The notes beneath the pieces are model-generated. The model worked only from the letters and a program-made list of their open reading frames with translations. It was not told the DNA's origin and did not search any database. A DNA stretch of 62,693 nucleotides, counting the filler, from Methanobacteriota archaeon (GTDB taxonomy: Archaea > JACRDV01), in assembly GCA_024860865.1 (NCBI GenBank). It is 5 parts of 5 records of this genome, joined end to end, with 100 filler letters (N's around TTAATTAATTAA, not from the genome) between each part and the next. Parts side by side here need not be neighbours in the genome. Positions count along the whole stretch, not along the records: positions 53,993 to 62,693 come from JACRDV010000018.1; 4 more parts are not named here. One strand, 5' to 3'. Shown piece by piece: positions 1 through 62,693 of the stretch (positions are counted from its first letter, which is position 1; each line of letters opens with the position of its first letter). The translations under genes and the position numbers were made by a program.

Positions 1-628
1 ATAGAATTTGAAGAAAAGATGAAAGATGAAGCAAAAATATTGGTGTTCACTCAAGAAACCGAATGTCCCCTTTGCAAAGAAACTAGAGAGCTTGTGCAAG
101 AGATTGCTGCTCTTTCGGGTAAAATTAAAGTAGAAATATATGACTTTATTAAAGATAGCGAGAAAGCTAAGGAATACTATATAAACAAAATACCTGCAAT
201 TGCTTTAGTAGGAAAAAAAGATTATGGAATTAGGTTTTTCGGAGCGCCAGCCGGCTATGAGGTTTCGCCATTTATAGAAGACATAATAGATGTTTGTTTC
301 TATAGGAACGACGAATCTCTCAGAAAGGACAAAAGATAGACTAAAATCAATAAATAAACCAATTCATATCCAAGTATTCGTTCTTCCTACATGTCCTCAT
401 TGCCCTAAAGCAGTTAGGCTAGCACATCAACTTGCAACCGAGAGCGATTTCATAAGAGCAGATGTGATTGAAGCTACAGAGTTTCCTCATTTAGCGCACA
501 AGTATAATGTTATGGGTGTTCCAAAAATTGTTATTAATGAAATAATTGAGTTTGCAGGCGCAATTCCAGAAGACCATTTTATCGAGCATATAATGTTAGC
601 GTTGCATCCAAGTATGATGTATGCATAA
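1..628 (+). pseudogene. Archaeal protein-disulfide oxidoreductase (two thioredoxin domains), frameshifted; 5' end outside window
   Basis: ORF 19-339 has CPLC and GIRFFGAPAGYE; ORF 290-628 has CPHC and VMGVP. Removing one copy of the TGTT duplication at 291-298 joins them as IIDVSIGTTNLS. Confidence 0.8.
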
Positions 629-1331
629 TTCAATATTTAGTTGTAGCTTATTAAGTTTTTATAATTCTTTTAAAATTTGGGGATATCTTGTGAGACCTTT
701 ATCTAAGAAAATTCTCAATGATACTGCAAAAGTGAGGGCAAGATATGATCGCATTTCTTATCTGTATGATATAATGGAATTACCTACTGAAAAGCTTCTT
801 TTCAGCGCATGGCGCAAGAAATTATTCCAATATATAAATGGTGGAAAGATATTAGAGATAGGTGTAGGAACTGGAAAAAACCTTAGATACTACCCAATGA
901 ATATTGAAGCTATTGCTATAGATTTCAGTAAAAAGATGCTAGAAAGAGCAAAACGTAAGGCAGAAAAGGGAAACATAAAAGTTGATCTTAAAGAGATGGA
1001 TGCGCAAAAATTAGAATTTAGAGATAATTCTTTTAATACCGTTTTCGCAACATTTGTTTACTGCTCAGTGCCGGATCCTATTAAAGGGTTACAAGAGATT
1101 AGAAGAGTTTGTAAACCAGATGGAAAGGTGATACTTTTAGAGCATGTAAGACCAAGATCTTTCATTGGCCGGGTATTTGATCTTCTTAACCCCTTAATTG
1201 TAAGGATGACTGGGGTAAATATAAATCGAAACACAGTTGAGAATGCAAAAAAGGCTGGGCTCGAAGTCATAAGGGAAGAAAATCTTTTTTTGGATATAGT
1301 TAAGTTTATTATTGTTAGGCCGATAAAATAG
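621..1331 (+). CDS. Class I SAM-dependent methyltransferase (UbiE-like); real start probably the GTG near 690
   Basis: ILEIGVGTG SAM-binding motif I, DAQKLEF, VILLEH. Confidence 0.85.
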   Translation: MHNSIFSCSLLSFYNSFKIWGYLVRPLSKKILNDTAKVRARYDRISYLYDIMELPTEKLLFSAWRKKLFQYINGGKILEIGVGTGKNLRYYPMNIEAIAIDFSKKMLERAKRKAEKGNIKVDLKEMDAQKLEFRDNSFNTVFATFVYCSVPDPIKGLQEIRRVCKPDGKVILLEHVRPRSFIGRVFDLLNPLIVRMTGVNINRNTVENAKKAGLEVIREENLFLDIVKFIIVRPIK

Positions 1332-1444
1332 AAGAAGAATTTTTACTGATAAGACAACCATTTTTTAACCAATTTCTAGGGGATCTAGGGGAGATATCTT
1401 TATATCGATAATCCTATTGAATGAGTCTCAGAAATATTGGAGGG

Positions 1445-1585
1445 ATGAACGCGGTGGCTAAAGGTGACAGATACAAGTGTGGGAAATGCGGTATTGTAGT
1501 GACAGTAGACGAGCTCTGCGGTTGCACAGCCTGTGACCTGATATGTTGCGGAGTACCTATGAAACCTGCTAAAAAGAAGAAGTAA
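1445..1585 (+). CDS. 46-aa desulforedoxin-like Cys-rich protein (below ORF-track cutoff)
   Basis: MNAVAKGDRYKCGKCGIVVTVDELCGCTACDLICCGVPMKPAKKKK; YKCxxCG and LICCGxPM motifs; GGAGG upstream. Confidence 0.75.
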   Translation: MNAVAKGDRYKCGKCGIVVTVDELCGCTACDLICCGVPMKPAKKKK

Positions 1586-1623
1586 CTTGTGAGTTGTCAA
1601 GAGTAATTATTAAAAAACCGAGA

Positions 1624-2154
1624 TTAATATTCAATACCTTTGCGCGCAAACACGCCTTTTCTCATTGGGTGTTTTCTATCAAACATCTCTGTAACGAGAT
1701 CAGCGCGAGCTATAAGTTCTTTTGGAGCACGACGTCCAGTTAAAATAACTGTTGTTTCGCGGGGAATATTATCCAAAAGTTCTAGAACATCTTTTAGCTT
1801 TAACAGACCAAATGCAACAGCTAAATTTATTTCATCGAGAATTAAAAGCTTCGGCTTTTTCTTTAAAGCTTCTTTGGCAAAGGCAAGCGCTTTTTCAGCT
1901 AATTTTATGTCAATTGTATCAGGATTATATAAGTCTATAAATTCTCTTCGACCAAACTGATGAATCTCATATTCAGGCGATAGTCTCTTTTTTATTTTGT
2001 ACTCGCCGATATTTTTGCGCCCTTTCATAAATTGTATTATAATTACTTTATAGCCGTGCCCTACTGCTCTTAATGCAAGTCCAAAAGCATTTGTTGTTTT
2101 CCCCTCTCCCTCTCCGGTGTATAGATGGATAAATCCTCTCTTTCTTCTTGCCAT
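1624..2154 (-). CDS. cobA: Cob(I)alamin adenosyltransferase (CobA/BtuR)
   Basis: YTGEGEGKTTNAFG, QFMKG, ILDEI, LTGR, C-terminal GIEY. Confidence 0.92.
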   Translation of the reverse strand: MARRKRGFIHLYTGEGEGKTTNAFGLALRAVGHGYKVIIIQFMKGRKNIGEYKIKKRLSPEYEIHQFGRREFIDLYNPDTIDIKLAEKALAFAKEALKKKPKLLILDEINLAVAFGLLKLKDVLELLDNIPRETTVILTGRRAPKELIARADLVTEMFDRKHPMRKGVFARKGIEY

Positions 2155-2166
2155 TGTAACATCTCG

Positions 2167-5100
2167 TTAGAATGGACATACACCAGTTGGGCATTCACCT
2201 GCATATTCAGATTCTGCTGTTACTTGCTCTCTTCCTCCTTCGGTTTTGCTTACGGTTGGACCAATGTATAGAACTTGTTCTTTTTTGCTTCCATATCTAT
2301 AGATAGTAACACCTTTGCATTTGAGTTTATAAGCTAGCCAAAAGATTTTTCTAACATCTTCTAAGGTGGCTTCGTGAGGCAGATTTACGGTTTTGGCTAC
2401 TGCGTTATCCACGTATTTTTGAAAGGCGGCTTGCATTCTAACATGCCATTCAGGAGAAATATCCAAAGAAGTGACAAATATTTCACGAATATCCTCTGAA
2501 ATTTCTTTCATATTTTGTATTGAGCCTTTTCTAGCTATCTTCATCATTAACTCAGTGCTGTAAAGACCTCTTTCCTTCATTATTTTTTCAAAGTATTGGT
2601 TTACTTCAAGCAATTGAGTTCCCATAACATTGCGAATGAAAGAAATTGCAAAGTTAGGCTCTATGCCAGAGCTGCACCCAGCGATTATACTTATAGTTCC
2701 CGTTGGAGCAACTGCAGTTAATGTAGCATTTCGCATTGCTTTGTAGCCCTTTTCTTTCCAAATACTAACTTCAAAGTTTGGAAACGGGCTTCTTTCAAGG
2801 GCAAGCTTAACTGATTTTTTCCTAGCTTCATCAGAAATAAATTTCATTAGTTTTTCAGCAATAGAAAGAGCTTCCTCTGAGTCATAACGAATTCCAAGCT
2901 TAAGCAGAGCATCTGCAAAACCCATTATCCCCAATCCAATTTTTCTATTTGCTTTAGTCATTTTTTCTATTTCAGGCAGTGGATATTTGTTAGCATCAAT
3001 AACATTATCTAAAAAGTGAACTGTTGTGTAAACCGTTCTTCTTAATTTTTCCCAATCGATTTCTTTCTTTTCTTCATTAACCATTTTTGATAAATTAATT
3101 GAACCTAAATTGCATGATTCATAAGGCAAGAGAGGAACTTCACCACAATTGTGTGTGATGATACCATTTGCTGAAAAAGAATTTGTTGTGGGTTCATTTA
3201 GATCATAAACTTCGTCCACGCCAATTGGTTCAACTGTTTCTACTTGAAGATTTGGGTTCTCCTTGAAGATTCTTTGGGGTTTAATGCGTTCGAACTTTAA
3301 AGTCTTGGAGGAAAGGCAGAAGCCTATTTCCTTGATGAATTTGAACATGCTTTCTCTTGTGATAACCAGCTCATGCTCTGCATGGCAATGGTATTTCTTC
3401 ATACCTCCTTTCGAATCTGGAAGAAACTTCCATCTAGCATTTCGCCTGTTTTCATAGATTCTAGAATAAATGCCAAACTGTAAGAGGAGTAACTGAACTT
3501 GTTTTAGTAACTTCAGTGAAACTGATACAAGCCGAATACTTACTCCCTTTCTCCTGTTTCCCTGTGGTGAACTGTCAGCACTAAACAGAGCTGAGAGAAA
3601 GTTTCTAACAGATTCTCGATCCATTGTGAAAACTGAACTGGGAACTGCTTTCTTACACGTTTCAGTAGGTTCTACTCCTAAATCATAGAATAATTTAGCG
3701 ATTTTAGAAGAATATTTCAGTCTTACTTCATTACCGTAGAATTGAGATTTTATTTCTCTTTTGTTCAGCTTATCTAAATACCGCTTAAGAACAGGCATTA
3801 TTTCAAGTTTCTCACCTGTATTAAAATTAAGAATAACATCCTCTAAGTTTCTCGTCAAACAGCCATCTCCAATTAACCATCCCAAAGCAAGAGCTAACTC
3901 CCTATCTACGTGGAATGTACCAAATTTTCCATCCGCTTGGAGAACTAGTCTATCATTTCCAGTCAGTTCTCTAGCAGGTTTCCAAATACCGTTGGCTGTT
4001 AGAAACCTATGATCCGGAGTGGCCTTCACTTCATAGCCAGCTTTAGTTTTAATTTTGTAAACTTCTTTAAAACCAGTCCTCCCAACCCACGCTATGGAAT
4101 GGAAAGCTCCGTCTCTTGCTAAAACTCGCTGCGGATTATGCAGATTATCTATTCGTACCAGACCTTCATCCGTGGTAACGAAGGTATCTCTCGTAACACA
4201 CGGGTTTGTACTCTCAATTGCTCCTAACGTCGGTGTTGGATTATGGCGATTTATTTCATCAATAAATACAATTCCAGGATCTCCAGTTCTCCAAGCCATG
4301 GTAACTATAAGATCAAAGACATCTCTTGCACGAAGCTTTTTCACTGATTTCCCTGTTCTGGGATTTATTAAATCATATTGTTCATCTTTTTCTACTGCTT
4401 CCATAAATTTGTCTGTAACAGCAACTGATATGTTAAAATTGGCGAGCTGGCCTTCCTTCTCTTTTGCTGTGATAAACTCAATTATGTCCGGATGATCAAC
4501 TCGCAAAATACCCATGTTTGCGCCACGTCTCTTCCCTCCGGATTTGATGACATCAGTTGCAACATCGAAAACCCGCATGAATGAACAAGGACCTGAGGCA
4601 ACACTTTTTGTTGATTTAACCATGTCACCCTTCGGTCTTAACTTGGAAAATGAATATCCAACGCCTCCACCACTCTGGAATATAAGAGCCGCATTCTTCA
4701 CCGCTTCAAAAATAGAAGGAAGGCTATCAGAAACGTCGAGAACAAAGCAAGCAGCCAACTGCGCAAGCTCGGTTCCCGCATTAAAAAGTGTCGGTGAATT
4801 CGGGAGGAACTCAAGATTTGCCATTAGTTGATAAAATTCTTCTTCAGTTTTTTTTACATCTGCATTTTTATCATAAATAAGATCAGGAATAGCAATCGCT
4901 TTTGCCACTCTGCGAAACATTTGTGCTGGCGTTTCAATCAAATTTCCTTTTTCATCTTTTAGCAGGTATCTTCTCTCTAAAACGCTTGTTGCATTCAAGG
5001 GTAATTTTAATTCATCATAAACTCCAATGAATTTTTTTGCTTCTCTAAGCTCAGTGCGCTTCTGCCTGTAAAGGATGTATGCCTTTGCAACATTTGCTAA

Positions 5101-5343
5101 GCCATTTCTAATAAGAACTTCTTCTACGATATCTTGAACATCTTCAACGCCGGGAATTTTGCCTTTAAATTTTTCTTCAATAGTTGAAACTACTTGGTCA
5201 GATAATTGTTTAGCTAAAATCCCGTCTTCGCTTTTTACGGCAAGGATAGCTTTGTGAATGGCATTTGTAATTTTTTCCTGCTCAAATTTAGCAATCCTTC
5301 CATCTCGCTTTCGAATTTCAGAAATCTGAATTTGAGTTGTCAT
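2167..5343 (-). CDS. nrdJ: Class II (adenosylcobalamin-dependent) ribonucleotide reductase with N-terminal ATP cone and an intein
   Basis: KRDG ATP cone, [22 protein letters not shown]|intein|CGE, APTGTIS, C-terminal CPTGVC. Confidence 0.95.
3148..4200 (-). mobile_element. 351-aa intein with LAGLIDADG homing endonuclease, inserted just before the catalytic Cys of NrdJ
   Basis: Starts CVTRDT, block [16 protein letters not shown] and LSALFSADS motifs, ends VYDL...ITHN followed by CGEVPL. Confidence 0.93.
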
Positions 5344-5390
5344 GTTATTCCTTATTTTTTAAACATAACATAAATTGAGGAAAAAATTAG

Positions 5391-5837
5391 TTATTCGATC
5401 TTTACCGAGATGCGCTTCACTTGTTTTGGAATATGAATTTCCAATATCCCCATTTTGAACTTTGCTTTTGCTTTTTCAGGCTCAACTTTAGCTGGAAGTT
5501 TCATCGATTTATGAAATGCACAGAACTCAACTTCGCGTTGAATAGTCCCCCATCTTTCAAAGCGAATTCCCCTTCGCATCGTTGCCTCAATTTCTAAAGT
5601 ATCTTCTGTAGAGTGAATTTTGATATTTTCTTTTGCAACATTAGGCAAGTCCGCTGTTACAATTACTTCATTTTGAGTTTCTATTACATCCGTTAATGGT
5701 TCAAAGCATCCCCTGCTGATATCCCAACTAGGTCTTTCGCGAAACATTTCAAAAAATTCTTCAAAGCTATCCTCAATTCTTTTTTGCATTTCATCGAGCA
5801 GTTCTATTAGTGATCTTCTTCTTAGCATTCTTATCAA
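5391..5837 (-). CDS. Small heat-shock protein Hsp20
   Basis: Alpha-crystallin domain: PLTDV, ADLP, AKFKMGILEIHIPK, C-terminal IxI-like motif. Confidence 0.9.
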   Translation of the reverse strand: MIRMLRRRSLIELLDEMQKRIEDSFEEFFEMFRERPSWDISRGCFEPLTDVIETQNEVIVTADLPNVAKENIKIHSTEDTLEIEATMRRGIRFERWGTIQREVEFCAFHKSMKLPAKVEPEKAKAKFKMGILEIHIPKQVKRISVKIE

Positions 5838-6592
5838 CCATACATTGGAGGAATTTCATACTCGCGAGCTTTTCCAATTGTTCTCATAGTTTTATCTGTT
5901 TGTTTCATCAGATCGCGCATTTTCAATCGGATTTCATCGGCTTTTTCTAACAATTCTTTTACATCAACCTTTAAATCTAATATTTTAGAAGCTGCAGTTA
6001 CTGCAGAAGCTGCAGCTCCAGGATCAGGATAGCCGTGGAAAGCTTGTGCCATGAGAAAGATAGCCGGTATCCTCTCTTTTTTACACTCCCACATTATAGT
6101 TGCATAAGCTCCAACTATTACGCCTTCTTCGATTTTCTCAATAGCACTTTCCTTAATGATTCCCATTGCTCTTTCATCGCTTCCTGTTGCATAGACCTTA
6201 GGATTTTCGATATCTTCGCGATTTGGAACAGGTGTTCCACCAAGTGCTAAGATCATTCTAGCATTTTTGGACTTAGCCCATTTGACTACTGTCCTTGCAA
6301 ATTGATGAAGTATATCTGGTGGAATGGGAATTTCAGATGTGATTAAAAGAAACCCACCATTCCCATAAATGCGAAATGGCGAATGAATCTCTCCCTTGTG
6401 CAATATAGTTACTGGTGGAAATAAATCCGATTCAATATAACCTATCTTATTCATTTTAAGCGCATGAACTAAGTGCTCAGCTGATATTATACCAACAAGT
6501 CCAACGTCAGGTAAACCAAGAATTATGGCGGGGGTATCCTTTTTGATAATTTCTTCTTCAACAAAACTTATTTCTTCAGACATTTTTATCAC
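5834..6592 (-). CDS. Proteasome assembly chaperone (PAC2 family)
   Basis: GLPDVGLVG, PDPGAA, C-terminal HbYX-like MYG. Confidence 0.88.
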   Translation of the reverse strand: MIKMSEEISFVEEEIIKKDTPAIILGLPDVGLVGIISAEHLVHALKMNKIGYIESDLFPPVTILHKGEIHSPFRIYGNGGFLLITSEIPIPPDILHQFARTVVKWAKSKNARMILALGGTPVPNREDIENPKVYATGSDERAMGIIKESAIEKIEEGVIVGAYATIMWECKKERIPAIFLMAQAFHGYPDPGAAASAVTAASKILDLKVDVKELLEKADEIRLKMRDLMKQTDKTMRTIGKAREYEIPPMYG

Positions 6593-6675
6593 TAATTTAG
6601 TTTCAGTCTTTTACGGTAAATTTTTTACGGTATAACATAAGCTAAAAGCCCCTAAGAAAACAAAAAACAAAAAGA

Positions 6676-7929
6676 TTAAGGCCAAAGACCTAGTGTTTCT
6701 ATAGCCTCTGCAACTCTGCCAACGCCTAGCATTAATGCAGCAGTTCTCATATCAACTTCATTTTTCTCAGAAGTTTCATAAACATCATCGAATGCTTCCA
6801 GCATTTTATATTCAAGTTTTTTGATGAATTCCTCTTCACTCCAGTGTTCTCTATGAAGATTTTGTAGCCATTCAAAATAGCTCGCTAAAACACCCCCTGC
6901 ATTAGCCAAAATATCAGGAATTACAATTATTCCTTTTTTTGATAGTATTTCATCAGCTTCAGGTGTTGTAGGTGCATTAGCTGCTTCTGTTATTATTTTA
7001 GCCTTTATTTTATCTGCATTTGCTTTGGTTATTTGGTTTTCAAGCGCAGCTGGAACCAAAATATCGCATTCTAATTCAAGAAGCTCTTCATTTGTTATTC
7101 CTTTGCACTCTTCAAATCCTATCACAGACCCTGATTTTTCTTTATGCTTTAGCACTTTAATTGGGTCAATTCCATTCGGGTTATATATCCCTCCTCTAGA
7201 ATCGCTTACGGCAATAATTTTGCAGCCTTCTTTTTTTAGTAAAATTGCAGCACTTGCTCCAACATTGCCATATCCTTGCACAGCAACAGTCATATCTTTA
7301 AATCGTTTTCCTATTTTTGAAACCATTTCTTTTGTGCACAACACAACTCCTCTAGAGGGAGCATCTGCTCGTCCCTCAGATCCACCTATAATTAGAGGTT
7401 TACCGGTAGCAATTTCTGGCACACTATACCCTCGAAACTGGCTATAGGTGTCGGTAATCCACGCCATAATTTGAGGATTGGTGCCAACATCTGAGGCAGG
7501 TATATCTCTATAAGGACCAATTAAATCCAGAATCATAGAAGTATACCTTCGAGTCAAGCGCTCCAATTCAACAAGGGACATCTCTTTCGGGTTGCAAGCA
7601 ATACCACCCTTTGCGCCTCCATAGGGGATGTCCACAACTGCGCATTTCCATGTCATCAATGCTGCTAGTGCTTTTACTTCATCTAAAGTGACATCGGGAT
7701 GATATCTAGTTCCACCCTTGTAAGGACCTCTTGCATCATGATATTGTACTCTGTATCCTGTAAAAGATCGTATATTACCATTATCCATTCTTATCGATAC
7801 TGATACAATTAGTGCCCGCTTTGGTTGTTTTAGAATCTCATGGATTCCTGGGTCTAAGTTTAATTTTTCAGCAGCTATATCCAATTGTTTTAAAACAACT
7901 TTAAATGGGTTGGGTTTTTCCTCACTCAT
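6676..7929 (-). CDS. gdhA: Glutamate dehydrogenase (Glu/Leu/Phe/Val family)
   Basis: GPYKGG, PYGGAKGG, QGYGNVG, PDILANAGGV. Confidence 0.93.
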   Translation of the reverse strand: MSEEKPNPFKVVLKQLDIAAEKLNLDPGIHEILKQPKRALIVSVSIRMDNGNIRSFTGYRVQYHDARGPYKGGTRYHPDVTLDEVKALAALMTWKCAVVDIPYGGAKGGIACNPKEMSLVELERLTRRYTSMILDLIGPYRDIPASDVGTNPQIMAWITDTYSQFRGYSVPEIATGKPLIIGGSEGRADAPSRGVVLCTKEMVSKIGKRFKDMTVAVQGYGNVGASAAILLKKEGCKIIAVSDSRGGIYNPNGIDPIKVLKHKEKSGSVIGFEECKGITNEELLELECDILVPAALENQITKANADKIKAKIITEAANAPTTPEADEILSKKGIIVIPDILANAGGVLASYFEWLQNLHREHWSEEEFIKKLEYKMLEAFDDVYETSEKNEVDMRTAALMLGVGRVAEAIETLGLWP

Positions 7930-8129
7930 TTGAAATTCCTCCTGTCACTAAATTAATTTTAGTTATTTTATTTAATTTGATTCTATAAAGAAGGTAAAAT
8001 TATTTTTAGTTTATTTCATATTGTAATGTAAACAACAAATATACAGTTAAAATTTGGCACAAGAAACTTAAAATAGTTAACTTTTTGCATCCTAAGTTGG
8101 AAAAAATGCTTTGAATAGAGGAGGAAAAA

Positions 8130-8354
8130 ATGCCAGTAAAGAAATATACAAGCAAAGATGGTAGATTCACAATTGAGATAGATGAAGACAAATGCATAGC
8201 AGCTGGAGAATGCGTAAATTCGTGTCCTGTAAGTCTTTATGAAATAATAGATAGCAAATCAAATCCAGTCAGAATAGATGATTGCACTGAATGCTGTGTC
8301 TGTGTAGAAGTTTGCCCAACAGGAGCGATTAAACATAGTTCGTGCCCAAAATAG
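8130..8354 (+). CDS. Ferredoxin (dicluster, probably 3Fe/4Fe)
   Basis: CIAAGECVNSCP and CTECCVCVEVCP. Confidence 0.88.
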   Translation: MPVKKYTSKDGRFTIEIDEDKCIAAGECVNSCPVSLYEIIDSKSNPVRIDDCTECCVCVEVCPTGAIKHSSCPK

Positions 8355-8438
8355 CATAATCGAAGGCTGAAACTGCACTTCGTAAATACTCCGTTGATAG
8401 TTGATAATTAAAAAAGAAAGAGAGTATGGGGGCAAATA

Positions 8439-8876
8439 CTAAATCTCTTCAAGCATCGTTGTGAATGTATCATGGTGCTCTTCCTCATCTTCCAAAATTT
8501 CCTTGAACATGAAAGCTGTGGTCACATCACCCTCACTTTCAGCCTGCTTTGTTATCAGCTTATAAAAGCTTATTGCATCTTCCTCTGCTTTCACATCTAT
8601 TTCAAGAAATTCTTTTAAGCTGCCTCCAACATCTATTGGCTTTGGCTTGGTAGTTGGCGTTCCAGTCAAATACCATAATCTTTCTGCAATAGTTTCTGCA
8701 TGCTTCATCTCGGTTATTGCAATTTTCTTGAAGATATCCTGCACAGCAACTGCTTTCACACCAATAACCTGCATGTGCTGCCACATATACTGGATACTTA
8801 CTGCAATTTCCATTGCTATTGCATCGTTTAACATTTCTTTCAATTTGTCGCTAACTTTTGTTGCTGGAGCAATCAT
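8439..8876 (-). CDS. Ferritin-like diiron protein (bacterioferritin/DPS-like)
   Basis: E..IQY, EMKHAE and EDEEEH ferroxidase motifs. Confidence 0.85.
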   Translation of the reverse strand: MIAPATKVSDKLKEMLNDAIAMEIAVSIQYMWQHMQVIGVKAVAVQDIFKKIAITEMKHAETIAERLWYLTGTPTTKPKPIDVGGSLKEFLEIDVKAEEDAISFYKLITKQAESEGDVTTAFMFKEILEDEEEHHDTFTTMLEEI

Positions 8877-9256
8877 ATTTTACTACCTCCTTTTTCCGTG
8901 TGTAGAATCGGCGGCTAAATAATCTACACTTCTGATATTAAAGTTAATGGTAAAGAAATGACCGATTAAAGCTATTTCTCTGGAGAATAGAAGGCATCAA
9001 GCGAACATAAGATCTTTTTTTAAGGAAACCTAAGTCTGAAAAGGCCATGGCGTCTTTGATAGAAAAATTTGAGGTATAAACTGGCACAAGAGTTAAAAAT
9101 GAATTATAGCACAAGGGGGACGAGAAAAAGAGCGTCAAAATGCTATTGGAGTGGATAAGAGAGAAAGACAATTTAAGACAACATTAAAAAATATGAATTT
9201 AATTTTTAATAATATTCTCTTAATTTACCTCTAACTCTGATTTTGATTTACTATTT

Positions 9257-9370
9257 TTAATCGCTTATTTTCCTAAAATCAGATTTTGGGGCTCCGCACA
9301 CCGAACACACTTCTGGTGGCTCTTCACCTTCATGAATATACCCGCAAACAGTGCATTCCCATTTTGCTAA
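9257..9370 (-). CDS. Short rubredoxin-like protein (37 aa); no canonical start, predicted TTA start
   Basis: (L)AKWECTVCGYIHEGEEPPEVCSVCGAPKSDFRKISD, starting 2 nt after the fprA stop. Confidence 0.75.
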   Translation of the reverse strand, partial: LAKWECTVCGYIHEGEEPPEVCSVCGAPKSDFRKISD

Positions 9371-9372
9371 AT

Positions 9373-10557
9373 CTAGTGTCCTTTAACCTTTCTTGCAACT
9401 TTTTTCCCCAGTTCAAAACATTCCCTAATTTCATTATCGTTAGGTACATATTTGATTTCAAGTCCAGGCTCTATCACATCAAAACCAGCTTTTTTTAATT
9501 CTTCGTTTATTGCTCTTACAGCCCCACCACCCCAACCATAAGAACCAAAGGCAGCTCCAATTTTACCTTTCGGTCTTAATCCTTTTAAGAACGACAAAAA
9601 ACCAGCTACAGTTGGAAACATTCCGTTATTGAGAGTGGGAGAGCCGACTAAAATTGCTTTAGCATCTAAAACCTCTTCAATTATATCGCTCCAATCGCTC
9701 TTGCGTAAATGAAACAATCTGACTTCAACTCCTTCGCTAGAAATGCCATTCAAAATTTCTTTTGCCATTTTATCTGTGCTTTCCCACATTGTGTCGTAAA
9801 TTATTAAGACCTTGTCTTTGGCTTTGCCTTCAGCCCAGTCAGCATAGGCTTGAATTATTCTCTCTGGGCTCTTGCGCCATATTGTGCCGTGAGCTGGGGC
9901 AATCATTTCTATCATTATGCCCATATCCTTGATTTCTTGAATTTTCTTTAATACCAAAGGTGCATAGGGCATTACAATGGTAGCATAGTATCTAGCTGCT
10001 GCATTCATTACCATATCTCCAACTTCATCCTCAAATCTTTGAGGAGTTGCGATATGTTGTCCAAAAGCATCATTTGGCAAAAGAATTCGATCTTCTTTAA
10101 TATACGTGAACATGCTGTCTGGCCAATGCAACATTGGAGCTGAAATGAACAATAAGTTCTTTTTGCCTAGATTTAGTTCATCGCCAGTTTTCACAGTGAT
10201 AAAATCACAACTGATCTTATGGTGTTTAAGCAGCCCTTCCTTACCCTTTTCTGTTGCAATCACTCTGGCTTTAGTAGCCTCTTTCATTACATCTGGCAAG
10301 CTTCCTGAGTGATCCATCTCTGCATGATTTGAAATAACATAATCGATTTTCTTAGGATCTATAATATCCTTAATCCTTGTTAACATTTCATCAGAAAAAC
10401 CATGCTTTACAACGTCAACCAGTGCTACCTTCTCATCAATAATTAAGTAAGCATTGTACGTTGTTCCTCTAGGGGTGCTATAGGAGCCGCAAAACCGTAT
10501 ATTCCAATCTATAGCACCGACCCAATAAACTCCTTCAGCTAATTTTATTTCATTCAT
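9373..10557 (-). CDS. fprA: Flavodiiron protein (FprA family, O2/NO reductase)
   Basis: GTTYNAY, HAEMDHSG, HWPDSM, DAFGQH, PAHG, flavodoxin GSYGWGG. Confidence 0.95.
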   Translation of the reverse strand: MNEIKLAEGVYWVGAIDWNIRFCGSYSTPRGTTYNAYLIIDEKVALVDVVKHGFSDEMLTRIKDIIDPKKIDYVISNHAEMDHSGSLPDVMKEATKARVIATEKGKEGLLKHHKISCDFITVKTGDELNLGKKNLLFISAPMLHWPDSMFTYIKEDRILLPNDAFGQHIATPQRFEDEVGDMVMNAAARYYATIVMPYAPLVLKKIQEIKDMGIMIEMIAPAHGTIWRKSPERIIQAYADWAEGKAKDKVLIIYDTMWESTDKMAKEILNGISSEGVEVRLFHLRKSDWSDIIEEVLDAKAILVGSPTLNNGMFPTVAGFLSFLKGLRPKGKIGAAFGSYGWGGGAVRAINEELKKAGFDVIEPGLEIKYVPNDNEIRECFELGKKVARKVKGH

Positions 10558-10645
10558 TCTAAACTTTCCCCCTATCTCAATTTATTTAATTTTTGAAAAA
10601 GCTCTTAAGGAATTAATTGTTATTTATTTTAACTACTTACTTACG

Positions 10646-12070
10646 TTATTTTTTTCTTCTTGAAGAATTTCTTAGTATCTCGTAAAGGAGCAAAGGTATT
10701 ACGGTCAAAATTAGTACTGTGGTTGGTCCACATATCCCCTTGGTTGGCACGTTAATAGTTGATTTTTTGCTAGCCATTTCTACAATTGGTATTTTCATAG
10801 CTCCTTTGCCAAAGAGAGAGTCGATAAGATATTGAGGAGCTGTTCTATAATTTAGCCTAGCTTCTGCTGTGATTGGCCCTTTGATATCAGTAGGTAATTT
10901 GAAGGTGTATTTTTCTATAGCTGTTCCTTTTGGAGGTATACGTTTATCAAAAAGCACGCTCTCAGCTAGCCACACTTTAGGTGTTGGCTTGCCTTGCGCA
11001 TCCGCCAAGACAGTGTGATAAATGGTTGCATTTGGATCTATATTTCCATCAGCATCTAATTCACCAGATTTAAAAATTTCCTTTCCCTTAGCATCCTTTA
11101 CGGTTAGCTCCAACCACATCTCCCGAGCTTCAGTTAAGCCAGTAGGTAATTTATGTCCACAACCAACATTTGAAATTGTTATTTCAACGGTAATCATGTC
11201 ACCAATTGCAGCAGTTGATGGGACACTTATGTCCAGCACCGCCGCGGCCTTTAACCTCTGGATTGCTAATTCTCTGTGCTTTGAAGACTCTGTGTATATA
11301 GTATTCCCTCCAACAAAATAATGGGTATAAATGTGCTCACGTTCTGGACCCATGGTCGCAGCTTTTCCTGGATTCCTCTGAAATTTTGTTACTCCAGGAG
11401 TCATATGGCAGTCTTGGCATTGAACTCCTTCTTTAGAGTAAGGCCCTTCTTTCCATTCGGTATATGTGCTTTCTAAGGGTAACTTGTTAACCGGATGACT
11501 TACATCGTGACACATGCCGCAAAATTCAGCTTTAGTATGCAATACTGAAAACTGAGTCTCGTGGAAGGGAGAAACAGCATCCTTGAATGGACCTCTTTTG
11601 ACTTTCCCAGGTGAAGAAACATAAGGGGCGTTACCTATCCCCTTACTTTCAGAAACAGTGTGACAAAAATCACATTGCACACCTTTCTTGGCAATATCAC
11701 TTAATTTCGAGCCATCTACCGGGGGTACTTCTCCAGAAACCAAACCTACAGGAGTATGACAGCGGGCACAGAAAGTATCTGTAAGACCATTTGTCTCCTT
11801 GCTTGCTAAGATGAAAAGTTTTTGATAGAATTGATCTTGATCCGAATTGGAGTGCATTGATCCCTTCCATTGGGCATAAATATCTGTATGGCATCCTCCG
11901 CATGTCTCTGGACTGGTAAACTGATTAGACTTCAATTCGCCGAATTCAGTTTGACGGGTAACTTCGCTTAAGGCATTGATTGCTTCTTCATGAGTAGTCG
12001 CAACTAGTGTAATTGAAAGAAGAAATCCTATAATAGTTGCTAAAAATAATTTATTCAACCTTACTTTCAA
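10646..12070 (-). CDS. Exported multiheme cytochrome c (5 CxxCH) with CGP-CTERM-like anchor
   Basis: Signal peptide; CGGCH, CARCH, CDFCH, CGMCH, CQDCH; KGICGPT followed by a TM helix and basic tail. Confidence 0.88.
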   Translation of the reverse strand: MKVRLNKLFLATIIGFLLSITLVATTHEEAINALSEVTRQTEFGELKSNQFTSPETCGGCHTDIYAQWKGSMHSNSDQDQFYQKLFILASKETNGLTDTFCARCHTPVGLVSGEVPPVDGSKLSDIAKKGVQCDFCHTVSESKGIGNAPYVSSPGKVKRGPFKDAVSPFHETQFSVLHTKAEFCGMCHDVSHPVNKLPLESTYTEWKEGPYSKEGVQCQDCHMTPGVTKFQRNPGKAATMGPEREHIYTHYFVGGNTIYTESSKHRELAIQRLKAAAVLDISVPSTAAIGDMITVEITISNVGCGHKLPTGLTEAREMWLELTVKDAKGKEIFKSGELDADGNIDPNATIYHTVLADAQGKPTPKVWLAESVLFDKRIPPKGTAIEKYTFKLPTDIKGPITAEARLNYRTAPQYLIDSLFGKGAMKIPIVEMASKKSTINVPTKGICGPTTVLILTVIPLLLYEILRNSSRRKK

Positions 12071-12149
12071 ATCAATTCTTCCGCTTTCCTACTTTCTTAA
12101 CATTACTATTTTAATTTAATAAGTTTTCTATTCGAGCAAGTATGTCGTC

Positions 12150-13649
12150 TCAGCTTGAAAGCAATTTTATTGCCTTATTAAGTATTGTATTTGCTTTTAA
12201 AAGAACCTGCTTATGCTCTTGAAGTATTTTCTCAGACTGAGCAATTATTTTTTTATGAATTTTTAGAGAACGCAAGACTTCTCTTGGGGCTGGTCCGCCA
12301 ATAATTGATCTTTTCTCAACAAATTTTTTCGGGTCAAGTGCAGCTTGAACTGTTTTATTAGATAATCCAAGAGATTTACCAATTACATCTCTTGCAACTT
12401 CATCAATTAACTCTGAGTTAATCTCGGCAGGAGTTTTGCAAGATTCGATAGCCTTAGCGACTGCTTTACCAACTATCGTATGAGCTGTTCTAAATGGCAA
12501 ATTTTTTTCTCTTACAATAGTATCCGCTAGCTCTGTCGCTGTTGAAAAGTTTGAAGAAGCGAGCTGCATCATGCGCTCTTTTTTAATTGTCATTGTTGAG
12601 AGCATATTAGCTAATACTGGTAAAGTTGATTTTGCAACATCTACGGCATCCCAAAGTAAAGGAGTTAATTCTTGAAAGTCGCGATTATAACTAGTAGGAA
12701 CTGCTTTTAAAATCATAAATGCGCCAGTTAAATCTCCAAGCACTCTTCCAGTTTTTGCTCTTATTAACTCAGCTACATCTGGATTCTTTTTTTGCGGCAT
12801 TATGCTACTTGTTGAGCTATACTCTTCAGCTAGTTCAATCATTCCAAATTCATATGTGCTCCATAGAATAATTTCTTCAGCTAATCTGCCTACATTAATC
12901 ATTAATGTTCCCAAAGCCGATAATGTTTCAACTAAAAAATCTCTTGATGTAACTGCATCTAATGAATTCTCAATTAAACTATTAAACCCAAGTAACTCCG
13001 CAGTTCTTTTTCTGTCAATTGGAAAACCTGTGGTTGCAATTGCTGCTGCGCCGAGTGGGCTTTTATTTACGTTAAGATAGGCTTGATCCAAACGAGCCAA
13101 GTCGCGCCCAAATGCGTCTACGTAAGAGATCAAATAATGTGCAAAAGTAATTGGCTGAGCGTGTTGGAGATGAGTGTATCCCAAGGTAACTGTTTCAACA
13201 TTTTCAGCAGCAAGATCGAGTAATACTTTTTGAAGCTTAATTAATGACTCTGAAATTAAATTCAGCTCTGCGCGCAAAGCTATCCTTAAATCAGTTGAGA
13301 CCAAGTCATTTCTGCTGCGACCAGTATGAATTCTTCCGCCAACATCCTCGCCTAACTTTTCAATTAAATACTTTTCAACTGCAATATGAATATCTTCACT
13401 AGTTGTATCAAGAGCTTCAAAACCTTTGTCCTCTAAATCTTCAAGAACTTTTAGAATTTTGCTTGTTACTGCTTTTGAAATAATTTTTTTCTCAGCCAGC
13501 ATAATAGCATGAGCTTTATTAACAAGTATATCTGCATTGAATATCCTTCTATCAATTAAAAATGAAGAGGTATAGCTAATTGCGTCTTCACTCATTTTCT
13601 CTTTAAATCTTCCAATTCTAATGATATCTTTGCTGGACATAAAACTCAC
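12150..13649 (-). CDS. argH: Argininosuccinate lyase
   Basis: HTGRSRND, YTHLQHAQP, SSIMPQKKNPD. Confidence 0.95.
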   Translation of the reverse strand: MSFMSSKDIIRIGRFKEKMSEDAISYTSSFLIDRRIFNADILVNKAHAIMLAEKKIISKAVTSKILKVLEDLEDKGFEALDTTSEDIHIAVEKYLIEKLGEDVGGRIHTGRSRNDLVSTDLRIALRAELNLISESLIKLQKVLLDLAAENVETVTLGYTHLQHAQPITFAHYLISYVDAFGRDLARLDQAYLNVNKSPLGAAAIATTGFPIDRKRTAELLGFNSLIENSLDAVTSRDFLVETLSALGTLMINVGRLAEEIILWSTYEFGMIELAEEYSSTSSIMPQKKNPDVAELIRAKTGRVLGDLTGAFMILKAVPTSYNRDFQELTPLLWDAVDVAKSTLPVLANMLSTMTIKKERMMQLASSNFSTATELADTIVREKNLPFRTAHTIVGKAVAKAIESCKTPAEINSELIDEVARDVIGKSLGLSNKTVQAALDPKKFVEKRSIIGGPAPREVLRSLKIHKKIIAQSEKILQEHKQVLLKANTILNKAIKLLSS

Positions 13650-13664
13650 TATCTTTTTTTGTCA

Positions 13665-13802
13665 TCAATCTAAAAATAGATCAAATATTAGCACGGTACC
13701 GCCCTTGTCTAAAAAATTCAGCAATACTCTTATTTGCTCCTTTGAATCGACATTAATTTTTATGCCAAATGCTGGCAGTAGATAAGTTGTATCTAAAACC
13801 AC
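13665..13802 (-). pseudogene. Truncated PIN/VapC toxin N-terminus
   Basis: VVLDTTYLLPAFGI... is a typical archaeal VapC start; ends after 45 aa. Confidence 0.6.
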
Positions 13803-13870
13803 TTTTCTGATGATAGAAAATTCACAGAAATTTATATTACCAGATATATTAAGTTATTTCAGGTGATAGT

Positions 13871-14101
13871 TTGGCTGTTGCTCTCGGCAAAGTTGGGAGT
13901 AAAGGAGAACTTTTTCCTCCAAAAGAGATAAAGGAAGAAGCTGAGTTTAAGCCTGGAGATATGGTCGTCTTTAAAGCTGAAAAGGGCAAGATTGAAGTGA
14001 TTAAAGTTCCTACAATCAAAGAAGCCTTTAACCAGAAAAGCTTCGCTAAAATTTCTTTTAAAGAATTTGAGGAAATGACGGAAGAGGTTATAGGGCCATA
14101 A
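13871..14101 (+). CDS. AbrB/MazE/SpoVT-family antitoxin
   Basis: KVGSKGELFPPKEIKE..FKPGD; GGTGA RBS. Confidence 0.85.
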   Translation: MAVALGKVGSKGELFPPKEIKEEAEFKPGDMVVFKAEKGKIEVIKVPTIKEAFNQKSFAKISFKEFEEMTEEVIGP

Positions 14102-14329
14102 TTGTCTTTTCAGATTTTCTGTTCACATTTCGGGATAATCAAATCTTTGGTTTAGACAACTTCTGAAGGAAAGTGCACTCAACATAAATGAGAACTTGGA
14201 AGGAAAAAACGAGAGTATTTAGTTGCAATTGGGCTGAGGGATAATTAACTTAACTAAAGTATCATATGAAACTAAAGTTTAAGACTTAAGGAAATATTTT
14301 TATTTGACTTTTAAAAGCTGAAAGGCAGA

Positions 14330-15913
14330 TTAAAGTCCTTTTGCCATATACGGGCCTTCTTTTTCATAACCAAATCTTCGATAATATTCTCGAGTGCCAA
14401 TTGCGCTTGTAATTAACATTTTATTTTTATCATATTCTTCAAAAGCAATCCGTTCCGCTTCTTGCAGAAGTTTTTTACCAAACTCCCTATGTTGCCAAGC
14501 CTCTGGAATCCTCTCTCCAATCGGAACAACTGGCCCATAAACTCTAAGTTCTCTAATTAATGCTGTTTTGCCAGTTACCTCTGGCCTATGAGCCATTTCT
14601 GATGGAATTCTTAATCTCAAAAATCCAATTAATATGTCATTTTTTATGTCTTCAAATGACAGAAAAATTTCTTCTCCTTTAGATGCATCATATTTTTCAG
14701 TCAAGAGTTTAATATCTTCAGCTGAAGGCTGGATCCCATATTTATACCAAACGTGCCCAACTTCCCGGCAACGAATACATTTACAACGAATGTTCAGCTC
14801 TTTCAATTTATTTAATACAATATCCCCTAAGTTGCTCTTTTTAACTCCCGCTTCAATTAATCTGCTTGGAATATCCCTTTGAATGCGCATCGTTCTGATC
14901 CATTTTGGCATGTACTTTTTGACTTCTGTTATCAAATTAATTGCATCTTCATCTGTGAAAGCTTTGTATTCTCCGTTTTTCCACCATTCATATAATTTCG
15001 TTCCCTTTACAACTAGTGTTGGATAAATTTTTAGCATGTCAGGCTTAAAATTCGGATTGCTAAAAACTTCCTCAAACATCTTTAAATCTTTTTCATAATC
15101 TGATCCGGGTAGACCCGGCATAAGATGTGCTACTATCTTAAGGCCAGCATCTTTTAAAATTCTTATCGCTTCTATCGTATCTTTTACGCTATGGCCTCTT
15201 TCAACTTTCTCAAGAATTTCATCGCAGATACTTTGAACACCTATTTCTACTCTTGTTGCCCCAAATCTCAGCATATTGTCAACATGTTGTTCTTTACAAT
15301 AATCCGGCCTTGTCTCGAAAGTTAATCCCACATTTCTGAGCTCAGAAGTTTCAGCATTTAATTGGGCTTCTTTAAGAGTTTGAGCTGGCTTCTCTGAAAT
15401 AGCTTCCAATGCCCTTTTAGTAAGCCATTCTTGGTAATAGAGGGGGAGAGCTGTAAAAGTTCCACCCATCACAATCAAGTCGATCTTCTCAACAACGTGT
15501 CCGATTTGTTTGAGCTGATTAATTCTAGCTTTAACTTGAGCATATGGGTCAAAGTTATGACTTTTCGCCCTCAATGCCGCTGGCTCTTCGCCGGTGTAAG
15601 ATTGTGGTGTTCCAACAGCTGGACCACCAGGGCAATAAGCGCAAGGTGCTTCCTTAGGACAAGGGTATGGCTTGGTCATAATAGCAACAACAGCAATGCC
15701 AGAGACCGTCCTTACAGGTTTTTTTCTTAGAAGGCCCAAAATTTCTCGGCGCTCAGTTTCTGTGGCAACGCCGAGTATATCGGCATCAGTTGGAATCTCT
15801 GAGAGATGATACTTTTTACAGTACTTTAACTTAATCTGTTCAAGTTCTGTTTTTGAAGCAGTTCTTTTCTCAATTATTTCTCTAATGATTTCACGATAGA
15901 TATTGCTTTCCAA
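14330..15913 (-). CDS. elp3: Elp3 radical-SAM/KAT tRNA U34 modification enzyme
   Basis: CPxxxxCAYCPGG, ETRPD, KIYPTLV, RELRVYG, WQHREFG. Confidence 0.95.
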   Translation of the reverse strand: MESNIYREIIREIIEKRTASKTELEQIKLKYCKKYHLSEIPTDADILGVATETERREILGLLRKKPVRTVSGIAVVAIMTKPYPCPKEAPCAYCPGGPAVGTPQSYTGEEPAALRAKSHNFDPYAQVKARINQLKQIGHVVEKIDLIVMGGTFTALPLYYQEWLTKRALEAISEKPAQTLKEAQLNAETSELRNVGLTFETRPDYCKEQHVDNMLRFGATRVEIGVQSICDEILEKVERGHSVKDTIEAIRILKDAGLKIVAHLMPGLPGSDYEKDLKMFEEVFSNPNFKPDMLKIYPTLVVKGTKLYEWWKNGEYKAFTDEDAINLITEVKKYMPKWIRTMRIQRDIPSRLIEAGVKKSNLGDIVLNKLKELNIRCKCIRCREVGHVWYKYGIQPSAEDIKLLTEKYDASKGEEIFLSFEDIKNDILIGFLRLRIPSEMAHRPEVTGKTALIRELRVYGPVVPIGERIPEAWQHREFGKKLLQEAERIAFEEYDKNKMLITSAIGTREYYRRFGYEKEGPYMAKGL

Positions 15914-15979
15914 AATTCTCCCTAAAAATTAGATTAGTAGAACTTGCTTAAAAATATTAAACAAAATAAAACTTCGATA

Positions 15980-16801
15980 TTACCTTTCGCTTATAACTGG
16001 ATTCCTTAAAATTCCAATTTTTTCAATTTCAGCTTCGATTATATCACCAGGTTTGAACGGACCAACTCCAGGCGGAGTACCTGTAGCTATTATATCTCCG
16101 GGTTCTAAAGTCATTATGTTTGAGATGAATTCAACTAAATATTCAATTGAAAAAATCATATTTTTTGTATTAGATTTTTGTTTTACTTGATTGTTAACTC
16201 TCAATTGGAGCTCAAGATTACTTGAGTTAATTTCACTTTTAGAGACTAAAGAAGGGCCAACTGGAGCAAATGTATCAAAACTTTTAGCTCTAGTCCATTG
16301 AATATCCTTTTGTTGCAAATCGCGCGCAGTTACATCGTTAAATACAGTAAAGCCAGCAATAAACTCCTTTGCTTCTAATTTAGAAACTTTCTTAGTCCTT
16401 TCGCTTATTATAATGCCAAGCTCGACTTCATAATCAACCCTTGTTGATACTTTAGGACAAACAATTGGTTCCTCTGGACCAATAACGGCAGTTGGAGGTT
16501 TCAAAAAAATAATTGGCTCATCAGGAATCGACATTTTAAGTTCTTTCGCATGGTCAATATAATTAAGACCTAAACAAACTATTTTCGAAGGATTAGTTAC
16601 CGGAGCTTTAAGTTTTATTTGGTGAATCTTATAGACTTTATAATTCTCCAAAGGTTTGTTTTCAACTTTAAATATACCGCCTTCAGTTAAGAAATCTTTC
16701 ATATCGCTATAATCTAAATCGATTATTTGATTTCCACTTAATACCCCAACTTTTATTTCTCCAATCGGGTTCTCATAGGTTACGAATTTCATAATTTTCA
16801 C
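15980..16801 (-). CDS. Fumarylacetoacetate hydrolase family protein
   Basis: GLNYIDH, DYEVEL, NDVTARD, KSFDTF, TGTPPGVG. Confidence 0.92.
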   Translation of the reverse strand: MKIMKFVTYENPIGEIKVGVLSGNQIIDLDYSDMKDFLTEGGIFKVENKPLENYKVYKIHQIKLKAPVTNPSKIVCLGLNYIDHAKELKMSIPDEPIIFLKPPTAVIGPEEPIVCPKVSTRVDYEVELGIIISERTKKVSKLEAKEFIAGFTVFNDVTARDLQQKDIQWTRAKSFDTFAPVGPSLVSKSEINSSNLELQLRVNNQVKQKSNTKNMIFSIEYLVEFISNIMTLEPGDIIATGTPPGVGPFKPGDIIEAEIEKIGILRNPVISER

Positions 16802-16838
16802 ATAATCAACTAAGATAAGATACTATGTAAAAATAGTG

Positions 16839-17636
16839 TTAGATTGGAATTATCTTGCCAGAGGCATCGCGTGTATATCTTCCAAAGGAATCCATCTTAC
16901 TTAACAACGCTGAATTAAAAATAGGTCCATCTGTACATAAATGAAAGCCATCTATTTCACATGAATCACATAATCCTATCCCACATTTGATATACCGAGA
17001 CAAACTGGCTTGAAGTTGAATTTTATGATTCTCTGATATTTCAAAAACCTTTTTTAACATTGGCTCAGGGCCACAAGCATAGATTTGGTCAAACCTCTCT
17101 TTAGAAAGCAATTGAGTCATCGCATCAGTCACTAATCCCTTTAATCCAGCTGAACCGTCATCAGTTGTAATTATGACCTTTGCTCCAGTTTTTTTAAACC
17201 GCCTAACGAAAAGGAGATCCTTTGCCGTCTTTGCTCCAACAATTACGGTGGTTTTTTTTCCTGTCAAAATAGCTTGCTCAACCAACTGCCCCAGAGGAGC
17301 GACCCCTATTCCTCCTCCAACTACTAACAATTTTTCCCCAATTATTTTGAAGTGATTGCCATATGGTCCTCTCAATCCAATAACATCTCCAACTTCATTT
17401 GAATGCAATATTGTTGTAGCTTTTCCAATCTTTTCAACAGTAATTGAAACTAAACCAGAATTTGGATCAGCATAAGAAACCGCCATAGGTTTTTCATCAA
17501 CTCTTGGAATCCAAACCATTACAAAATTACCAGGTTTCGATAATTTTGCAATATCTAAAGCTTTTAAAAAAAAGGTTTTAACTGAAGGGGTTTCTTGAAC
17601 TACTTCTAAGATTTTAAAAATGCGTGGAATATGCAT
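16839..17636 (-). CDS. pyrK: Dihydroorotate dehydrogenase electron-transfer subunit
   Basis: RGPYG, GGGIGVAP, ACGPEPM, CGIGLCDSC...LCTDGP; near pyrD. Confidence 0.9.
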   Translation of the reverse strand: MHIPRIFKILEVVQETPSVKTFFLKALDIAKLSKPGNFVMVWIPRVDEKPMAVSYADPNSGLVSITVEKIGKATTILHSNEVGDVIGLRGPYGNHFKIIGEKLLVVGGGIGVAPLGQLVEQAILTGKKTTVIVGAKTAKDLLFVRRFKKTGAKVIITTDDGSAGLKGLVTDAMTQLLSKERFDQIYACGPEPMLKKVFEISENHKIQLQASLSRYIKCGIGLCDSCEIDGFHLCTDGPIFNSALLSKMDSFGRYTRDASGKIIPI

Positions 17637-17804
17637 TAAAGAGACCCTATTGAATTAGAAATAGTAGCAATATAAAAAATTGTACATATTTAGCTTTTGC
17701 CCACTCTTGATTATTTCTACGAGGGTACTTTTGTGCTGACGATTTCCTTAAAAAAAGTTTGGCGGGTAAATAATATACAAAAAATTTAGTTAAAAAATTA
17801 GAAA

Positions 17805-18020
17805 TTATTTTTGCGCTGTTGTAATAACATCTTTACCCATTGCTAGCACGAGCTGTTCATGAGCCCTACGCAAAGCAACTTCTAGCTCTGGTCTTGGTAT
17901 GCCGAGCAAATTTAATCTCTGGCAGTTTGTGTTATTACATAAACAACAGACTTGGGTGCAACCCCTACAAACTGGAAGAAACAGGCACTCTTTTATAGCA
18001 CAATATTCCTCTTCAGCCAT
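17805..18020 (-). CDS. Small Cys-rich hypothetical protein (71 aa)
   Basis: 8 Cys in the first 33 aa; GAGG RBS and TATA-like sequence upstream. Confidence 0.6.
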   Translation of the reverse strand: MAEEEYCAIKECLFLPVCRGCTQVCCLCNNTNCQRLNLLGIPRPELEVALRRAHEQLVLAMGKDVITTAQK

Positions 18021-18136
18021 TATATTCCTCGGTTGACAATTAGAGTTTTTAATATAAATGCTTAAGTCAGACGGAAGACGCTAAAAGGGTGCTTTAAGTC
18101 AGAAGAGCATTTATTTAGTTTTAAACGTTATTTACA

Positions 18137-19048
18137 TTAATGTACAAGCCCTATTATCTCATTTAAGCTCTTATAGCCTTTTTTATCCATAAAATCAGAG
18201 ATCTCATCAGTAATCTTTTTGAAAATTTCAATTTTGTGATAATAAATTCCAGTTCCAATTTGAATTGCTTTAGCCCCTGCCATAAAAAATTCGATTGCGT
18301 CATTACCTGATGTTATACCACCAACCCCAACCACGGGTATTTTCACATTTTTGGAAATTTCATAGATACATCTAAGTGCAACTGGTTTAATACATGGTCC
18401 AGAAAATCCTCCTACCTTGTTTGCTAATATTGGTGAAGCAGTTTCAATATCAATGACCATCCCTGGGCCAAGTGAATTTATTGCTGAGATTATATCTGCT
18501 CCGGCTCTCTCAGCGCTTTTTGCAATTTCAATTATGTTTGAAACATTTGAAGAAAGTTTCACCATCACAGGAATCCTTACTTTTTTCTTAACTGTTCTCA
18601 CAACTTCAGCTGTTAACTCTGGATTTTGCCCGATCTCAATCAATCCACCAGAGTGAGGACAAGATACGTTTAATTCAAGGCCATCTGCCCCAGCACCTTC
18701 CATTACTTCTCCAACTTGAGCGAACTCATCAGGCGTCGAACCATAAATATTAGCAATAACTGGAACTTTTCCCTCCTTTGCAACTTTAATTTCTTGGCTA
18801 AACTCATAACATCCAGGATTCGGCAAACCCATTGCATTTAAAAATCCGCCTAAAACTTCAACTATTGTTGGGTTTGGGCAACCTGGATTTGGCTTTAGGC
18901 TGATCGATTTTGTAATTACAGCTCCAGCTCCTGCCTGTGCTACGCGCTTAAGCGAAGCCCCCGTAACACCAAAAACTCCAGCCGCTAACAAAGTCGGATT
19001 TTTAAGCTTTAAACCAGCAAGCTCAATTGATAATTCCATAACATACAC
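18137..19048 (-). CDS. pyrD: Dihydroorotate dehydrogenase catalytic subunit (class 1B)
   Basis: LNAMGLPNPG, ELNVSCPH, GGFSG, VGGI. Confidence 0.95.
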   Translation of the reverse strand: MYVMELSIELAGLKLKNPTLLAAGVFGVTGASLKRVAQAGAGAVITKSISLKPNPGCPNPTIVEVLGGFLNAMGLPNPGCYEFSQEIKVAKEGKVPVIANIYGSTPDEFAQVGEVMEGAGADGLELNVSCPHSGGLIEIGQNPELTAEVVRTVKKKVRIPVMVKLSSNVSNIIEIAKSAERAGADIISAINSLGPGMVIDIETASPILANKVGGFSGPCIKPVALRCIYEISKNVKIPVVGVGGITSGNDAIEFFMAGAKAIQIGTGIYYHKIEIFKKITDEISDFMDKKGYKSLNEIIGLVH

Positions 19049-19142
19049 TTCTAATATTCTTAAGAGAATTAAGCATTTTTTGAAAATAAAAATTGTTATT
19101 TGCCTTTGAAGTCAATAACTTCCACATAATGGCATGTATACT

Positions 19143-19400
19143 TTAATTATTAAAGCCATCTAGTGTTATTTGACCATTTTCATCTTTAACTAGCTCGATT
19201 TCTTTTCCAGCTTGAGCATAGTATTTCCTTCTATTTTCTCCGTCCTGGCTCAGTTTTATGTAGAATTCAACTGCTTTGTCGGTTGTGCTTCTAACTAATC
19301 TATAGAAATAGCCATCAAAGATGGCCACCCTGAGATATTTTTTTCTATGCCAAGGACCCTTTTTTGGCATTATACTCAATATTTGACCACATTTATCCAA
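19143..19400 (-). CDS. Hypothetical protein
   Basis: Plausible 85-aa ORF upstream of pyrD; no recognised motif. Confidence 0.4.
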   Translation of the reverse strand: MDKCGQILSIMPKKGPWHRKKYLRVAIFDGYFYRLVRSTTDKAVEFYIKLSQDGENRRKYYAQAGKEIELVKDENGQITLDGFNN

Positions 19401-19477
19401 GCAATAAAAATTTGCAATTTTTTAATTTAAAATCGAAATATATTTTACTGCAAACTCACAAGTGTAAAAAGACTGAT

Positions 19478-20158
19478 ATGCTCGCAAAAACAGGAATTCT
19501 AGAACTTGATGATTGCTTAAATGGCGGCTTGCCATTTAGTAAACTAATACTATTTGTAGTTGATCCTTTAGCTTCTACTGATGATATATTTTGCAGTATA
19601 GTTCATGAAGGCCTTAAAGCAAAGCAACCTGTTATTCACATTACTACAAATATCACACCAACTGCTTTAAGAGAAAAAATGTTGTCTTTTGGTATTGATG
19701 CAAAAAGTTTTGAAGCTAAAAAATTATTGTTTGTAGTAGATGCGATTACCCCAGAGGCAGGCCTTGGCGAATTTGTCACAGAGAAATACCCAGCTAAAGC
19801 TTCAGATCCGAACGACATTCATCGCATGCTTAGAGAAGCTTGGATCGATGCAGGAAGACCACAAAACTTTCGGTTAATATTAAACTCTTTATCATCTCTT
19901 TTTATATTTGGGCAAAAAACTCATGTGGTCAATTTTATTAAACACATTTCAGCTGGGGTCAACACTTATAATGAGCTTGCTTTGTTTATCTATTATGGAA
20001 AATTAACTGATGAGATAGTCAGTTCGATTCAGGAATACTTCCATGGTATTATCTATATAACTGAAGAAGAGCTCAGAAGGAGAAAGATTAACATAGTTAA
20101 GCTGCCCGGTGTGGAAGTAAAAGACAGAATAGTTAAAGTTGGGCCAGCTAAGGCATAG
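19478..20158 (+). CDS. RAD55/KaiC-like RecA-fold protein with degenerate Walker motifs
   Basis: KTGILELDDCLNGGLP start typical of KaiC/RAD55; Walker A position reads VDPLASTD and Walker B position LILNSLS. Confidence 0.75.
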   Translation: MLAKTGILELDDCLNGGLPFSKLILFVVDPLASTDDIFCSIVHEGLKAKQPVIHITTNITPTALREKMLSFGIDAKSFEAKKLLFVVDAITPEAGLGEFVTEKYPAKASDPNDIHRMLREAWIDAGRPQNFRLILNSLSSLFIFGQKTHVVNFIKHISAGVNTYNELALFIYYGKLTDEIVSSIQEYFHGIIYITEEELRRRKINIVKLPGVEVKDRIVKVGPAKA

Positions 20159-20198
20159 CAACTGCGCAAAATTGCTCAAATTTAACTACTAATCTCTG

Positions 20199-21182
20199 GT
20201 GTTAATTTTGCTAGTTACCATCAAAACTCCATCTCGACTCCATATATCACTAATTGATTTGCATGGTAAACTTGGAAGAATTGATGGCGGAATAGGTGTA
20301 GCGTTAGAATTCCCTAGTGTCTCAATAACTGCTGAAAAAGCTAAAAAGTTAATTGTTTCTCAAAACGAATTAAAAGAATCTGCAGAATCTGCTGCTAAAA
20401 AAATGCTGAATTATTTAAACATTAAAGATGGGGTCAAAATCACATTTAATGAGAGCTACTCAATGCATATTGGACTCGGATCTATCACACAAACTTCACT
20501 TGCGGTTGCCCAAGCAATTGCAAAATTATATGGCATTAAACTTTCAGTTCTCGAGCTCGCAAAAATTGTTGAGAGAGGAGGTACTTCTGGCATTGGAGTT
20601 GCTGCATTTGAGGGTGGAAGTTTTATTTTAGACGGTGGACATAAATTTGGAGTTGAAAAGAAAGAGTTCGCCCCATCTGACGCTACACACGGAGTTCCTC
20701 CTCCGCCAGTTATACTAAGGCATAACTTTCCAGATTGGAACATTGTGCTTGCAATTCCAAATGTTGAACGTGGGGCATATGGCCAAAAAGAAGTTAACAT
20801 TTTCAAACAATATTGTCCAATTCCTCTTTCCGAAGTCCAGGCAGTTAGCCATTTAATTCTAATCAAAATGCTACCAGCTTTGGTAGAACGCGATATCAAT
20901 ACCTTTGGTCAATCGATTAACGAAATTCAATCAATTGGATTTAAAAAAATTGAATTAGAGCTTCAACATCCAATTATCAAAAAGTTAATGGAAACTATGA
21001 TTAAAGCTGGAGCATGTGGAGCCGGCATGAGTTCTTTTGGGCCTCTAGTCTATGGTATTGCTGATAAAGATACTACAAGAATACAACAAGCAGCTCAAGA
21101 ATTGCTTGATCGAACAATACATGGAAAAACTCTAATTACTAAAGCCAATAATACTGGTGCTAGGATTTTGATTTGGGATTAA
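20199..21182 (+). CDS. mptG: Beta-ribofuranosylaminobenzene 5'-phosphate synthase (methanopterin pathway, GHMP fold)
   Basis: TPSRLH, RIDGGIG, HIGLGS, RGGTSGIG, GMSSFGP. Confidence 0.9.
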   Translation: MLILLVTIKTPSRLHISLIDLHGKLGRIDGGIGVALEFPSVSITAEKAKKLIVSQNELKESAESAAKKMLNYLNIKDGVKITFNESYSMHIGLGSITQTSLAVAQAIAKLYGIKLSVLELAKIVERGGTSGIGVAAFEGGSFILDGGHKFGVEKKEFAPSDATHGVPPPPVILRHNFPDWNIVLAIPNVERGAYGQKEVNIFKQYCPIPLSEVQAVSHLILIKMLPALVERDINTFGQSINEIQSIGFKKIELELQHPIIKKLMETMIKAGACGAGMSSFGPLVYGIADKDTTRIQQAAQELLDRTIHGKTLITKANNTGARILIWD

Positions 21183-21183
21183 A

Positions 21184-22368
21184 ATGCGAGCATATATTGT
21201 GCCAAGCGCTATTGGTATTTTTGGTTTCAATGAAGACTTAAATTTAATTGATTTTAATTTATTTACAAAGGACCCTATTTTTTTATCAAAGAAAATAAAA
21301 GCTCTGTTTGAAAAAGAGTTAATTGCTGAAGCAAAAGAAATTATTCAAAGGCTGAGTGAACAAAAATTTGAAATTATTTATGAAAGCCTAGAACCTATTG
21401 GAAAAGAAGTTTTTCCGGATTTAGGAAATGCTAGCCCAACACCGGCAGGAAAAGCATTTAGAGCTAACTTTAGAAAATATGCAATTGAAACCGGATTTGC
21501 AACATCTGAAAAAGAATTAGTTGATATTTTACATGCTGCCACGCTTGAATTCGTTAAATCTCAAGTAAAAGTCGCCCTAGCAGAACAAGATAAAATGATA
21601 ATTCAAGCTATTGGAGCAATCGATGAACTCGATAAATCAGCTAATTTATTAGCAAGCCGATTGCGCGAATGGTATGCTATTCATTTTCCAGAATTAGCTC
21701 AAAAAGTTGCTTCTCATGACACTTTTGCAAAACTGATTTTAGATATTGGTCACCGCGAGTATTTTAATGAACAAAAATTATCAAAATTTTTTGAGAGCGC
21801 GTTTTCAAAAGATCTAACTCAAGTTGCAAAAATTTCAATGGGAGCTGAAATAACTGAACTTGATTTAAATACAATCAAACAATTTGCTCAAATTTTGCTC
21901 AGCTTATATGAAACCAGAATGGCTCTTGAGAATTATACTGAGCAAGTTATGGCTAGTGTTGCTCCAAATGTATATGGTTTGTTAGGGGCTACTTTGGGTG
22001 CTAGAGTTATTTCATTAGCTGGTGGGCTCGAAAAATTAGCAAGGCTCCCGGCAAGCACAATTCAAGTTCTTGGCGCTGAAAAAGCATTGTTCAAACATTT
22101 ACGTGGAAAGGCCCCATCCCCAAAGCATGGAATTCTATTCCAGCACTCAGTTATACATAGTTCACCTAAATGGCAGAGGGGGAAAATTGCCAGAGCATTA
22201 GCTGGCAAAATTGCAATTGCAGCTCGAGTAGATGTCTACTCAAAAGGATACTCCGTGGATTCGCTGAGAGCTGATTTTGAAAAGAGAGTTGAAGAAATAA
22301 GTGAAAAGTACGCCACTGCCCTGCCTAAGCCAGTTATAAGAAAACCAGAAAAGAGAAAGAAGAGGTAA
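21184..22368 (+). CDS. nop5: Nop5/Nop56-58 box C/D RNP protein
   Basis: RLREWY, PASTIQVLGAEKALF, PKHG, RGKIAR. Confidence 0.95.
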   Translation: MRAYIVPSAIGIFGFNEDLNLIDFNLFTKDPIFLSKKIKALFEKELIAEAKEIIQRLSEQKFEIIYESLEPIGKEVFPDLGNASPTPAGKAFRANFRKYAIETGFATSEKELVDILHAATLEFVKSQVKVALAEQDKMIIQAIGAIDELDKSANLLASRLREWYAIHFPELAQKVASHDTFAKLILDIGHREYFNEQKLSKFFESAFSKDLTQVAKISMGAEITELDLNTIKQFAQILLSLYETRMALENYTEQVMASVAPNVYGLLGATLGARVISLAGGLEKLARLPASTIQVLGAEKALFKHLRGKAPSPKHGILFQHSVIHSSPKWQRGKIARALAGKIAIAARVDVYSKGYSVDSLRADFEKRVEEISEKYATALPKPVIRKPEKRKKR

Positions 22369-22491
22369 TGATCTAAAATGAATTGATATATACCCAAGCT
22401 TCTTTCAATTTTGCTGGAATTATTACCTTTTCAAGCTGAGGCAAAAACAAAAACATAAAAGCTTCATATAGTAAAGCACTGGAAAAATAAA

Positions 22492-23184
22492 ATGATGACC
22501 AAAATTAAACCTCATGAAAAATTCGAAGGCATCTATTGGGCAATTCTTGAAGATGAAAGCGAACGTTTAGCAACTGTTAATTTAGCTCCAGGCGCTAAAG
22601 TATATGGCGAACGATTAATCTCAGAAGAAGAAGTTGAATATAGAATTTGGGATCCCTTTCGAAGTAAGCTCGCTGCTATCATCTTAAAAGGCGCCCAAAA
22701 CATTCCGATCAAACCGAATTCAAAAATTCTATACTTAGGTGCTGGATCAGGAACCACATGTTCTCATGTCTCTGATATTGTTGGTAAAAACGGAGTTGTA
22801 TATTGCGTGGAATTTGCCCCCAGAGTTGTGAGGGATTTAGTTACTGTTTGTGAACAAAGACCTAACATGATTCCAATTCTTGCTGATGCTACAAATCCAA
22901 ATCAGTACAAATATTTAGTCGAAGAGGTTGATGTTATTTATCAAGATGTGGCACAACCAGTCCAAGCTGGAATTTTAGTTAAGAATGCTGAATTTTTTCT
23001 GCGTAAAAACGGATTCTGCATGTTAATGATTAAAGCTAGGAGCATTGATGTGACAAAAGAGCCAAGCCAAGTCTTTAAAAGCGAAATTTCAACACTTGAA
23101 CAAAAATTCTCAATAATTGAAGTCCGCCACTTAGAACCTTTCGAGAAAGACCATGCAGGAGTTGTTGGAAAATTGACTAAGTGA
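22492..23184 (+). CDS. flpA: Fibrillarin rRNA/tRNA 2'-O-methyltransferase
   Basis: VYGE, WDPFRSKL, YLGAGSGTT, DVAQP, KARSID. Confidence 0.97.
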   Translation: MMTKIKPHEKFEGIYWAILEDESERLATVNLAPGAKVYGERLISEEEVEYRIWDPFRSKLAAIILKGAQNIPIKPNSKILYLGAGSGTTCSHVSDIVGKNGVVYCVEFAPRVVRDLVTVCEQRPNMIPILADATNPNQYKYLVEEVDVIYQDVAQPVQAGILVKNAEFFLRKNGFCMLMIKARSIDVTKEPSQVFKSEISTLEQKFSIIEVRHLEPFEKDHAGVVGKLTK

Positions 23185-23188
23185 TTTT

Positions 23189-23713
23189 ATGAAAATAATT
23201 GCCACCAGCAAAAGAGCAACAACTGTGAAGGCAGCCCTTGAAGAAGCCCAAAGGGAAATTAACCAAAAACTCAGCCAAATTGATGGACGAATTATTAAAA
23301 TGCATGCTGATGCTAGACCTTTAGGCGGTATCGAAATTTCAGTGGTTGTTAATGGAAATGAACCGCACAAAAAGAGAATATTAGGGGTAAATGAAAGCGC
23401 CATTAGCGCAGAGTTATCAATTAAAAAGGCCCAAGACAGAATTAACCAGATGGCATCAGATACTAAGGGCGAAATTGCAGATTTTTTTATAAAAACCATT
23501 ACTGCACCTTTTGGGCGAACTTATACCACAATGGTCCTAGCAGTTAATGAGAGGCTAATAAAGCCACCTAATGACTTAAGCGCTGAAGAACGCAGAGATA
23601 GAATCAAATCTGTTCTTTTAATGTTAAATAATGACCCAAGAGCCTTAAATATATCTCATTTAGCAGAATTATTCAATGTTTCTAGGGATATTATCTATAA
23701 AGACCTGGAAAAA
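23189..23713 (+). CDS. Hypothetical protein with two internal repeats and a C-terminal HTH; truncated at contig end
   Basis: Repeated ...AQxxINQ segments; LNISHLAELFNVSRDIIYKDLE resembles an HTH. Confidence 0.65.
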
Positions 23714-23813
23714 NNNNNNNNNNNNNNNNNNNNNNNNNNNNNNNNNNNNNNNNNNNNTTAATTAATTAANNNNNNNNNNNNNNNNNNNNNNNNNNNNNNN
23801 NNNNNNNNNNNNN
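23714..23813. other. Artificial contig linker
   Basis: N-run, TTAATTAATTAA (stops in all frames), N-run; 100 nt. Confidence 0.97.
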
Positions 23814-24064
23814 CAGCTATTTTCATTGGCGCGATAATTTATGTTTTACTTCTTTTGATCTTTTCCTTGTTCATCCGCTTTGCTAGCTAGCGCTCAAAGG
23901 ATTAAAGAAAAAAATGGATAACGATGTAAGGAAATCCATGAAAAATACATTAAAGATTCAATATAGCCAGTCGGTACCTTCTGAATTAAGTTTTGGACTT
24001 TTTCTAGTCATAGTCTTTGAAAATAACTTTTTTAGCTCTTTAATTTTTTATTTTATAAGATTTT

Positions 24065-24277
24065 TTAACTAATTCTGACCTGATCAAATCTTAATTTTTT
24101 CTTCATAAAACATTCAAAACAAACTTGCTTTTTTTCTTCATTTACTTTTAACTTAAACATTCGACTGCGTTGTTTTGGCTTCCCGCATACAGCACAGTAT
24201 TTCTCCTGCAACAATTCTTCTTGAACAAATCTTATCAAACTTCGGTCATCTGTGAAAAACGGCATACTTTTTTGCAA
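24065..24277 (-). CDS. Small zinc-finger hypothetical protein
   Basis: CAVC...CFEC; GGAG upstream of the TTG start. Confidence 0.6.
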   Translation of the reverse strand: MQKSMPFFTDDRSLIRFVQEELLQEKYCAVCGKPKQRSRMFKLKVNEEKKQVCFECFMKKKLRFDQVRIS

Positions 24278-24411
24278 ATAAATTCTCCAGTAATATTTAG
24301 GCAGTCATCTTTTTATTTTTGTTTTTAAAAAATGCTTTTTATTGGGATTCACACTTTTCTATTTTTTTAGTTCTAAAAGTAAATTAAAAAAAGATGAAGT
24401 TGAGATTGTTG

Positions 24412-26277
24412 TTAGTCTTCTCTTCCTCTATGTTTTCCTTTAGATCCCTTTTCTGCCTTCTCTGTTCTTTCAAAGTTAGGTTTGGATTTCGACTGGCCAT
24501 GCACTAATATGTTCACTATCTTTGTGATTTTCTCGCGAGGCATTTCTAGCGCTGGTTTGTATGAAACTCTAACAGCTAGCGGATAAATTTTGGTTTTCTT
24601 TTGACGTTTAACCAACACATTGAATTTCATAGTTACTGTTTCACCAGGTTGGATTTCTTTAATTTCAAAGGCACGCTGGTATCTCCCATGTTGTGGAATC
24701 GCTGAGGCTGGATTCACTTCAATTAACATGAATTTCCAGCCAGCTTTAACATGTACTCTAATGTTAACATTTCTTGCTGTGACATTGCCAAGATTTTTAA
24801 GAGCAATTACTAACCCAACCGACTCGCCTGCATTGACTTCTGTTTTAGTTGTTGTAATATTCAGCTCGAGTTTAGCTTGACCTTCTATTGCCTGAACAAC
24901 TTCAAATGTAGTAGAAGCTGTTCCGTTGAGGTTGCCCTTAACAGCTTTTATTAGAACGGCATAAGTTCCTAAAGTAGCGTTCTCTGCTAATCTGAACTCT
25001 GCTTCGTACTTGCCATTAGAGCCCGTTTTAAGTGAATCATTGCCTGTGGCCGAAAATATTACGGCGCCAGCGGGATTTTTAACAGTAACTTCAACACTGG
25101 CATTTGCAACCGGTGCTGTGCCGTTAGTTGCTTTGCCCTTTATTTCGACTTCGCTGCCAGGCACATAGGGGCCATTGGCATCAACTGTTACCGCGAATTG
25201 AACTGCAGGCTGTGCGCTAATAACAACTGTACCATCAACATATCTATTGTTAGCTGTATTTGTTTCGCCAGAAACAGCGCTCGCGTTGGCAGAGATAATA
25301 TGTGCCCCAAGTGCAACGCCAGTAGTATTCCAAGTGAATGTTAGATTTTTGCTTGCGCCAGCAACTAGAGAAGTAACTTTTTGTTTTCCAATTAAAGTCG
25401 TGTTGTAATAGCAACTTACATTGAAAGTTTCTGTCACTGTTCCATTGTTCTTAGCTATGACTGATATTGAAATTTTATCTCCAACTGCCGCGCTAGTTTT
25501 AGATAGAGCAACACTAGTTATAGCAACGTCATGAATTAATGAACCAACCAAAATTGTTTTAGTCTTGATGTTATCTCCAGTACTAGTCTCACCAGAAACT
25601 GGTCCGGCTGTTGCTGCAAGAACATGAGTTCCAAGGCTTGCTAAAGTTGTATTCCAATTGAAAGAAACTGTGGTATTAGCATTAGCAGCAAGGGCAATTG
25701 ATTGGTTGCCGATGTTCTTTCCATCAGTTGTATCAGTTAAGATTACTTTAAAGATTTCACCTATAGTACCCTTGTTTTTTATGTTAACATTGACTGAAAC
25801 TAACTCACCCTGAGCGCAAGAGCTAGGTGCTGCGATAGAAGTTACTGCAACATCATGTACAATGGCAATAACGGCGACCGTTGTGGATTTAGAATTATCT
25901 GTTGGATCTGTTTCATTTGCAACTGGACCTGCTATGGCTGTTATTGTGTGGTTTCCAACACTAGTTGCCAAAGATGTGGTCCAACTAAACACTACTGTAG
26001 TATCAGCACCTGCTACTAAGGATACCGATTGGTTACCAATAGTAATATTCTGAGTGTTATCTTTTAAAACTAAATTGAAAGTTTCATTAGCTGTACCGTT
26101 ATTCTTAACTTTAACAGAAATATTAACTGATTCGCTTTGAGTTATTGCAGTTTTAGAGGGTGAAATGGTCGTTACAGCGACATCATGAGCAGAAGTAGCG
26201 GTTGCTGTTGGAATTGTTACAAACACTAACAAGACTATCAATAATCCAGACAATATTCTTTTCATCGCATCAATCAC
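24412..26277 (-). CDS. Secreted cell-surface protein with tandem CARDB/Ig-like domains
   Basis: Signal peptide; three HDVA(V/I)T...KNxG...WxT...GET repeats; many N-x-T sequons. Confidence 0.85.
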   Translation of the reverse strand: MIDAMKRILSGLLIVLLVFVTIPTATATSAHDVAVTTISPSKTAITQSESVNISVKVKNNGTANETFNLVLKDNTQNITIGNQSVSLVAGADTTVVFSWTTSLATSVGNHTITAIAGPVANETDPTDNSKSTTVAVIAIVHDVAVTSIAAPSSCAQGELVSVNVNIKNKGTIGEIFKVILTDTTDGKNIGNQSIALAANANTTVSFNWNTTLASLGTHVLAATAGPVSGETSTGDNIKTKTILVGSLIHDVAITSVALSKTSAAVGDKISISVIAKNNGTVTETFNVSCYYNTTLIGKQKVTSLVAGASKNLTFTWNTTGVALGAHIISANASAVSGETNTANNRYVDGTVVISAQPAVQFAVTVDANGPYVPGSEVEIKGKATNGTAPVANASVEVTVKNPAGAVIFSATGNDSLKTGSNGKYEAEFRLAENATLGTYAVLIKAVKGNLNGTASTTFEVVQAIEGQAKLELNITTTKTEVNAGESVGLVIALKNLGNVTARNVNIRVHVKAGWKFMLIEVNPASAIPQHGRYQRAFEIKEIQPGETVTMKFNVLVKRQKKTKIYPLAVRVSYKPALEMPREKITKIVNILVHGQSKSKPNFERTEKAEKGSKGKHRGRED

Positions 26278-26401
26278 CGAGTTTTAATTAATTGAAACAG
26301 ACTATCTAGTTAGCTTGAAACGATTTGGAACAATTTTAGAGAAAAAAAGGTGGGAAAAGCGTATTTTTGTCCTTTAGATTGGAATTTTAACATATTTTTG
26401 A

Positions 26402-26408
26402 TTTTATA
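26402..26408 (+). promoter_or_regulatory. Putative TATA box for the downstream structured RNA
   Basis: TTTTATA about 25 nt before the first stem at 26431. Confidence 0.35.
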
Positions 26409-26430
26409 CACTGGTACCTGTACTGGTAAG

Positions 26431-26683
26431 AGCTTACAAGTCATTTGTGACTCAGTCCCTAAGCTGCCGCTCCTCCCGCAGTGAAAGTGCAAAGCGAGTC
26501 TGGGAGGAGTAAGGCTTTTTCCCCTGTGCTCCTGTGGAGAAAAGAGGCAGTGAATGGCCGAGTAAAGACACCAACCTCGAAAGCATCCGTAAGCACTGAA
26601 GCGGACCTGCGCCTCCGGCAACGGAGCGAGTTCTTGAAGTGGTGGATGCCCAATGCTTTATTTAGCGTTGGGAGGAAGTCCCC
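26431..26683 (+). ncRNA. Structured non-coding RNA, possibly IS200/IS605 (TnpB omega/reRNA)-derived
   Basis: GC-rich island of consecutive stems with G.U pairs on +, a GCAA tetraloop, and terminal hairpin CCCAATGCT/AGCGTTGGG followed by AGGAAGTC. Confidence 0.55.
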
Positions 26684-26881
26684 AAATTTCAACTCTCAAG
26701 ATGATAGTTATGCTAATTAGTTTGCGAAAAGTTCTTAGAAGTTTTTACCGATATAGTTATTTTCATAGTCTTCATCAATTATCTTTCATATGATGGAAAT
26801 TATTTTAAAAGCTTTTATACTAAGTTCTTTGGTGAATAGAGTAACTAGCTAAAAAAATTTAATTTAGTTCTTCTTGAACAA

Positions 26882-27466
26882 GTGAAAAAATACAAAGGTG
26901 AACAGATGGCCAAAATGTTATTTGATTTTGAGATAGAAGATGCAATCAAAAAAGGGCTAATAAAAATTGAGCCATTTGATGGGGAAAAACAACTGCAACC
27001 AGCCTCGATAGACCTTAAACTAGGTTATCGCATAAGATTTTATAAAACGCTATCTATCCCTTACATTGATGTGAAAAATGCGAACATGGAAGATTACACC
27101 GAAGAATTAGCAGTCCAAGATGGCTTTATCTTACATCCAAATCAAACCATTCTAGCATCTACGCTTGAATGGATCGAACTATCGCCATATATTGCTGGAA
27201 AAATTGATGGCCGAAGTTCGGTGGGCAGATTACAAGTCAGAGTTCAAAATGCTGGCTGGATTGACCCAGCTTTTCGAGGAAATATTACATTGGAACTGAA
27301 GAATGACGGATTAGTCCCAGTGAAACTTTATCCTGGCATGAGAATTTGTCAATTGAGATTATGGCAAAGCGATAAACCTTGTGAGAGACCCTACCGGGGT
27401 AAATATCAAGATTCGAAAGGAACAGTCGGTCCTAGGTTATATCTTGATTTTACTGATTCCGAGTAG
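26882..27466 (+). CDS. dcd: dCTP deaminase
   Basis: QPASIDL, GRSSVGR, AGWIDPAFRGNITLE, PYRGKYQ. Confidence 0.92.
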   Translation: MKKYKGEQMAKMLFDFEIEDAIKKGLIKIEPFDGEKQLQPASIDLKLGYRIRFYKTLSIPYIDVKNANMEDYTEELAVQDGFILHPNQTILASTLEWIELSPYIAGKIDGRSSVGRLQVRVQNAGWIDPAFRGNITLELKNDGLVPVKLYPGMRICQLRLWQSDKPCERPYRGKYQDSKGTVGPRLYLDFTDSE

Positions 27467-27645
27467 GAAATCTAGTAATCCAACTTCCCTCCATCAAAAG
27501 AGCTTAAAAAAGCTATAGCGCGCTTTTTAAGGATAAAGTATATTAGAAGTTAAATCAATGCATTTAGTCCAAATCTAACCAAAGTGAAATAGTAGCAAAA
27601 TACTTTAGATATTAAGATGAAAATTATACTTAAGGAGGCAGAAGA

Positions 27646-28152
27646 ATGGGCGAAAGACCAGGACGTTGCTACAGTGAAGTGCGCGATCGGGCATACACTA
27701 GAAGGGAATTCATGCCAGGCGTTCCAGGGCTCAAGATAGCCCAGTTTGATATGGGTGACCCTTCAGGGTCATTTGATTATAAATTATCGCTAATTGCAAA
27801 AGAAAAATGCCAAATTAGGCATAATGCCATCGAGGCTGCTAGAGTTGCAGCTAATAAATACCTACTTAATAAACTTAAGACTGGATACCATTTAAAGATT
27901 AAAATTTATCCGCATCACATCCTCCGTGAGAACAAAATGGCTACTGGGGCTGGCGCTGATCGAGTTCAAGTTGGTATGAGACTGAGTTTCGGGCGCCCAA
28001 TTGGAACAGCAGCTAGAGTTAAAAGTGGTGATGAGTTAATTACATTACGAGTTAGTAAAGAACATTTGATTTCTGCAAAAGAAGCTTTGCGCAGAGCAGT
28101 TGCAAAGTTTCCAACGCCATGCTCAATTATTGTTGAAGAATTAAAGCATTAG
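27646..28152 (+). CDS. rpl10e: Ribosomal protein L10e (uL16)
   Basis: [36 protein letters not shown]. Confidence 0.97.
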
Positions 28153-28167
28153 CTTGGAGCTATATGT

Positions 28168-30489
28168 ATGGCCTTTGTGGCTTGGTTTGATGAATTGGCT
28201 AAAACGGACGTCAAAATTGCTGGTGGGAAAGGTGCAAATTTAGGTGAACTAACAAAAAGCGGATTTCCTGTTCCACCCGGTTTTGTTGTTATTGCAAGTG
28301 CCTACTCAGAATTTCTAGATAGAACCAATCTGCGAGAAAAAATTTTTAAAATTTTAAAAGAAACAAATGTTGATAATACTAAAGCTCTTTCTGATGCTTC
28401 TGATAAAATACGAAAGATAATTATTGAAGCAAAAATGCCGGATGAAATTCGCAACTCAATTATCGATTCATATAAACAACTCAGCAAAAAACTTAATAAA
28501 AACGAAGAATTTGTTGCAATAAGATCTTCTGCCACTTTCGAAGATTTACCGAGTGCTTCTTTTGCAGGGCAGCAGGAGAGTTACCTCAATATAAAAGGTC
28601 CTGATTATGTTGCCGAGAATGTGCAAAAATGTTGGGCATCACTTTTTACACCAAGAGCAATTTTCTACAGAGAAAAACACAAGTTCGATCACTCCAAGGT
28701 CAACATAGCAGTTGTAGTTCAGAAAATGGTTGAGGCTGAAAAAGCTGGAGTAATATTTACTGTTCACCCTGCAACTGGTGAGCAAGATAAAATTGTAATT
28801 GAAAGCACATGGGGGCTTGGAGAAAGCGTAGTTTCGGGATCTACTACGCCTGACCGTTTTGTCGTTTGGAAAGCTACAAAAGAAGTGGCTGAAAGGGACA
28901 TTTCTAGAAAAGAGGTTATGCGAACTAAAGATCCTAAAACTGGAAAAACTGTTGAAGCAATTGTTCCAAAGGAAAAACAAAAAATTTCAACTCTTTCTGA
29001 ACTTGAAATAAGCAGACTTGCTGAACTTGCTGAAAAAGTTGAGCAGCATTATTCTTTTCCTCAGGATATTGAATGGGCTGTTGAGGGCGGAGAAATTTAT
29101 CTCCTTCAAAGCCGCCCTGTTACCGTGTTATACGAGAAGAAAGAAGTAAAGCCAACAGTTGAACGAAAAGCAATTTTAAGAGGACTTCCAGCAAGCCCTG
29201 GAATCGCAAGTGGACCTGCAAGATTAATTCCAAGCGTTTCTGAAATATCAAAAGTTAAAAGTGGCGATATTTTAGTTACAAAAATGACAGCGCCAGATTG
29301 GGTCAGTGCGATGAGCCGAGCATCTGCAATTGTTACAGAAGATGGAGGAATGACTTGTCATGCCGCAATAGTTGCAAGAGAACTTGGCATTCCCTGTGTG
29401 GTCGGAACAGGTAATGCGATGAGCATAATGAAGGACAGCGCTATATATAGTATTAATGCAAGTGCTGGCGTTGTATATGAAGGGGTAACCGAAGAAGCTA
29501 AACCTAAGATAGAGGTCGCTCCACCTACAGCAGTGCCTATGATTGAAGCCCCAGTAACCGGAACAAAAATTTACATGAATTTAGGTGTACCAGAAAAAAT
29601 TAATGAATATGCTAACTTGCCTTTTGATGGAATTGGATTAATGAGAATTGAATTCATAATTGCTAGTTACATTTATGAACATCCAAATTTGCTCTTAGAA
29701 AAAGCTGATCACCAGAAATACATTGATAAGCTCGCCGAAGGAATTGCAACCGTAGCAAGAAAAATTCAGCCTAGGCCAGTTGTTGTTAGATTTTCAGATT
29801 TTAAGACAAATGAATATCGAGCATTAAAGGGCGGAGAAAAGTACGAGCCAGTAGAAGCCAATCCAATGATAGGTTGGAGGGGCTGTTCAAGATATGTCAG
29901 CGAGAAATTTGAAGGGGCTTTTAGGCTCGAATGCAGAGCAGTCAAAAAGTGCAGAGAGGAATTTGGTCTCACAAATGTATGGGTAATGCTTCCTTTTGTT
30001 CGGACTACTTGGGAAGTTGAGCGTTGCCTTGAAATAATGAAAAATGAAAAGTTGGTCCGAAGCCCTGATTTTAAGGTATGGCTTATGGCTGAGGTTCCTT
30101 CTATTGTATTTATGGCTGATGAATTCTCAAAATTATGTGATGGCTTTAGCATAGGCAGCAATGATTTGACTCAATTGATTTTGGGTGCTGACAGAGATTC
30201 AGAAATACTTGGGAAAATGGGATATTTTGATGAAAGAGATCCGGCAGTTAAAAGAGCGATCAAAAGTTTGATTGAAACTTCTCATAAGCATGGTGTCTCT
30301 ATTTCAATTTGCGGGCAGGGTCCATCTGTGTATCCAGAGTTCACAGAATTCCTTGTCGAATGTGGAATCGATTCTATTTCGATCAACCCAGATGCGATTG
30401 TACAAACAAGAAAGTTAGTAGCTAGCATCGAGACTAAAATTATCATGAGAAGACTGGGTAAACTAAAAGAAAAACTCATTTCTCCCTAG
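28168..30489 (+). CDS. ppsA: Phosphoenolpyruvate synthase
   Basis: GGKGANLGE, RSSAT, GGMTCHAAIVARE, SIGSNDLTQ, ICGQ. Confidence 0.95.
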   Translation: MAFVAWFDELAKTDVKIAGGKGANLGELTKSGFPVPPGFVVIASAYSEFLDRTNLREKIFKILKETNVDNTKALSDASDKIRKIIIEAKMPDEIRNSIIDSYKQLSKKLNKNEEFVAIRSSATFEDLPSASFAGQQESYLNIKGPDYVAENVQKCWASLFTPRAIFYREKHKFDHSKVNIAVVVQKMVEAEKAGVIFTVHPATGEQDKIVIESTWGLGESVVSGSTTPDRFVVWKATKEVAERDISRKEVMRTKDPKTGKTVEAIVPKEKQKISTLSELEISRLAELAEKVEQHYSFPQDIEWAVEGGEIYLLQSRPVTVLYEKKEVKPTVERKAILRGLPASPGIASGPARLIPSVSEISKVKSGDILVTKMTAPDWVSAMSRASAIVTEDGGMTCHAAIVARELGIPCVVGTGNAMSIMKDSAIYSINASAGVVYEGVTEEAKPKIEVAPPTAVPMIEAPVTGTKIYMNLGVPEKINEYANLPFDGIGLMRIEFIIASYIYEHPNLLLEKADHQKYIDKLAEGIATVARKIQPRPVVVRFSDFKTNEYRALKGGEKYEPVEANPMIGWRGCSRYVSEKFEGAFRLECRAVKKCREEFGLTNVWVMLPFVRTTWEVERCLEIMKNEKLVRSPDFKVWLMAEVPSIVFMADEFSKLCDGFSIGSNDLTQLILGADRDSEILGKMGYFDERDPAVKRAIKSLIETSHKHGVSISICGQGPSVYPEFTEFLVECGIDSISINPDAIVQTRKLVASIETKIIMRRLGKLKEKLISP

Positions 30490-30504
30490 TTTTTTCCTGC
30501 TTAT

Positions 30505-31662
30505 GTGATTTTAATGCAAGAGAAAGGATTATCAGAGAACACCATCTTTAAACTTCTTAGAGAATTGCACAAAAAAGACTTCAAATACGACTCCGGAGGA
30601 ATTCTCAGCTCAATGTGCACAAAGCCTCACCCTATCGCAAAAAAAGCATACCAAATGTTCTTAGAAACTAACCTCGGCGATGCTGGCCTTTTCCCTGGTA
30701 CAAAGCAGCTTGAAATTGAAGCAGTTCAAATGCTTGGCTCTCTATTGCATAATCCCAAGGCCGCTGGGTTTATTGTTTCAGGTGGCACTGAAGCAAACTT
30801 ACTAGCTCTTCGCGTGGCTAGAAATATGTATGGTGTATCAAAGCCTGAAGTTATTGTTCCAATATCAGCTCACTTCTCTTTTGATAAAGCAGCTGATACC
30901 CTTAGAATCAAACTAGTTAAAATTGAGCTGGACGAGAATTATTGCGTTAAAATTCAAAGTGTGAAGAAAGCAATAACTAAGAATACTATCGGCATTGTTG
31001 GCGTTGCTGGGACTACAGAGCACGGTGCAATTGACCCAATTTCAGAGCTCTCTGAAATAGCTGAAGCAAATAACTTATATTTCCATGTTGATGCCGCTTT
31101 CGGAGGACTAACGATTCCTTTTCTAAAGGAACTTGGATATGATATTCCAGAATTTGATTTTAAATTAAAGGGAGTTGACTCGATCACGGTTGACCCGCAT
31201 AAAATGGGGATGGCCCCAATCCCTGCTGGTGGAATTTTATTTAGAGATAATTCTTATTTAAAATATCTTGAAGTCGAAACCCCCTATCTAAGTGAGCTGA
31301 AACAAGCAACAATATTAAGCACTAGAACCGGAGCTGGTGCAGCAGCTACTTGGGCAATGTTAAAGCATTTAGGAAAAGAAGGGTATAAAGAGAGTGCACA
31401 AAGGTGCATCGAATTAACCAAATATTTAGCTGAAGAAATCAAAAAATTACCTTTAGAATTAGTTATGGAGCCAGTTTTAAACATCGTTACATTCAAGGTT
31501 AAAAATGCTGAAAAAGTTGTTAGTTGCTTGAGAAAACGTGGATGGGCAGTTTCACTCCCAACATACCCAAAAAGCATTAGAATTGTAGTTATGCCACATG
31601 TTAAAAAACAACACTTAAAAAATTTCTTAAAGGATTTGAAAAAATTTATAGATAAAAGGTAA
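30505..31662 (+). CDS. mfnA: L-tyrosine/L-aspartate decarboxylase (PLP)
   Basis: SSMCT, TNLGD, SGGTEAN, HVDAAFGG, DPHKMG. Confidence 0.92.
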   Translation: MILMQEKGLSENTIFKLLRELHKKDFKYDSGGILSSMCTKPHPIAKKAYQMFLETNLGDAGLFPGTKQLEIEAVQMLGSLLHNPKAAGFIVSGGTEANLLALRVARNMYGVSKPEVIVPISAHFSFDKAADTLRIKLVKIELDENYCVKIQSVKKAITKNTIGIVGVAGTTEHGAIDPISELSEIAEANNLYFHVDAAFGGLTIPFLKELGYDIPEFDFKLKGVDSITVDPHKMGMAPIPAGGILFRDNSYLKYLEVETPYLSELKQATILSTRTGAGAAATWAMLKHLGKEGYKESAQRCIELTKYLAEEIKKLPLELVMEPVLNIVTFKVKNAEKVVSCLRKRGWAVSLPTYPKSIRIVVMPHVKKQHLKNFLKDLKKFIDKR

Positions 31663-31668
31663 AGAAAA

Positions 31669-32265
31669 ATGGCTGAAAAAAAATTACCTGACTCAAGTCC
31701 TTCTAAGGAAGAATCTAGGCACTATATTAAAGATGCTCTTGAAAAAGCCCCAGTTATAAAGATGAAAGATTATACTTATTTTGTCACTCCTCTTGAATTT
31801 GAACTTAAACCAGAATTAATTAAAGCTGTAGCAACTGAAATCACTAAAATTGCGAATCTCGATGTGGATAAGATTGTTACTGCTGAAGCAAAGGGGATTT
31901 GTGTATCAACTGCTGTGTCTCTAATCACGGGCCTTCCTGTCTACATCGCTAGAAAACGAAAATATGGGCTAAAGGGAGAAATAGAAGTAACTCAAAAAAC
32001 TGGCTATGGTGAAAGCAAACTTTATCTAAACGGTATCAATCCCGGCGATAGGGTTCTCGTTTTAGATGATTTAATCAGCACTGGTGGCACTATGGTGGCA
32101 CTTCTTGAAGCTCTTAAAAAGGCTGGAGCAGTCGTAAAGGACATAGTAGTTGTATTTGACAAAAGCAAGCTTGGCGGAAGTAAATTAGTCAAGTCAGAAA
32201 CTGGATTTGATGTAAAATCGCTATTCAAAGTTGATGTGCAGGAAGGAAAAGTTATAGTTACATGA
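31669..32265 (+). CDS. Purine phosphoribosyltransferase (archaeal Hpt-like)
   Basis: VTAEAKG, RKRKYG, VLDDLISTGGT. Confidence 0.88.
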   Translation: MAEKKLPDSSPSKEESRHYIKDALEKAPVIKMKDYTYFVTPLEFELKPELIKAVATEITKIANLDVDKIVTAEAKGICVSTAVSLITGLPVYIARKRKYGLKGEIEVTQKTGYGESKLYLNGINPGDRVLVLDDLISTGGTMVALLEALKKAGAVVKDIVVVFDKSKLGGSKLVKSETGFDVKSLFKVDVQEGKVIVT

Positions 32266-33053
32266 AAATTTCTTTGGCGATTTTAATGAAAATTGTTTTT
32301 TTGGGAACAGGTTCAACTAGTGGAACTCCTAAAATTGGTTGTAATTGCGAAAATTGCAGATTGGCAAGAGAATTTGGTGGCATCTACTCACGGAGTCGTT
32401 TCTCAATTTTAATAGATGATGGAAAGAAAATTCTAGTAGATACAAGCCCTGATCTTAGAGCTCAATTTCTTAAGGCAAATCTTTCAGGAGTTGACTTAGT
32501 CCTAATAACTCATACTCATTATGACCATTTCACAGGATTAGGAGAACTTCACGGTCGTTTAGTTGATTTTTGGGCTCTTCCAGATACCCTTGACTATGTT
32601 CTGAAGTGGTTTGACTATTTGAGAAAAGAAAGCCGCATTCAAGTCAAAGTAATCGAAACATATCAACAATATGAGTATGGGAAATACAAGATTCAGGCCT
32701 TCAATGTTATGCATGAAGGTGCTCCAACTACACCTGTTGGTTATATAATTCAAGATGATTCACACAAAATTGTAATAACCGGAGATACTGGATCTGAGCT
32801 CCCACAAAAAAGCCTTGAAACAATGAAAAATCCTGATTTACTTATCTCTGAAGGCACCTTTTTTAAAGAAAGTATTCCTAAAATACATTTGAATGTTGAT
32901 GGCGCAATTAAACTTGGAGGTTTACTTGGGGCTAAAGAAACTATTTTAACTCACTTTAGTCATCGCAATAAACCCTATAACGAGCTCAATAAATATGTCC
33001 AACAGTTTGGTAATTTCTTGGCTTCATACGATCAAATGACTATTGAGCTATGA
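32262..33053 (+). CDS. Metallo-beta-lactamase-fold hydrolase (PhnP-like)
   Basis: LGTG..GTP..GCNCENC, THTHYDH, THFSH. Confidence 0.9.
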   Translation: MKISLAILMKIVFLGTGSTSGTPKIGCNCENCRLAREFGGIYSRSRFSILIDDGKKILVDTSPDLRAQFLKANLSGVDLVLITHTHYDHFTGLGELHGRLVDFWALPDTLDYVLKWFDYLRKESRIQVKVIETYQQYEYGKYKIQAFNVMHEGAPTTPVGYIIQDDSHKIVITGDTGSELPQKSLETMKNPDLLISEGTFFKESIPKIHLNVDGAIKLGGLLGAKETILTHFSHRNKPYNELNKYVQQFGNFLASYDQMTIEL

Positions 33054-33205
33054 AATACTTGGAAAAAGAAGTTTTTAAACAACAGATTTAACCAGTTGAG
33101 ATCGAAATTCTATAAGAGCAAGGATTAGAAGATTATCAATTCATATGGATAGCCAGGTCATGAGAGTAATTCCAATTAAAAAGAGACAATTGGAGATAAT
33201 ACTAC

Positions 33206-33305
33206 NNNNNNNNNNNNNNNNNNNNNNNNNNNNNNNNNNNNNNNNNNNNTTAATTAATTAANNNNNNNNNNNNNNNNNNNNNNNNNNNNNNNNNNNNNNN
33301 NNNNN
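33206..33305. other. Artificial contig linker
   Basis: N-TTAATTAATTAA-N. Confidence 0.97.
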
Positions 33306-33441
33306 GACCACAAAATATTTTATTAAACGCTCTTAAATACAATTGTTGTGGTTAATTTTTCTTATGCATATTTTATTTTCAGTTAGAATTTTTGTGGTAG
33401 AATTTTTTGTCTGACTTAATTTAATTTGGACTGCATATAAT

Positions 33442-33597
33442 TTATTTGCTCATGGAGGTGTTTCTATGCAAACCTGCATCCCCCATGAGCATTTTAGAAA
33501 TTCTCTCAGACAAAAAAGCATGCGCAAACTTGCATTGGTCCTGTCCATGAAACGGTTTTCTGCCATAGTGGACATCGGAAACCATCAAAACTCGCAT
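33442..33597 (-). pseudogene. Metallophosphoesterase N-terminal remnant
   Basis: MRVLMVSDVHYG (DxH motif I) starts 8 nt after the AAA gene; remaining motifs are absent. Confidence 0.5.
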
Positions 33598-33605
33598 CGT
33601 TAACA

Positions 33606-35108
33606 CTACAAGTTGTTGCTGGATTTATTCAACAGCGACAAAAATGTTTCTACAGGTGCGATTAAGATGTCTTTCTCCAGCCCTACATCTTCTTTACTGA
33701 GAATTATGTATCTTTTAATTTGAGGGATTTTCAGCGCATCCCTGAAACTCACATTGCTCCGGTATTTCGTCTCGACCCCCACAAATGATTTGTTTAACCT
33801 CAACACACTGTCTATTTCTCTCCCGCGAGAATCATAATAAAACCACAGGAACGTTCTTACCTCTCGCATGGTGGGTACCTCTTGATTAAGTGCTAAATGA
33901 GAGCAAACTATCCCCTCAACTATTTTGCTCAACGATTCCTCATCCTCCAGATTTTTAGTCACAACATCGTTCACGTCCCTTCCACTCAAAGAACTCTCAA
34001 GCGCACAGAATATGAAAGGGTCTTGGAAGTACACCTTCTTTTCCCCTTTGAATTTTATGTCTTTTTTATTGAAGTCGTAGGCATGAAGAACAGTCAAGAT
34101 GAAAGATTCCTCCAATAAGTCCAAGTAGTCGATCGTTGTCACATGGGTTATCTCAATTTCCCTGGCAAGCTTTGAGAAACTGTACCTAGTTCCATACTTG
34201 TCTATTATCTCCTTCAATATCTGGCGTGCAAATGTTTCTTGTCTCCCCTGTTTTATCACATCGCCCAATACATTTCGAACGAGCGTTTCGGCCAGCGAGT
34301 AGTCAAGGAGTTCCCGCTTTCCAGCGAATGCTTTTTTTAAATAGGCATTGATGACTGCCGGAAAGCCTCCTGTCATCAAGTAGATCCTGAAAAGGTATTC
34401 CAATTCCTTCTTGAAAGGAATGATTGTATTCACCACACCGTACATTTCATTGACATCTGACTTCATGTCTATGCTGACCTTTTCCAATGCAGCTTTCAAA
34501 CGTCTTAAGCCTTTTTGAAATTCTCGTGTTTTAGCGTGGCTTTGTATATAATTTACAGTTTGAAGGACAAATTCTCTAAAGCTCAAAGGTTTCAGGTAAT
34601 ACTCGTTTCTTTCTAACCCTCTCCCAGGGAGAAGCTCCCCTTTTTTACGCAAAGCCATTCCACTAGAACCCGTTGTTATAATCTTCGCTCTTCTTGTGAT
34701 TCCTGAATCCCAGAGGTACTTCAGTTCGAGATTCCAGTCTTTTATAGTTGTTATTTCGTCTAGGAACATGTGAAGTTCTTCGGCCTCTCGATTAGTGTCC
34801 AAAAAATAATTAATAGCATTCCTCATCTCCCTCCTAGAAGTGAAAAAATCTAGTGAAAGATAGAGGATACGTTTCGGGTTAAAACCTTTGCTGATTAGCT
34901 TGTTTATCCACTCTTTCAGATACGTCGTCTTGCCAATCTGCCTACATCCTCTCATAACGTAGATGTTCTCCTTGCTTGTCCTGAATTCCCTTCTATCAAA
35001 GAAGATCAAGCTTTCTTTTGCCTTTGGAAGATGTCTATCGTAAGGCGTGAATTCCTTGCCGTACTTCCACCAAGGATTTTGGTTGATTATTTCGCTAATT
35101 TTTACCAT
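33606..35108 (-). CDS. AAA+ ATPase (AAA_14/DUF4143 type)
   Basis: QNPWW, GCRQIGKTT, FLDEI, TGSS, GGFP, KKVYFQD, C-terminal EID..ETKY nuclease-like motif. Confidence 0.9.
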   Translation of the reverse strand: MVKISEIINQNPWWKYGKEFTPYDRHLPKAKESLIFFDRREFRTSKENIYVMRGCRQIGKTTYLKEWINKLISKGFNPKRILYLSLDFFTSRREMRNAINYFLDTNREAEELHMFLDEITTIKDWNLELKYLWDSGITRRAKIITTGSSGMALRKKGELLPGRGLERNEYYLKPLSFREFVLQTVNYIQSHAKTREFQKGLRRLKAALEKVSIDMKSDVNEMYGVVNTIIPFKKELEYLFRIYLMTGGFPAVINAYLKKAFAGKRELLDYSLAETLVRNVLGDVIKQGRQETFARQILKEIIDKYGTRYSFSKLAREIEITHVTTIDYLDLLEESFILTVLHAYDFNKKDIKFKGEKKVYFQDPFIFCALESSLSGRDVNDVVTKNLEDEESLSKIVEGIVCSHLALNQEVPTMREVRTFLWFYYDSRGREIDSVLRLNKSFVGVETKYRSNVSFRDALKIPQIKRYIILSKEDVGLEKDILIAPVETFLSLLNKSSNNL

Positions 35109-35373
35109 ATTTAGTTAATTCACTATCCAAATTTTTAAATTTTTCGATAATCTACTATCTAAAATCTCCAACAACAAACTTGTACCTAACGAAAAATATA
35201 CGAAGAAGCTGAAGCCAAAATTCCTGTAGCCGTTGAAAGACGATTTGAACAGAGGAGATACGGGAGTTTCTGCCTCTTTCTATAGCACCTTTTTATCCAC
35301 AATTTTTTCATAAATAATTTTTTCCAGTTTTTACTTTTTATATTTTTGCAGTATAAAATTCTATTTTGGAAGT

Positions 35374-36183
35374 TTAAATCAAGAGTTTATTCATACTTCC
35401 GCTCACATAACCCTCAAGGTCTAAAGTAACAAAAAGAAAACCAATTTTCCTGAAGTGTTCTATTATTTGCAGTGTAAAGCTAAGAAGTATTGGAAAATCA
35501 TCCTTTGGCACTTCAATTCGAGCTATTTTATCACTATGATATCTCACTCTGACCTGTTTAATTCCCAAATTCCGGATGAAGTTCTCTGCTGAATTTATCA
35601 TATCAAGTTTTTCTTGCGTTATCTTTTCATAATAGGGTACTCTAGAAGCAAGACATGCCATCGATGGTTTGTTCCAATTGCTTAAACCAAAAAACCTTGC
35701 TAATTCTCGAGCTTCTTCTTTATTTATCTCAGCTAACGCCAATGGACTTACAACCCCATTTTTTCTTGCAGCAATTATTCCTGGCCTATGGTCAGAAAGA
35801 TCAGAAGCATTAGTTCCATCCAAAATAGCGTGAGCGCCTTCTTTAGCAGCGATTTCTTTTAGTTTAGCAAATAATTCTGTCTTGCAATAGTAGCACCTGT
35901 CAGCTGGATTAGAGCTGAAATTTTCATTTTCTAATTCCGAAGTATGTATTAACATATGATTTATGCCAATTTCTTTCGCCATTTGCTCAGCAATTTTCAC
36001 TTCAATATCCGGATAAGTGGGAGAAACAGCAGTAACAGCTATAGCATCGCCTTCTAAAGCCTCATGTGCAAGTTTCGCAACCAAACTGCTATCAACACCA
36101 CCTGAAAAAGCTATTATTACTTTTTTTGCGTTTCTTATGATTTTTTTAGCTTCTTCAGCTTTTGATAATATATTATTGCTCAT
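35374..36183 (-). CDS. larE: LarE-like ATP-dependent sulfur transferase (PP-loop)
   Basis: AFSGGVDS, RCYYCK, DHRPG, ACLASR, VRVRYH, GSMN. Confidence 0.9.
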   Translation of the reverse strand: MSNNILSKAEEAKKIIRNAKKVIIAFSGGVDSSLVAKLAHEALEGDAIAVTAVSPTYPDIEVKIAEQMAKEIGINHMLIHTSELENENFSSNPADRCYYCKTELFAKLKEIAAKEGAHAILDGTNASDLSDHRPGIIAARKNGVVSPLALAEINKEEARELARFFGLSNWNKPSMACLASRVPYYEKITQEKLDMINSAENFIRNLGIKQVRVRYHSDKIARIEVPKDDFPILLSFTLQIIEHFRKIGFLFVTLDLEGYVSGSMNKLLI

Positions 36184-36193
36184 AACATTCAAC

Positions 36194-37234
36194 CTAGGCT
36201 GGCAATGGTTTGGTGAGTAACCTGGCAATGTAAAACCCATTTGTAGCAATTTTTTTAACTTCCAATATTATTTCTGGACATTCTTTCTCAAATTTTTTGA
36301 ATTCGTTAATTAGTTCTTGGTATTTATTAATTGCAATTTTAGCTAATTCTTTATCAGCGTTCTTAAAAGCATCGAAAGCATCCGAGATAATTTCTAAAGA
36401 AAGTTTATGGACTCTAGATAGTTGCTCTGGCATTTTTTTATCTTTAACCAGAACAATAAGCGAGTTGAATCCATCTAGCATCCTTGAAATATCTAAGGAT
36501 AAACCGAGGAGAATTAAACCAAAAGTTGCATCTTCTTTTCTTTCAGTATTTATAATAAAATTTATAGCGTTTTTATTTGCTTCTTTAAGTTCAACCTGCA
36601 GATCTTGTGCAATTTTCCCATCAAACATATTTTTGTACGTCTCAATAAATTTTGAGAAAATTCCATTTAATTTATTAAATCCCTCCTCAAATATTGGTCT
36701 TGTTGGGAGATTTCTTATTTTTTGAAAAATCATATAACCGGTTATTTGTTCAGCAGACTTTGTTGGAGCTGATAAAGGATCTGGCGGCCCCTCAAGTAAA
36801 ATAGGGCAAACTTTAGTCATACAATCTTCGCAGCTTCCGGATGCGCAATCCGCGCCAGAATTCCTGCAATATGTGCAAATGGTAGCAGGCCATATCACTT
36901 TTGAAACTAATCTTATAGTTTCTTGAGCATCTTCTTTGTCCCTAGCTCTCCTCACATTTATTTTTCCATTCTGGAATAGTATTATAGTTTTTTCATCGTA
37001 ATCGATTTTTGCCATTCCTAATCGCTGAGAACAACGAACCGAATCAAAAAGCGGGTTATCCTCCAAGAAGGTGCAAAGCACAGAAGGATCAAAAAATCTA
37101 TACTTATATCTAGTATCAAATTTATATTCAGGCAATCGAACTATTGCTTCGGCCATTATTTTTCCACCTTCAGAAATACAAGGATAAAAATAAGCAATTC
37201 CTTTTTCAGTAACAACTTTAGTTTTGGCTTCCAA
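36194..37234 (-). CDS. Hypothetical protein with a Cys cluster and helical C-terminus
   Basis: CTYC...CASGSCEDC....C; lies between sufS and larE. Confidence 0.7.
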   Translation of the reverse strand: MEAKTKVVTEKGIAYFYPCISEGGKIMAEAIVRLPEYKFDTRYKYRFFDPSVLCTFLEDNPLFDSVRCSQRLGMAKIDYDEKTIILFQNGKINVRRARDKEDAQETIRLVSKVIWPATICTYCRNSGADCASGSCEDCMTKVCPILLEGPPDPLSAPTKSAEQITGYMIFQKIRNLPTRPIFEEGFNKLNGIFSKFIETYKNMFDGKIAQDLQVELKEANKNAINFIINTERKEDATFGLILLGLSLDISRMLDGFNSLIVLVKDKKMPEQLSRVHKLSLEIISDAFDAFKNADKELAKIAINKYQELINEFKKFEKECPEIILEVKKIATNGFYIARLLTKPLPA

Positions 37235-37285
37235 TCCAATACCACTTAATAATTTTTAATTTGTTAATTGCAAAATTATTATCAA

Positions 37286-38491
37286 TCAAATTTTAGATAT
37301 TTCTTTAATTGCGTCAATAAATTTTTTAACCTCTTCTATTGTGTTATAAATATATAACGAGGCTCTAGCAGTTCCATTAGGTCTTTTTAAAATTTCTTTC
37401 ATCAAGGGTAAGGCACAATGATGCCCCGAACGAATCATTATATTAGCTATATTGTCCAAAACTAAAGCCACATCGTGGGGATTAAGATTAGGAATATTAA
37501 ATGAAATTATTCCAACTTTATTTTCTGCTGGCCCATAAACTTCTACATTATCTATCTCGCTTAATCCCTTGAAAGCCAAGTTTGAAAGCTTGTTTTCATG
37601 CTCCAGCACATTTTCCATACCAATTTTTGTCAAATAATCTACTGCAGCACCTAATCCGATTGCAGGCGCTATAGGAGGCGTACCCGCTTCAAATCGCTCT
37701 GGAGAGCGAGTTAATTTATAACTATCAATAGAAACATCCTCTATCGTACCGCCTCCGAAAGTGAAAGGTTCAACATCGTTTAGGTGTTCTTCTTTAATAT
37801 AAAGAACTCCAACTCCAGTTGGACCAAGCATTTTATGTCCTGACAAAGCCATGAAATCGCAATCCATTTTTTTAACATTTATTGGGATATGTGGAACTGA
37901 CTGTGCCCCATCGATTAAACATAGCGCTCCAAAATTGTGGGAAATTTTTATCATTTCCTCCACTGGAACAACATTTCCCAAGACATTAGATACATGTGTT
38001 ACAGCAACTAACTTCGTTTTATTTGAGATTAATTTTTCAAAATCAGCTATTTCTATTGTTCCATCTGGTTTAGGTTTCAATAACTTTATAATAAAACCTT
38101 TTTTTCTTAACCTTAACCAAGGAATAAAATTTGAATGATGCTCTAAATAAGTAGTTATAATTTCATTGCGATTGCGATTATCTAGTTCAATAGAATTTGC
38201 GATAAAGTTAATTGATTCAGTAGTATTTTTTGTAAATATTATTTCTCTCTCAGAATTCGCGCCGATAAAATCAGCTACTTTAAAATGGGCCAATTCATAT
38301 TTTTCGCTCGCTTCCTGAGAAAGACGATGCACGCCTCTATGAACATTTGCTCGGTACTCTAGATAATACCTGCTTATTTCCTCTATAACTTGCCTCGGAG
38401 TTAAACTAGAGGCAGCGCTGTCCATGTAAATAACTTTTGAAACTATTGGAAAATCTTCTCGCAGTTTTTCAAAGTCTAATTTTATCACCAA
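37286..38491 (-). CDS. sufS: Cysteine desulfurase (SufS type)
   Basis: REDFP, ANVHRG, SGHKMLGP, FEAGTP, RSGHHCA. Confidence 0.95.
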   Translation of the reverse strand: MVIKLDFEKLREDFPIVSKVIYMDSAASSLTPRQVIEEISRYYLEYRANVHRGVHRLSQEASEKYELAHFKVADFIGANSEREIIFTKNTTESINFIANSIELDNRNRNEIITTYLEHHSNFIPWLRLRKKGFIIKLLKPKPDGTIEIADFEKLISNKTKLVAVTHVSNVLGNVVPVEEMIKISHNFGALCLIDGAQSVPHIPINVKKMDCDFMALSGHKMLGPTGVGVLYIKEEHLNDVEPFTFGGGTIEDVSIDSYKLTRSPERFEAGTPPIAPAIGLGAAVDYLTKIGMENVLEHENKLSNLAFKGLSEIDNVEVYGPAENKVGIISFNIPNLNPHDVALVLDNIANIMIRSGHHCALPLMKEILKRPNGTARASLYIYNTIEEVKKFIDAIKEISKI

Positions 38492-38570
38492 AACTTTTAA
38501 TTCGTAATTTCTACATTTGAGATATATCTATGTTTATGGGTAAACAAATCTTCCATCGGTAAATTTAAAT

Positions 38571-39038
38571 TTGCTCTCATTTAAATCAAAAAATAGATTT
38601 CGAGGTGAAACTATGGAAAAAAAAGGGATTGCTGAAAAATTACCCTCCATTGACTCTATTTTTGCTGATATTATCTCGAAGCCAAAAAGCAAAGAAGCTG
38701 GCTGTGCAGCAATTTTTATTGGATTTGTCAGAGGAAAAACAGAGAAGGGAAGTTCTGTAGAACGTCTTTATTTTGAGTCCTATGAGAAAAAGGCCTTAGA
38801 AGCTTTTGACTCAATAATACAGTCTCTTGAAAATAAAGAGGGAATTGTTGATGTAAGAATTTACCATAGAATTGGTGACTTAAAGGTTGGAGACCCGATT
38901 GTAATCATAAGCGTTGCTGGTGGACACAGAGAACAAGTTTTTCCGGTGTTAGCTGAAGCAGTTGAACGAATGAAAAGCGAGGCTACTATTTGGAAGAAAG
39001 AATTTACAGCTGGCGAGAGTTATTGGGTTAAGCACTAG
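38571..39038 (+). CDS. moaE: Molybdopterin synthase catalytic subunit (start probably the ATG near 38613)
   Basis: FIGFVRG, HRIGDLKVG, HR, IWKKE. Confidence 0.9.
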   Translation: MLSFKSKNRFRGETMEKKGIAEKLPSIDSIFADIISKPKSKEAGCAAIFIGFVRGKTEKGSSVERLYFESYEKKALEAFDSIIQSLENKEGIVDVRIYHRIGDLKVGDPIVIISVAGGHREQVFPVLAEAVERMKSEATIWKKEFTAGESYWVKH

Positions 39039-39110
39039 CTTTTGTAATTTTATAAAACAATTTTTAAAAACAACTTTTTTCTAATTTTTAAGAAAAAGTC
39101 TTGAAGAAGG

Positions 39111-39412
39111 TTAAATATGAGAAATAGCATTTTTTTGCATCAATCGCGCAACTTTAACAACAGTATCATCCGGGCCAACATAGATAACTGGGCTGCTCAT
39201 TAGTTCCTCGACTTTGCGTTTTTTCTCAACTTGAACTTGCTTGAGCGCATCCAATATTTTTTTAAATGTAGAAAGTCTTGGATCAAGCGTGCCTGTTTCT
39301 ATCCGCGCAATTAAGACTGACTTACACCTGCTCGTCTTGCTAATTCAGTTTGAGTTATATTTGCTTGTCTTCTTAATCGTTTAATTTCTTCTTGGTCAAA
39401 TTCTTCGGCCAA
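39111..39412 (-). pseudogene. HTH-XRE + CBS transcriptional regulator, frameshifted and truncated
   Basis: ITQTELARRAGVSQS, then a 1-nt deletion, then IARIETGTLDPRLST and the start of a CBS domain (LMSSPVIYV) ending at a premature TAA. Confidence 0.8.
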
Positions 39413-39511
39413 TTTCTCATCTCATTAATTTTTATTACTCCTAGTCATATTTTATGAGAAAAAGGATATATAATAGTAATTTCTTCTAAAATTACTCTCA
39501 CGTATAATTTA

Positions 39512-40594
39512 ATGTTTTATTTATTAAAACTTTATTGGTTCAGAAAGCCATGGAGGGTTAAAATGGATTTACCATTTGGAAAGTTAAAAACGACCGCGAT
39601 TGGAAGTTTTCCGCTTCAACACTCTATTGAGAAAATGCAAAGGGCACTTTTAGACCAAATTGAAGCAGGGATAAATTTCCCTTCTGTTCCGCAACTTTTA
39701 GACATGAATTTAATGTTTTTAGAACCTCTAGCAAAAGAAGGATGTGGAATAGAAATAAGAAATGGAAATGCCTGGATTACTAGCGATTTAAAAAAACCTA
39801 AAAAACCAATTGCTGTTGAATTTTTGGAATTTACACAAGAATTTCTCAAGAAAAGTGATCTATTAGAAAAAATAGATGGCGTCAAAATACCTGTAACTGG
39901 CCCTATTACGTTGTCGTCAGTCACTAAGATTACTGAAAAAAATTATGCAATAGAATTCTCAGATTTTATTTTAAAATTTTCTGAAATAGTAGCTGAAATC
40001 GTTAGATATTATGACGAATTCGGAGTGGGATTAATTACAATAGATGAACCTGCTCTAGGATATGCTATATGGCTTGGAACAGAAGAAGATGTAATAATCA
40101 AAGCAATCGACAAGCCAATAGAAGCGATAAAAAGAGCTTTACCTTCAGTTCATGTTTGTGGCGATATCAGAACAGTTGCAAATCTACTTATTAAATCAAA
40201 AGCTTCAATACTTACTCATGAATTCAAAGCTTTACCAAAAAATTTGGAAGTTTATTCCAAAGAGATGTTAGATGGGGTTGACAAAATGATTGGTTTAGGT
40301 TGCGTTAACTCAAGGCCAGATCCTCAGCTACTTTTAGACATCAGAGACAAGAAAAAGAATTGGATAGAAGCAGTAGAACCAGTAGATGAGGTAGAGAAGT
40401 TTATCTTAGAAGGCGCAAAAAGATTCGGACTAGAAAGATTGGTAATTGTCCCAGATTGTGGATTTGGGGGTATGAAGGAATACTTTAAAGATGATACGGG
40501 ACAAAAAATAGCAAGTCAAAAACTAAAAAACATGGTAGAAGCAGTCAAAAAAATTGAAGGAAAAATTAACATTTCCAATGTGGAAAGAACCTAA
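39512..40594 (+). CDS. Cobalamin-independent methionine synthase catalytic-domain (core) family protein
   Basis: IGSFP, VTGPITL, IDEP, HVCG, E and PDCG zinc ligands. Confidence 0.85.
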   Translation: MFYLLKLYWFRKPWRVKMDLPFGKLKTTAIGSFPLQHSIEKMQRALLDQIEAGINFPSVPQLLDMNLMFLEPLAKEGCGIEIRNGNAWITSDLKKPKKPIAVEFLEFTQEFLKKSDLLEKIDGVKIPVTGPITLSSVTKITEKNYAIEFSDFILKFSEIVAEIVRYYDEFGVGLITIDEPALGYAIWLGTEEDVIIKAIDKPIEAIKRALPSVHVCGDIRTVANLLIKSKASILTHEFKALPKNLEVYSKEMLDGVDKMIGLGCVNSRPDPQLLLDIRDKKKNWIEAVEPVDEVEKFILEGAKRFGLERLVIVPDCGFGGMKEYFKDDTGQKIASQKLKNMVEAVKKIEGKINISNVERT

Positions 40595-40708
40595 TGTCTT
40601 CCGAATTTTTAGAATTACAATTGTATACGCTATTTTGATAATACTCTTTAATAGTTACAATAATTAGAACCCTTATATGCGCCTCTAAACAGCAATGGGG
40701 AAGGATTT

Positions 40709-41176
40709 ATGGAAGATATTTACTACGATGAAAAAACTAAGAAATACAGAAATGTTAAAACTGGCAAATTCATTAGGAAGGAGATATTCCTAAATAAAGT
40801 GCGCAAAGAAGCAATTGCTGGACTGTTTATTTTTAATGCACTTGTTCTAGTAATTATATATGGCTGTTATTCAGGCGCATGCTTAGCTAGCGAATATAAG
40901 GGACTTTTCGTTGAAAGTGCGATACAGACAACACCGGGGCTTTTTTCAGAGGAATTTGTATCATATTTACAAGAGGGAAGCTATGGATGGAAAGTAAGGA
41001 TACTTGAAATGTCCGCAAATTTGTACCGGGGATTTGCCAATTTTCCGCTCATAAGGAACACGATAATTGGAAAGAAATTTTTATCAGATGCTAATGAGTT
41101 GGATGAACAAGCTCAGAGCCTCAGACTACAAGCTGGCAATGTAGAAGGATTAGTTACACGAGTTCCAGTTATTTAA
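40709..41176 (+). CDS. Hypothetical membrane-anchored protein
   Basis: One TM segment; 9 nt upstream of the protease gene. Confidence 0.6.
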   Translation: MEDIYYDEKTKKYRNVKTGKFIRKEIFLNKVRKEAIAGLFIFNALVLVIIYGCYSGACLASEYKGLFVESAIQTTPGLFSEEFVSYLQEGSYGWKVRILEMSANLYRGFANFPLIRNTIIGKKFLSDANELDEQAQSLRLQAGNVEGLVTRVPVI

Positions 41177-41185
41177 GGCAGAAAA

Positions 41186-42415
41186 ATGAGAATACGCCTT
41201 CTTGTAACTATAATCCCTATATTATTCTTGATACCCTGGTTTTTTTACTGGCCCCCTTCTTTAACTCAGAATGTACAAGTTATTGTAGTTTTTAAAGAAA
41301 AAGCGCTTCCAGAAGTTGTTGAGCAACATGGTGGCGAAGTAATTGCAGCATATCAAATAATTCCAGGAGTTGCTGCAAGAATACCATCTCAGGCGCTTGA
41401 AAAATTAAAACAAAATCCTGCGGTGTCTTATGTTGAGCTGGACCGGGAAGTTCGAGCACTTGCACAAGAAACTCCTTGGGGCGTTCGCAGAATTGGAGCC
41501 GACGTGGCTTGGAGCATAACTAAAGGCACTGGGGTTAAGGTTGCAATTCTTGATACTGGGATAGACTACAACCATCCTGACCTAGATGCAAATATAAAAG
41601 GTGGAATTGATTTAGTCGGTAAAGGATATAGCACCAATCCCAGGGACTGGAATGATAAAAATGGCCATGGTACTCACTGTGCAGGTATTGTAGCAGCTGA
41701 AGACAATAGTATCGGAGTAGTCGGCGTTGCACCTGAGGCATCATTGTATGCTGTCAAAGTATTAAATGATGGCGGGTTAGGATTTACTAGCGATATTATT
41801 GAGGGGATCGACTGGTGTGCTAGCAATGGTATCCAAGTCATTTCAATGAGTTTTGGCAGCAGCGCTCCTTCAGATGCAGAAAGACAAGCCTGCAATAATG
41901 CTTCTAATTTAGGTCTTCTTCTAGTAGCAGCAGCTGGTAACGACGGACCAAGCAACAATACTATCAATTACCCAGCTGGGTATGACTCAGTTATTGCTGT
42001 TGGTGCTACAGACTCAAGCGATCAAATTGCATATTTTAGTAGCCGAGGGACACAAATAGAATTAGTAGCTCCAGGCGTTAGCATTTATTCCACATACAAA
42101 GGTGATGATTATGCTACCCTATCAGGAACCTCTATGTCCTGCCCACATGTAAGCGGAACAGCTGCGCTCATTTGGGCTGCTTTTCCATCATGGACAAATA
42201 CTCAAGTAAGAGCTCAATTACAAGAAACGGCTGGGGATTTTGGACCTGCGGGTAGAGACTCAATTTATGGATATGGAATTGTAAATGCAAGCAAAGCTGT
42301 TTTATATCCAACTCCTATCCCCGAATTCCCGGGACTCATGTGGTTAGCGATAATGGCTGCATGTATTCTTTATCTAGGATTTTGCTATATTCGGGCTCTA
42401 GGCCCATTCATCTAA
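41186..42415 (+). CDS. Subtilisin-family (S8) serine protease with PEF-CTERM-like anchor
   Basis: DTG, HGTH and GTSMS catalytic triad; propeptide; C-terminal IPEFP followed by a TM helix. Confidence 0.95.
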   Translation: MRIRLLVTIIPILFLIPWFFYWPPSLTQNVQVIVVFKEKALPEVVEQHGGEVIAAYQIIPGVAARIPSQALEKLKQNPAVSYVELDREVRALAQETPWGVRRIGADVAWSITKGTGVKVAILDTGIDYNHPDLDANIKGGIDLVGKGYSTNPRDWNDKNGHGTHCAGIVAAEDNSIGVVGVAPEASLYAVKVLNDGGLGFTSDIIEGIDWCASNGIQVISMSFGSSAPSDAERQACNNASNLGLLLVAAAGNDGPSNNTINYPAGYDSVIAVGATDSSDQIAYFSSRGTQIELVAPGVSIYSTYKGDDYATLSGTSMSCPHVSGTAALIWAAFPSWTNTQVRAQLQETAGDFGPAGRDSIYGYGIVNASKAVLYPTPIPEFPGLMWLAIMAACILYLGFCYIRALGPFI

Positions 42416-42429
42416 GAAAGGAAAAGGCA

Positions 42430-42484
42430 ATGTTCTTTGTGGGGATCAAAGTCCCAACTTAGGATCGATCTTTCTCTGCACACT
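42430..42484. repeat. Copy 1 of a ~55-bp imperfect direct repeat
   Basis: ATGTTC..GGGATCAAAGTCCCAA..CTTTCTCTGCACACT; matches 43554-43609. Confidence 0.8.
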
Positions 42485-42488
42485 TCCT

Positions 42489-42917
42489 CTACTTGCTCTT
42501 AAGTTGTTCAATAAATTTTCCTATAGAAAAGATAAACCTTTCAAAATCGCGCACTCTTAAGTGGTATTGGTAAATTTCCTCAGGAGTGACTCCTCGATAA
42601 ACGTGAGCTAAACTTCGTCGAAATTCGATCATCCATTTACTTTCTTTAAAGAGTTCTGTTGAAATAACTCCCGCTCCTTTAAGTCTTTCTAAAACTTGTG
42701 TATAGGTTTCTGCTTTTTCTAATTGCAAAGAAGCAATTAAATGTTTTCCAATATCAATTACATCCTCGACCGCCTCGTAAAGAAAATTCTTAATTGCTGC
42801 AAACCTTTCAGGATTTTTTCTTAAGGTTTCAGGCGAATCTACTTTATATTCCTTTAAATAGTCAGTGGACTTCTTTAAATGCTCTAATATGCGAGCAACT
42901 TTTTCTCTATCAACCAA
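42489..42917 (-). CDS. HEPN (DUF86/HepT-like) toxin
   Basis: EDVIDIGKHLI and RRSLAHVY (Rx4HxY); overlaps the MNT gene. Confidence 0.88.
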   Translation of the reverse strand: MVDREKVARILEHLKKSTDYLKEYKVDSPETLRKNPERFAAIKNFLYEAVEDVIDIGKHLIASLQLEKAETYTQVLERLKGAGVISTELFKESKWMIEFRRSLAHVYRGVTPEEIYQYHLRVRDFERFIFSIGKFIEQLKSK

Positions 42918-43338
42918 GCTCTTTCACCTTTTTGAAAAAATATTTATCATACTCCTCAATGATGGGCTTAGAAATCCAATAATCTGCCATAACTTCTTCT
43001 TCGAACTTTATCCTATGCTTTTCATTTTTTATGAAAATAGGAATCCCTTCTTTAATCACTCGAAATTTTAAAGAATCGGATGTTACTTCGTTCAGGAAAA
43101 CTATGTCAATTTTATCCGTACGAAATGCAGTAGCGATTTCCCAATATATTTCGGCTTTTTCATCAAGTTAAAGTTTTCTTTCAGTTAAAAGAGCTATGTC
43201 TATATCGCTTAAAGGGGTTATTCTTCCTTTTACTTGAGAGCCAAAAAGATAAGTAACTTGTATAAATGAAAACTTTTTTGAAGCGTTCTTAAGCTTGATT
43301 ATATCTTCTTCAGACATTTTATTGTTATCCTTTAACAT
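42910..43338 (-). pseudogene. Minimal nucleotidyltransferase (MntA-like antitoxin) with an internal stop
   Basis: YLFGSQ..G....SDIDIA; in-frame TAA at 43168-43170; frame continues with KIDIVFLN. Confidence 0.85.
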
Positions 43339-43553
43339 TTTATATCTCTAGTTTAATTTTTTAATTGTTGGTATGAAAAAGTATTTGTGGAACCTTTTTA
43401 TTATGCATTGCGGTGTGCGATTAAATCGCAAATAGTTTGGGCGTTAGAGCCCTTAAAGCAACCTGATTGCCCCAATTCTCGCTTAAATACTTAAATAAAT
43501 GGGCTTCGAGCTCGCATAGAAACTTGTGCAAAATAGAACTGGGTTCGCACACC

Positions 43554-43609
43554 ATGTTCCTGTGTAGGGATCAAGTCCCAAACCGTGCATCGGCCTTTCT
43601 CTGCACACT
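43554..43609. repeat. Copy 2 of the ~55-bp imperfect direct repeat
   Basis: ATGTTC..GGGATCAAGTCCCAA..CTTTCTCTGCACACT. Confidence 0.8.
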
Positions 43610-43735
43610 AAAAAAGCTGAAAAACAGCGGCAAAATCTTTTTCATTTGTTCTAATGGCGCAGCCAATGTATTGTTTGATGAGGGATTTGATGAGGGAACA
43701 GAGAACCAAACTCCTCTTCCACTTTACAAAATATA

Positions 43736-44407
43736 CTAAGTTTCTATAATTATCGGCTCAATTTTTTCTTTTGTTATTTTTAATAAGCCAACAGATGGTT
43801 TTATTATAAAAGGTGGCAGCGGATTTGTTGGGCTGCCAGGGTTAAAGAAAAGAATGCCTTCATCTTCCTTTACAAAGGGCCTATGCGTGTGTCCAAAGAT
43901 CAAAACATCAAAATCATTTTCTTTTGCAATTTTTTTCATTTCTTTTATTCCCCAAAGAGCGCCAACATCGTGGACAACTCCAATTTTCCAATCAAAGATT
44001 TTGACAGACTCCATCCCTGGCAATTTTTCCCTAACATCATAGGGATCCATATTTCCGTAAACTGCAACAACTGGAGCATGTTTTTTTAGGTCTCTAACCA
44101 CTTCAATTTCAACTAAATCTCCAGCATGGATAATTAAATCTACATCTTTAAAAATTTCAAAAACCTTCACAGGAATTTCCATTGAGCGCTTTGGAATATG
44201 TGTATCGGATATTACTCCAATTACTTTCAAGTATGCACTTTTATTAAATTTAGGAGGCTCTTTGAGAGTTTTGATGTTCGGGGATACATAAATCATGCTA
44301 GCCATAATTATTAATATCGAGATCAAAATAAATATTAACATAACAAGCGGCGCTTTCAAAGCTACCCCCTGGCTAGCAAATGCTATTGATTTTTTTAAAA
44401 CATTCAA
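43736..44407 (-). CDS. Membrane-anchored metallophosphoesterase (YfcE/MJ0936 family)
   Basis: SDTH, HAGD, GNMD, GHTH, NPGS; N-terminal TM segment. Confidence 0.9.
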   Translation of the reverse strand: MNVLKKSIAFASQGVALKAPLVMLIFILISILIIMASMIYVSPNIKTLKEPPKFNKSAYLKVIGVISDTHIPKRSMEIPVKVFEIFKDVDLIIHAGDLVEIEVVRDLKKHAPVVAVYGNMDPYDVREKLPGMESVKIFDWKIGVVHDVGALWGIKEMKKIAKENDFDVLIFGHTHRPFVKEDEGILFFNPGSPTNPLPPFIIKPSVGLLKITKEKIEPIIIET

Positions 44408-44902
44408 GTGAGTAAGATGGATATAAAGCCAACTAACGAAATAATGAGAGAATTACTAAGACTTTATAGAAAAAGCAAGAGCAAAGAGAGTTGGCAAGTT
44501 ATTACTGGAAGAAACCCTAAAGGCAGGTATGATACATTTATTTCAGCTGATGATAAGTTGTGGCAGTTAGAAACAGAGCCCATCGGGTCAATGGAATTTA
44601 TAGGCGTTGGTTCAGAGATAACAAACGTCGATGAGGACATAAGAAAAATAATGAGAACTGGATCGCCAGTTCCGTTTGGAATAATCTCTCCTCAAAGAGG
44701 GAAATTTTCTATAATTATGGCTGGAATCGAGCAATATTCCTCTGATTCAGTTCATCTATTGCGAAAGGAGTATTTTTCAGAAGAACAAATAAAATTAGAA
44801 GAAAAATTAAACCAAGAACTTAAGAGACTAGTTAATAGAAATCCATCATTTGCTAGAAAATATAAAGAACAAAAGGAACATGAAAGTAAGTCTTACATGT
44901 AA
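44408..44902 (+). CDS. Hypothetical protein
   Basis: 164-aa ORF with host-like composition. Confidence 0.6.
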   Translation: MSKMDIKPTNEIMRELLRLYRKSKSKESWQVITGRNPKGRYDTFISADDKLWQLETEPIGSMEFIGVGSEITNVDEDIRKIMRTGSPVPFGIISPQRGKFSIIMAGIEQYSSDSVHLLRKEYFSEEQIKLEEKLNQELKRLVNRNPSFARKYKEQKEHESKSYM

Positions 44903-45475
44903 ATACTTTACTTAGTTATTTTTTCTGGTTCTTTAAAAGGACCTTAAAACTTAGTTATGGTGCGGCTCTAGGCTATAGGTTTACAATTGAACTATGGTCA
45001 ATATTAAAATTGCTGGAGAGCTACCAAATCCGCCACCTTGCATTAGCCACCAAAAACCAATCGGCGATTTTTCTTTCAATCCTCATTTTACGAGTCTACT
45101 TTTTGAAACTTATTCATAGAAAAACCCATCGAAAAATTTTTGGAGCTTTCAATTCTCACTTTACGAATAGTTTGTAAGGATACTATCAGTGCCTTCTCTG
45201 GCGTCAAAACAAAATGAGCACGTCTGTGCAGATGGGTACTATACCCAAAAGCCGTAAGTTTATCGCTAGCATGAAAATAAAAAAAGAGTTGACTCTAGCT
45301 TAAATCTCCGAACAGCTCATCAAGCGCTAGATCTAGTGCACATTTTTGTCCTGCCCAATCTTTTACTCTCATCATTTTCTGTTCTACGATGAAGAAGGCC
45401 GTTGCTGGAGTAATCGATTCAGAACTGATGGCCTGAAGAAAAGGAATGGATTGATTACAAAAGGAGAAAACAAAA

Positions 45476-45628
45476 ATGAAATGTGCAATCTGTAGGCGGA
45501 AATTAGTAGTTATTGAAGATGTTCCAGCCAATGTATGTGAAAACTGCGGTGAGAAATATTTTTCTGCAAAAGTTTCAAAAGAGATCGATAAATTACTAGA
45601 ATCTGATGTAAAAGTGAAAGAAAATTAG
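45476..45628 (+). pseudogene. YgiT/MqsA-type zinc-finger antitoxin remnant, preceded by a toxin 3' fragment
   Basis: MKCAIC-RRK-LVVIEDVPANVCENCGEKYF (appears internally shortened); upstream ...PEEKEWIDYKRRK resembles a DUF4258 C-terminus. Confidence 0.6.
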
Positions 45629-45811
45629 AAGTTCCTGTTTTTTCGCTAAAAAGCTTAACAACAGCTTAGCTACTTCTAAATTGATAAGTTTCCTTGTAGT
45701 GGGAAATTACTGCAAACTGAGTCATTTATTTCTTCCAAGTTTCATGATTTTTCACAAAGTTGTAATGAAACTGGAGAAACACTTAAGTATTACCAACGGG
45801 TAAGACTAATT

Positions 45812-46045
45812 ATGGAATGCAGCAAAATTACTAAGAAAGGGCAAGTGACCATTCCCCTGCGGTTCAGGCAGCTCCTCCAAATCAAGGCAGGCGAGAAAGT
45901 GCTTTTCGATGTAGAGGGGGAAAAAGTGGTACTTAAAAAAGCTCCTAAGAATCCCGTCACAGACCTCGTCGGGCTCGGAAAGGGTATTTTTGGCACAAGT
46001 CTGGAGTATCAGCGCAAGATGAGAAGCGAATGGGAAGGACAATGA
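45812..46045 (+). CDS. AbrB/MazE antitoxin
   Basis: KITKKGQVTIP...GEKV. Confidence 0.88.
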   Translation: MECSKITKKGQVTIPLRFRQLLQIKAGEKVLFDVEGEKVVLKKAPKNPVTDLVGLGKGIFGTSLEYQRKMRSEWEGQ

Positions 46046-46092
46046 GAGTCTTCATAGATACCAATGTCTTTCTTGCTATTTTGAACGAGGAA
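46042..46092 (+). CDS. PIN/VapC toxin 5' end, cut by contig end
   Basis: MRVFIDTNVFL; ATGA overlap with the antitoxin. Confidence 0.8.
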
Positions 46093-46192
46093 NNNNNNNN
46101 NNNNNNNNNNNNNNNNNNNNNNNNNNNNNNNNNNNNTTAATTAATTAANNNNNNNNNNNNNNNNNNNNNNNNNNNNNNNNNNNNNNNNNNNN
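46093..46192. other. Artificial contig linker
   Basis: N-TTAATTAATTAA-N. Confidence 0.97.
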
Positions 46193-46200
46193 ATATCGTT

Positions 46201-46318
46201 GCGGGGGTGTTCCGAGCGGTCAAAGGAGCTGGAGGTTTGCACTCAGGTGTAGATCGGCGAAGCTTAGGACCCAGTGGGCGTAGGCCCTTCCAGGGTTCAA
46301 ATCCCTGCCCCCGCACCA
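46201..46318 (+). tRNA. tRNA-Leu(TAG) with a 29-nt intron at position 30/31 (46233-46261) and encoded CCA
   Basis: Acceptor GCGGGGG/CCCCCGC-A-CCA; spliced anticodon arm CTGGG-CTTAGGA-CCCAG; long variable arm; T arm CAGGG-TTCAAAT-CCCTG. Confidence 0.92.
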
Positions 46319-47062
46319 CCTAAAATTGCCTGTTTGTTCCCATTTTTTTAGCGGTTTTTCCTAAATAATCCCAAATTATTCCCTTTCAGTTTTTAGTTGG
46401 CTTTTCATTTCGGATCTCGGAAGAGGGTTTAAATTCTCGGTTTTTCCATGGATGGTGTCTTAGGAGTGCCCGTATCGACTGGAGAGGAACTGCTAACGAT
46501 GCAAGGCAAAAATCCCATTAAAGGGAATTGAAAGTCTATAGACTCGCCCGGAACGCACCACGCCTACGAAATCTACTTCACTGTTGAGAAGCTACAGGCC
46601 CATTTAAATATTCAGCCAGTGGTGTTCTTGAAGGCGGCAATATCCAAGTGCATAAGTTGCCTTGAAGAATCTAAAAGACTTATTATTCATCGATTTTGCA
46701 TACCTTTTTCAACTAAGGAACCCCGTCGTATCTATTTAGTATTTGAATCTAGGTATAAGCACTATCTTGGCAGGCAAGAATGGATGAATTTGCAAAAAAT
46801 TGGTGACACTATTGAATTTGGTACTAAGATGATGCTTACAGCAGTTCAAGGGTGCCAGTTCAAGTATATGCACCTAAAGCCAACATAGTGCCTGTAATTA
46901 TAGTATCACATAAAGGAGACTAAAGATGGACAGAATTTTGCCAAATATATTATTTCTCAGGGTGGATCCAAGAGGTCGTACTCGCCGATTGGGCACTGTT
47001 ACTCAGTTAATTTTTAATATTTGCTTTCGAATGGCTTATCCTGAGAGTTTTAATGAAATGTT

Positions 47063-48253
47063 TTGGAGGCGCTCCCAGATATTATGGTGAGGAAATTGGT
47101 TGGAACAGTTTCAATTTTAGATGATTTTGATCAAATTAAACACATAGATAAAAGCAATATGCGCGAGGCCATGAATCGATTGCCAGAGAATTGCGAAGAT
47201 GCATTAAAATTGGCTGAGAAACTGAATATTCCAAAGAAATTGAGAATAACTGAAAAAATTTCAATCAAATATAAAAATCCTGAGAAAATTTTGGTTGTAG
47301 GGATGGGCGGCTCTGCAATCAGCGGGGATATACTTCGAACTTGGCTCAGGGGTTCTTTACCAATTCCTATTGAAGTTTGCCGTGAATATTATTTGCCCGC
47401 TTATGCTGATAACAGCACATTAGTTTTAGCAATTAGTTATTCAGGCAACACAGAAGAAACACTGAGCGGATTTATTGAAGCAATTCAACGAAAGTGCATG
47501 GTTATCGCAATTACTTCAGGTGGGTTACTTTTAGATTTTTGTCAAAAGCTTAGAATTCCTTTTATAAAAGTTCCAAGCGAGTTGCCACCAAGAGCAGCTA
47601 TTCCATATTTATTTTTCCCATTGGTAACTATTCTTAAAAAGTTAGATATTTTAAAATTGAAACAAAGAGAGATAAGAGAAACTATCGATTTACTTGGAGA
47701 AATTCGCGAACTAATTCGAGCAGAAACCCCTACAAAAAATAATCCGGCGAAAAAGTTAGCCATCGCATTAATGGGAACTATCCCGGCAATTTACGGATTT
47801 AGAGAATATGAAAGCATTGCATTAAGAATCAAGACTCAACTAAATGAGAATAGCAAAATTCCAGCAAAAAATGAAGTATTTCCAGAGTTGAGCCACAATG
47901 AGATAGTTGGTTGGGATGGCCCAAGAAAGCTAACGAAAATGTTTTCAGCTGTCCTGATTAGAGATCCGGATGAAACGCCTGAAATAAGATCAAGGATCGA
48001 AACAATGCGGGCGCTTAATCTAAATAAAAAAGCCAGTAAAGTTCTTGAAATTAAAGCCATAGGAAAGTCTAAGTTAGCTAGAATGTTTTCTGTAATGTAT
48101 ATCGGAGATTATGCCAGCCTATATCTTGCTATTTTATGTGGAGTAGATCCAACACCAATTGAAGTTATTACAAAATTGAAGCACGAGCTAGCAAAGAGAG
48201 TAAACATAATTGAGAAACTTAATTATCAAGTGGAGAAATGGGCTACCAAATAA
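47063..48253 (+). CDS. Bifunctional phosphoglucose/phosphomannose isomerase
   Basis: GMGGS, SYSGNTEET, PRAA, ENSK, PELSHNE. Confidence 0.93.
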   Translation: MEALPDIMVRKLVGTVSILDDFDQIKHIDKSNMREAMNRLPENCEDALKLAEKLNIPKKLRITEKISIKYKNPEKILVVGMGGSAISGDILRTWLRGSLPIPIEVCREYYLPAYADNSTLVLAISYSGNTEETLSGFIEAIQRKCMVIAITSGGLLLDFCQKLRIPFIKVPSELPPRAAIPYLFFPLVTILKKLDILKLKQREIRETIDLLGEIRELIRAETPTKNNPAKKLAIALMGTIPAIYGFREYESIALRIKTQLNENSKIPAKNEVFPELSHNEIVGWDGPRKLTKMFSAVLIRDPDETPEIRSRIETMRALNLNKKASKVLEIKAIGKSKLARMFSVMYIGDYASLYLAILCGVDPTPIEVITKLKHELAKRVNIIEKLNYQVEKWATK

Positions 48254-48365
48254 CTTCTCAAGCAAAGATTATAGAAGTTTGAACATCTCTGTAGCCATTG
48301 AGAACTTGTTGTCAGATAAAAACCTAGAATTAGTTGATTTCAATGAAATTTTTTAAAGAAGTTTA

Positions 48366-49121
48366 TTGGGAAAAATCATGCCTGAGTATGCCATCCAGAC
48401 TTTTAATTTAAGTAAGAAATACTTTCTAAAAAAAGAAATTGTTGCATTGGACAATGTTAGTTTAGAAATTAGTAAAGGAGAATTATTTGGATTACTTGGC
48501 CCAAATGGTTCTGGAAAAACTACCTTAATCAAAATTTTATGCACCCTTATAGAGCCTACAGAAGGAAAGGCCTTTGTAAACGGCTATGATGTAATGAACG
48601 AATCCCTGCGGGTTCGAAAATCAGTTGGTTTCGTTAGCACCGAAAACACCCTTTATTATAAACTTACTGCCTTTGAAAATCTAGAATATTATGCAAGTCT
48701 GTACAAAGTCCCAAAAAATGAGACCAAAAAGCGAATAGAAGAACTCCTCGAGCTTGTTGGTTTAACCAGTCGAGCAGACGATTTAGTCGAGAGGTATTCA
48801 AGTGGAATGAGACAACGCCTTAGCATTATTCGGAGCTTAATCCATAGCCCGGATATTCTTTTTCTCGATGAGCCCACGCTTGGTTTGGATATAGTCTCTG
48901 CAAAACAAATTCGAACCTCTGTAAAAAATTTTAGTAAAGAAAGAGAATGTAGTATTATTTTGTCAACCCATGATTTTAGGGAGGCAGGAGAGCTCTCAGA
49001 TCGAATTGGAATATTAAGCAATGGAAAAATTGTTGCTGCTGACAAAATTGAAAATTTAAAAAAACAATTTGAAACAACTTCTTTGGAAGCTATTTTTGAA
49101 AAATTAACGAGCGAGGCTTAG
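48366..49121 (+). CDS. ABC-2 exporter ATP-binding protein
   Basis: GPNGSGKT, YSSGMRQR, FLDEPT. Confidence 0.95.
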   Translation: MGKIMPEYAIQTFNLSKKYFLKKEIVALDNVSLEISKGELFGLLGPNGSGKTTLIKILCTLIEPTEGKAFVNGYDVMNESLRVRKSVGFVSTENTLYYKLTAFENLEYYASLYKVPKNETKKRIEELLELVGLTSRADDLVERYSSGMRQRLSIIRSLIHSPDILFLDEPTLGLDIVSAKQIRTSVKNFSKERECSIILSTHDFREAGELSDRIGILSNGKIVAADKIENLKKQFETTSLEAIFEKLTSEA

Positions 49122-49124
49122 CTT

Positions 49125-49925
49125 TTGTTTTCAGAGTTAGAGCCAATTTTAGCGATTGTTAAAAAAGAAACTAGAATTCATTGGCGATATCGAATTTGGT
49201 TACTTGTAGATATCTTAACTCCATTAATTTGGGTTTTAATGTTAATATTTTTTGGAAGAGCATTTGGTAGAGGACTTTTGGCTGGAATAGATTATATTTC
49301 ATTCCTTTTGATTGGAATGATTATGTTTAACTTCGTGAGCTTTGCGATGTGGGGAGTAGGTTTTACATTAAGGATGGAGCAATGGCAAGGAACACTAGAA
49401 GCTAATTTTCTAGCGCCAATACACAGAACATCTCTTTTAATTGGAAAATTTATTGCAAGTTCACTAACTGCCACATTTAGCATTTTAGTAATACTTTTAT
49501 TTGTAAAATTTACTTTTGGATTAAAATTAAATGTTGGAAGTTGGTCTTTAATAGCTTTAACAGTTATCTTGACTGTATTTTGTGCATATGGATTTAGCGT
49601 TTTAATTGCAAGTTTAGTATTAATTTTTAAAGAACCAGGTGCATTAATGAGTCTATTTGAAGCAATTTTCCTATTTCTTTGTGGAGTATTCTATCCAATA
49701 ACAGTGATGCCAAGTTTCCTACAAGCAATCTCAAAGTTTATTCCATTTACCCATTCTTTGATTATTTTAAGAGCAGCACTGTTTGAAAAAGCAAGTTTTA
49801 TATTGGTCTATAACTCGCTCCTTATACTGATAGTTTTTAGCATAGCTCTTCCAATCGTTGGCCATGCTCTATTTTCTTATGTTGAACGACAAGTCAAAAT
49901 TAGAGGTACTTTAGCCCATTACTAA
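49125..49925 (+). CDS. ABC-2 permease
   Basis: Six TM segments; EQWQGTLE, GVFYP. Confidence 0.9.
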   Translation: MFSELEPILAIVKKETRIHWRYRIWLLVDILTPLIWVLMLIFFGRAFGRGLLAGIDYISFLLIGMIMFNFVSFAMWGVGFTLRMEQWQGTLEANFLAPIHRTSLLIGKFIASSLTATFSILVILLFVKFTFGLKLNVGSWSLIALTVILTVFCAYGFSVLIASLVLIFKEPGALMSLFEAIFLFLCGVFYPITVMPSFLQAISKFIPFTHSLIILRAALFEKASFILVYNSLLILIVFSIALPIVGHALFSYVERQVKIRGTLAHY

Positions 49926-50003
49926 TTGAAATGGGATTAAAAATCAAATTTAATTAAGAAAATTAAATAATGAGTACAAAAAATATAATTATTTAGGTTT
50001 TTT

Positions 50004-50141
50004 ATGGCAAAAGTTGAAGTAACATGTGGCTTATGCCCGAAGTTCAAAGATGGATTCTGTTCTTATAAAAATGCGAAAGTCAATCCAGAACAAGCAGTTT
50101 GCCCAGATTATAATAGAGTGATTGACCTTTGGCTTTACTAA
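50004..50141 (+). CDS. 45-aa Cys4 small protein
   Basis: MAKVEVTCGLCPKFKDGFCSYKNAKVNPEQAVCPDYNRVIDLWLY; AGGT upstream. Confidence 0.55.
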   Translation: MAKVEVTCGLCPKFKDGFCSYKNAKVNPEQAVCPDYNRVIDLWLY

Positions 50142-50211
50142 ATCTATTATAAGCTTCTTAACAAGATTAAAAAGAGATAGCCTTTAAAAAGAAAAAAAGG
50201 AAAAGATTGCG

Positions 50212-51480
50212 TTAGTCTCTTCCCATTCGCTTAGGCATTTCTTTGAATATTTTTTCTGCAAATTCTTTCCATTCTTCCCTTTCAAACTCTATTTTTGACA
50301 AACCAAGTTTTATCATTAAACTCTGTTTAGCCTGTATCGCCAGCTTCATTGCTTCCTTTGCTAAGGTTTTTGCTTGCTCTAAGTTGCCAGCTGCCAAGGC
50401 ATTTTCCGCATCTGCAAGTTTTGCTGAAGCATTTGCGAGAATTTGGAGCTCAACTGAAACATTGATACTTTTGTTTTTAGCCTCTTGGATTTTCTCTGCA
50501 ACTTTGCTAATTATTTTCGCTGCAATTAGGATGTGTTTAGTAGCTGATACATTCTTTCCAACTTCAACTTCTTCTTTCTCTTCAGCTTCTAAACTGTTTT
50601 CTAAAATTCTCTCCGCATTCTCTGCATTGTGGCGAGCTGCAACAGCCAGTCCAAAGGCACTTCCGTATTTAGTTTCGTTAAAAGCTTTTTTAGCGTCAGT
50701 TAGATGCTTATCAGCCGTATCAATTAAAGTTTCTGCAGCGGTAGCAGTTAAGTTAATATTTTGCGCTTTCGCCTCTGCTAATTTAGCTTTTGCTTCAGAA
50801 ATTGCTTCTTCTGCTTCAGTTATTGCCTTCTCAGCACGTCCCTCAAGCTTGGTTTCAATTTCATTTAGTTTGGCTTTAATTTTAACTTTGACTTTTTCCT
50901 TGTCGAGTCCTGGCGGGACAATTAATGTTACATTTGTTGTTCCAAGTTTTTCAATAACAATTTTAACTTTATCTGGCACATCATTGACTTTAATGTATAA
51001 TACTGGTATTCTTGCTATTTTAGCATGAACTTTTATTTCATCCATTCCAAACTCGTCATCGCCATTAACAAGTATAACTCTATTTGCCGAACGCCATCCA
51101 TTTTCAGCGATTGCAGCAGCTGTTTCGTATCTAGTTGGTCCCCATAGCCGTATAACTACAACGTTCGCTAAAATAGTTTCTGTAACATTAGGAATAGCAA
51201 CTGGTCCGCCAATTATGTAAACTGTTTTTGGTTTTGAAATAATTATCTCTTTTACTGCACTTTCATTTAATGTGCCCCAATTAGTTACTACTAATTTTGC
51301 TCCTTTTATCTCTGCAAAAACTTCGGCAGCTGTTTTATCGGCTATATTGTTGCTTACTAGAACAACTATGTCAGTTTTTATTGTGCCTGCTGGTTGTCCA
51401 GAAGTTACTGCTGTAGATAGAAGTATTGACATCGCGACGAACCAACTCAAGGCTATTTTTATTTTCATTTTAATCACCAA
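50212..51480 (-). CDS. Secreted protein with cell-wall-binding repeat 2-like domain and coiled-coil C-terminus
   Basis: Signal peptide; YIIGGPVAI and RLWGPTRYETA. Confidence 0.8.
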   Translation of the reverse strand: MVIKMKIKIALSWFVAMSILLSTAVTSGQPAGTIKTDIVVLVSNNIADKTAAEVFAEIKGAKLVVTNWGTLNESAVKEIIISKPKTVYIIGGPVAIPNVTETILANVVVIRLWGPTRYETAAAIAENGWRSANRVILVNGDDEFGMDEIKVHAKIARIPVLYIKVNDVPDKVKIVIEKLGTTNVTLIVPPGLDKEKVKVKIKAKLNEIETKLEGRAEKAITEAEEAISEAKAKLAEAKAQNINLTATAAETLIDTADKHLTDAKKAFNETKYGSAFGLAVAARHNAENAERILENSLEAEEKEEVEVGKNVSATKHILIAAKIISKVAEKIQEAKNKSINVSVELQILANASAKLADAENALAAGNLEQAKTLAKEAMKLAIQAKQSLMIKLGLSKIEFEREEWKEFAEKIFKEMPKRMGRD

Positions 51481-51711
51481 TTGTAAAAGCTATTTTTTAC
51501 GATTAAATAGGTTGTTACGAGAGAGTTACAAAATTGAGAGGCGATGCACCATCAGCCGAAAATGAACCTAGGAAATTGTTCCTAACTGTTCCTTATCGTT
51601 TCTTCAAGTAAAAATACTACCAGTAAGGATCAGAATCTACCTTGCACTTCAAAACAACTTTTTAACAATTCAAATGCAAAATTGAGCTTAAAAGCCTAAG
51701 AATTTAACAAT

Positions 51712-51927
51712 TTACTTCTTTTTTTCGCGTAACCTCTTGGCCGCTTCACCTGTTGTTTTTGAGATTTTTTCGAGAATATCGCCGGTTGTAGTCCTAAGTT
51801 TTTCAGGTGTAATTTTAACCGTCAATTTTGCGACCTCTTTTGTTAATTTGGCTAATTCTCTTAACTTTTGCTTTAATTCTTCCTCTTTCTTTGCTAACTC
51901 TTCCTCTGGCATTTGATCCCTCCTCAT
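51712..51927 (-). CDS. Small coiled-coil hypothetical protein
   Basis: GAGGAGG RBS before the internal ATG; Lys/Glu-rich helix. Confidence 0.6.
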   Translation of the reverse strand: MRRDQMPEEELAKKEEELKQKLRELAKLTKEVAKLTVKITPEKLRTTTGDILEKISKTTGEAAKRLREKKK

Positions 51928-52046
51928 AATATATTTGGAAATATAATCTCTTATTGCCTTGTCGGTTTCTCCATTTCAGAATTTTTAGTGAGAAAAAAGG
52001 CTTAAAAACCGAAAACTCTATTTCTAATGCCTTACAGAAAAAAATA

Positions 52047-52109
52047 TGGGCCGAGGACGATTGATGGGCGATCTGAATAGGTGATGATCTCATGACGGTC
52101 AGAGGCCCA
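52047..52109 (+). ncRNA. C/D-box methylation-guide sRNA
   Basis: Terminal stem TGGGCC/GGCCCA; C-like AGGACGA, 12-nt guide, D' CTGA, C' GTGATGA, 12-nt guide, D-like CAGA. Confidence 0.75.
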
Positions 52110-52146
52110 AAAAGCTCAGATACATATAGTTTAACCAAATTAAAAA

Positions 52147-53205
52147 TTAGCTGCCAAGATTTGCATTAATTGAATCAACCAATTGTGAAAACTCTGTGTC
52201 TTTAGTATCTGAGTGCGCCACTAGTTTAATGTCTCTAGCAGACGTTGCCCCTAATTTCAGCTCAACAGCCCTTTTGATCTGCCTTTGCTCCCATACACTT
52301 TTGTTAACCACTCTGTCCCAAAGACCAAAGCTTTTAACAATGCTTAAACCAACAGCATCTATTGCTACTCTGTCACCGCTTGCTAAAACGATGTTTGTAT
52401 CTCTCGTAGTGCCTCTGAACGGGCCACCAGCGACCATGCTTTTTGTTCCATCCATTATTATTAGATCTGGGCGGATAGCTAAACCAATTTCAGCTATCAT
52501 TTCTTCAATGTTTCTTGAAGTGTGCAAAACTGATCTATTTCGCGGATGTATTATCCCAACCCAATTTTTTAAGCTCATACTGTAAGTAGCAATGCTGTGG
52601 GTCTTTATTACTGGCACACTGACTATTTTTTCCGCCTCATAGACAGTTTTTGGGATCAAAAAACTTTTAAAATATTCAGCTTGTTCAGGTTTTACAGTGA
52701 TCCATTCATCATCATCAAAATAGACTACTTGAGCACCTGCATCTTCTGCAGCCTTTTGAATTCCAGTCTTTCTCATGCTATCCTTTGTAGGATAATGTGG
52801 ATTTGACATATCTCCAACGATTACTTTTGATGCCTTTGCCTCGTAAAGCAATTCAACTACACCCTTTACTACTGAAGGGTTAGTAGTTCCAGGATATGGA
52901 TCGTCGCTATTTACGTTTGGTTTAACTAGGACCTCTTTTTCTCTTACATTAAGCCTCTCTATGCCTCCAATCAATTCCACGCTTTTCTTAACAATCTCGC
53001 CAATGTTTTTTCCTTTTACTATACCAACTAGACTTTTTCTACCCCATATAAATGGATTCAGTTTTCGTTCTTTAATTGGAAAAGTACCAGAAGATTTAAC
53101 AAAAAAATACTGCAATGGTAACATCCACCTATTAATTGTGTATAGAATCGATATGCTCCCAGCTAGGCCAAGAAGATAGATTAATTTTCTCCTTGTGATT
53201 TTCAC
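52147..53205 (-). CDS. DUF362-domain protein with twin-arginine-like leader
   Basis: TRRKLI leader; LVKPN, TTNP, PVIKTH, SLKN, DRVAID. Confidence 0.88.
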   Translation of the reverse strand: MKITRRKLIYLLGLAGSISILYTINRWMLPLQYFFVKSSGTFPIKERKLNPFIWGRKSLVGIVKGKNIGEIVKKSVELIGGIERLNVREKEVLVKPNVNSDDPYPGTTNPSVVKGVVELLYEAKASKVIVGDMSNPHYPTKDSMRKTGIQKAAEDAGAQVVYFDDDEWITVKPEQAEYFKSFLIPKTVYEAEKIVSVPVIKTHSIATYSMSLKNWVGIIHPRNRSVLHTSRNIEEMIAEIGLAIRPDLIIMDGTKSMVAGGPFRGTTRDTNIVLASGDRVAIDAVGLSIVKSFGLWDRVVNKSVWEQRQIKRAVELKLGATSARDIKLVAHSDTKDTEFSQLVDSINANLGS

Positions 53206-53244
53206 CCTATCGCCTAAAAGATTTTTGTAATAATATAATAATAT

Positions 53245-53307
53245 ATATAATTTATAACAATACTTAAAAATTGAAAAATGCCAATATAATTTATAACAAT
53301 ACTTAAA
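53245..53307. repeat. 24-bp perfect direct repeat (two copies) in a divergent promoter region
   Basis: ATATAATTTATAACAATACTTAAA at 53245-53268 and 53284-53307. Confidence 0.8.
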
Positions 53308-53387
53308 TTAGAATTCTTGAACAATATGTCCAGTTTCCTGAACGATTGTATAATATAGAAAGATACTAAGATTTAGTTTGGTTAAAA

Positions 53388-53892
53388 TTGATGAAAAAAA
53401 TATTTTACATCACTTTTATGTCAAGCTTTTTCTTATCAATAGCATTAGTTTTTGCAGTTGCTCACATTTCACTTAGCCCTGACCTAGTTTATGTTCTTCC
53501 TGGAGGAACTGGGACTGTCACTGTTATAGTAACTAGCGATCCAGGTACTCCTGCAGATACAATTTGGCTGTCTCTAGTGGAACCAGTTCCAGGCATGTAT
53601 TTCTACGGTAAGCATGGTTACAATTTTAATGGTAACCCAACCTTCGATCCAAACCCGGTTTACGTACCTAGTGGAGGATCTAACACTTCCACATTAACAT
53701 TCACAGTACCTCCTGGTGCTCCGCCAGATGTTTACCGCTATAACGTCAGGGGAGAAAACTCGATATTGGTTACTAGTGATTTAGGCAAAGTAATAGTTCT
53801 TGAAGTAACAACTACTACGACCACTACAACGACAACTACTACGACCACTACAACGACAACTACTACGACCACTACAACGACAACTACTACGA
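53388..53892 (+). CDS. Secreted Ig-like surface protein with poly-Thr linker; truncated at contig end
   Basis: Signal peptide, beta-rich domain, Thr tract. Confidence 0.75.
53808..53892 (+). repeat. 24-bp tandem repeat (~3.5 copies) encoding poly-Thr
   Basis: Unit ACAACTACTACGACCACTACAACG; probable cause of the contig break. Confidence 0.9.
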
Positions 53893-53992
53893 NNNNNNNN
53901 NNNNNNNNNNNNNNNNNNNNNNNNNNNNNNNNNNNNTTAATTAATTAANNNNNNNNNNNNNNNNNNNNNNNNNNNNNNNNNNNNNNNNNNNN
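53893..53992. other. Artificial contig linker
   Basis: N-TTAATTAATTAA-N. Confidence 0.97.
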
Positions 53993-54170
53993 CCTTGATT
54001 AATACTGTCAATGATCTCTTTTGCAAAATTTTTCATTGCTTGCTCTTAAATAAGTGGGAATTTTGTTGAAGAGCTAAAAATGCTTAGCCTAAAAAACGCA
54101 AAACTTTAGTCAAATGATTTTCTTTATATACTAAAAATATACTATAATAGTATACAAACTTAGTGTTTCT

Positions 54171-54422
54171 ATGAAGTATGACATCCATAAGATGCCGGTG
54201 AAGATAAAGATGCATGCCTCGCAGAGGATTGCAGAGCGAATCAATGGTACGATGGACATAGAAGAGAAGGTATACTTTGTTCGGCGTTTAATAAAAGAGG
54301 GCAAGGTTATCAAAGACATCCGCAAGGATGGCGAGGTAGGCATAATTAAGAAAGGCAAATATCGAGCAAAGTTCACAGTTCGAGAAGGCATTTTGTGGGT
54401 TCTAACGATCGAGGAGGGATGA
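54171..54422 (+). CDS. Putative RelE/DUF4258-like toxin
   Basis: HASQRIAER helix; basic; C-terminal WVLTI strand. Confidence 0.55.
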   Translation: MKYDIHKMPVKIKMHASQRIAERINGTMDIEEKVYFVRRLIKEGKVIKDIRKDGEVGIIKKGKYRAKFTVREGILWVLTIEEG

Positions 54423-54742
54423 ATATGAAGTGCCCGACTTGTAATGCTGATATGGTAAAAAGACAGATTGAGTGGAAGAAAGGTATCTATGTTCGAGCAG
54501 ATGTCTGCCCCAAATGTAAGGAGGAGTTCATCGATTTGGAAGAGCACGAGAGAGCTATGCGAGAGTACACGACGCAGAATATTACAAAACTAAAGAGAAA
54601 TGTCATAAAACTCGGCTCCTCGCTTGCGATAAGGATACCGAAGGATATTGAAACTTCGTTGGGCTTGAAAGAGAAGGATTCTGTCGAAATATTCAGCACG
54701 CGAGAGGGTATCGTTATTAAGCCGAAAAAAGTTAGAGTTTAG
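54395..54742 (+). CDS. Zn-ribbon + AbrB/MazE antitoxin (start probably near 54420-54426)
   Basis: CPTC..CPKC, then KLGSSLAIRIPK. Confidence 0.82.
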   Translation: MGSNDRGGMNMKCPTCNADMVKRQIEWKKGIYVRADVCPKCKEEFIDLEEHERAMREYTTQNITKLKRNVIKLGSSLAIRIPKDIETSLGLKEKDSVEIFSTREGIVIKPKKVRV

Positions 54743-54881
54743 AGGGGCAGGGCTTCTTGAATATCATGGATTGCGTTCATATCCCACGGATTTATTAATA
54801 AAAGATTAAAAACCTCTGGGCTATGTGGAGTCTTCTTCTCCAAGGCTTTGTACCATCTTGCTCAAAGCCTATTCATTGGGT

Positions 54882-55649
54882 TCAATCAAGCACTCGCTCA
54901 GAATGAGAATAGATATTCATTCTATTGCCACGAGCAAATCCGATTAAAGTTAAACCAGTTTTTTGAGCTACTTCAATCCCTGAATCTAAAGGAGCCGTTC
55001 TAGATATCACTAAAGAAATTCCAACTCTAGCCGCTTTTAAGACCATATCAGCAGGTAATCTGCCACTAGATACCAACATGCACTTTTCGAAATCAACTTT
55101 ATTTAAAGCTGCTATGCCAATAACTTTATCAATCGCAACATATCTGCTCACATCTTCAGTAAAAGCAACTACTTTACCTTTTGCAGTTACAAGCATAGCT
55201 GAGTGAACCCCACCAGTTATTTTCCAACCTTTCGATCTCTCTTGAAATTCTTTCAACATTTTAAAAACAATCTCAGGTGAAAATTTATAATTGCTCATTA
55301 TGTTTGGCGCTTGGGATGATAATTTTGCTCGCCAACCTCCAGTGCAATCAGTAGTCAAAATAAATTCCTTTTGAATTTCAAAGTCGCTAGTTTTTGTTGT
55401 TGTGATTCTAATATAGTCTCCATTCAATTCCATTTTTTCAATTTCTTCTAGTGTTTTAACGTAACCCTCGCCCAATAGATAACCAATTGCCGCTTCTTTT
55501 TCTAGTGATGGACTCATTGCTAGGTTAGCTATCAACTCTCCATTAACTAATATGCGCAATCGCCTTTCTATAGGTACAAACTCTTCTCTTTTTTCGATTT
55601 TTTTCTCGGCAGTAAGTCGTAATGCAGAAATTTTAATTGTATTTGACAT
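54882..55649 (-). CDS. fdhD: Formate dehydrogenase accessory sulfurtransferase
   Basis: TGGVHSA, EDVSR..AIDK, SGRL, GFARG. Confidence 0.92.
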   Translation of the reverse strand: MSNTIKISALRLTAEKKIEKREEFVPIERRLRILVNGELIANLAMSPSLEKEAAIGYLLGEGYVKTLEEIEKMELNGDYIRITTTKTSDFEIQKEFILTTDCTGGWRAKLSSQAPNIMSNYKFSPEIVFKMLKEFQERSKGWKITGGVHSAMLVTAKGKVVAFTEDVSRYVAIDKVIGIAALNKVDFEKCMLVSSGRLPADMVLKAARVGISLVISRTAPLDSGIEVAQKTGLTLIGFARGNRMNIYSHSERVLD

Positions 55650-55775
55650 GCTCTCTTATATGTTGTATACCTTTATTAAAATATAATTGGCACCTAAAAT
55701 AACGAATGCTCATAAAAATACTTTTTTGAAAGCGATTTTAAAATTCTTATAGAAAAGAAAAAGAAAGAAAAAAAT

Positions 55776-57044
55776 TTATTTGAGCTTTCTTCGGAGAATT
55801 GCATATATTATTACTGGTATGATTGCAATCAACGGCATCGCTGTTGGCCCACAAATCCCTTTCTTAGGTGCAGGTGGTGGCGTAGGAGCTACTTTCACAA
55901 AGCTATGGACTCCCTTTGCGTATTTTGATGCCCATTCTTTATTCTTTTCTGGATGACACGTAAGACATGCAAAGTCTACAGTGATATATCCAGTTGCATA
56001 CTCCTTGCCATCTGCAGTTTTGTAGGTAAGGTTAACATTTACGTCTGTGTTTATCCTGAAGATATGAGTTTTTACATCCCCATCAAATTTCTTTAAATCT
56101 CCAACTGCTGATTTAGTAGCTTCCGGCATGTGACAATCTGTGCATTTTACTCCTGCCTTTTGCATAGTGCTGCCATTAAATTTTGCTTTTTGAGCGCTAT
56201 GGCAAGTTTCGCATTCTTGTTTAATCCCATTAGCTGCTCCAGTTGGATTAGTTGCCCCTTTGTGAGTGCCCTTGTGGGGATTGTGGCAAGAAATGCACTG
56301 TAGAACTTTATGTGGACCTGCAAGCAACTCTGGATACTGCTCATGATGATCAATAAATCCATCCTTTGCAGGTATTTTAGATGGATCTCCCCTAACATGA
56401 CACAATCCACAGAAGGCTGAGGACTTGTTAATAACAATAGCAACTCCTTTACCTCCGCCTTTAGCGATGTGTTCGCTTCCCGGCCCATGACATGCCTCAC
56501 ATTGCACGCCTCGAAACTCCCAATCTCCAACTATTCCGAGCAGGCCCATGTGATTTGAGTCATAGCTTGAACCAGTGTTGTGACACTTAGTGCAGTCGTA
56601 TTTCTTCACTGCACCCGGCTCATAGTTGCTCCATTTTTTAGTCTCTAAGTTGTACTGGTTTGACCCATTTTTATCTCGATTTGGACCAGTCTTTGTAATT
56701 ATGAAACCGTTTTTATCTATGAACCTTGCTTTCCATCCCCATCCACCTAGCACATAGAGGATATCATTCCAAGTGTAGCCCTCGGGTAATGGAAGATCTG
56801 ACCTTATAGTCTTTGCTTCATCAGGAGTCATTAACTTATAGGGATGTCCCGATGTCTTCCAGTCATCGTACTTTTCTTTATGGCAGGTCTTACATTTCTC
56901 TGCACCCATGTAGACAGCAGTTGGATCGGGCATGACTACCGGTGTTTTTTGGTCCCCTATCACATATTCCTTCGCAGAAACTGTACCAATCGTTGCGATT
57001 ACTAAAATTGATGCGAACAAAATTATAATTCTTATATTGTTCAC
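55776..57044 (-). CDS. Exported octaheme cytochrome c with CGP-CTERM-like anchor
   Basis: 8 CxxCH motifs; signal peptide; Pro-rich linker, KGICGPT, TM helix, RRK. Confidence 0.9.
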   Translation of the reverse strand: MNNIRIIILFASILVIATIGTVSAKEYVIGDQKTPVVMPDPTAVYMGAEKCKTCHKEKYDDWKTSGHPYKLMTPDEAKTIRSDLPLPEGYTWNDILYVLGGWGWKARFIDKNGFIITKTGPNRDKNGSNQYNLETKKWSNYEPGAVKKYDCTKCHNTGSSYDSNHMGLLGIVGDWEFRGVQCEACHGPGSEHIAKGGGKGVAIVINKSSAFCGLCHVRGDPSKIPAKDGFIDHHEQYPELLAGPHKVLQCISCHNPHKGTHKGATNPTGAANGIKQECETCHSAQKAKFNGSTMQKAGVKCTDCHMPEATKSAVGDLKKFDGDVKTHIFRINTDVNVNLTYKTADGKEYATGYITVDFACLTCHPEKNKEWASKYAKGVHSFVKVAPTPPPAPKKGICGPTAMPLIAIIPVIIYAILRRKLK

Positions 57045-57513
57045 ATACTCACCTTTTTAACCCGTTAACAAAGTTACTTATAAATATGACGAATTTAAAG
57101 TCGATTTTGGTCGGAGACAAACAGCATCTGATTGAAAAATTCATTTAAGATTTTTATTTTTTTATTTTTATTTTATTACTTAGTTCTTGGTTCCAACATG
57201 CTTTGAAAAAATAGAAACAAGTTGTAGCTTGGCTTGTAGAATGAATCCTTAATTCACATTTTTGATATAGTTTTGAAAATTGTTATTCTTAAAAAGGAAT
57301 AATATTATTTTCTAAAAAGTTACACAAGAAAATTGTTTAGCACTAAAGAAAAAACTAATTTTGTGGCAATATATTTAGGTTATTAAATCACCAAAAAAAC
57401 GGCTATTTCCGTGAATACGCTCGTAAGCAAAAATAATATTTGCCACTAATATCACAATTAAAAAGTGATAAATTGTAAATTTTGTCACTATATTAATTTA
57501 AAAAAGGATAAAA

Positions 57514-58332
57514 GTGTTTAATTCAGAAGCTGTGAAGGCACTAAAAGAATTCGGACTTACTGAATATGAAGCAAAAGCTCTGATTGGTTTAGCAAGGGGT
57601 AACTCTCACTCAGCTAGCGATCTAAGCGAATTCTCAGCAGTTCCCCGCTCTAAAATTTATGAAGCTTTAAGCAAGCTTGAAGCAAGAGGTTTGTTGGAAA
57701 CCCAAAATGGCAGACCTAAAAAATTTAGAATTGTTTCTTTCGACATGGTTATTCAGAAATTAAAAGAAGAAAGAATTAAACAACTTAAAGAGAAATACTC
57801 TCGAGAAAAAATTGAACTCGAAGAAAATTATAATAAAAAAATGCATTCGCTATCTAATTCAGAAACAATAATTTCTCAAGAATTAAAAACACAACCAACA
57901 GAAGATAATAAAGTAAAGCTGTCGGATGAAGAAGCAATTTGGACATTAAAAGGCAGAGAAAATATACTGGAGCAAATCAAAAAATTGATTGGACAAACAA
58001 GTCGCGAAATCCGAATTATGCTTCCTATTAAAGAAATTTTTGAACTTAAAGATTCTTTAAAATCGATTTCAACTGATGGGATTAGACCGAAAATAATAGT
58101 TCATGAAATTTCAGATAATATAAAAGAACTTCTAAAATTTTGTGATGTTTGGCATGAAAAAAAGGCTCCTTTGAGCTGTGGCTTAATTATCATAGATAAC
58201 GAAGAATTGATTTTTGTAAGCGAATTATTTGAAACGGGCTTTAGAACTAAAAGCAAGAGTACCCTTTCTATGCTCTCGCACTTTTTTGATCATGAATGGA
58301 AGGAAGCTAATCAATTAGTATATTATTTTTAA
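57514..58332 (+). CDS. TrmB-family transcriptional regulator
   Basis: FGLTEYEAK, VPRSKIYE, RPKKF. Confidence 0.9.
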   Translation: MFNSEAVKALKEFGLTEYEAKALIGLARGNSHSASDLSEFSAVPRSKIYEALSKLEARGLLETQNGRPKKFRIVSFDMVIQKLKEERIKQLKEKYSREKIELEENYNKKMHSLSNSETIISQELKTQPTEDNKVKLSDEEAIWTLKGRENILEQIKKLIGQTSREIRIMLPIKEIFELKDSLKSISTDGIRPKIIVHEISDNIKELLKFCDVWHEKKAPLSCGLIIIDNEELIFVSELFETGFRTKSKSTLSMLSHFFDHEWKEANQLVYYF

Positions 58333-58393
58333 CCATTTATTAGAATTTCTTGTGATTATAAAAAAATTATTAAAAAACTTTCCAGCTGCTTAT

Positions 58394-58789
58394 TAGGTCG
58401 CATTCCTCACGGGTGCCTCTTCTTCCTGTGGTAGGCTGTAGGATTTTTGCTCGCTTACCCTGCCGACCTGCGCGGGTTTTGTTAACCCCCAGAGTGGCTT
58501 TTTGCGGAACACCTCTAGCCTCTTGGGGTCAAAAAAAGGAAAAAGAGGGGAGATTTTCTTTCAATCCTCACTTTTCGAGGCACGATTCTTTCGGAGGGCT
58601 TATTATCAGCCGATCCGAGGTCTAATTGCTTTGGTTTGTACACAAAAGTTAGGGCCACTTATGTCGTTTTAACGGTGTGGGTGACCCACCGAAGCGTACA
58701 TTTTATGTTACAGGAGTACACAAAAATTAGTCGCTTACAGTTTAACGATGTAGGCGACCTATCCCGAGGCTGTACTTTATGTTACAGCA
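58394..58789. ncRNA. Unidentified structured non-coding element with a tandem ~76-nt unit
   Basis: GC-rich intergenic island; several long-range stems; duplicated unit at 58638-58715 and 58716-58789. Confidence 0.55.
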
Positions 58790-58824
58790 AGAAATTTTTG
58801 ATTGCAGGCCAAATTCAATAATTT

Positions 58825-59313
58825 TTACCCAAAAACCCTTGTTAAATCAAATTTGTTTTTAAATGTTAAGGCTTTGGTTGGACATAGACCCACACATTTG
58901 GCACAAGAAATGCATTTTTTTCTGTCAAATTCCACGCTACCAAATCCGAGCAATCCATTCGGGACTTCTACAATTCCTTCTAATTTACTTATAGCAAGCT
59001 CTTGGATAAATTTGTATATCAACGCAATTTTTTCTGGAGTTTCTTCGTTTATGTTCAAGATGCTGGATAAATCAAACTCTCTTTTATGTAAATAAGCTTC
59101 TGATGGACAAGCCTCAACGCATTGCAGACAGACCGTACACTTCCTTTTCTCATATTCGATTTCCCCAAATCCATAAATGTTGGCAGGAACCGAAATAAGC
59201 TCCTTAGACTCTTTTACTGCCACTTTTTTTATTAAGTCGAACAATATTTCTCTGTTCCATTTTTTTTCCATTTTATCACTTAACTGCTTTAGGTGGAAGA
59301 GGAAGCTTTTCAT
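58825..59313 (-). CDS. 4Fe-4S ferredoxin-like protein
   Basis: CTVCLQCVEACP and CISCAKCVGLCP. Confidence 0.88.
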   Translation of the reverse strand: MKSFLFHLKQLSDKMEKKWNREILFDLIKKVAVKESKELISVPANIYGFGEIEYEKRKCTVCLQCVEACPSEAYLHKREFDLSSILNINEETPEKIALIYKFIQELAISKLEGIVEVPNGLLGFGSVEFDRKKCISCAKCVGLCPTKALTFKNKFDLTRVFG

Positions 59314-60373
59314 TTTTTCTTCGTTTTATTTCATCAGTTGCTCTATCTCTCTTGTTAATAACAAGCTTTTTAACAGGACCGAAACTAACAGCTTCTTCTA
59401 TTTGTACGTAACCTTTCTCTATTGCATTTTTTAGCAATTCTTCTCCAACTTGAGATCTTACTATTGCTGTTGACCAACCAGCAGGAGTACCCACTGAACC
59501 GACTGATATGTCTGCCAACTCCGCAGAAAAATCAGTACAAACAAGGCAGTGCTCGGGAACGAATCTTTTTACTTCACTCAATGGTATTTCGATTTTCTCA
59601 GTAGATTCAATTAGAAATTTTCCTTTCTTTATATCCATTTTTTTAACTTTTTTTAGATCCAACCTGGATCCAAAATATTCCACTAATTTCTCATATGAAA
59701 ATGCTTCCATGCAAAATAATCCAACTGTGATTATCTCAAGTTGCTTAACATTCAACAGGCCTTTTTGAAGCTTTCGAACTCCATTTATTTGGCATGGTGT
59801 ACCCACAATAGCGATTTTTCTTAATTTTAGTTCTCTAATTGTTTTTCCAAGATTTTGCACAGTGTGGCTTGCCCAATATTTTGTTCCTGCTGCATTTATT
59901 AGGTCCTCAATCGAAGTTACAACCTTTGGTATCGACCTCCATCTTTCATCTTTATCTACGGCCAAAACGCCTTCTATTCTGCCGCTTTCAAGAGCAGCGC
60001 ATAGAATAGAAGTTACAGCACCACCATCCTGTGCTTTTTGTAATATCGCTTCCTTTGTTGCTCTTAGCGGGACCACTTTTCTATAGAAGCCTAAGCTCTC
60101 ATCGCCGCGTTCTCCAAACACATCCTCAGAGCTAAGAGCTGTTGTCACTGGACAATGATCATAACAAGTTCCATTTTTACTACATTCTAGTGCTCCTTCA
60201 TCCAAAACACATTCACTGATCTTCTTGGGTTGTCCGTTAAATCCTAAATTCTTACAAAAAGCAACACATGCTCCACAACGAGTGCAAAAACCGGGGTCTA
60301 TAACCTCTGCTTTTAATTCGTCAAAACCTAAGCTCTTCCTTTTTAAGCTGATGTGCCTAATGAGCTGTTGCAC
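59276..60373 (-). CDS. Coenzyme F420 hydrogenase/dehydrogenase beta-subunit family (FrhB/FdhB/FpoF-like) with N-terminal ferredoxin
   Basis: CTRCGACVAFC, QDGGAVT, GTKY, VGTPCQ, GLFC, CLVCTDF..ADISVG. Confidence 0.9.
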   Translation of the reverse strand: MQQLIRHISLKRKSLGFDELKAEVIDPGFCTRCGACVAFCKNLGFNGQPKKISECVLDEGALECSKNGTCYDHCPVTTALSSEDVFGERGDESLGFYRKVVPLRATKEAILQKAQDGGAVTSILCAALESGRIEGVLAVDKDERWRSIPKVVTSIEDLINAAGTKYWASHTVQNLGKTIRELKLRKIAIVGTPCQINGVRKLQKGLLNVKQLEIITVGLFCMEAFSYEKLVEYFGSRLDLKKVKKMDIKKGKFLIESTEKIEIPLSEVKRFVPEHCLVCTDFSAELADISVGSVGTPAGWSTAIVRSQVGEELLKNAIEKGYVQIEEAVSFGPVKKLVINKRDRATDEIKRRKNEKLPLPPKAVK

Positions 60374-60797
60374 CTTGCTGTCTCCTCAATTTTATCGGAT
60401 TAGGACCGAGTTTCTTAGCCCTTTCATACATTTCCTTCGCGCGCTCTGCAAAAAGTTTAGATTCAGATGCTGGAATCCAAAAAATTTCCAACCTTTCTCC
60501 TCCAAATCCAATTTTGTCTAAAATTTCTTTTGCAAATTTTATCCGCTTTTCAGCTTTCAAATTGCCATCGATGTATCCGCACTGACCTGGCGCACATCCG
60601 CCAACGAAAACTGCATCAGCGCCTTCTTTAAAAGCCTTCAGCACAAACAGGATATCCATTAAGCCACTGCACGGAATTCGTATTATTCTTACATTGGTTG
60701 GATACTCCAATCTTTTGGACCCAGCTGCATCTGAAGCAGCATATGCACATTGCTCACATGCAAATCCAATAACTACTGGTTCGTACTCTCTGTCGAT
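60357..60797 (-). CDS. mvhD: MvhD/FlpD hydrogenase iron-sulfur delta subunit; no canonical start upstream of its first Cys motif
   Basis: (I)DREYEPVVIGFACEQCAYAASD...RIPCSG...GGC...C; the frame is closed upstream by TGA at 60813-60815. Confidence 0.88.
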   Translation of the reverse strand: MDREYEPVVIGFACEQCAYAASDAAGSKRLEYPTNVRIIRIPCSGLMDILFVLKAFKEGADAVFVGGCAPGQCGYIDGNLKAEKRIKFAKEILDKIGFGGERLEIFWIPASESKLFAERAKEMYERAKKLGPNPIKLRRQQGATAH

Positions 60798-62692
60798 ACT
60801 TTTTCCCCCTTTTCATAATCAGCCATTATACCTTCAATTTGTGCAAAAATTTGATCAACTGTAAAATTGCTCCTTTGAAGAGCTCCAGTTGGACAAGAAC
60901 CGCAACATGTCCCACAGCCTCTGCATTCTGCCTCAAAGACTCGAGCTTTTTTCCCCTTGAAAGTTTCTATTAATTTTATAGCACTGTATGGGCACATCTG
61001 CTCACAGATGCCGCATCCTATACAAATGTCTTCACCGATTTTTGCAATTGTTAGCGTTACTTCAATCTCCCCTTTTCCCATTAAGGACATTGCGCGAGCA
61101 GCAGCAGCACTTCCTTGCTCAACAGCCTCAGGTATATCCTTTGGACCGGCACAAGCTCCAGCTATGTAGATCCCCGTTAGAGAACTGTCTACAGGAGAGA
61201 CTTTCGGATGAAGTTCCTTGAGAAATCCATCTTCTCCGAGAGCTATGCGAAGTTTTTCTGCAAGTTTTTGCGTGCCATTAATGGGAACTAGCGCAGAAGC
61301 TAAAACTACTAAATCTGCTTCGACCTTAATCGTCTTTCCTAAAAATGTATCTTCAACTTTCACTATCAAGTTTCTATTCTTTGGATTTTCTAAAACTTGT
61401 GCAACTCTCCCTCGAACTAACTTTAATCCTCTCTCTTGTACATCCTTGTAATACTCCTCATATCCCTTAGAAAAAGCCCTAATGTCCATATAACACATGT
61501 AAATTTCTATTTTTGGATCTATATCTACAAAAATCATCTTTGCATGTTTCAGTGAAAACATGCAACAAATCTTAGAACAATATTGGAAATGATTTATGTC
61601 CCTTGAACCTACACACTGAATAAAAACTATTCTCCTAGGAAGTGAACCTTCTGGTCCATCCGATGGCCTAAAAGGTCTGCCATGACTCGGGCCCTCTGGA
61701 TCCAACATCCTTGCAAGTTGCAGTTGCGTTATAACATTTTCATATCTTCCATAGCCAAATTCTTCCTTAGCTTTTGGATCCCACTCTTCATAACCAATTG
61801 CAACAATTATCGTCCCGACTGTTATTTCAATTTCTTCTGGCTTTTGGTTGAAATCAATAGCTTTAGGATCACATACAACCTCGCACATCCCGCAATTAAT
61901 GCAGTGATCTTTATCAATTGTATAAACTTGAGGAATAGCTTGAGGATATGCTAAATAAACAGTTTTTCTTACTCCTATTCCTTGCTCAAACTCATCTGGC
62001 AATGTTACAGGGCAAACCTTAACACAATCTCCACAACTCGTGCACTTTTTCTCATCTATGTACCTAGGCTTTCTCACAAGTTTTACTTTGTATTCTCCTG
62101 CACGCCCAGTTACTTCTTGAACCTCAGTATACGCTAAAATTTGTAGGTTAGGTGCCTTTCGCAGCTCGTTAAATTTCTTGCCCAAAATACAAAGTGGACA
62201 GTCATCAGTTGGAAAAACTTTTCCTAACCGTGCCATATTGCCTCCAAGGTGGGGGAGCTTATCAATTAGATAAACTTTGTAACCAGCATTAGCGAGGTCT
62301 AAAGAGGCTTGAATTCCGGCTGGCCCACCTCCAATAACTAAAGTAGAGGGGACCACTTTAACCTTCATTTTTTCAATTGGCTCGCTCTTCTTCACTTTCT
62401 CTACTGCAGCTGCCACTAAATGCTTGGCTTTCTCTGTAGCTTTTTCTGGATCTTTATAGTGGGGCCATGAGCAATGCTCTCTAACATTTGCAACCTCATG
62501 AAAGAAAGGATTTAAACCTGCCTCGGCTGTAATTCCATGAAAAGTTTCTTCATGAAGTGTTGGAGTGCAGTGAGAAGTAACTACTCTATCTAATTTATAT
62601 TTCTTTATTGCTTCTCTGACCATATCTCTACCCGGATCAGAGCACAAAAATATATGATGATCTGCGTGAACTACCCCTGGTATCTTCTTAGC
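60773..62692 (-). CDS. hdrA: Heterodisulfide reductase subunit A; 5' end outside window
   Basis: NVREHCSW, GGGPAG, FPTDDC, QCVGSRD, YCSKICC, GPKDIP, inserted and C-terminal ferredoxin motifs. Confidence 0.96.
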   Translation of the reverse strand, partial: AKKIPGVVHADHHIFLCSDPGRDMVREAIKKYKLDRVVTSHCTPTLHEETFHGITAEAGLNPFFHEVANVREHCSWPHYKDPEKATEKAKHLVAAAVEKVKKSEPIEKMKVKVVPSTLVIGGGPAGIQASLDLANAGYKVYLIDKLPHLGGNMARLGKVFPTDDCPLCILGKKFNELRKAPNLQILAYTEVQEVTGRAGEYKVKLVRKPRYIDEKKCTSCGDCVKVCPVTLPDEFEQGIGVRKTVYLAYPQAIPQVYTIDKDHCINCGMCEVVCDPKAIDFNQKPEEIEITVGTIIVAIGYEEWDPKAKEEFGYGRYENVITQLQLARMLDPEGPSHGRPFRPSDGPEGSLPRRIVFIQCVGSRDINHFQYCSKICCMFSLKHAKMIFVDIDPKIEIYMCYMDIRAFSKGYEEYYKDVQERGLKLVRGRVAQVLENPKNRNLIVKVEDTFLGKTIKVEADLVVLASALVPINGTQKLAEKLRIALGEDGFLKELHPKVSPVDSSLTGIYIAGACAGPKDIPEAVEQGSAAAARAMSLMGKGEIEVTLTIAKIGEDICIGCGICEQMCPYSAIKLIETFKGKKARVFEAECRGCGTCCGSCPTGALQRSNFTVDQIFAQIEGIMADYEKGEKVSTESTNQ

Positions 62693-62693
62693 A

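Follow-up and report, generated by a model that had tools for sequence, protein, structure and literature searches.

Small mobile repeats of archaea have been described in Haloquadratum walsbyi, where SMR-A and SMR-B (Dyall-Smith et al. 2011) range from 80 to 110 bp, one family being 80 bp long (PMC3119063). The excerpts of that study at hand characterise them by inverted terminal repeats unrelated to any transposon, no target duplication, and strain-specific occurrence with contiguous empty sites (PMC3119063). According to the same excerpts, SMRs insert into or beside other repeats or mobile elements and reach up to 54 copies per genome, with their mobilisation being unexplained (PMC3119063). 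The study further reports repeat-mediated deletions between direct repeats as well as terminal-only remnants of IS605-type elements; such terminal-only remnants of IS200/IS605-type elements are termed PATEs (PMC3119063).

REP elements are imperfect palindromes of 20-40 bp with a GTAG or CGTC tag, occurring in tens to thousands of copies, and the portions of the survey consulted report them from bacterial phyla (PMC3733652). REPs, REPINs and BIMEs are mobilised by RAYT (Y1) transposases, whereby the hairpins are recognised as single-stranded DNA (PMC3733652). G.T pairs in REP stems are taken in these portions as a sign of transcription (PMC3733652).

The window analysed here (62,693 nt) consists of contigs of one MAG chained with N runs. 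Positions 53993-62693 represent contig C67 (8701 nt), which carries two similar units, U1 (76 nt, 58638-58713) and U2 (72 nt, 58716-58787), both on the + strand and located where the initial annotation had placed them. The host MAG (1.54 Mb, 160 contigs, 92% complete, GC 0.36) is the sole genome of its phylum within the genome set searched. We tentatively take U1 and U2 for diverged copies of one palindromic repeat of ~75 nt, which is probably mobile and sits in a spacer that is dispensable, and give this reading a chance somewhat short of even. By analogy, the closest class would be archaeal small mobile repeats, MITE or REP elements.

As far as the excerpts describe SMRs, the units resemble them in being 72-76 nt long, archaeal, transposase-free, bounded by inverted repeats, free of target duplications and of any relation to a transposon, placed next to another repeat, and different between strains. 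In contrast to SMRs, the units are present in 2 copies in the MAG and have in addition a long palindrome in their interior and a tail that is conserved and unpaired, and they are likened by description, not by sequence. As to insertion as recognised in the SMR excerpts, alleles with one or two units and with or without the surrounding block are seen here, but a clean empty site is not, as 44 other letters replace the missing block. With MITEs the units share a short, non-coding, intergenic nature, terminal inverted repeats, strong self-pairing and presence or absence between strains. However, they lack a target-site duplication, their inverted repeats match no transposon of the genome and their copy number is very low: instead of the dispersed copies of a MITE, the MAG has two copies at one locus, and two more flanks are known from other runs only.

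Likeness to REPs, judged from the survey portions, lies in imperfect palindromes behind genes, G.T pairs in the stems and clusters or tandem units that vary between strains. The units differ from REPs in their length of 72-76 nt, in their ends (GTAC.../...ACAG) and in that the flanks of the sole Y1 transposase gene are unrelated to them. PATEs, as outlined in the excerpts, are resembled by two similar near-terminal palindromes in direct orientation, by the missing target duplication and by core deletions between direct repeats; inverted terminal repeats are unneeded in this class, and the genome has both TnpB and TnpA. In contrast, the ends of the IS200/IS605-type elements resident in the genome are not similar to the units. 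Moreover single units stand alone elsewhere, so that the module is the individual unit rather than the tandem.

Two palindromic units between convergent genes

U1 and U2 are located in an intergenic gap of 492 nt (58333-58824) between convergent genes. On the left, a TrmB-family regulator gene on the + strand (57514-58332; PF01978 with E 3e-18, PF11495 with E 9e-9) ends 20 nt before a strain-variable non-coding block of 455 nt (58353-58807, not assigned to a strand). On the right, the gene of a 2x[4Fe-4S] protein (58825-59313, - strand) is the last of an hdrA-mvhD-frhB-like-ferredoxin operon, the other products of which are HdrA, an MvhD/FlpD-like and an FrhB/FdhB-like protein. The end of U2 and the stop codon of this last gene are 37 nt apart. 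Apart from the flanking genes, all elements described below including the units are part of the block. GC climbs to 0.54-0.57 within the gap, the block reaching up to 0.57 compared to 0.36 for the genome. None of the four small ORFs of the gap has a Pfam match at E<=1.

The units are separated by GA, with a unit spacing of 78 nt, and score 99.5 (U1) and 83.8 bits (U2) with covariance model R1. Three blocks are common to both, namely GTACACAAAARTTAG, TTTAACGRTGTRGGYGACC and TTTATGTTACAG. The first occurs twice in the window, at both unit starts (expected 0.03, mean of 100 shuffles), and the last likewise twice, at both unit ends (0.03 expected from shuffles). A repeat search moreover pairs TTTAACGGTGTGGGTGACC with TTTAACGATGTAGGCGACC at 84% identity, and the MAFFT alignment of U1 and U2 has a mean column identity of 85% over 81 columns.

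U1 starts with a 5' block X (GTACACAAAAGTTAG, 58638-58652), the first 10 nt of which form the left inverted-repeat arm. It is followed by a palindrome with 17-nt arms around TT (58652-58687) and by a 3' block Y (CCGAAGC-GTAC-ATTTTATGTTACAG, 58689-58713), in which TTTTATGTTAC is the right inverted-repeat arm. U2 is built correspondingly of an X block (GTACACAAAAATTAG, 58716-58730), a palindrome of 10-bp arms with the 9-nt centre GTTTAACGA (58730-58758) and a Y block (CCGAGGC-T-GTAC-TTTATGTTACAG, 58764-58787). All these parts are given for the + strand. In both units alike, GTACACAAAA and the reverse complement of TTTTATGTTAC show 9 matches, 1 mismatch and 1 indel. Read on the + strand, the outer helix of X and Y has a C.A mismatch that is conserved; on the - strand the same position would pair as G.U. 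The bases flanking the units differ (TT/GA for U1, GA/CA for U2); hence their comparison reveals no target-site duplication around either unit.

The U1 arms form 11 Watson-Crick and 5 G.U pairs with 1 C.A mismatch on the + strand, as compared to 11, 1 and 5 on the - strand. In the U2 arms, 9 pairs are Watson-Crick on either strand, and the remaining one is G.U on the + strand but mismatched on the - strand. The arms of U1 differ from each other by six changes, all of them transitions, five of which give G.U on the + and A.C on the - strand; a further copy from run X7 (see below) has T opposite G on the + strand as well. These transitions fit selection on a + strand RNA and equally a decay by C-to-T changes in the C-rich arm. 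Given that they keep G.U pairs, the + strand, where transcribed, may have a role as RNA.

RNA folding of the + strand results in z -0.72 for U1, with 48 of 200 shuffles being as good, and z -3.2 for U2; the respective values for the - strand are -2.5 and -1.7. With DNA parameters, the long hairpin of U1 is outside the minimum-energy fold (z -0.8) and U2 reaches z -1.8 on the + strand.

The initial annotation had seen conserved linkers with compensated stems and interpreted the units as tandem aptamer-like modules. Modular hairpin-forming elements which pair better on the + strand are indeed found, whereas the aptamer or riboswitch part of this interpretation is not borne out. The stems are homologous rather than different, and the U1 hairpin is no better than shuffles. 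Among the 8 stem pairs alignable between U1 and U2, 5 are invariant and 1 has a one-sided change. Another pair is doubly changed (A-U to G-C), and the last one is mismatched (C.A) in U1; the corresponding shuffle control (249 of 500) is, with two sequences only, no meaningful test. TTTAAC, formerly regarded as a separate conserved loop, is the centre of the palindrome itself (CGTT-TT-AACG in U1) and therefore no independent conserved loop. The proposed competing long-range arm is present, 58394-58408 being 80% complementary to 58747-58761 over 15 nt.

Strain variants and further copies

Nine public runs came up in one search. Seven of them contain part of the stretch, and none is recorded as RNA. 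The contigs of four runs were compared. These are Logan contigs, short and of low depth (2-5 for the extra copies described below), which show presence and not absence. Portions of the block that the contigs of X7, X3 and X5 leave uncovered are given no weight.

A 6370-nt contig of run X2 matches both flanks, differing at 3 of 346 bases. In this contig 58353-58807 is missing, and 44 other letters take its place. In run X3, which belongs to another study, a contig departs from the window at 58352, the same breakpoint as in X2. A strain of ~99% identity can therefore dispense with the entire GC-rich block. Run X7 stands for a more distant strain, with 6 of 210 flanking bases differing (~97% identity). 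Its 126-nt contig joins 58637 to 58716 and hence holds one unit of the U2 type instead of two: U1 is absent, and U2 has 2 other letters and lacks 1 base at 58763. The joint can be placed anywhere within the 10 letters common to both unit starts, which is what recombination of one left end with the other (X blocks) should leave behind. Thus the ~97% strain keeps the right part of the block while the ~99% strain is without it, which suggests a loss more than a recent insertion. A clean empty site is not seen among these contigs, the 44 letters in the place of the block being unlike it.

The number of units as well as the whole block are hence polymorphic between strains, and U1-like copies are found in other flanks, one of them in X7 (contig of 415 nt) and one in X2 (contig of 151 nt). 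Both match 58666/7-58713, with 4 and 6 other letters in 47-48 nt. The X7 copy has a GTACACAA-type start upstream, and the X2 contig begins inside the unit. The 5' arm of both extra copies is a different one but still complementary to the 3' arm. Both align with U1 up to exactly 58713 and depart from it right after ...ACAG into unrelated letters. The X7 copy is flanked by TG/TG, which may be chance, and shows TTGCTTG where the units have a T-run. Over the stretch of the extra copies U1 and U2 differ in 10 of 49 columns. U1 is thus closer to the extra copies than to U2, therefore the pair is not a simple local duplication. The flanks of the two extra copies, known from these short contigs only, are absent from this MAG.

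A lack of further homologues had been named beforehand as evidence against structured modules; the U1-like copies in contigs of other runs are such homologues. The scan of archaeal genomes for more units, likewise proposed by the initial annotation and carried out with model R1 on 149 other genomes and this MAG, returned U1 and U2 only. A further search of 29 loci around TrmB homologues (24-46% identity) with the same model gave a best E of 0.41. Within the MAG no additional copies were found by a two-unit nhmmer profile, exact motif counts or model R1.

Pattern searches gave a similar picture. The three-block pattern had no match in viral contigs, and its 5 matches in JGI metagenome contigs all look like chance and come without a hairpin. 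The Y-block pattern was not found in viral contigs either. For an 18-mer from the extra copies all 7 matches in viral contigs were chance, and a 24-mer had none in GTDB genome contigs. The X...Y pattern matched 12 GTDB genome contigs, all bacterial, all by chance and none with TTTAAC. BLAST of a 421-nt core against 60 other archaeal genomes gave matches of 23-28 nt only, located in a CRISPR-repeat-like piece and in the purine-rich stretch just upstream, and blastn of the block against plasmids and phages gave none. Scans of this kind depend on exact blocks or on close similarity and may let diverged relatives escape, and the JGI and GTDB sets may omit the records of this genome.

A small palindromic repeat as the preferred reading

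The presence and absence between close strains, the copies in other flanks and the terminal inverted repeats speak for a repeat. The position in a gap between convergent 3' ends, the small ORFs without a protein-family match and the lack of an RNA family fit to it, and the anatomy of the small mobile repeats of Haloquadratum would match as well. Against it stand the count of 2 copies only, at one locus of a 92%-complete MAG, and the lack of a target duplication, a partner enzyme and a clean empty site. The distribution among the strains, which resembles a loss, and the origin of the extra copies in short contigs of low depth speak against it as well. Moreover five of the transitions in the U1 arms keep G.U on the + strand only, and a TATA-like box and a T5 run edge the block as in an RNA gene.

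In favour of a repeat, the genome also has genes of the IS200/IS605 type: 5 matches to TnpB exceed the cut-off, 3 of which lie no more than about 25 nt from a contig end, and there is 1 Y1 TnpA (C7). Comparing the TnpA/TnpB flanks with the block (blastn, 6 regions) gave short chance matches only. The flanks of the Y1_Tnp gene contain a different short hairpin and no unit.

The element as we picture it would consist of imperfect ~11-nt terminal inverted repeats (GTACACAAAA ... TTTTATGTTAC, then AG) around a palindrome of 10-17 bp and a tail CCGARGC..GTAC. From the variants and copies described above we infer mobility: the element would multiply or move as DNA, either through transposition in trans by some enzyme or through recombination. 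It would insert without target duplication and tend to land next to its own kind, and copies would be lost again via recombination between the identical 10-nt left ends. Hairpins, in single-stranded DNA or in putative transcripts, would be a property of the element and not a ligand sensor. A copy behind a gene may have side effects; here the - strand hairpin of U2 with its U5 would be the first terminator-like signal behind the hdr-type operon.

Should this reading be true, small palindromic repeats that lack a transposase would be recorded from one more archaeal lineage, which is represented by a single genome of its phylum in the set searched. The units would also serve as a warning, as a paralogous hairpin pair with few structure-preserving changes can mimic a tandem aptamer. 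Comparison with a close strain is a cheap way to separate a dispensable repeat from a conserved RNA.

Alternative readings of the block

In AT-rich archaea, structured RNA genes usually stand out by their high GC. With 0.54-0.57 in a genome of 0.36, the block (58353-58807) could be an accessory ncRNA gene on the + strand of ~400 nt, in which U1 and U2 are paralogous hairpin modules of the 3' half, protein-binding or acting as decoy. We consider this rather unlikely, though it is the alternative that deserves most weight. Its transcript would extend from a promoter near 58354-58369 to the T5 run at 58795-58799 (+ strand), a possible archaeal terminator 8 nt after U2. The putative promoter is a TATA-box-like GATTATAAAAAAATTA at the left block edge on the + strand, which would set a start near 58386-58392. 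It was called by eye from its resemblance to the TTTAAAT / TATAAA boxes 30-38 nt upstream of the tRNA genes of this genome. The better pairing of both hairpins on the + strand, the six transitions in the U1 arms and the extra copies, which keep pairing with different 5' arms, are in line with such a gene. However, the block is absent from the ~99% strain and the unit number is variable. Further + strand T5 runs inside the block (about 58444-58448 and 58498-58502) and 4 hairpin-plus-T sites on this strand, with 0.6 expected in the terminator scan, should stop archaeal RNA polymerase early. The whole block folds with z -1.9 on the + strand versus z -3.35 on the - strand, and the U1 hairpin does not exceed shuffles. 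Moreover the outer X/Y helix would be mismatched on the + and G.U-paired on the - strand, and BLAST against 60 other archaeal genomes, plasmids and phages brings up no homologue.

Rfam gave 0 matches at the gathering score in the whole window, and 5 weak matches for 58000-59200 at E<=10, none of them in the units and none to tRNA or H/ACA. tRNAs, split and intron-rich forms included, were also considered: ARAGORN detected none in the window, nor any in the locus when introns were permitted. Scanning for bulge-helix-bulge motifs at loose settings produced many matches of low stringency and no convincing motif. SRP RNA is encoded elsewhere, on C152 (157 bits), and RNase P RNA was not found in the MAG; since the close strain lacks the block, it is no essential RNA. 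A SECIS element was rejected because neither the mvhD-like frame nor the visible part of hdrA (639 codons; the 5' end of this gene lies beyond the contig) contains an in-frame TGA. Archaeal H/ACA guide RNAs are marked by a K-turn or K-loop in their upper stem, and their ACA box is placed 14-16 nt from the pocket top. In the units, an ACA comes after the lower stem but at a distance of about 22 nt from the upper one, and no tandem G.A motifs were seen on inspection. Features of C/D guide RNAs were absent on inspection, too.

A read of the opposite strand is improbable, though it is the second of the main alternatives. Here the units would be the 3' end of the hdrA-mvhD-frhB-like-ferredoxin transcript, with two hairpins and U-runs serving as tandem terminators or stabilisers. 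Small palindromic repeats behind genes are, in the survey portions cited above, often thought to be terminators or 3'-end stabilisers (PMC3733652). From the stop codon at 58825 on, the - strand has no T-run longer than 3 before the U2 hairpin. Only 3 nt after the latter follows a T5 run (58722-58726, - strand), the first one downstream of the stop codon; it is read from the sequence and may act as terminator. The - strand hairpin of U1 is in turn followed by T4, and its RNA fold has z -2.5. On the other hand, both hairpins are worse on the - strand, with 5 A.C mismatches in U1. The X7 copy with TTGCTTG in place of the T-run indicates that the latter is no feature of the family, and the close strain does without the block. 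The terminator scan lists no - strand site here; it admitted loops of 3-8 nt, which leaves out the 9-nt loop of U2. Archaeal termination requires a T-run alone.

Two further readings start from a solitary degenerate CRISPR-type repeat ending ...GAGGATTGAAAG (58558-58592, - strand; Rfam CRISPR-DR47 with 19.5 bits and E 1.1, below the gathering score). Its last 22 nt recur with 2-3 substitutions in C65 (two copies) and C134 of the same genome, and a mini-array with two repeats of this type is found in genome G030. The block might then be a self-contained, strain-variable RNA cassette with own promoter and terminator, belonging to a deep-branching archaeal phylum with a single known genome and composed of the solitary repeat and two protein-binding hairpin modules. 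Such a cassette would act on host CRISPR-Cas or RNA processing as decoy, anti-CRISPR or crRNA-like regulator with a partner RNA, and its modules would be copied between cassettes. We regard this as very unlikely; if true, the units would be functional RNA modules copied between cassettes. Even less do we expect a mere CRISPR-related relic, i.e. a decayed array or a small RNA cassette around the repeat. Apart from the recurring 22 nt, its basis is a resemblance in period: the ~76-nt units, spaced 78 nt, echo a repeat plus spacer, and mini-arrays of the same repeat type have a period of 74 nt. The pattern is however reversed, as the would-be spacers are homologous (84% over 19 nt) and the would-be 35-nt repeat (Y+X) is complete only once. 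Moreover no Rfam CRISPR repeat matches inside the units, and no cas is found among the 8 genes scanned (54395-62692).

Tandem riboswitch aptamers, e.g. of the glycine class, consist of two similar structured modules next to each other. U1 and U2 resemble them in this adjacency, in their conserved unpaired TTAG and CCGARGC and in stems that stay paired, but the riboswitch-like reading has hardly any probability left: the units lie between convergent 3' ends with no gene downstream on either strand, match no Rfam family, are dispensable in the close strain and variable in number, offer a single compensatory pair and have U1-like copies about 90% identical over 47-48 nt, a better fit to recent copying than to independent upkeep.

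Decayed further units were not found in the left part of the block, where Smith-Waterman scores did not reach the means of the shuffles and a search by model R1 without filters stayed empty. ATTAG(G)TCGC and AGGCTGTA recur at 58392/58433 and at 58726/58767 with the same 41-nt spacing, which is no more than a hint.

Left part of the variable block

The non-coding, strain-variable block (58353-58807) holds two palindromic repeat units on the plus strand, U1 (58638-58713) and U2 (58716-58787). The stretch at 58392-58449 possibly represents a decayed third unit. Here ATTAGGTCGC and AGGCTGTA lie 41 nt apart, which is the same spacing as found between ATTAGTCGC and AGGCTGTA in U2. Neither the covariance model of the units nor the Smith-Waterman controls lend support to a third unit at this position. 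Hairpins followed by a T-run are enriched between 58400 and 58598 (plus strand), where four such sites are found vs 0.6 expected from shuffled sequences.

The block moreover contains a single copy of a degenerate CRISPR-type repeat on the minus strand (58558-58592), ending in ...CTCGAAAAGTGAGGATTGAAAG. The last 22 nt of this repeat recur with 2-3 substitutions elsewhere in the same metagenome-assembled genome, namely in a two-repeat mini-array (C65:11764-11860) and as one further copy (C134:331-352). A full array of this repeat type is not present in the assembly. A two-repeat mini-array of the same type with a period of 74 nt is also seen in G030, an archaeal genome of a different family (locus L002, 1505-1617).

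Mobile elements and RNA genes of the genome

Five TnpB-type matches above the cut-off and one Y1 TnpA gene were detected in the genome (TnpB and TnpA contigs: C48, C29, C114, C147, C130 and C7). Three of the five TnpB-type matches are located no more than about 25 nt from a contig end, and two pairs of them are near-identical (96-99%). Probably, the assembly is broken by IS200/IS605-type elements.

ARAGORN predicts only 25 tRNA genes, leaving many amino acids without any tRNA gene, and the archaeal RNase P RNA (RF00373) gives no match at E<=10 in this 92%-complete genome.

Neighbouring protein genes

The MvhD/FlpD-like gene (60357-60770, minus strand) has a putative first listed start (IGFACEQCAYAAS...), upstream of which the frame stays open for 20 codons with no ATG in this extension. 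At its CxxC site the protein uses Cys, not Sec. A multihaem c-type cytochrome of 422 aa with MtrC/MtrF-like, c554 and c7-like matches is encoded at 55776-57044 (minus strand); it carries a membrane anchor at its C-terminal end, and its gene is adjoined by an FdhD/NarQ gene. The host archaeal genome is small.

A perfect tandem repeat of 24 nt x 3.5 (53808-53892, plus strand) encodes the long poly-Thr linker with which a secreted protein ends; the repeat reaches the contig end, which is marked by N's.
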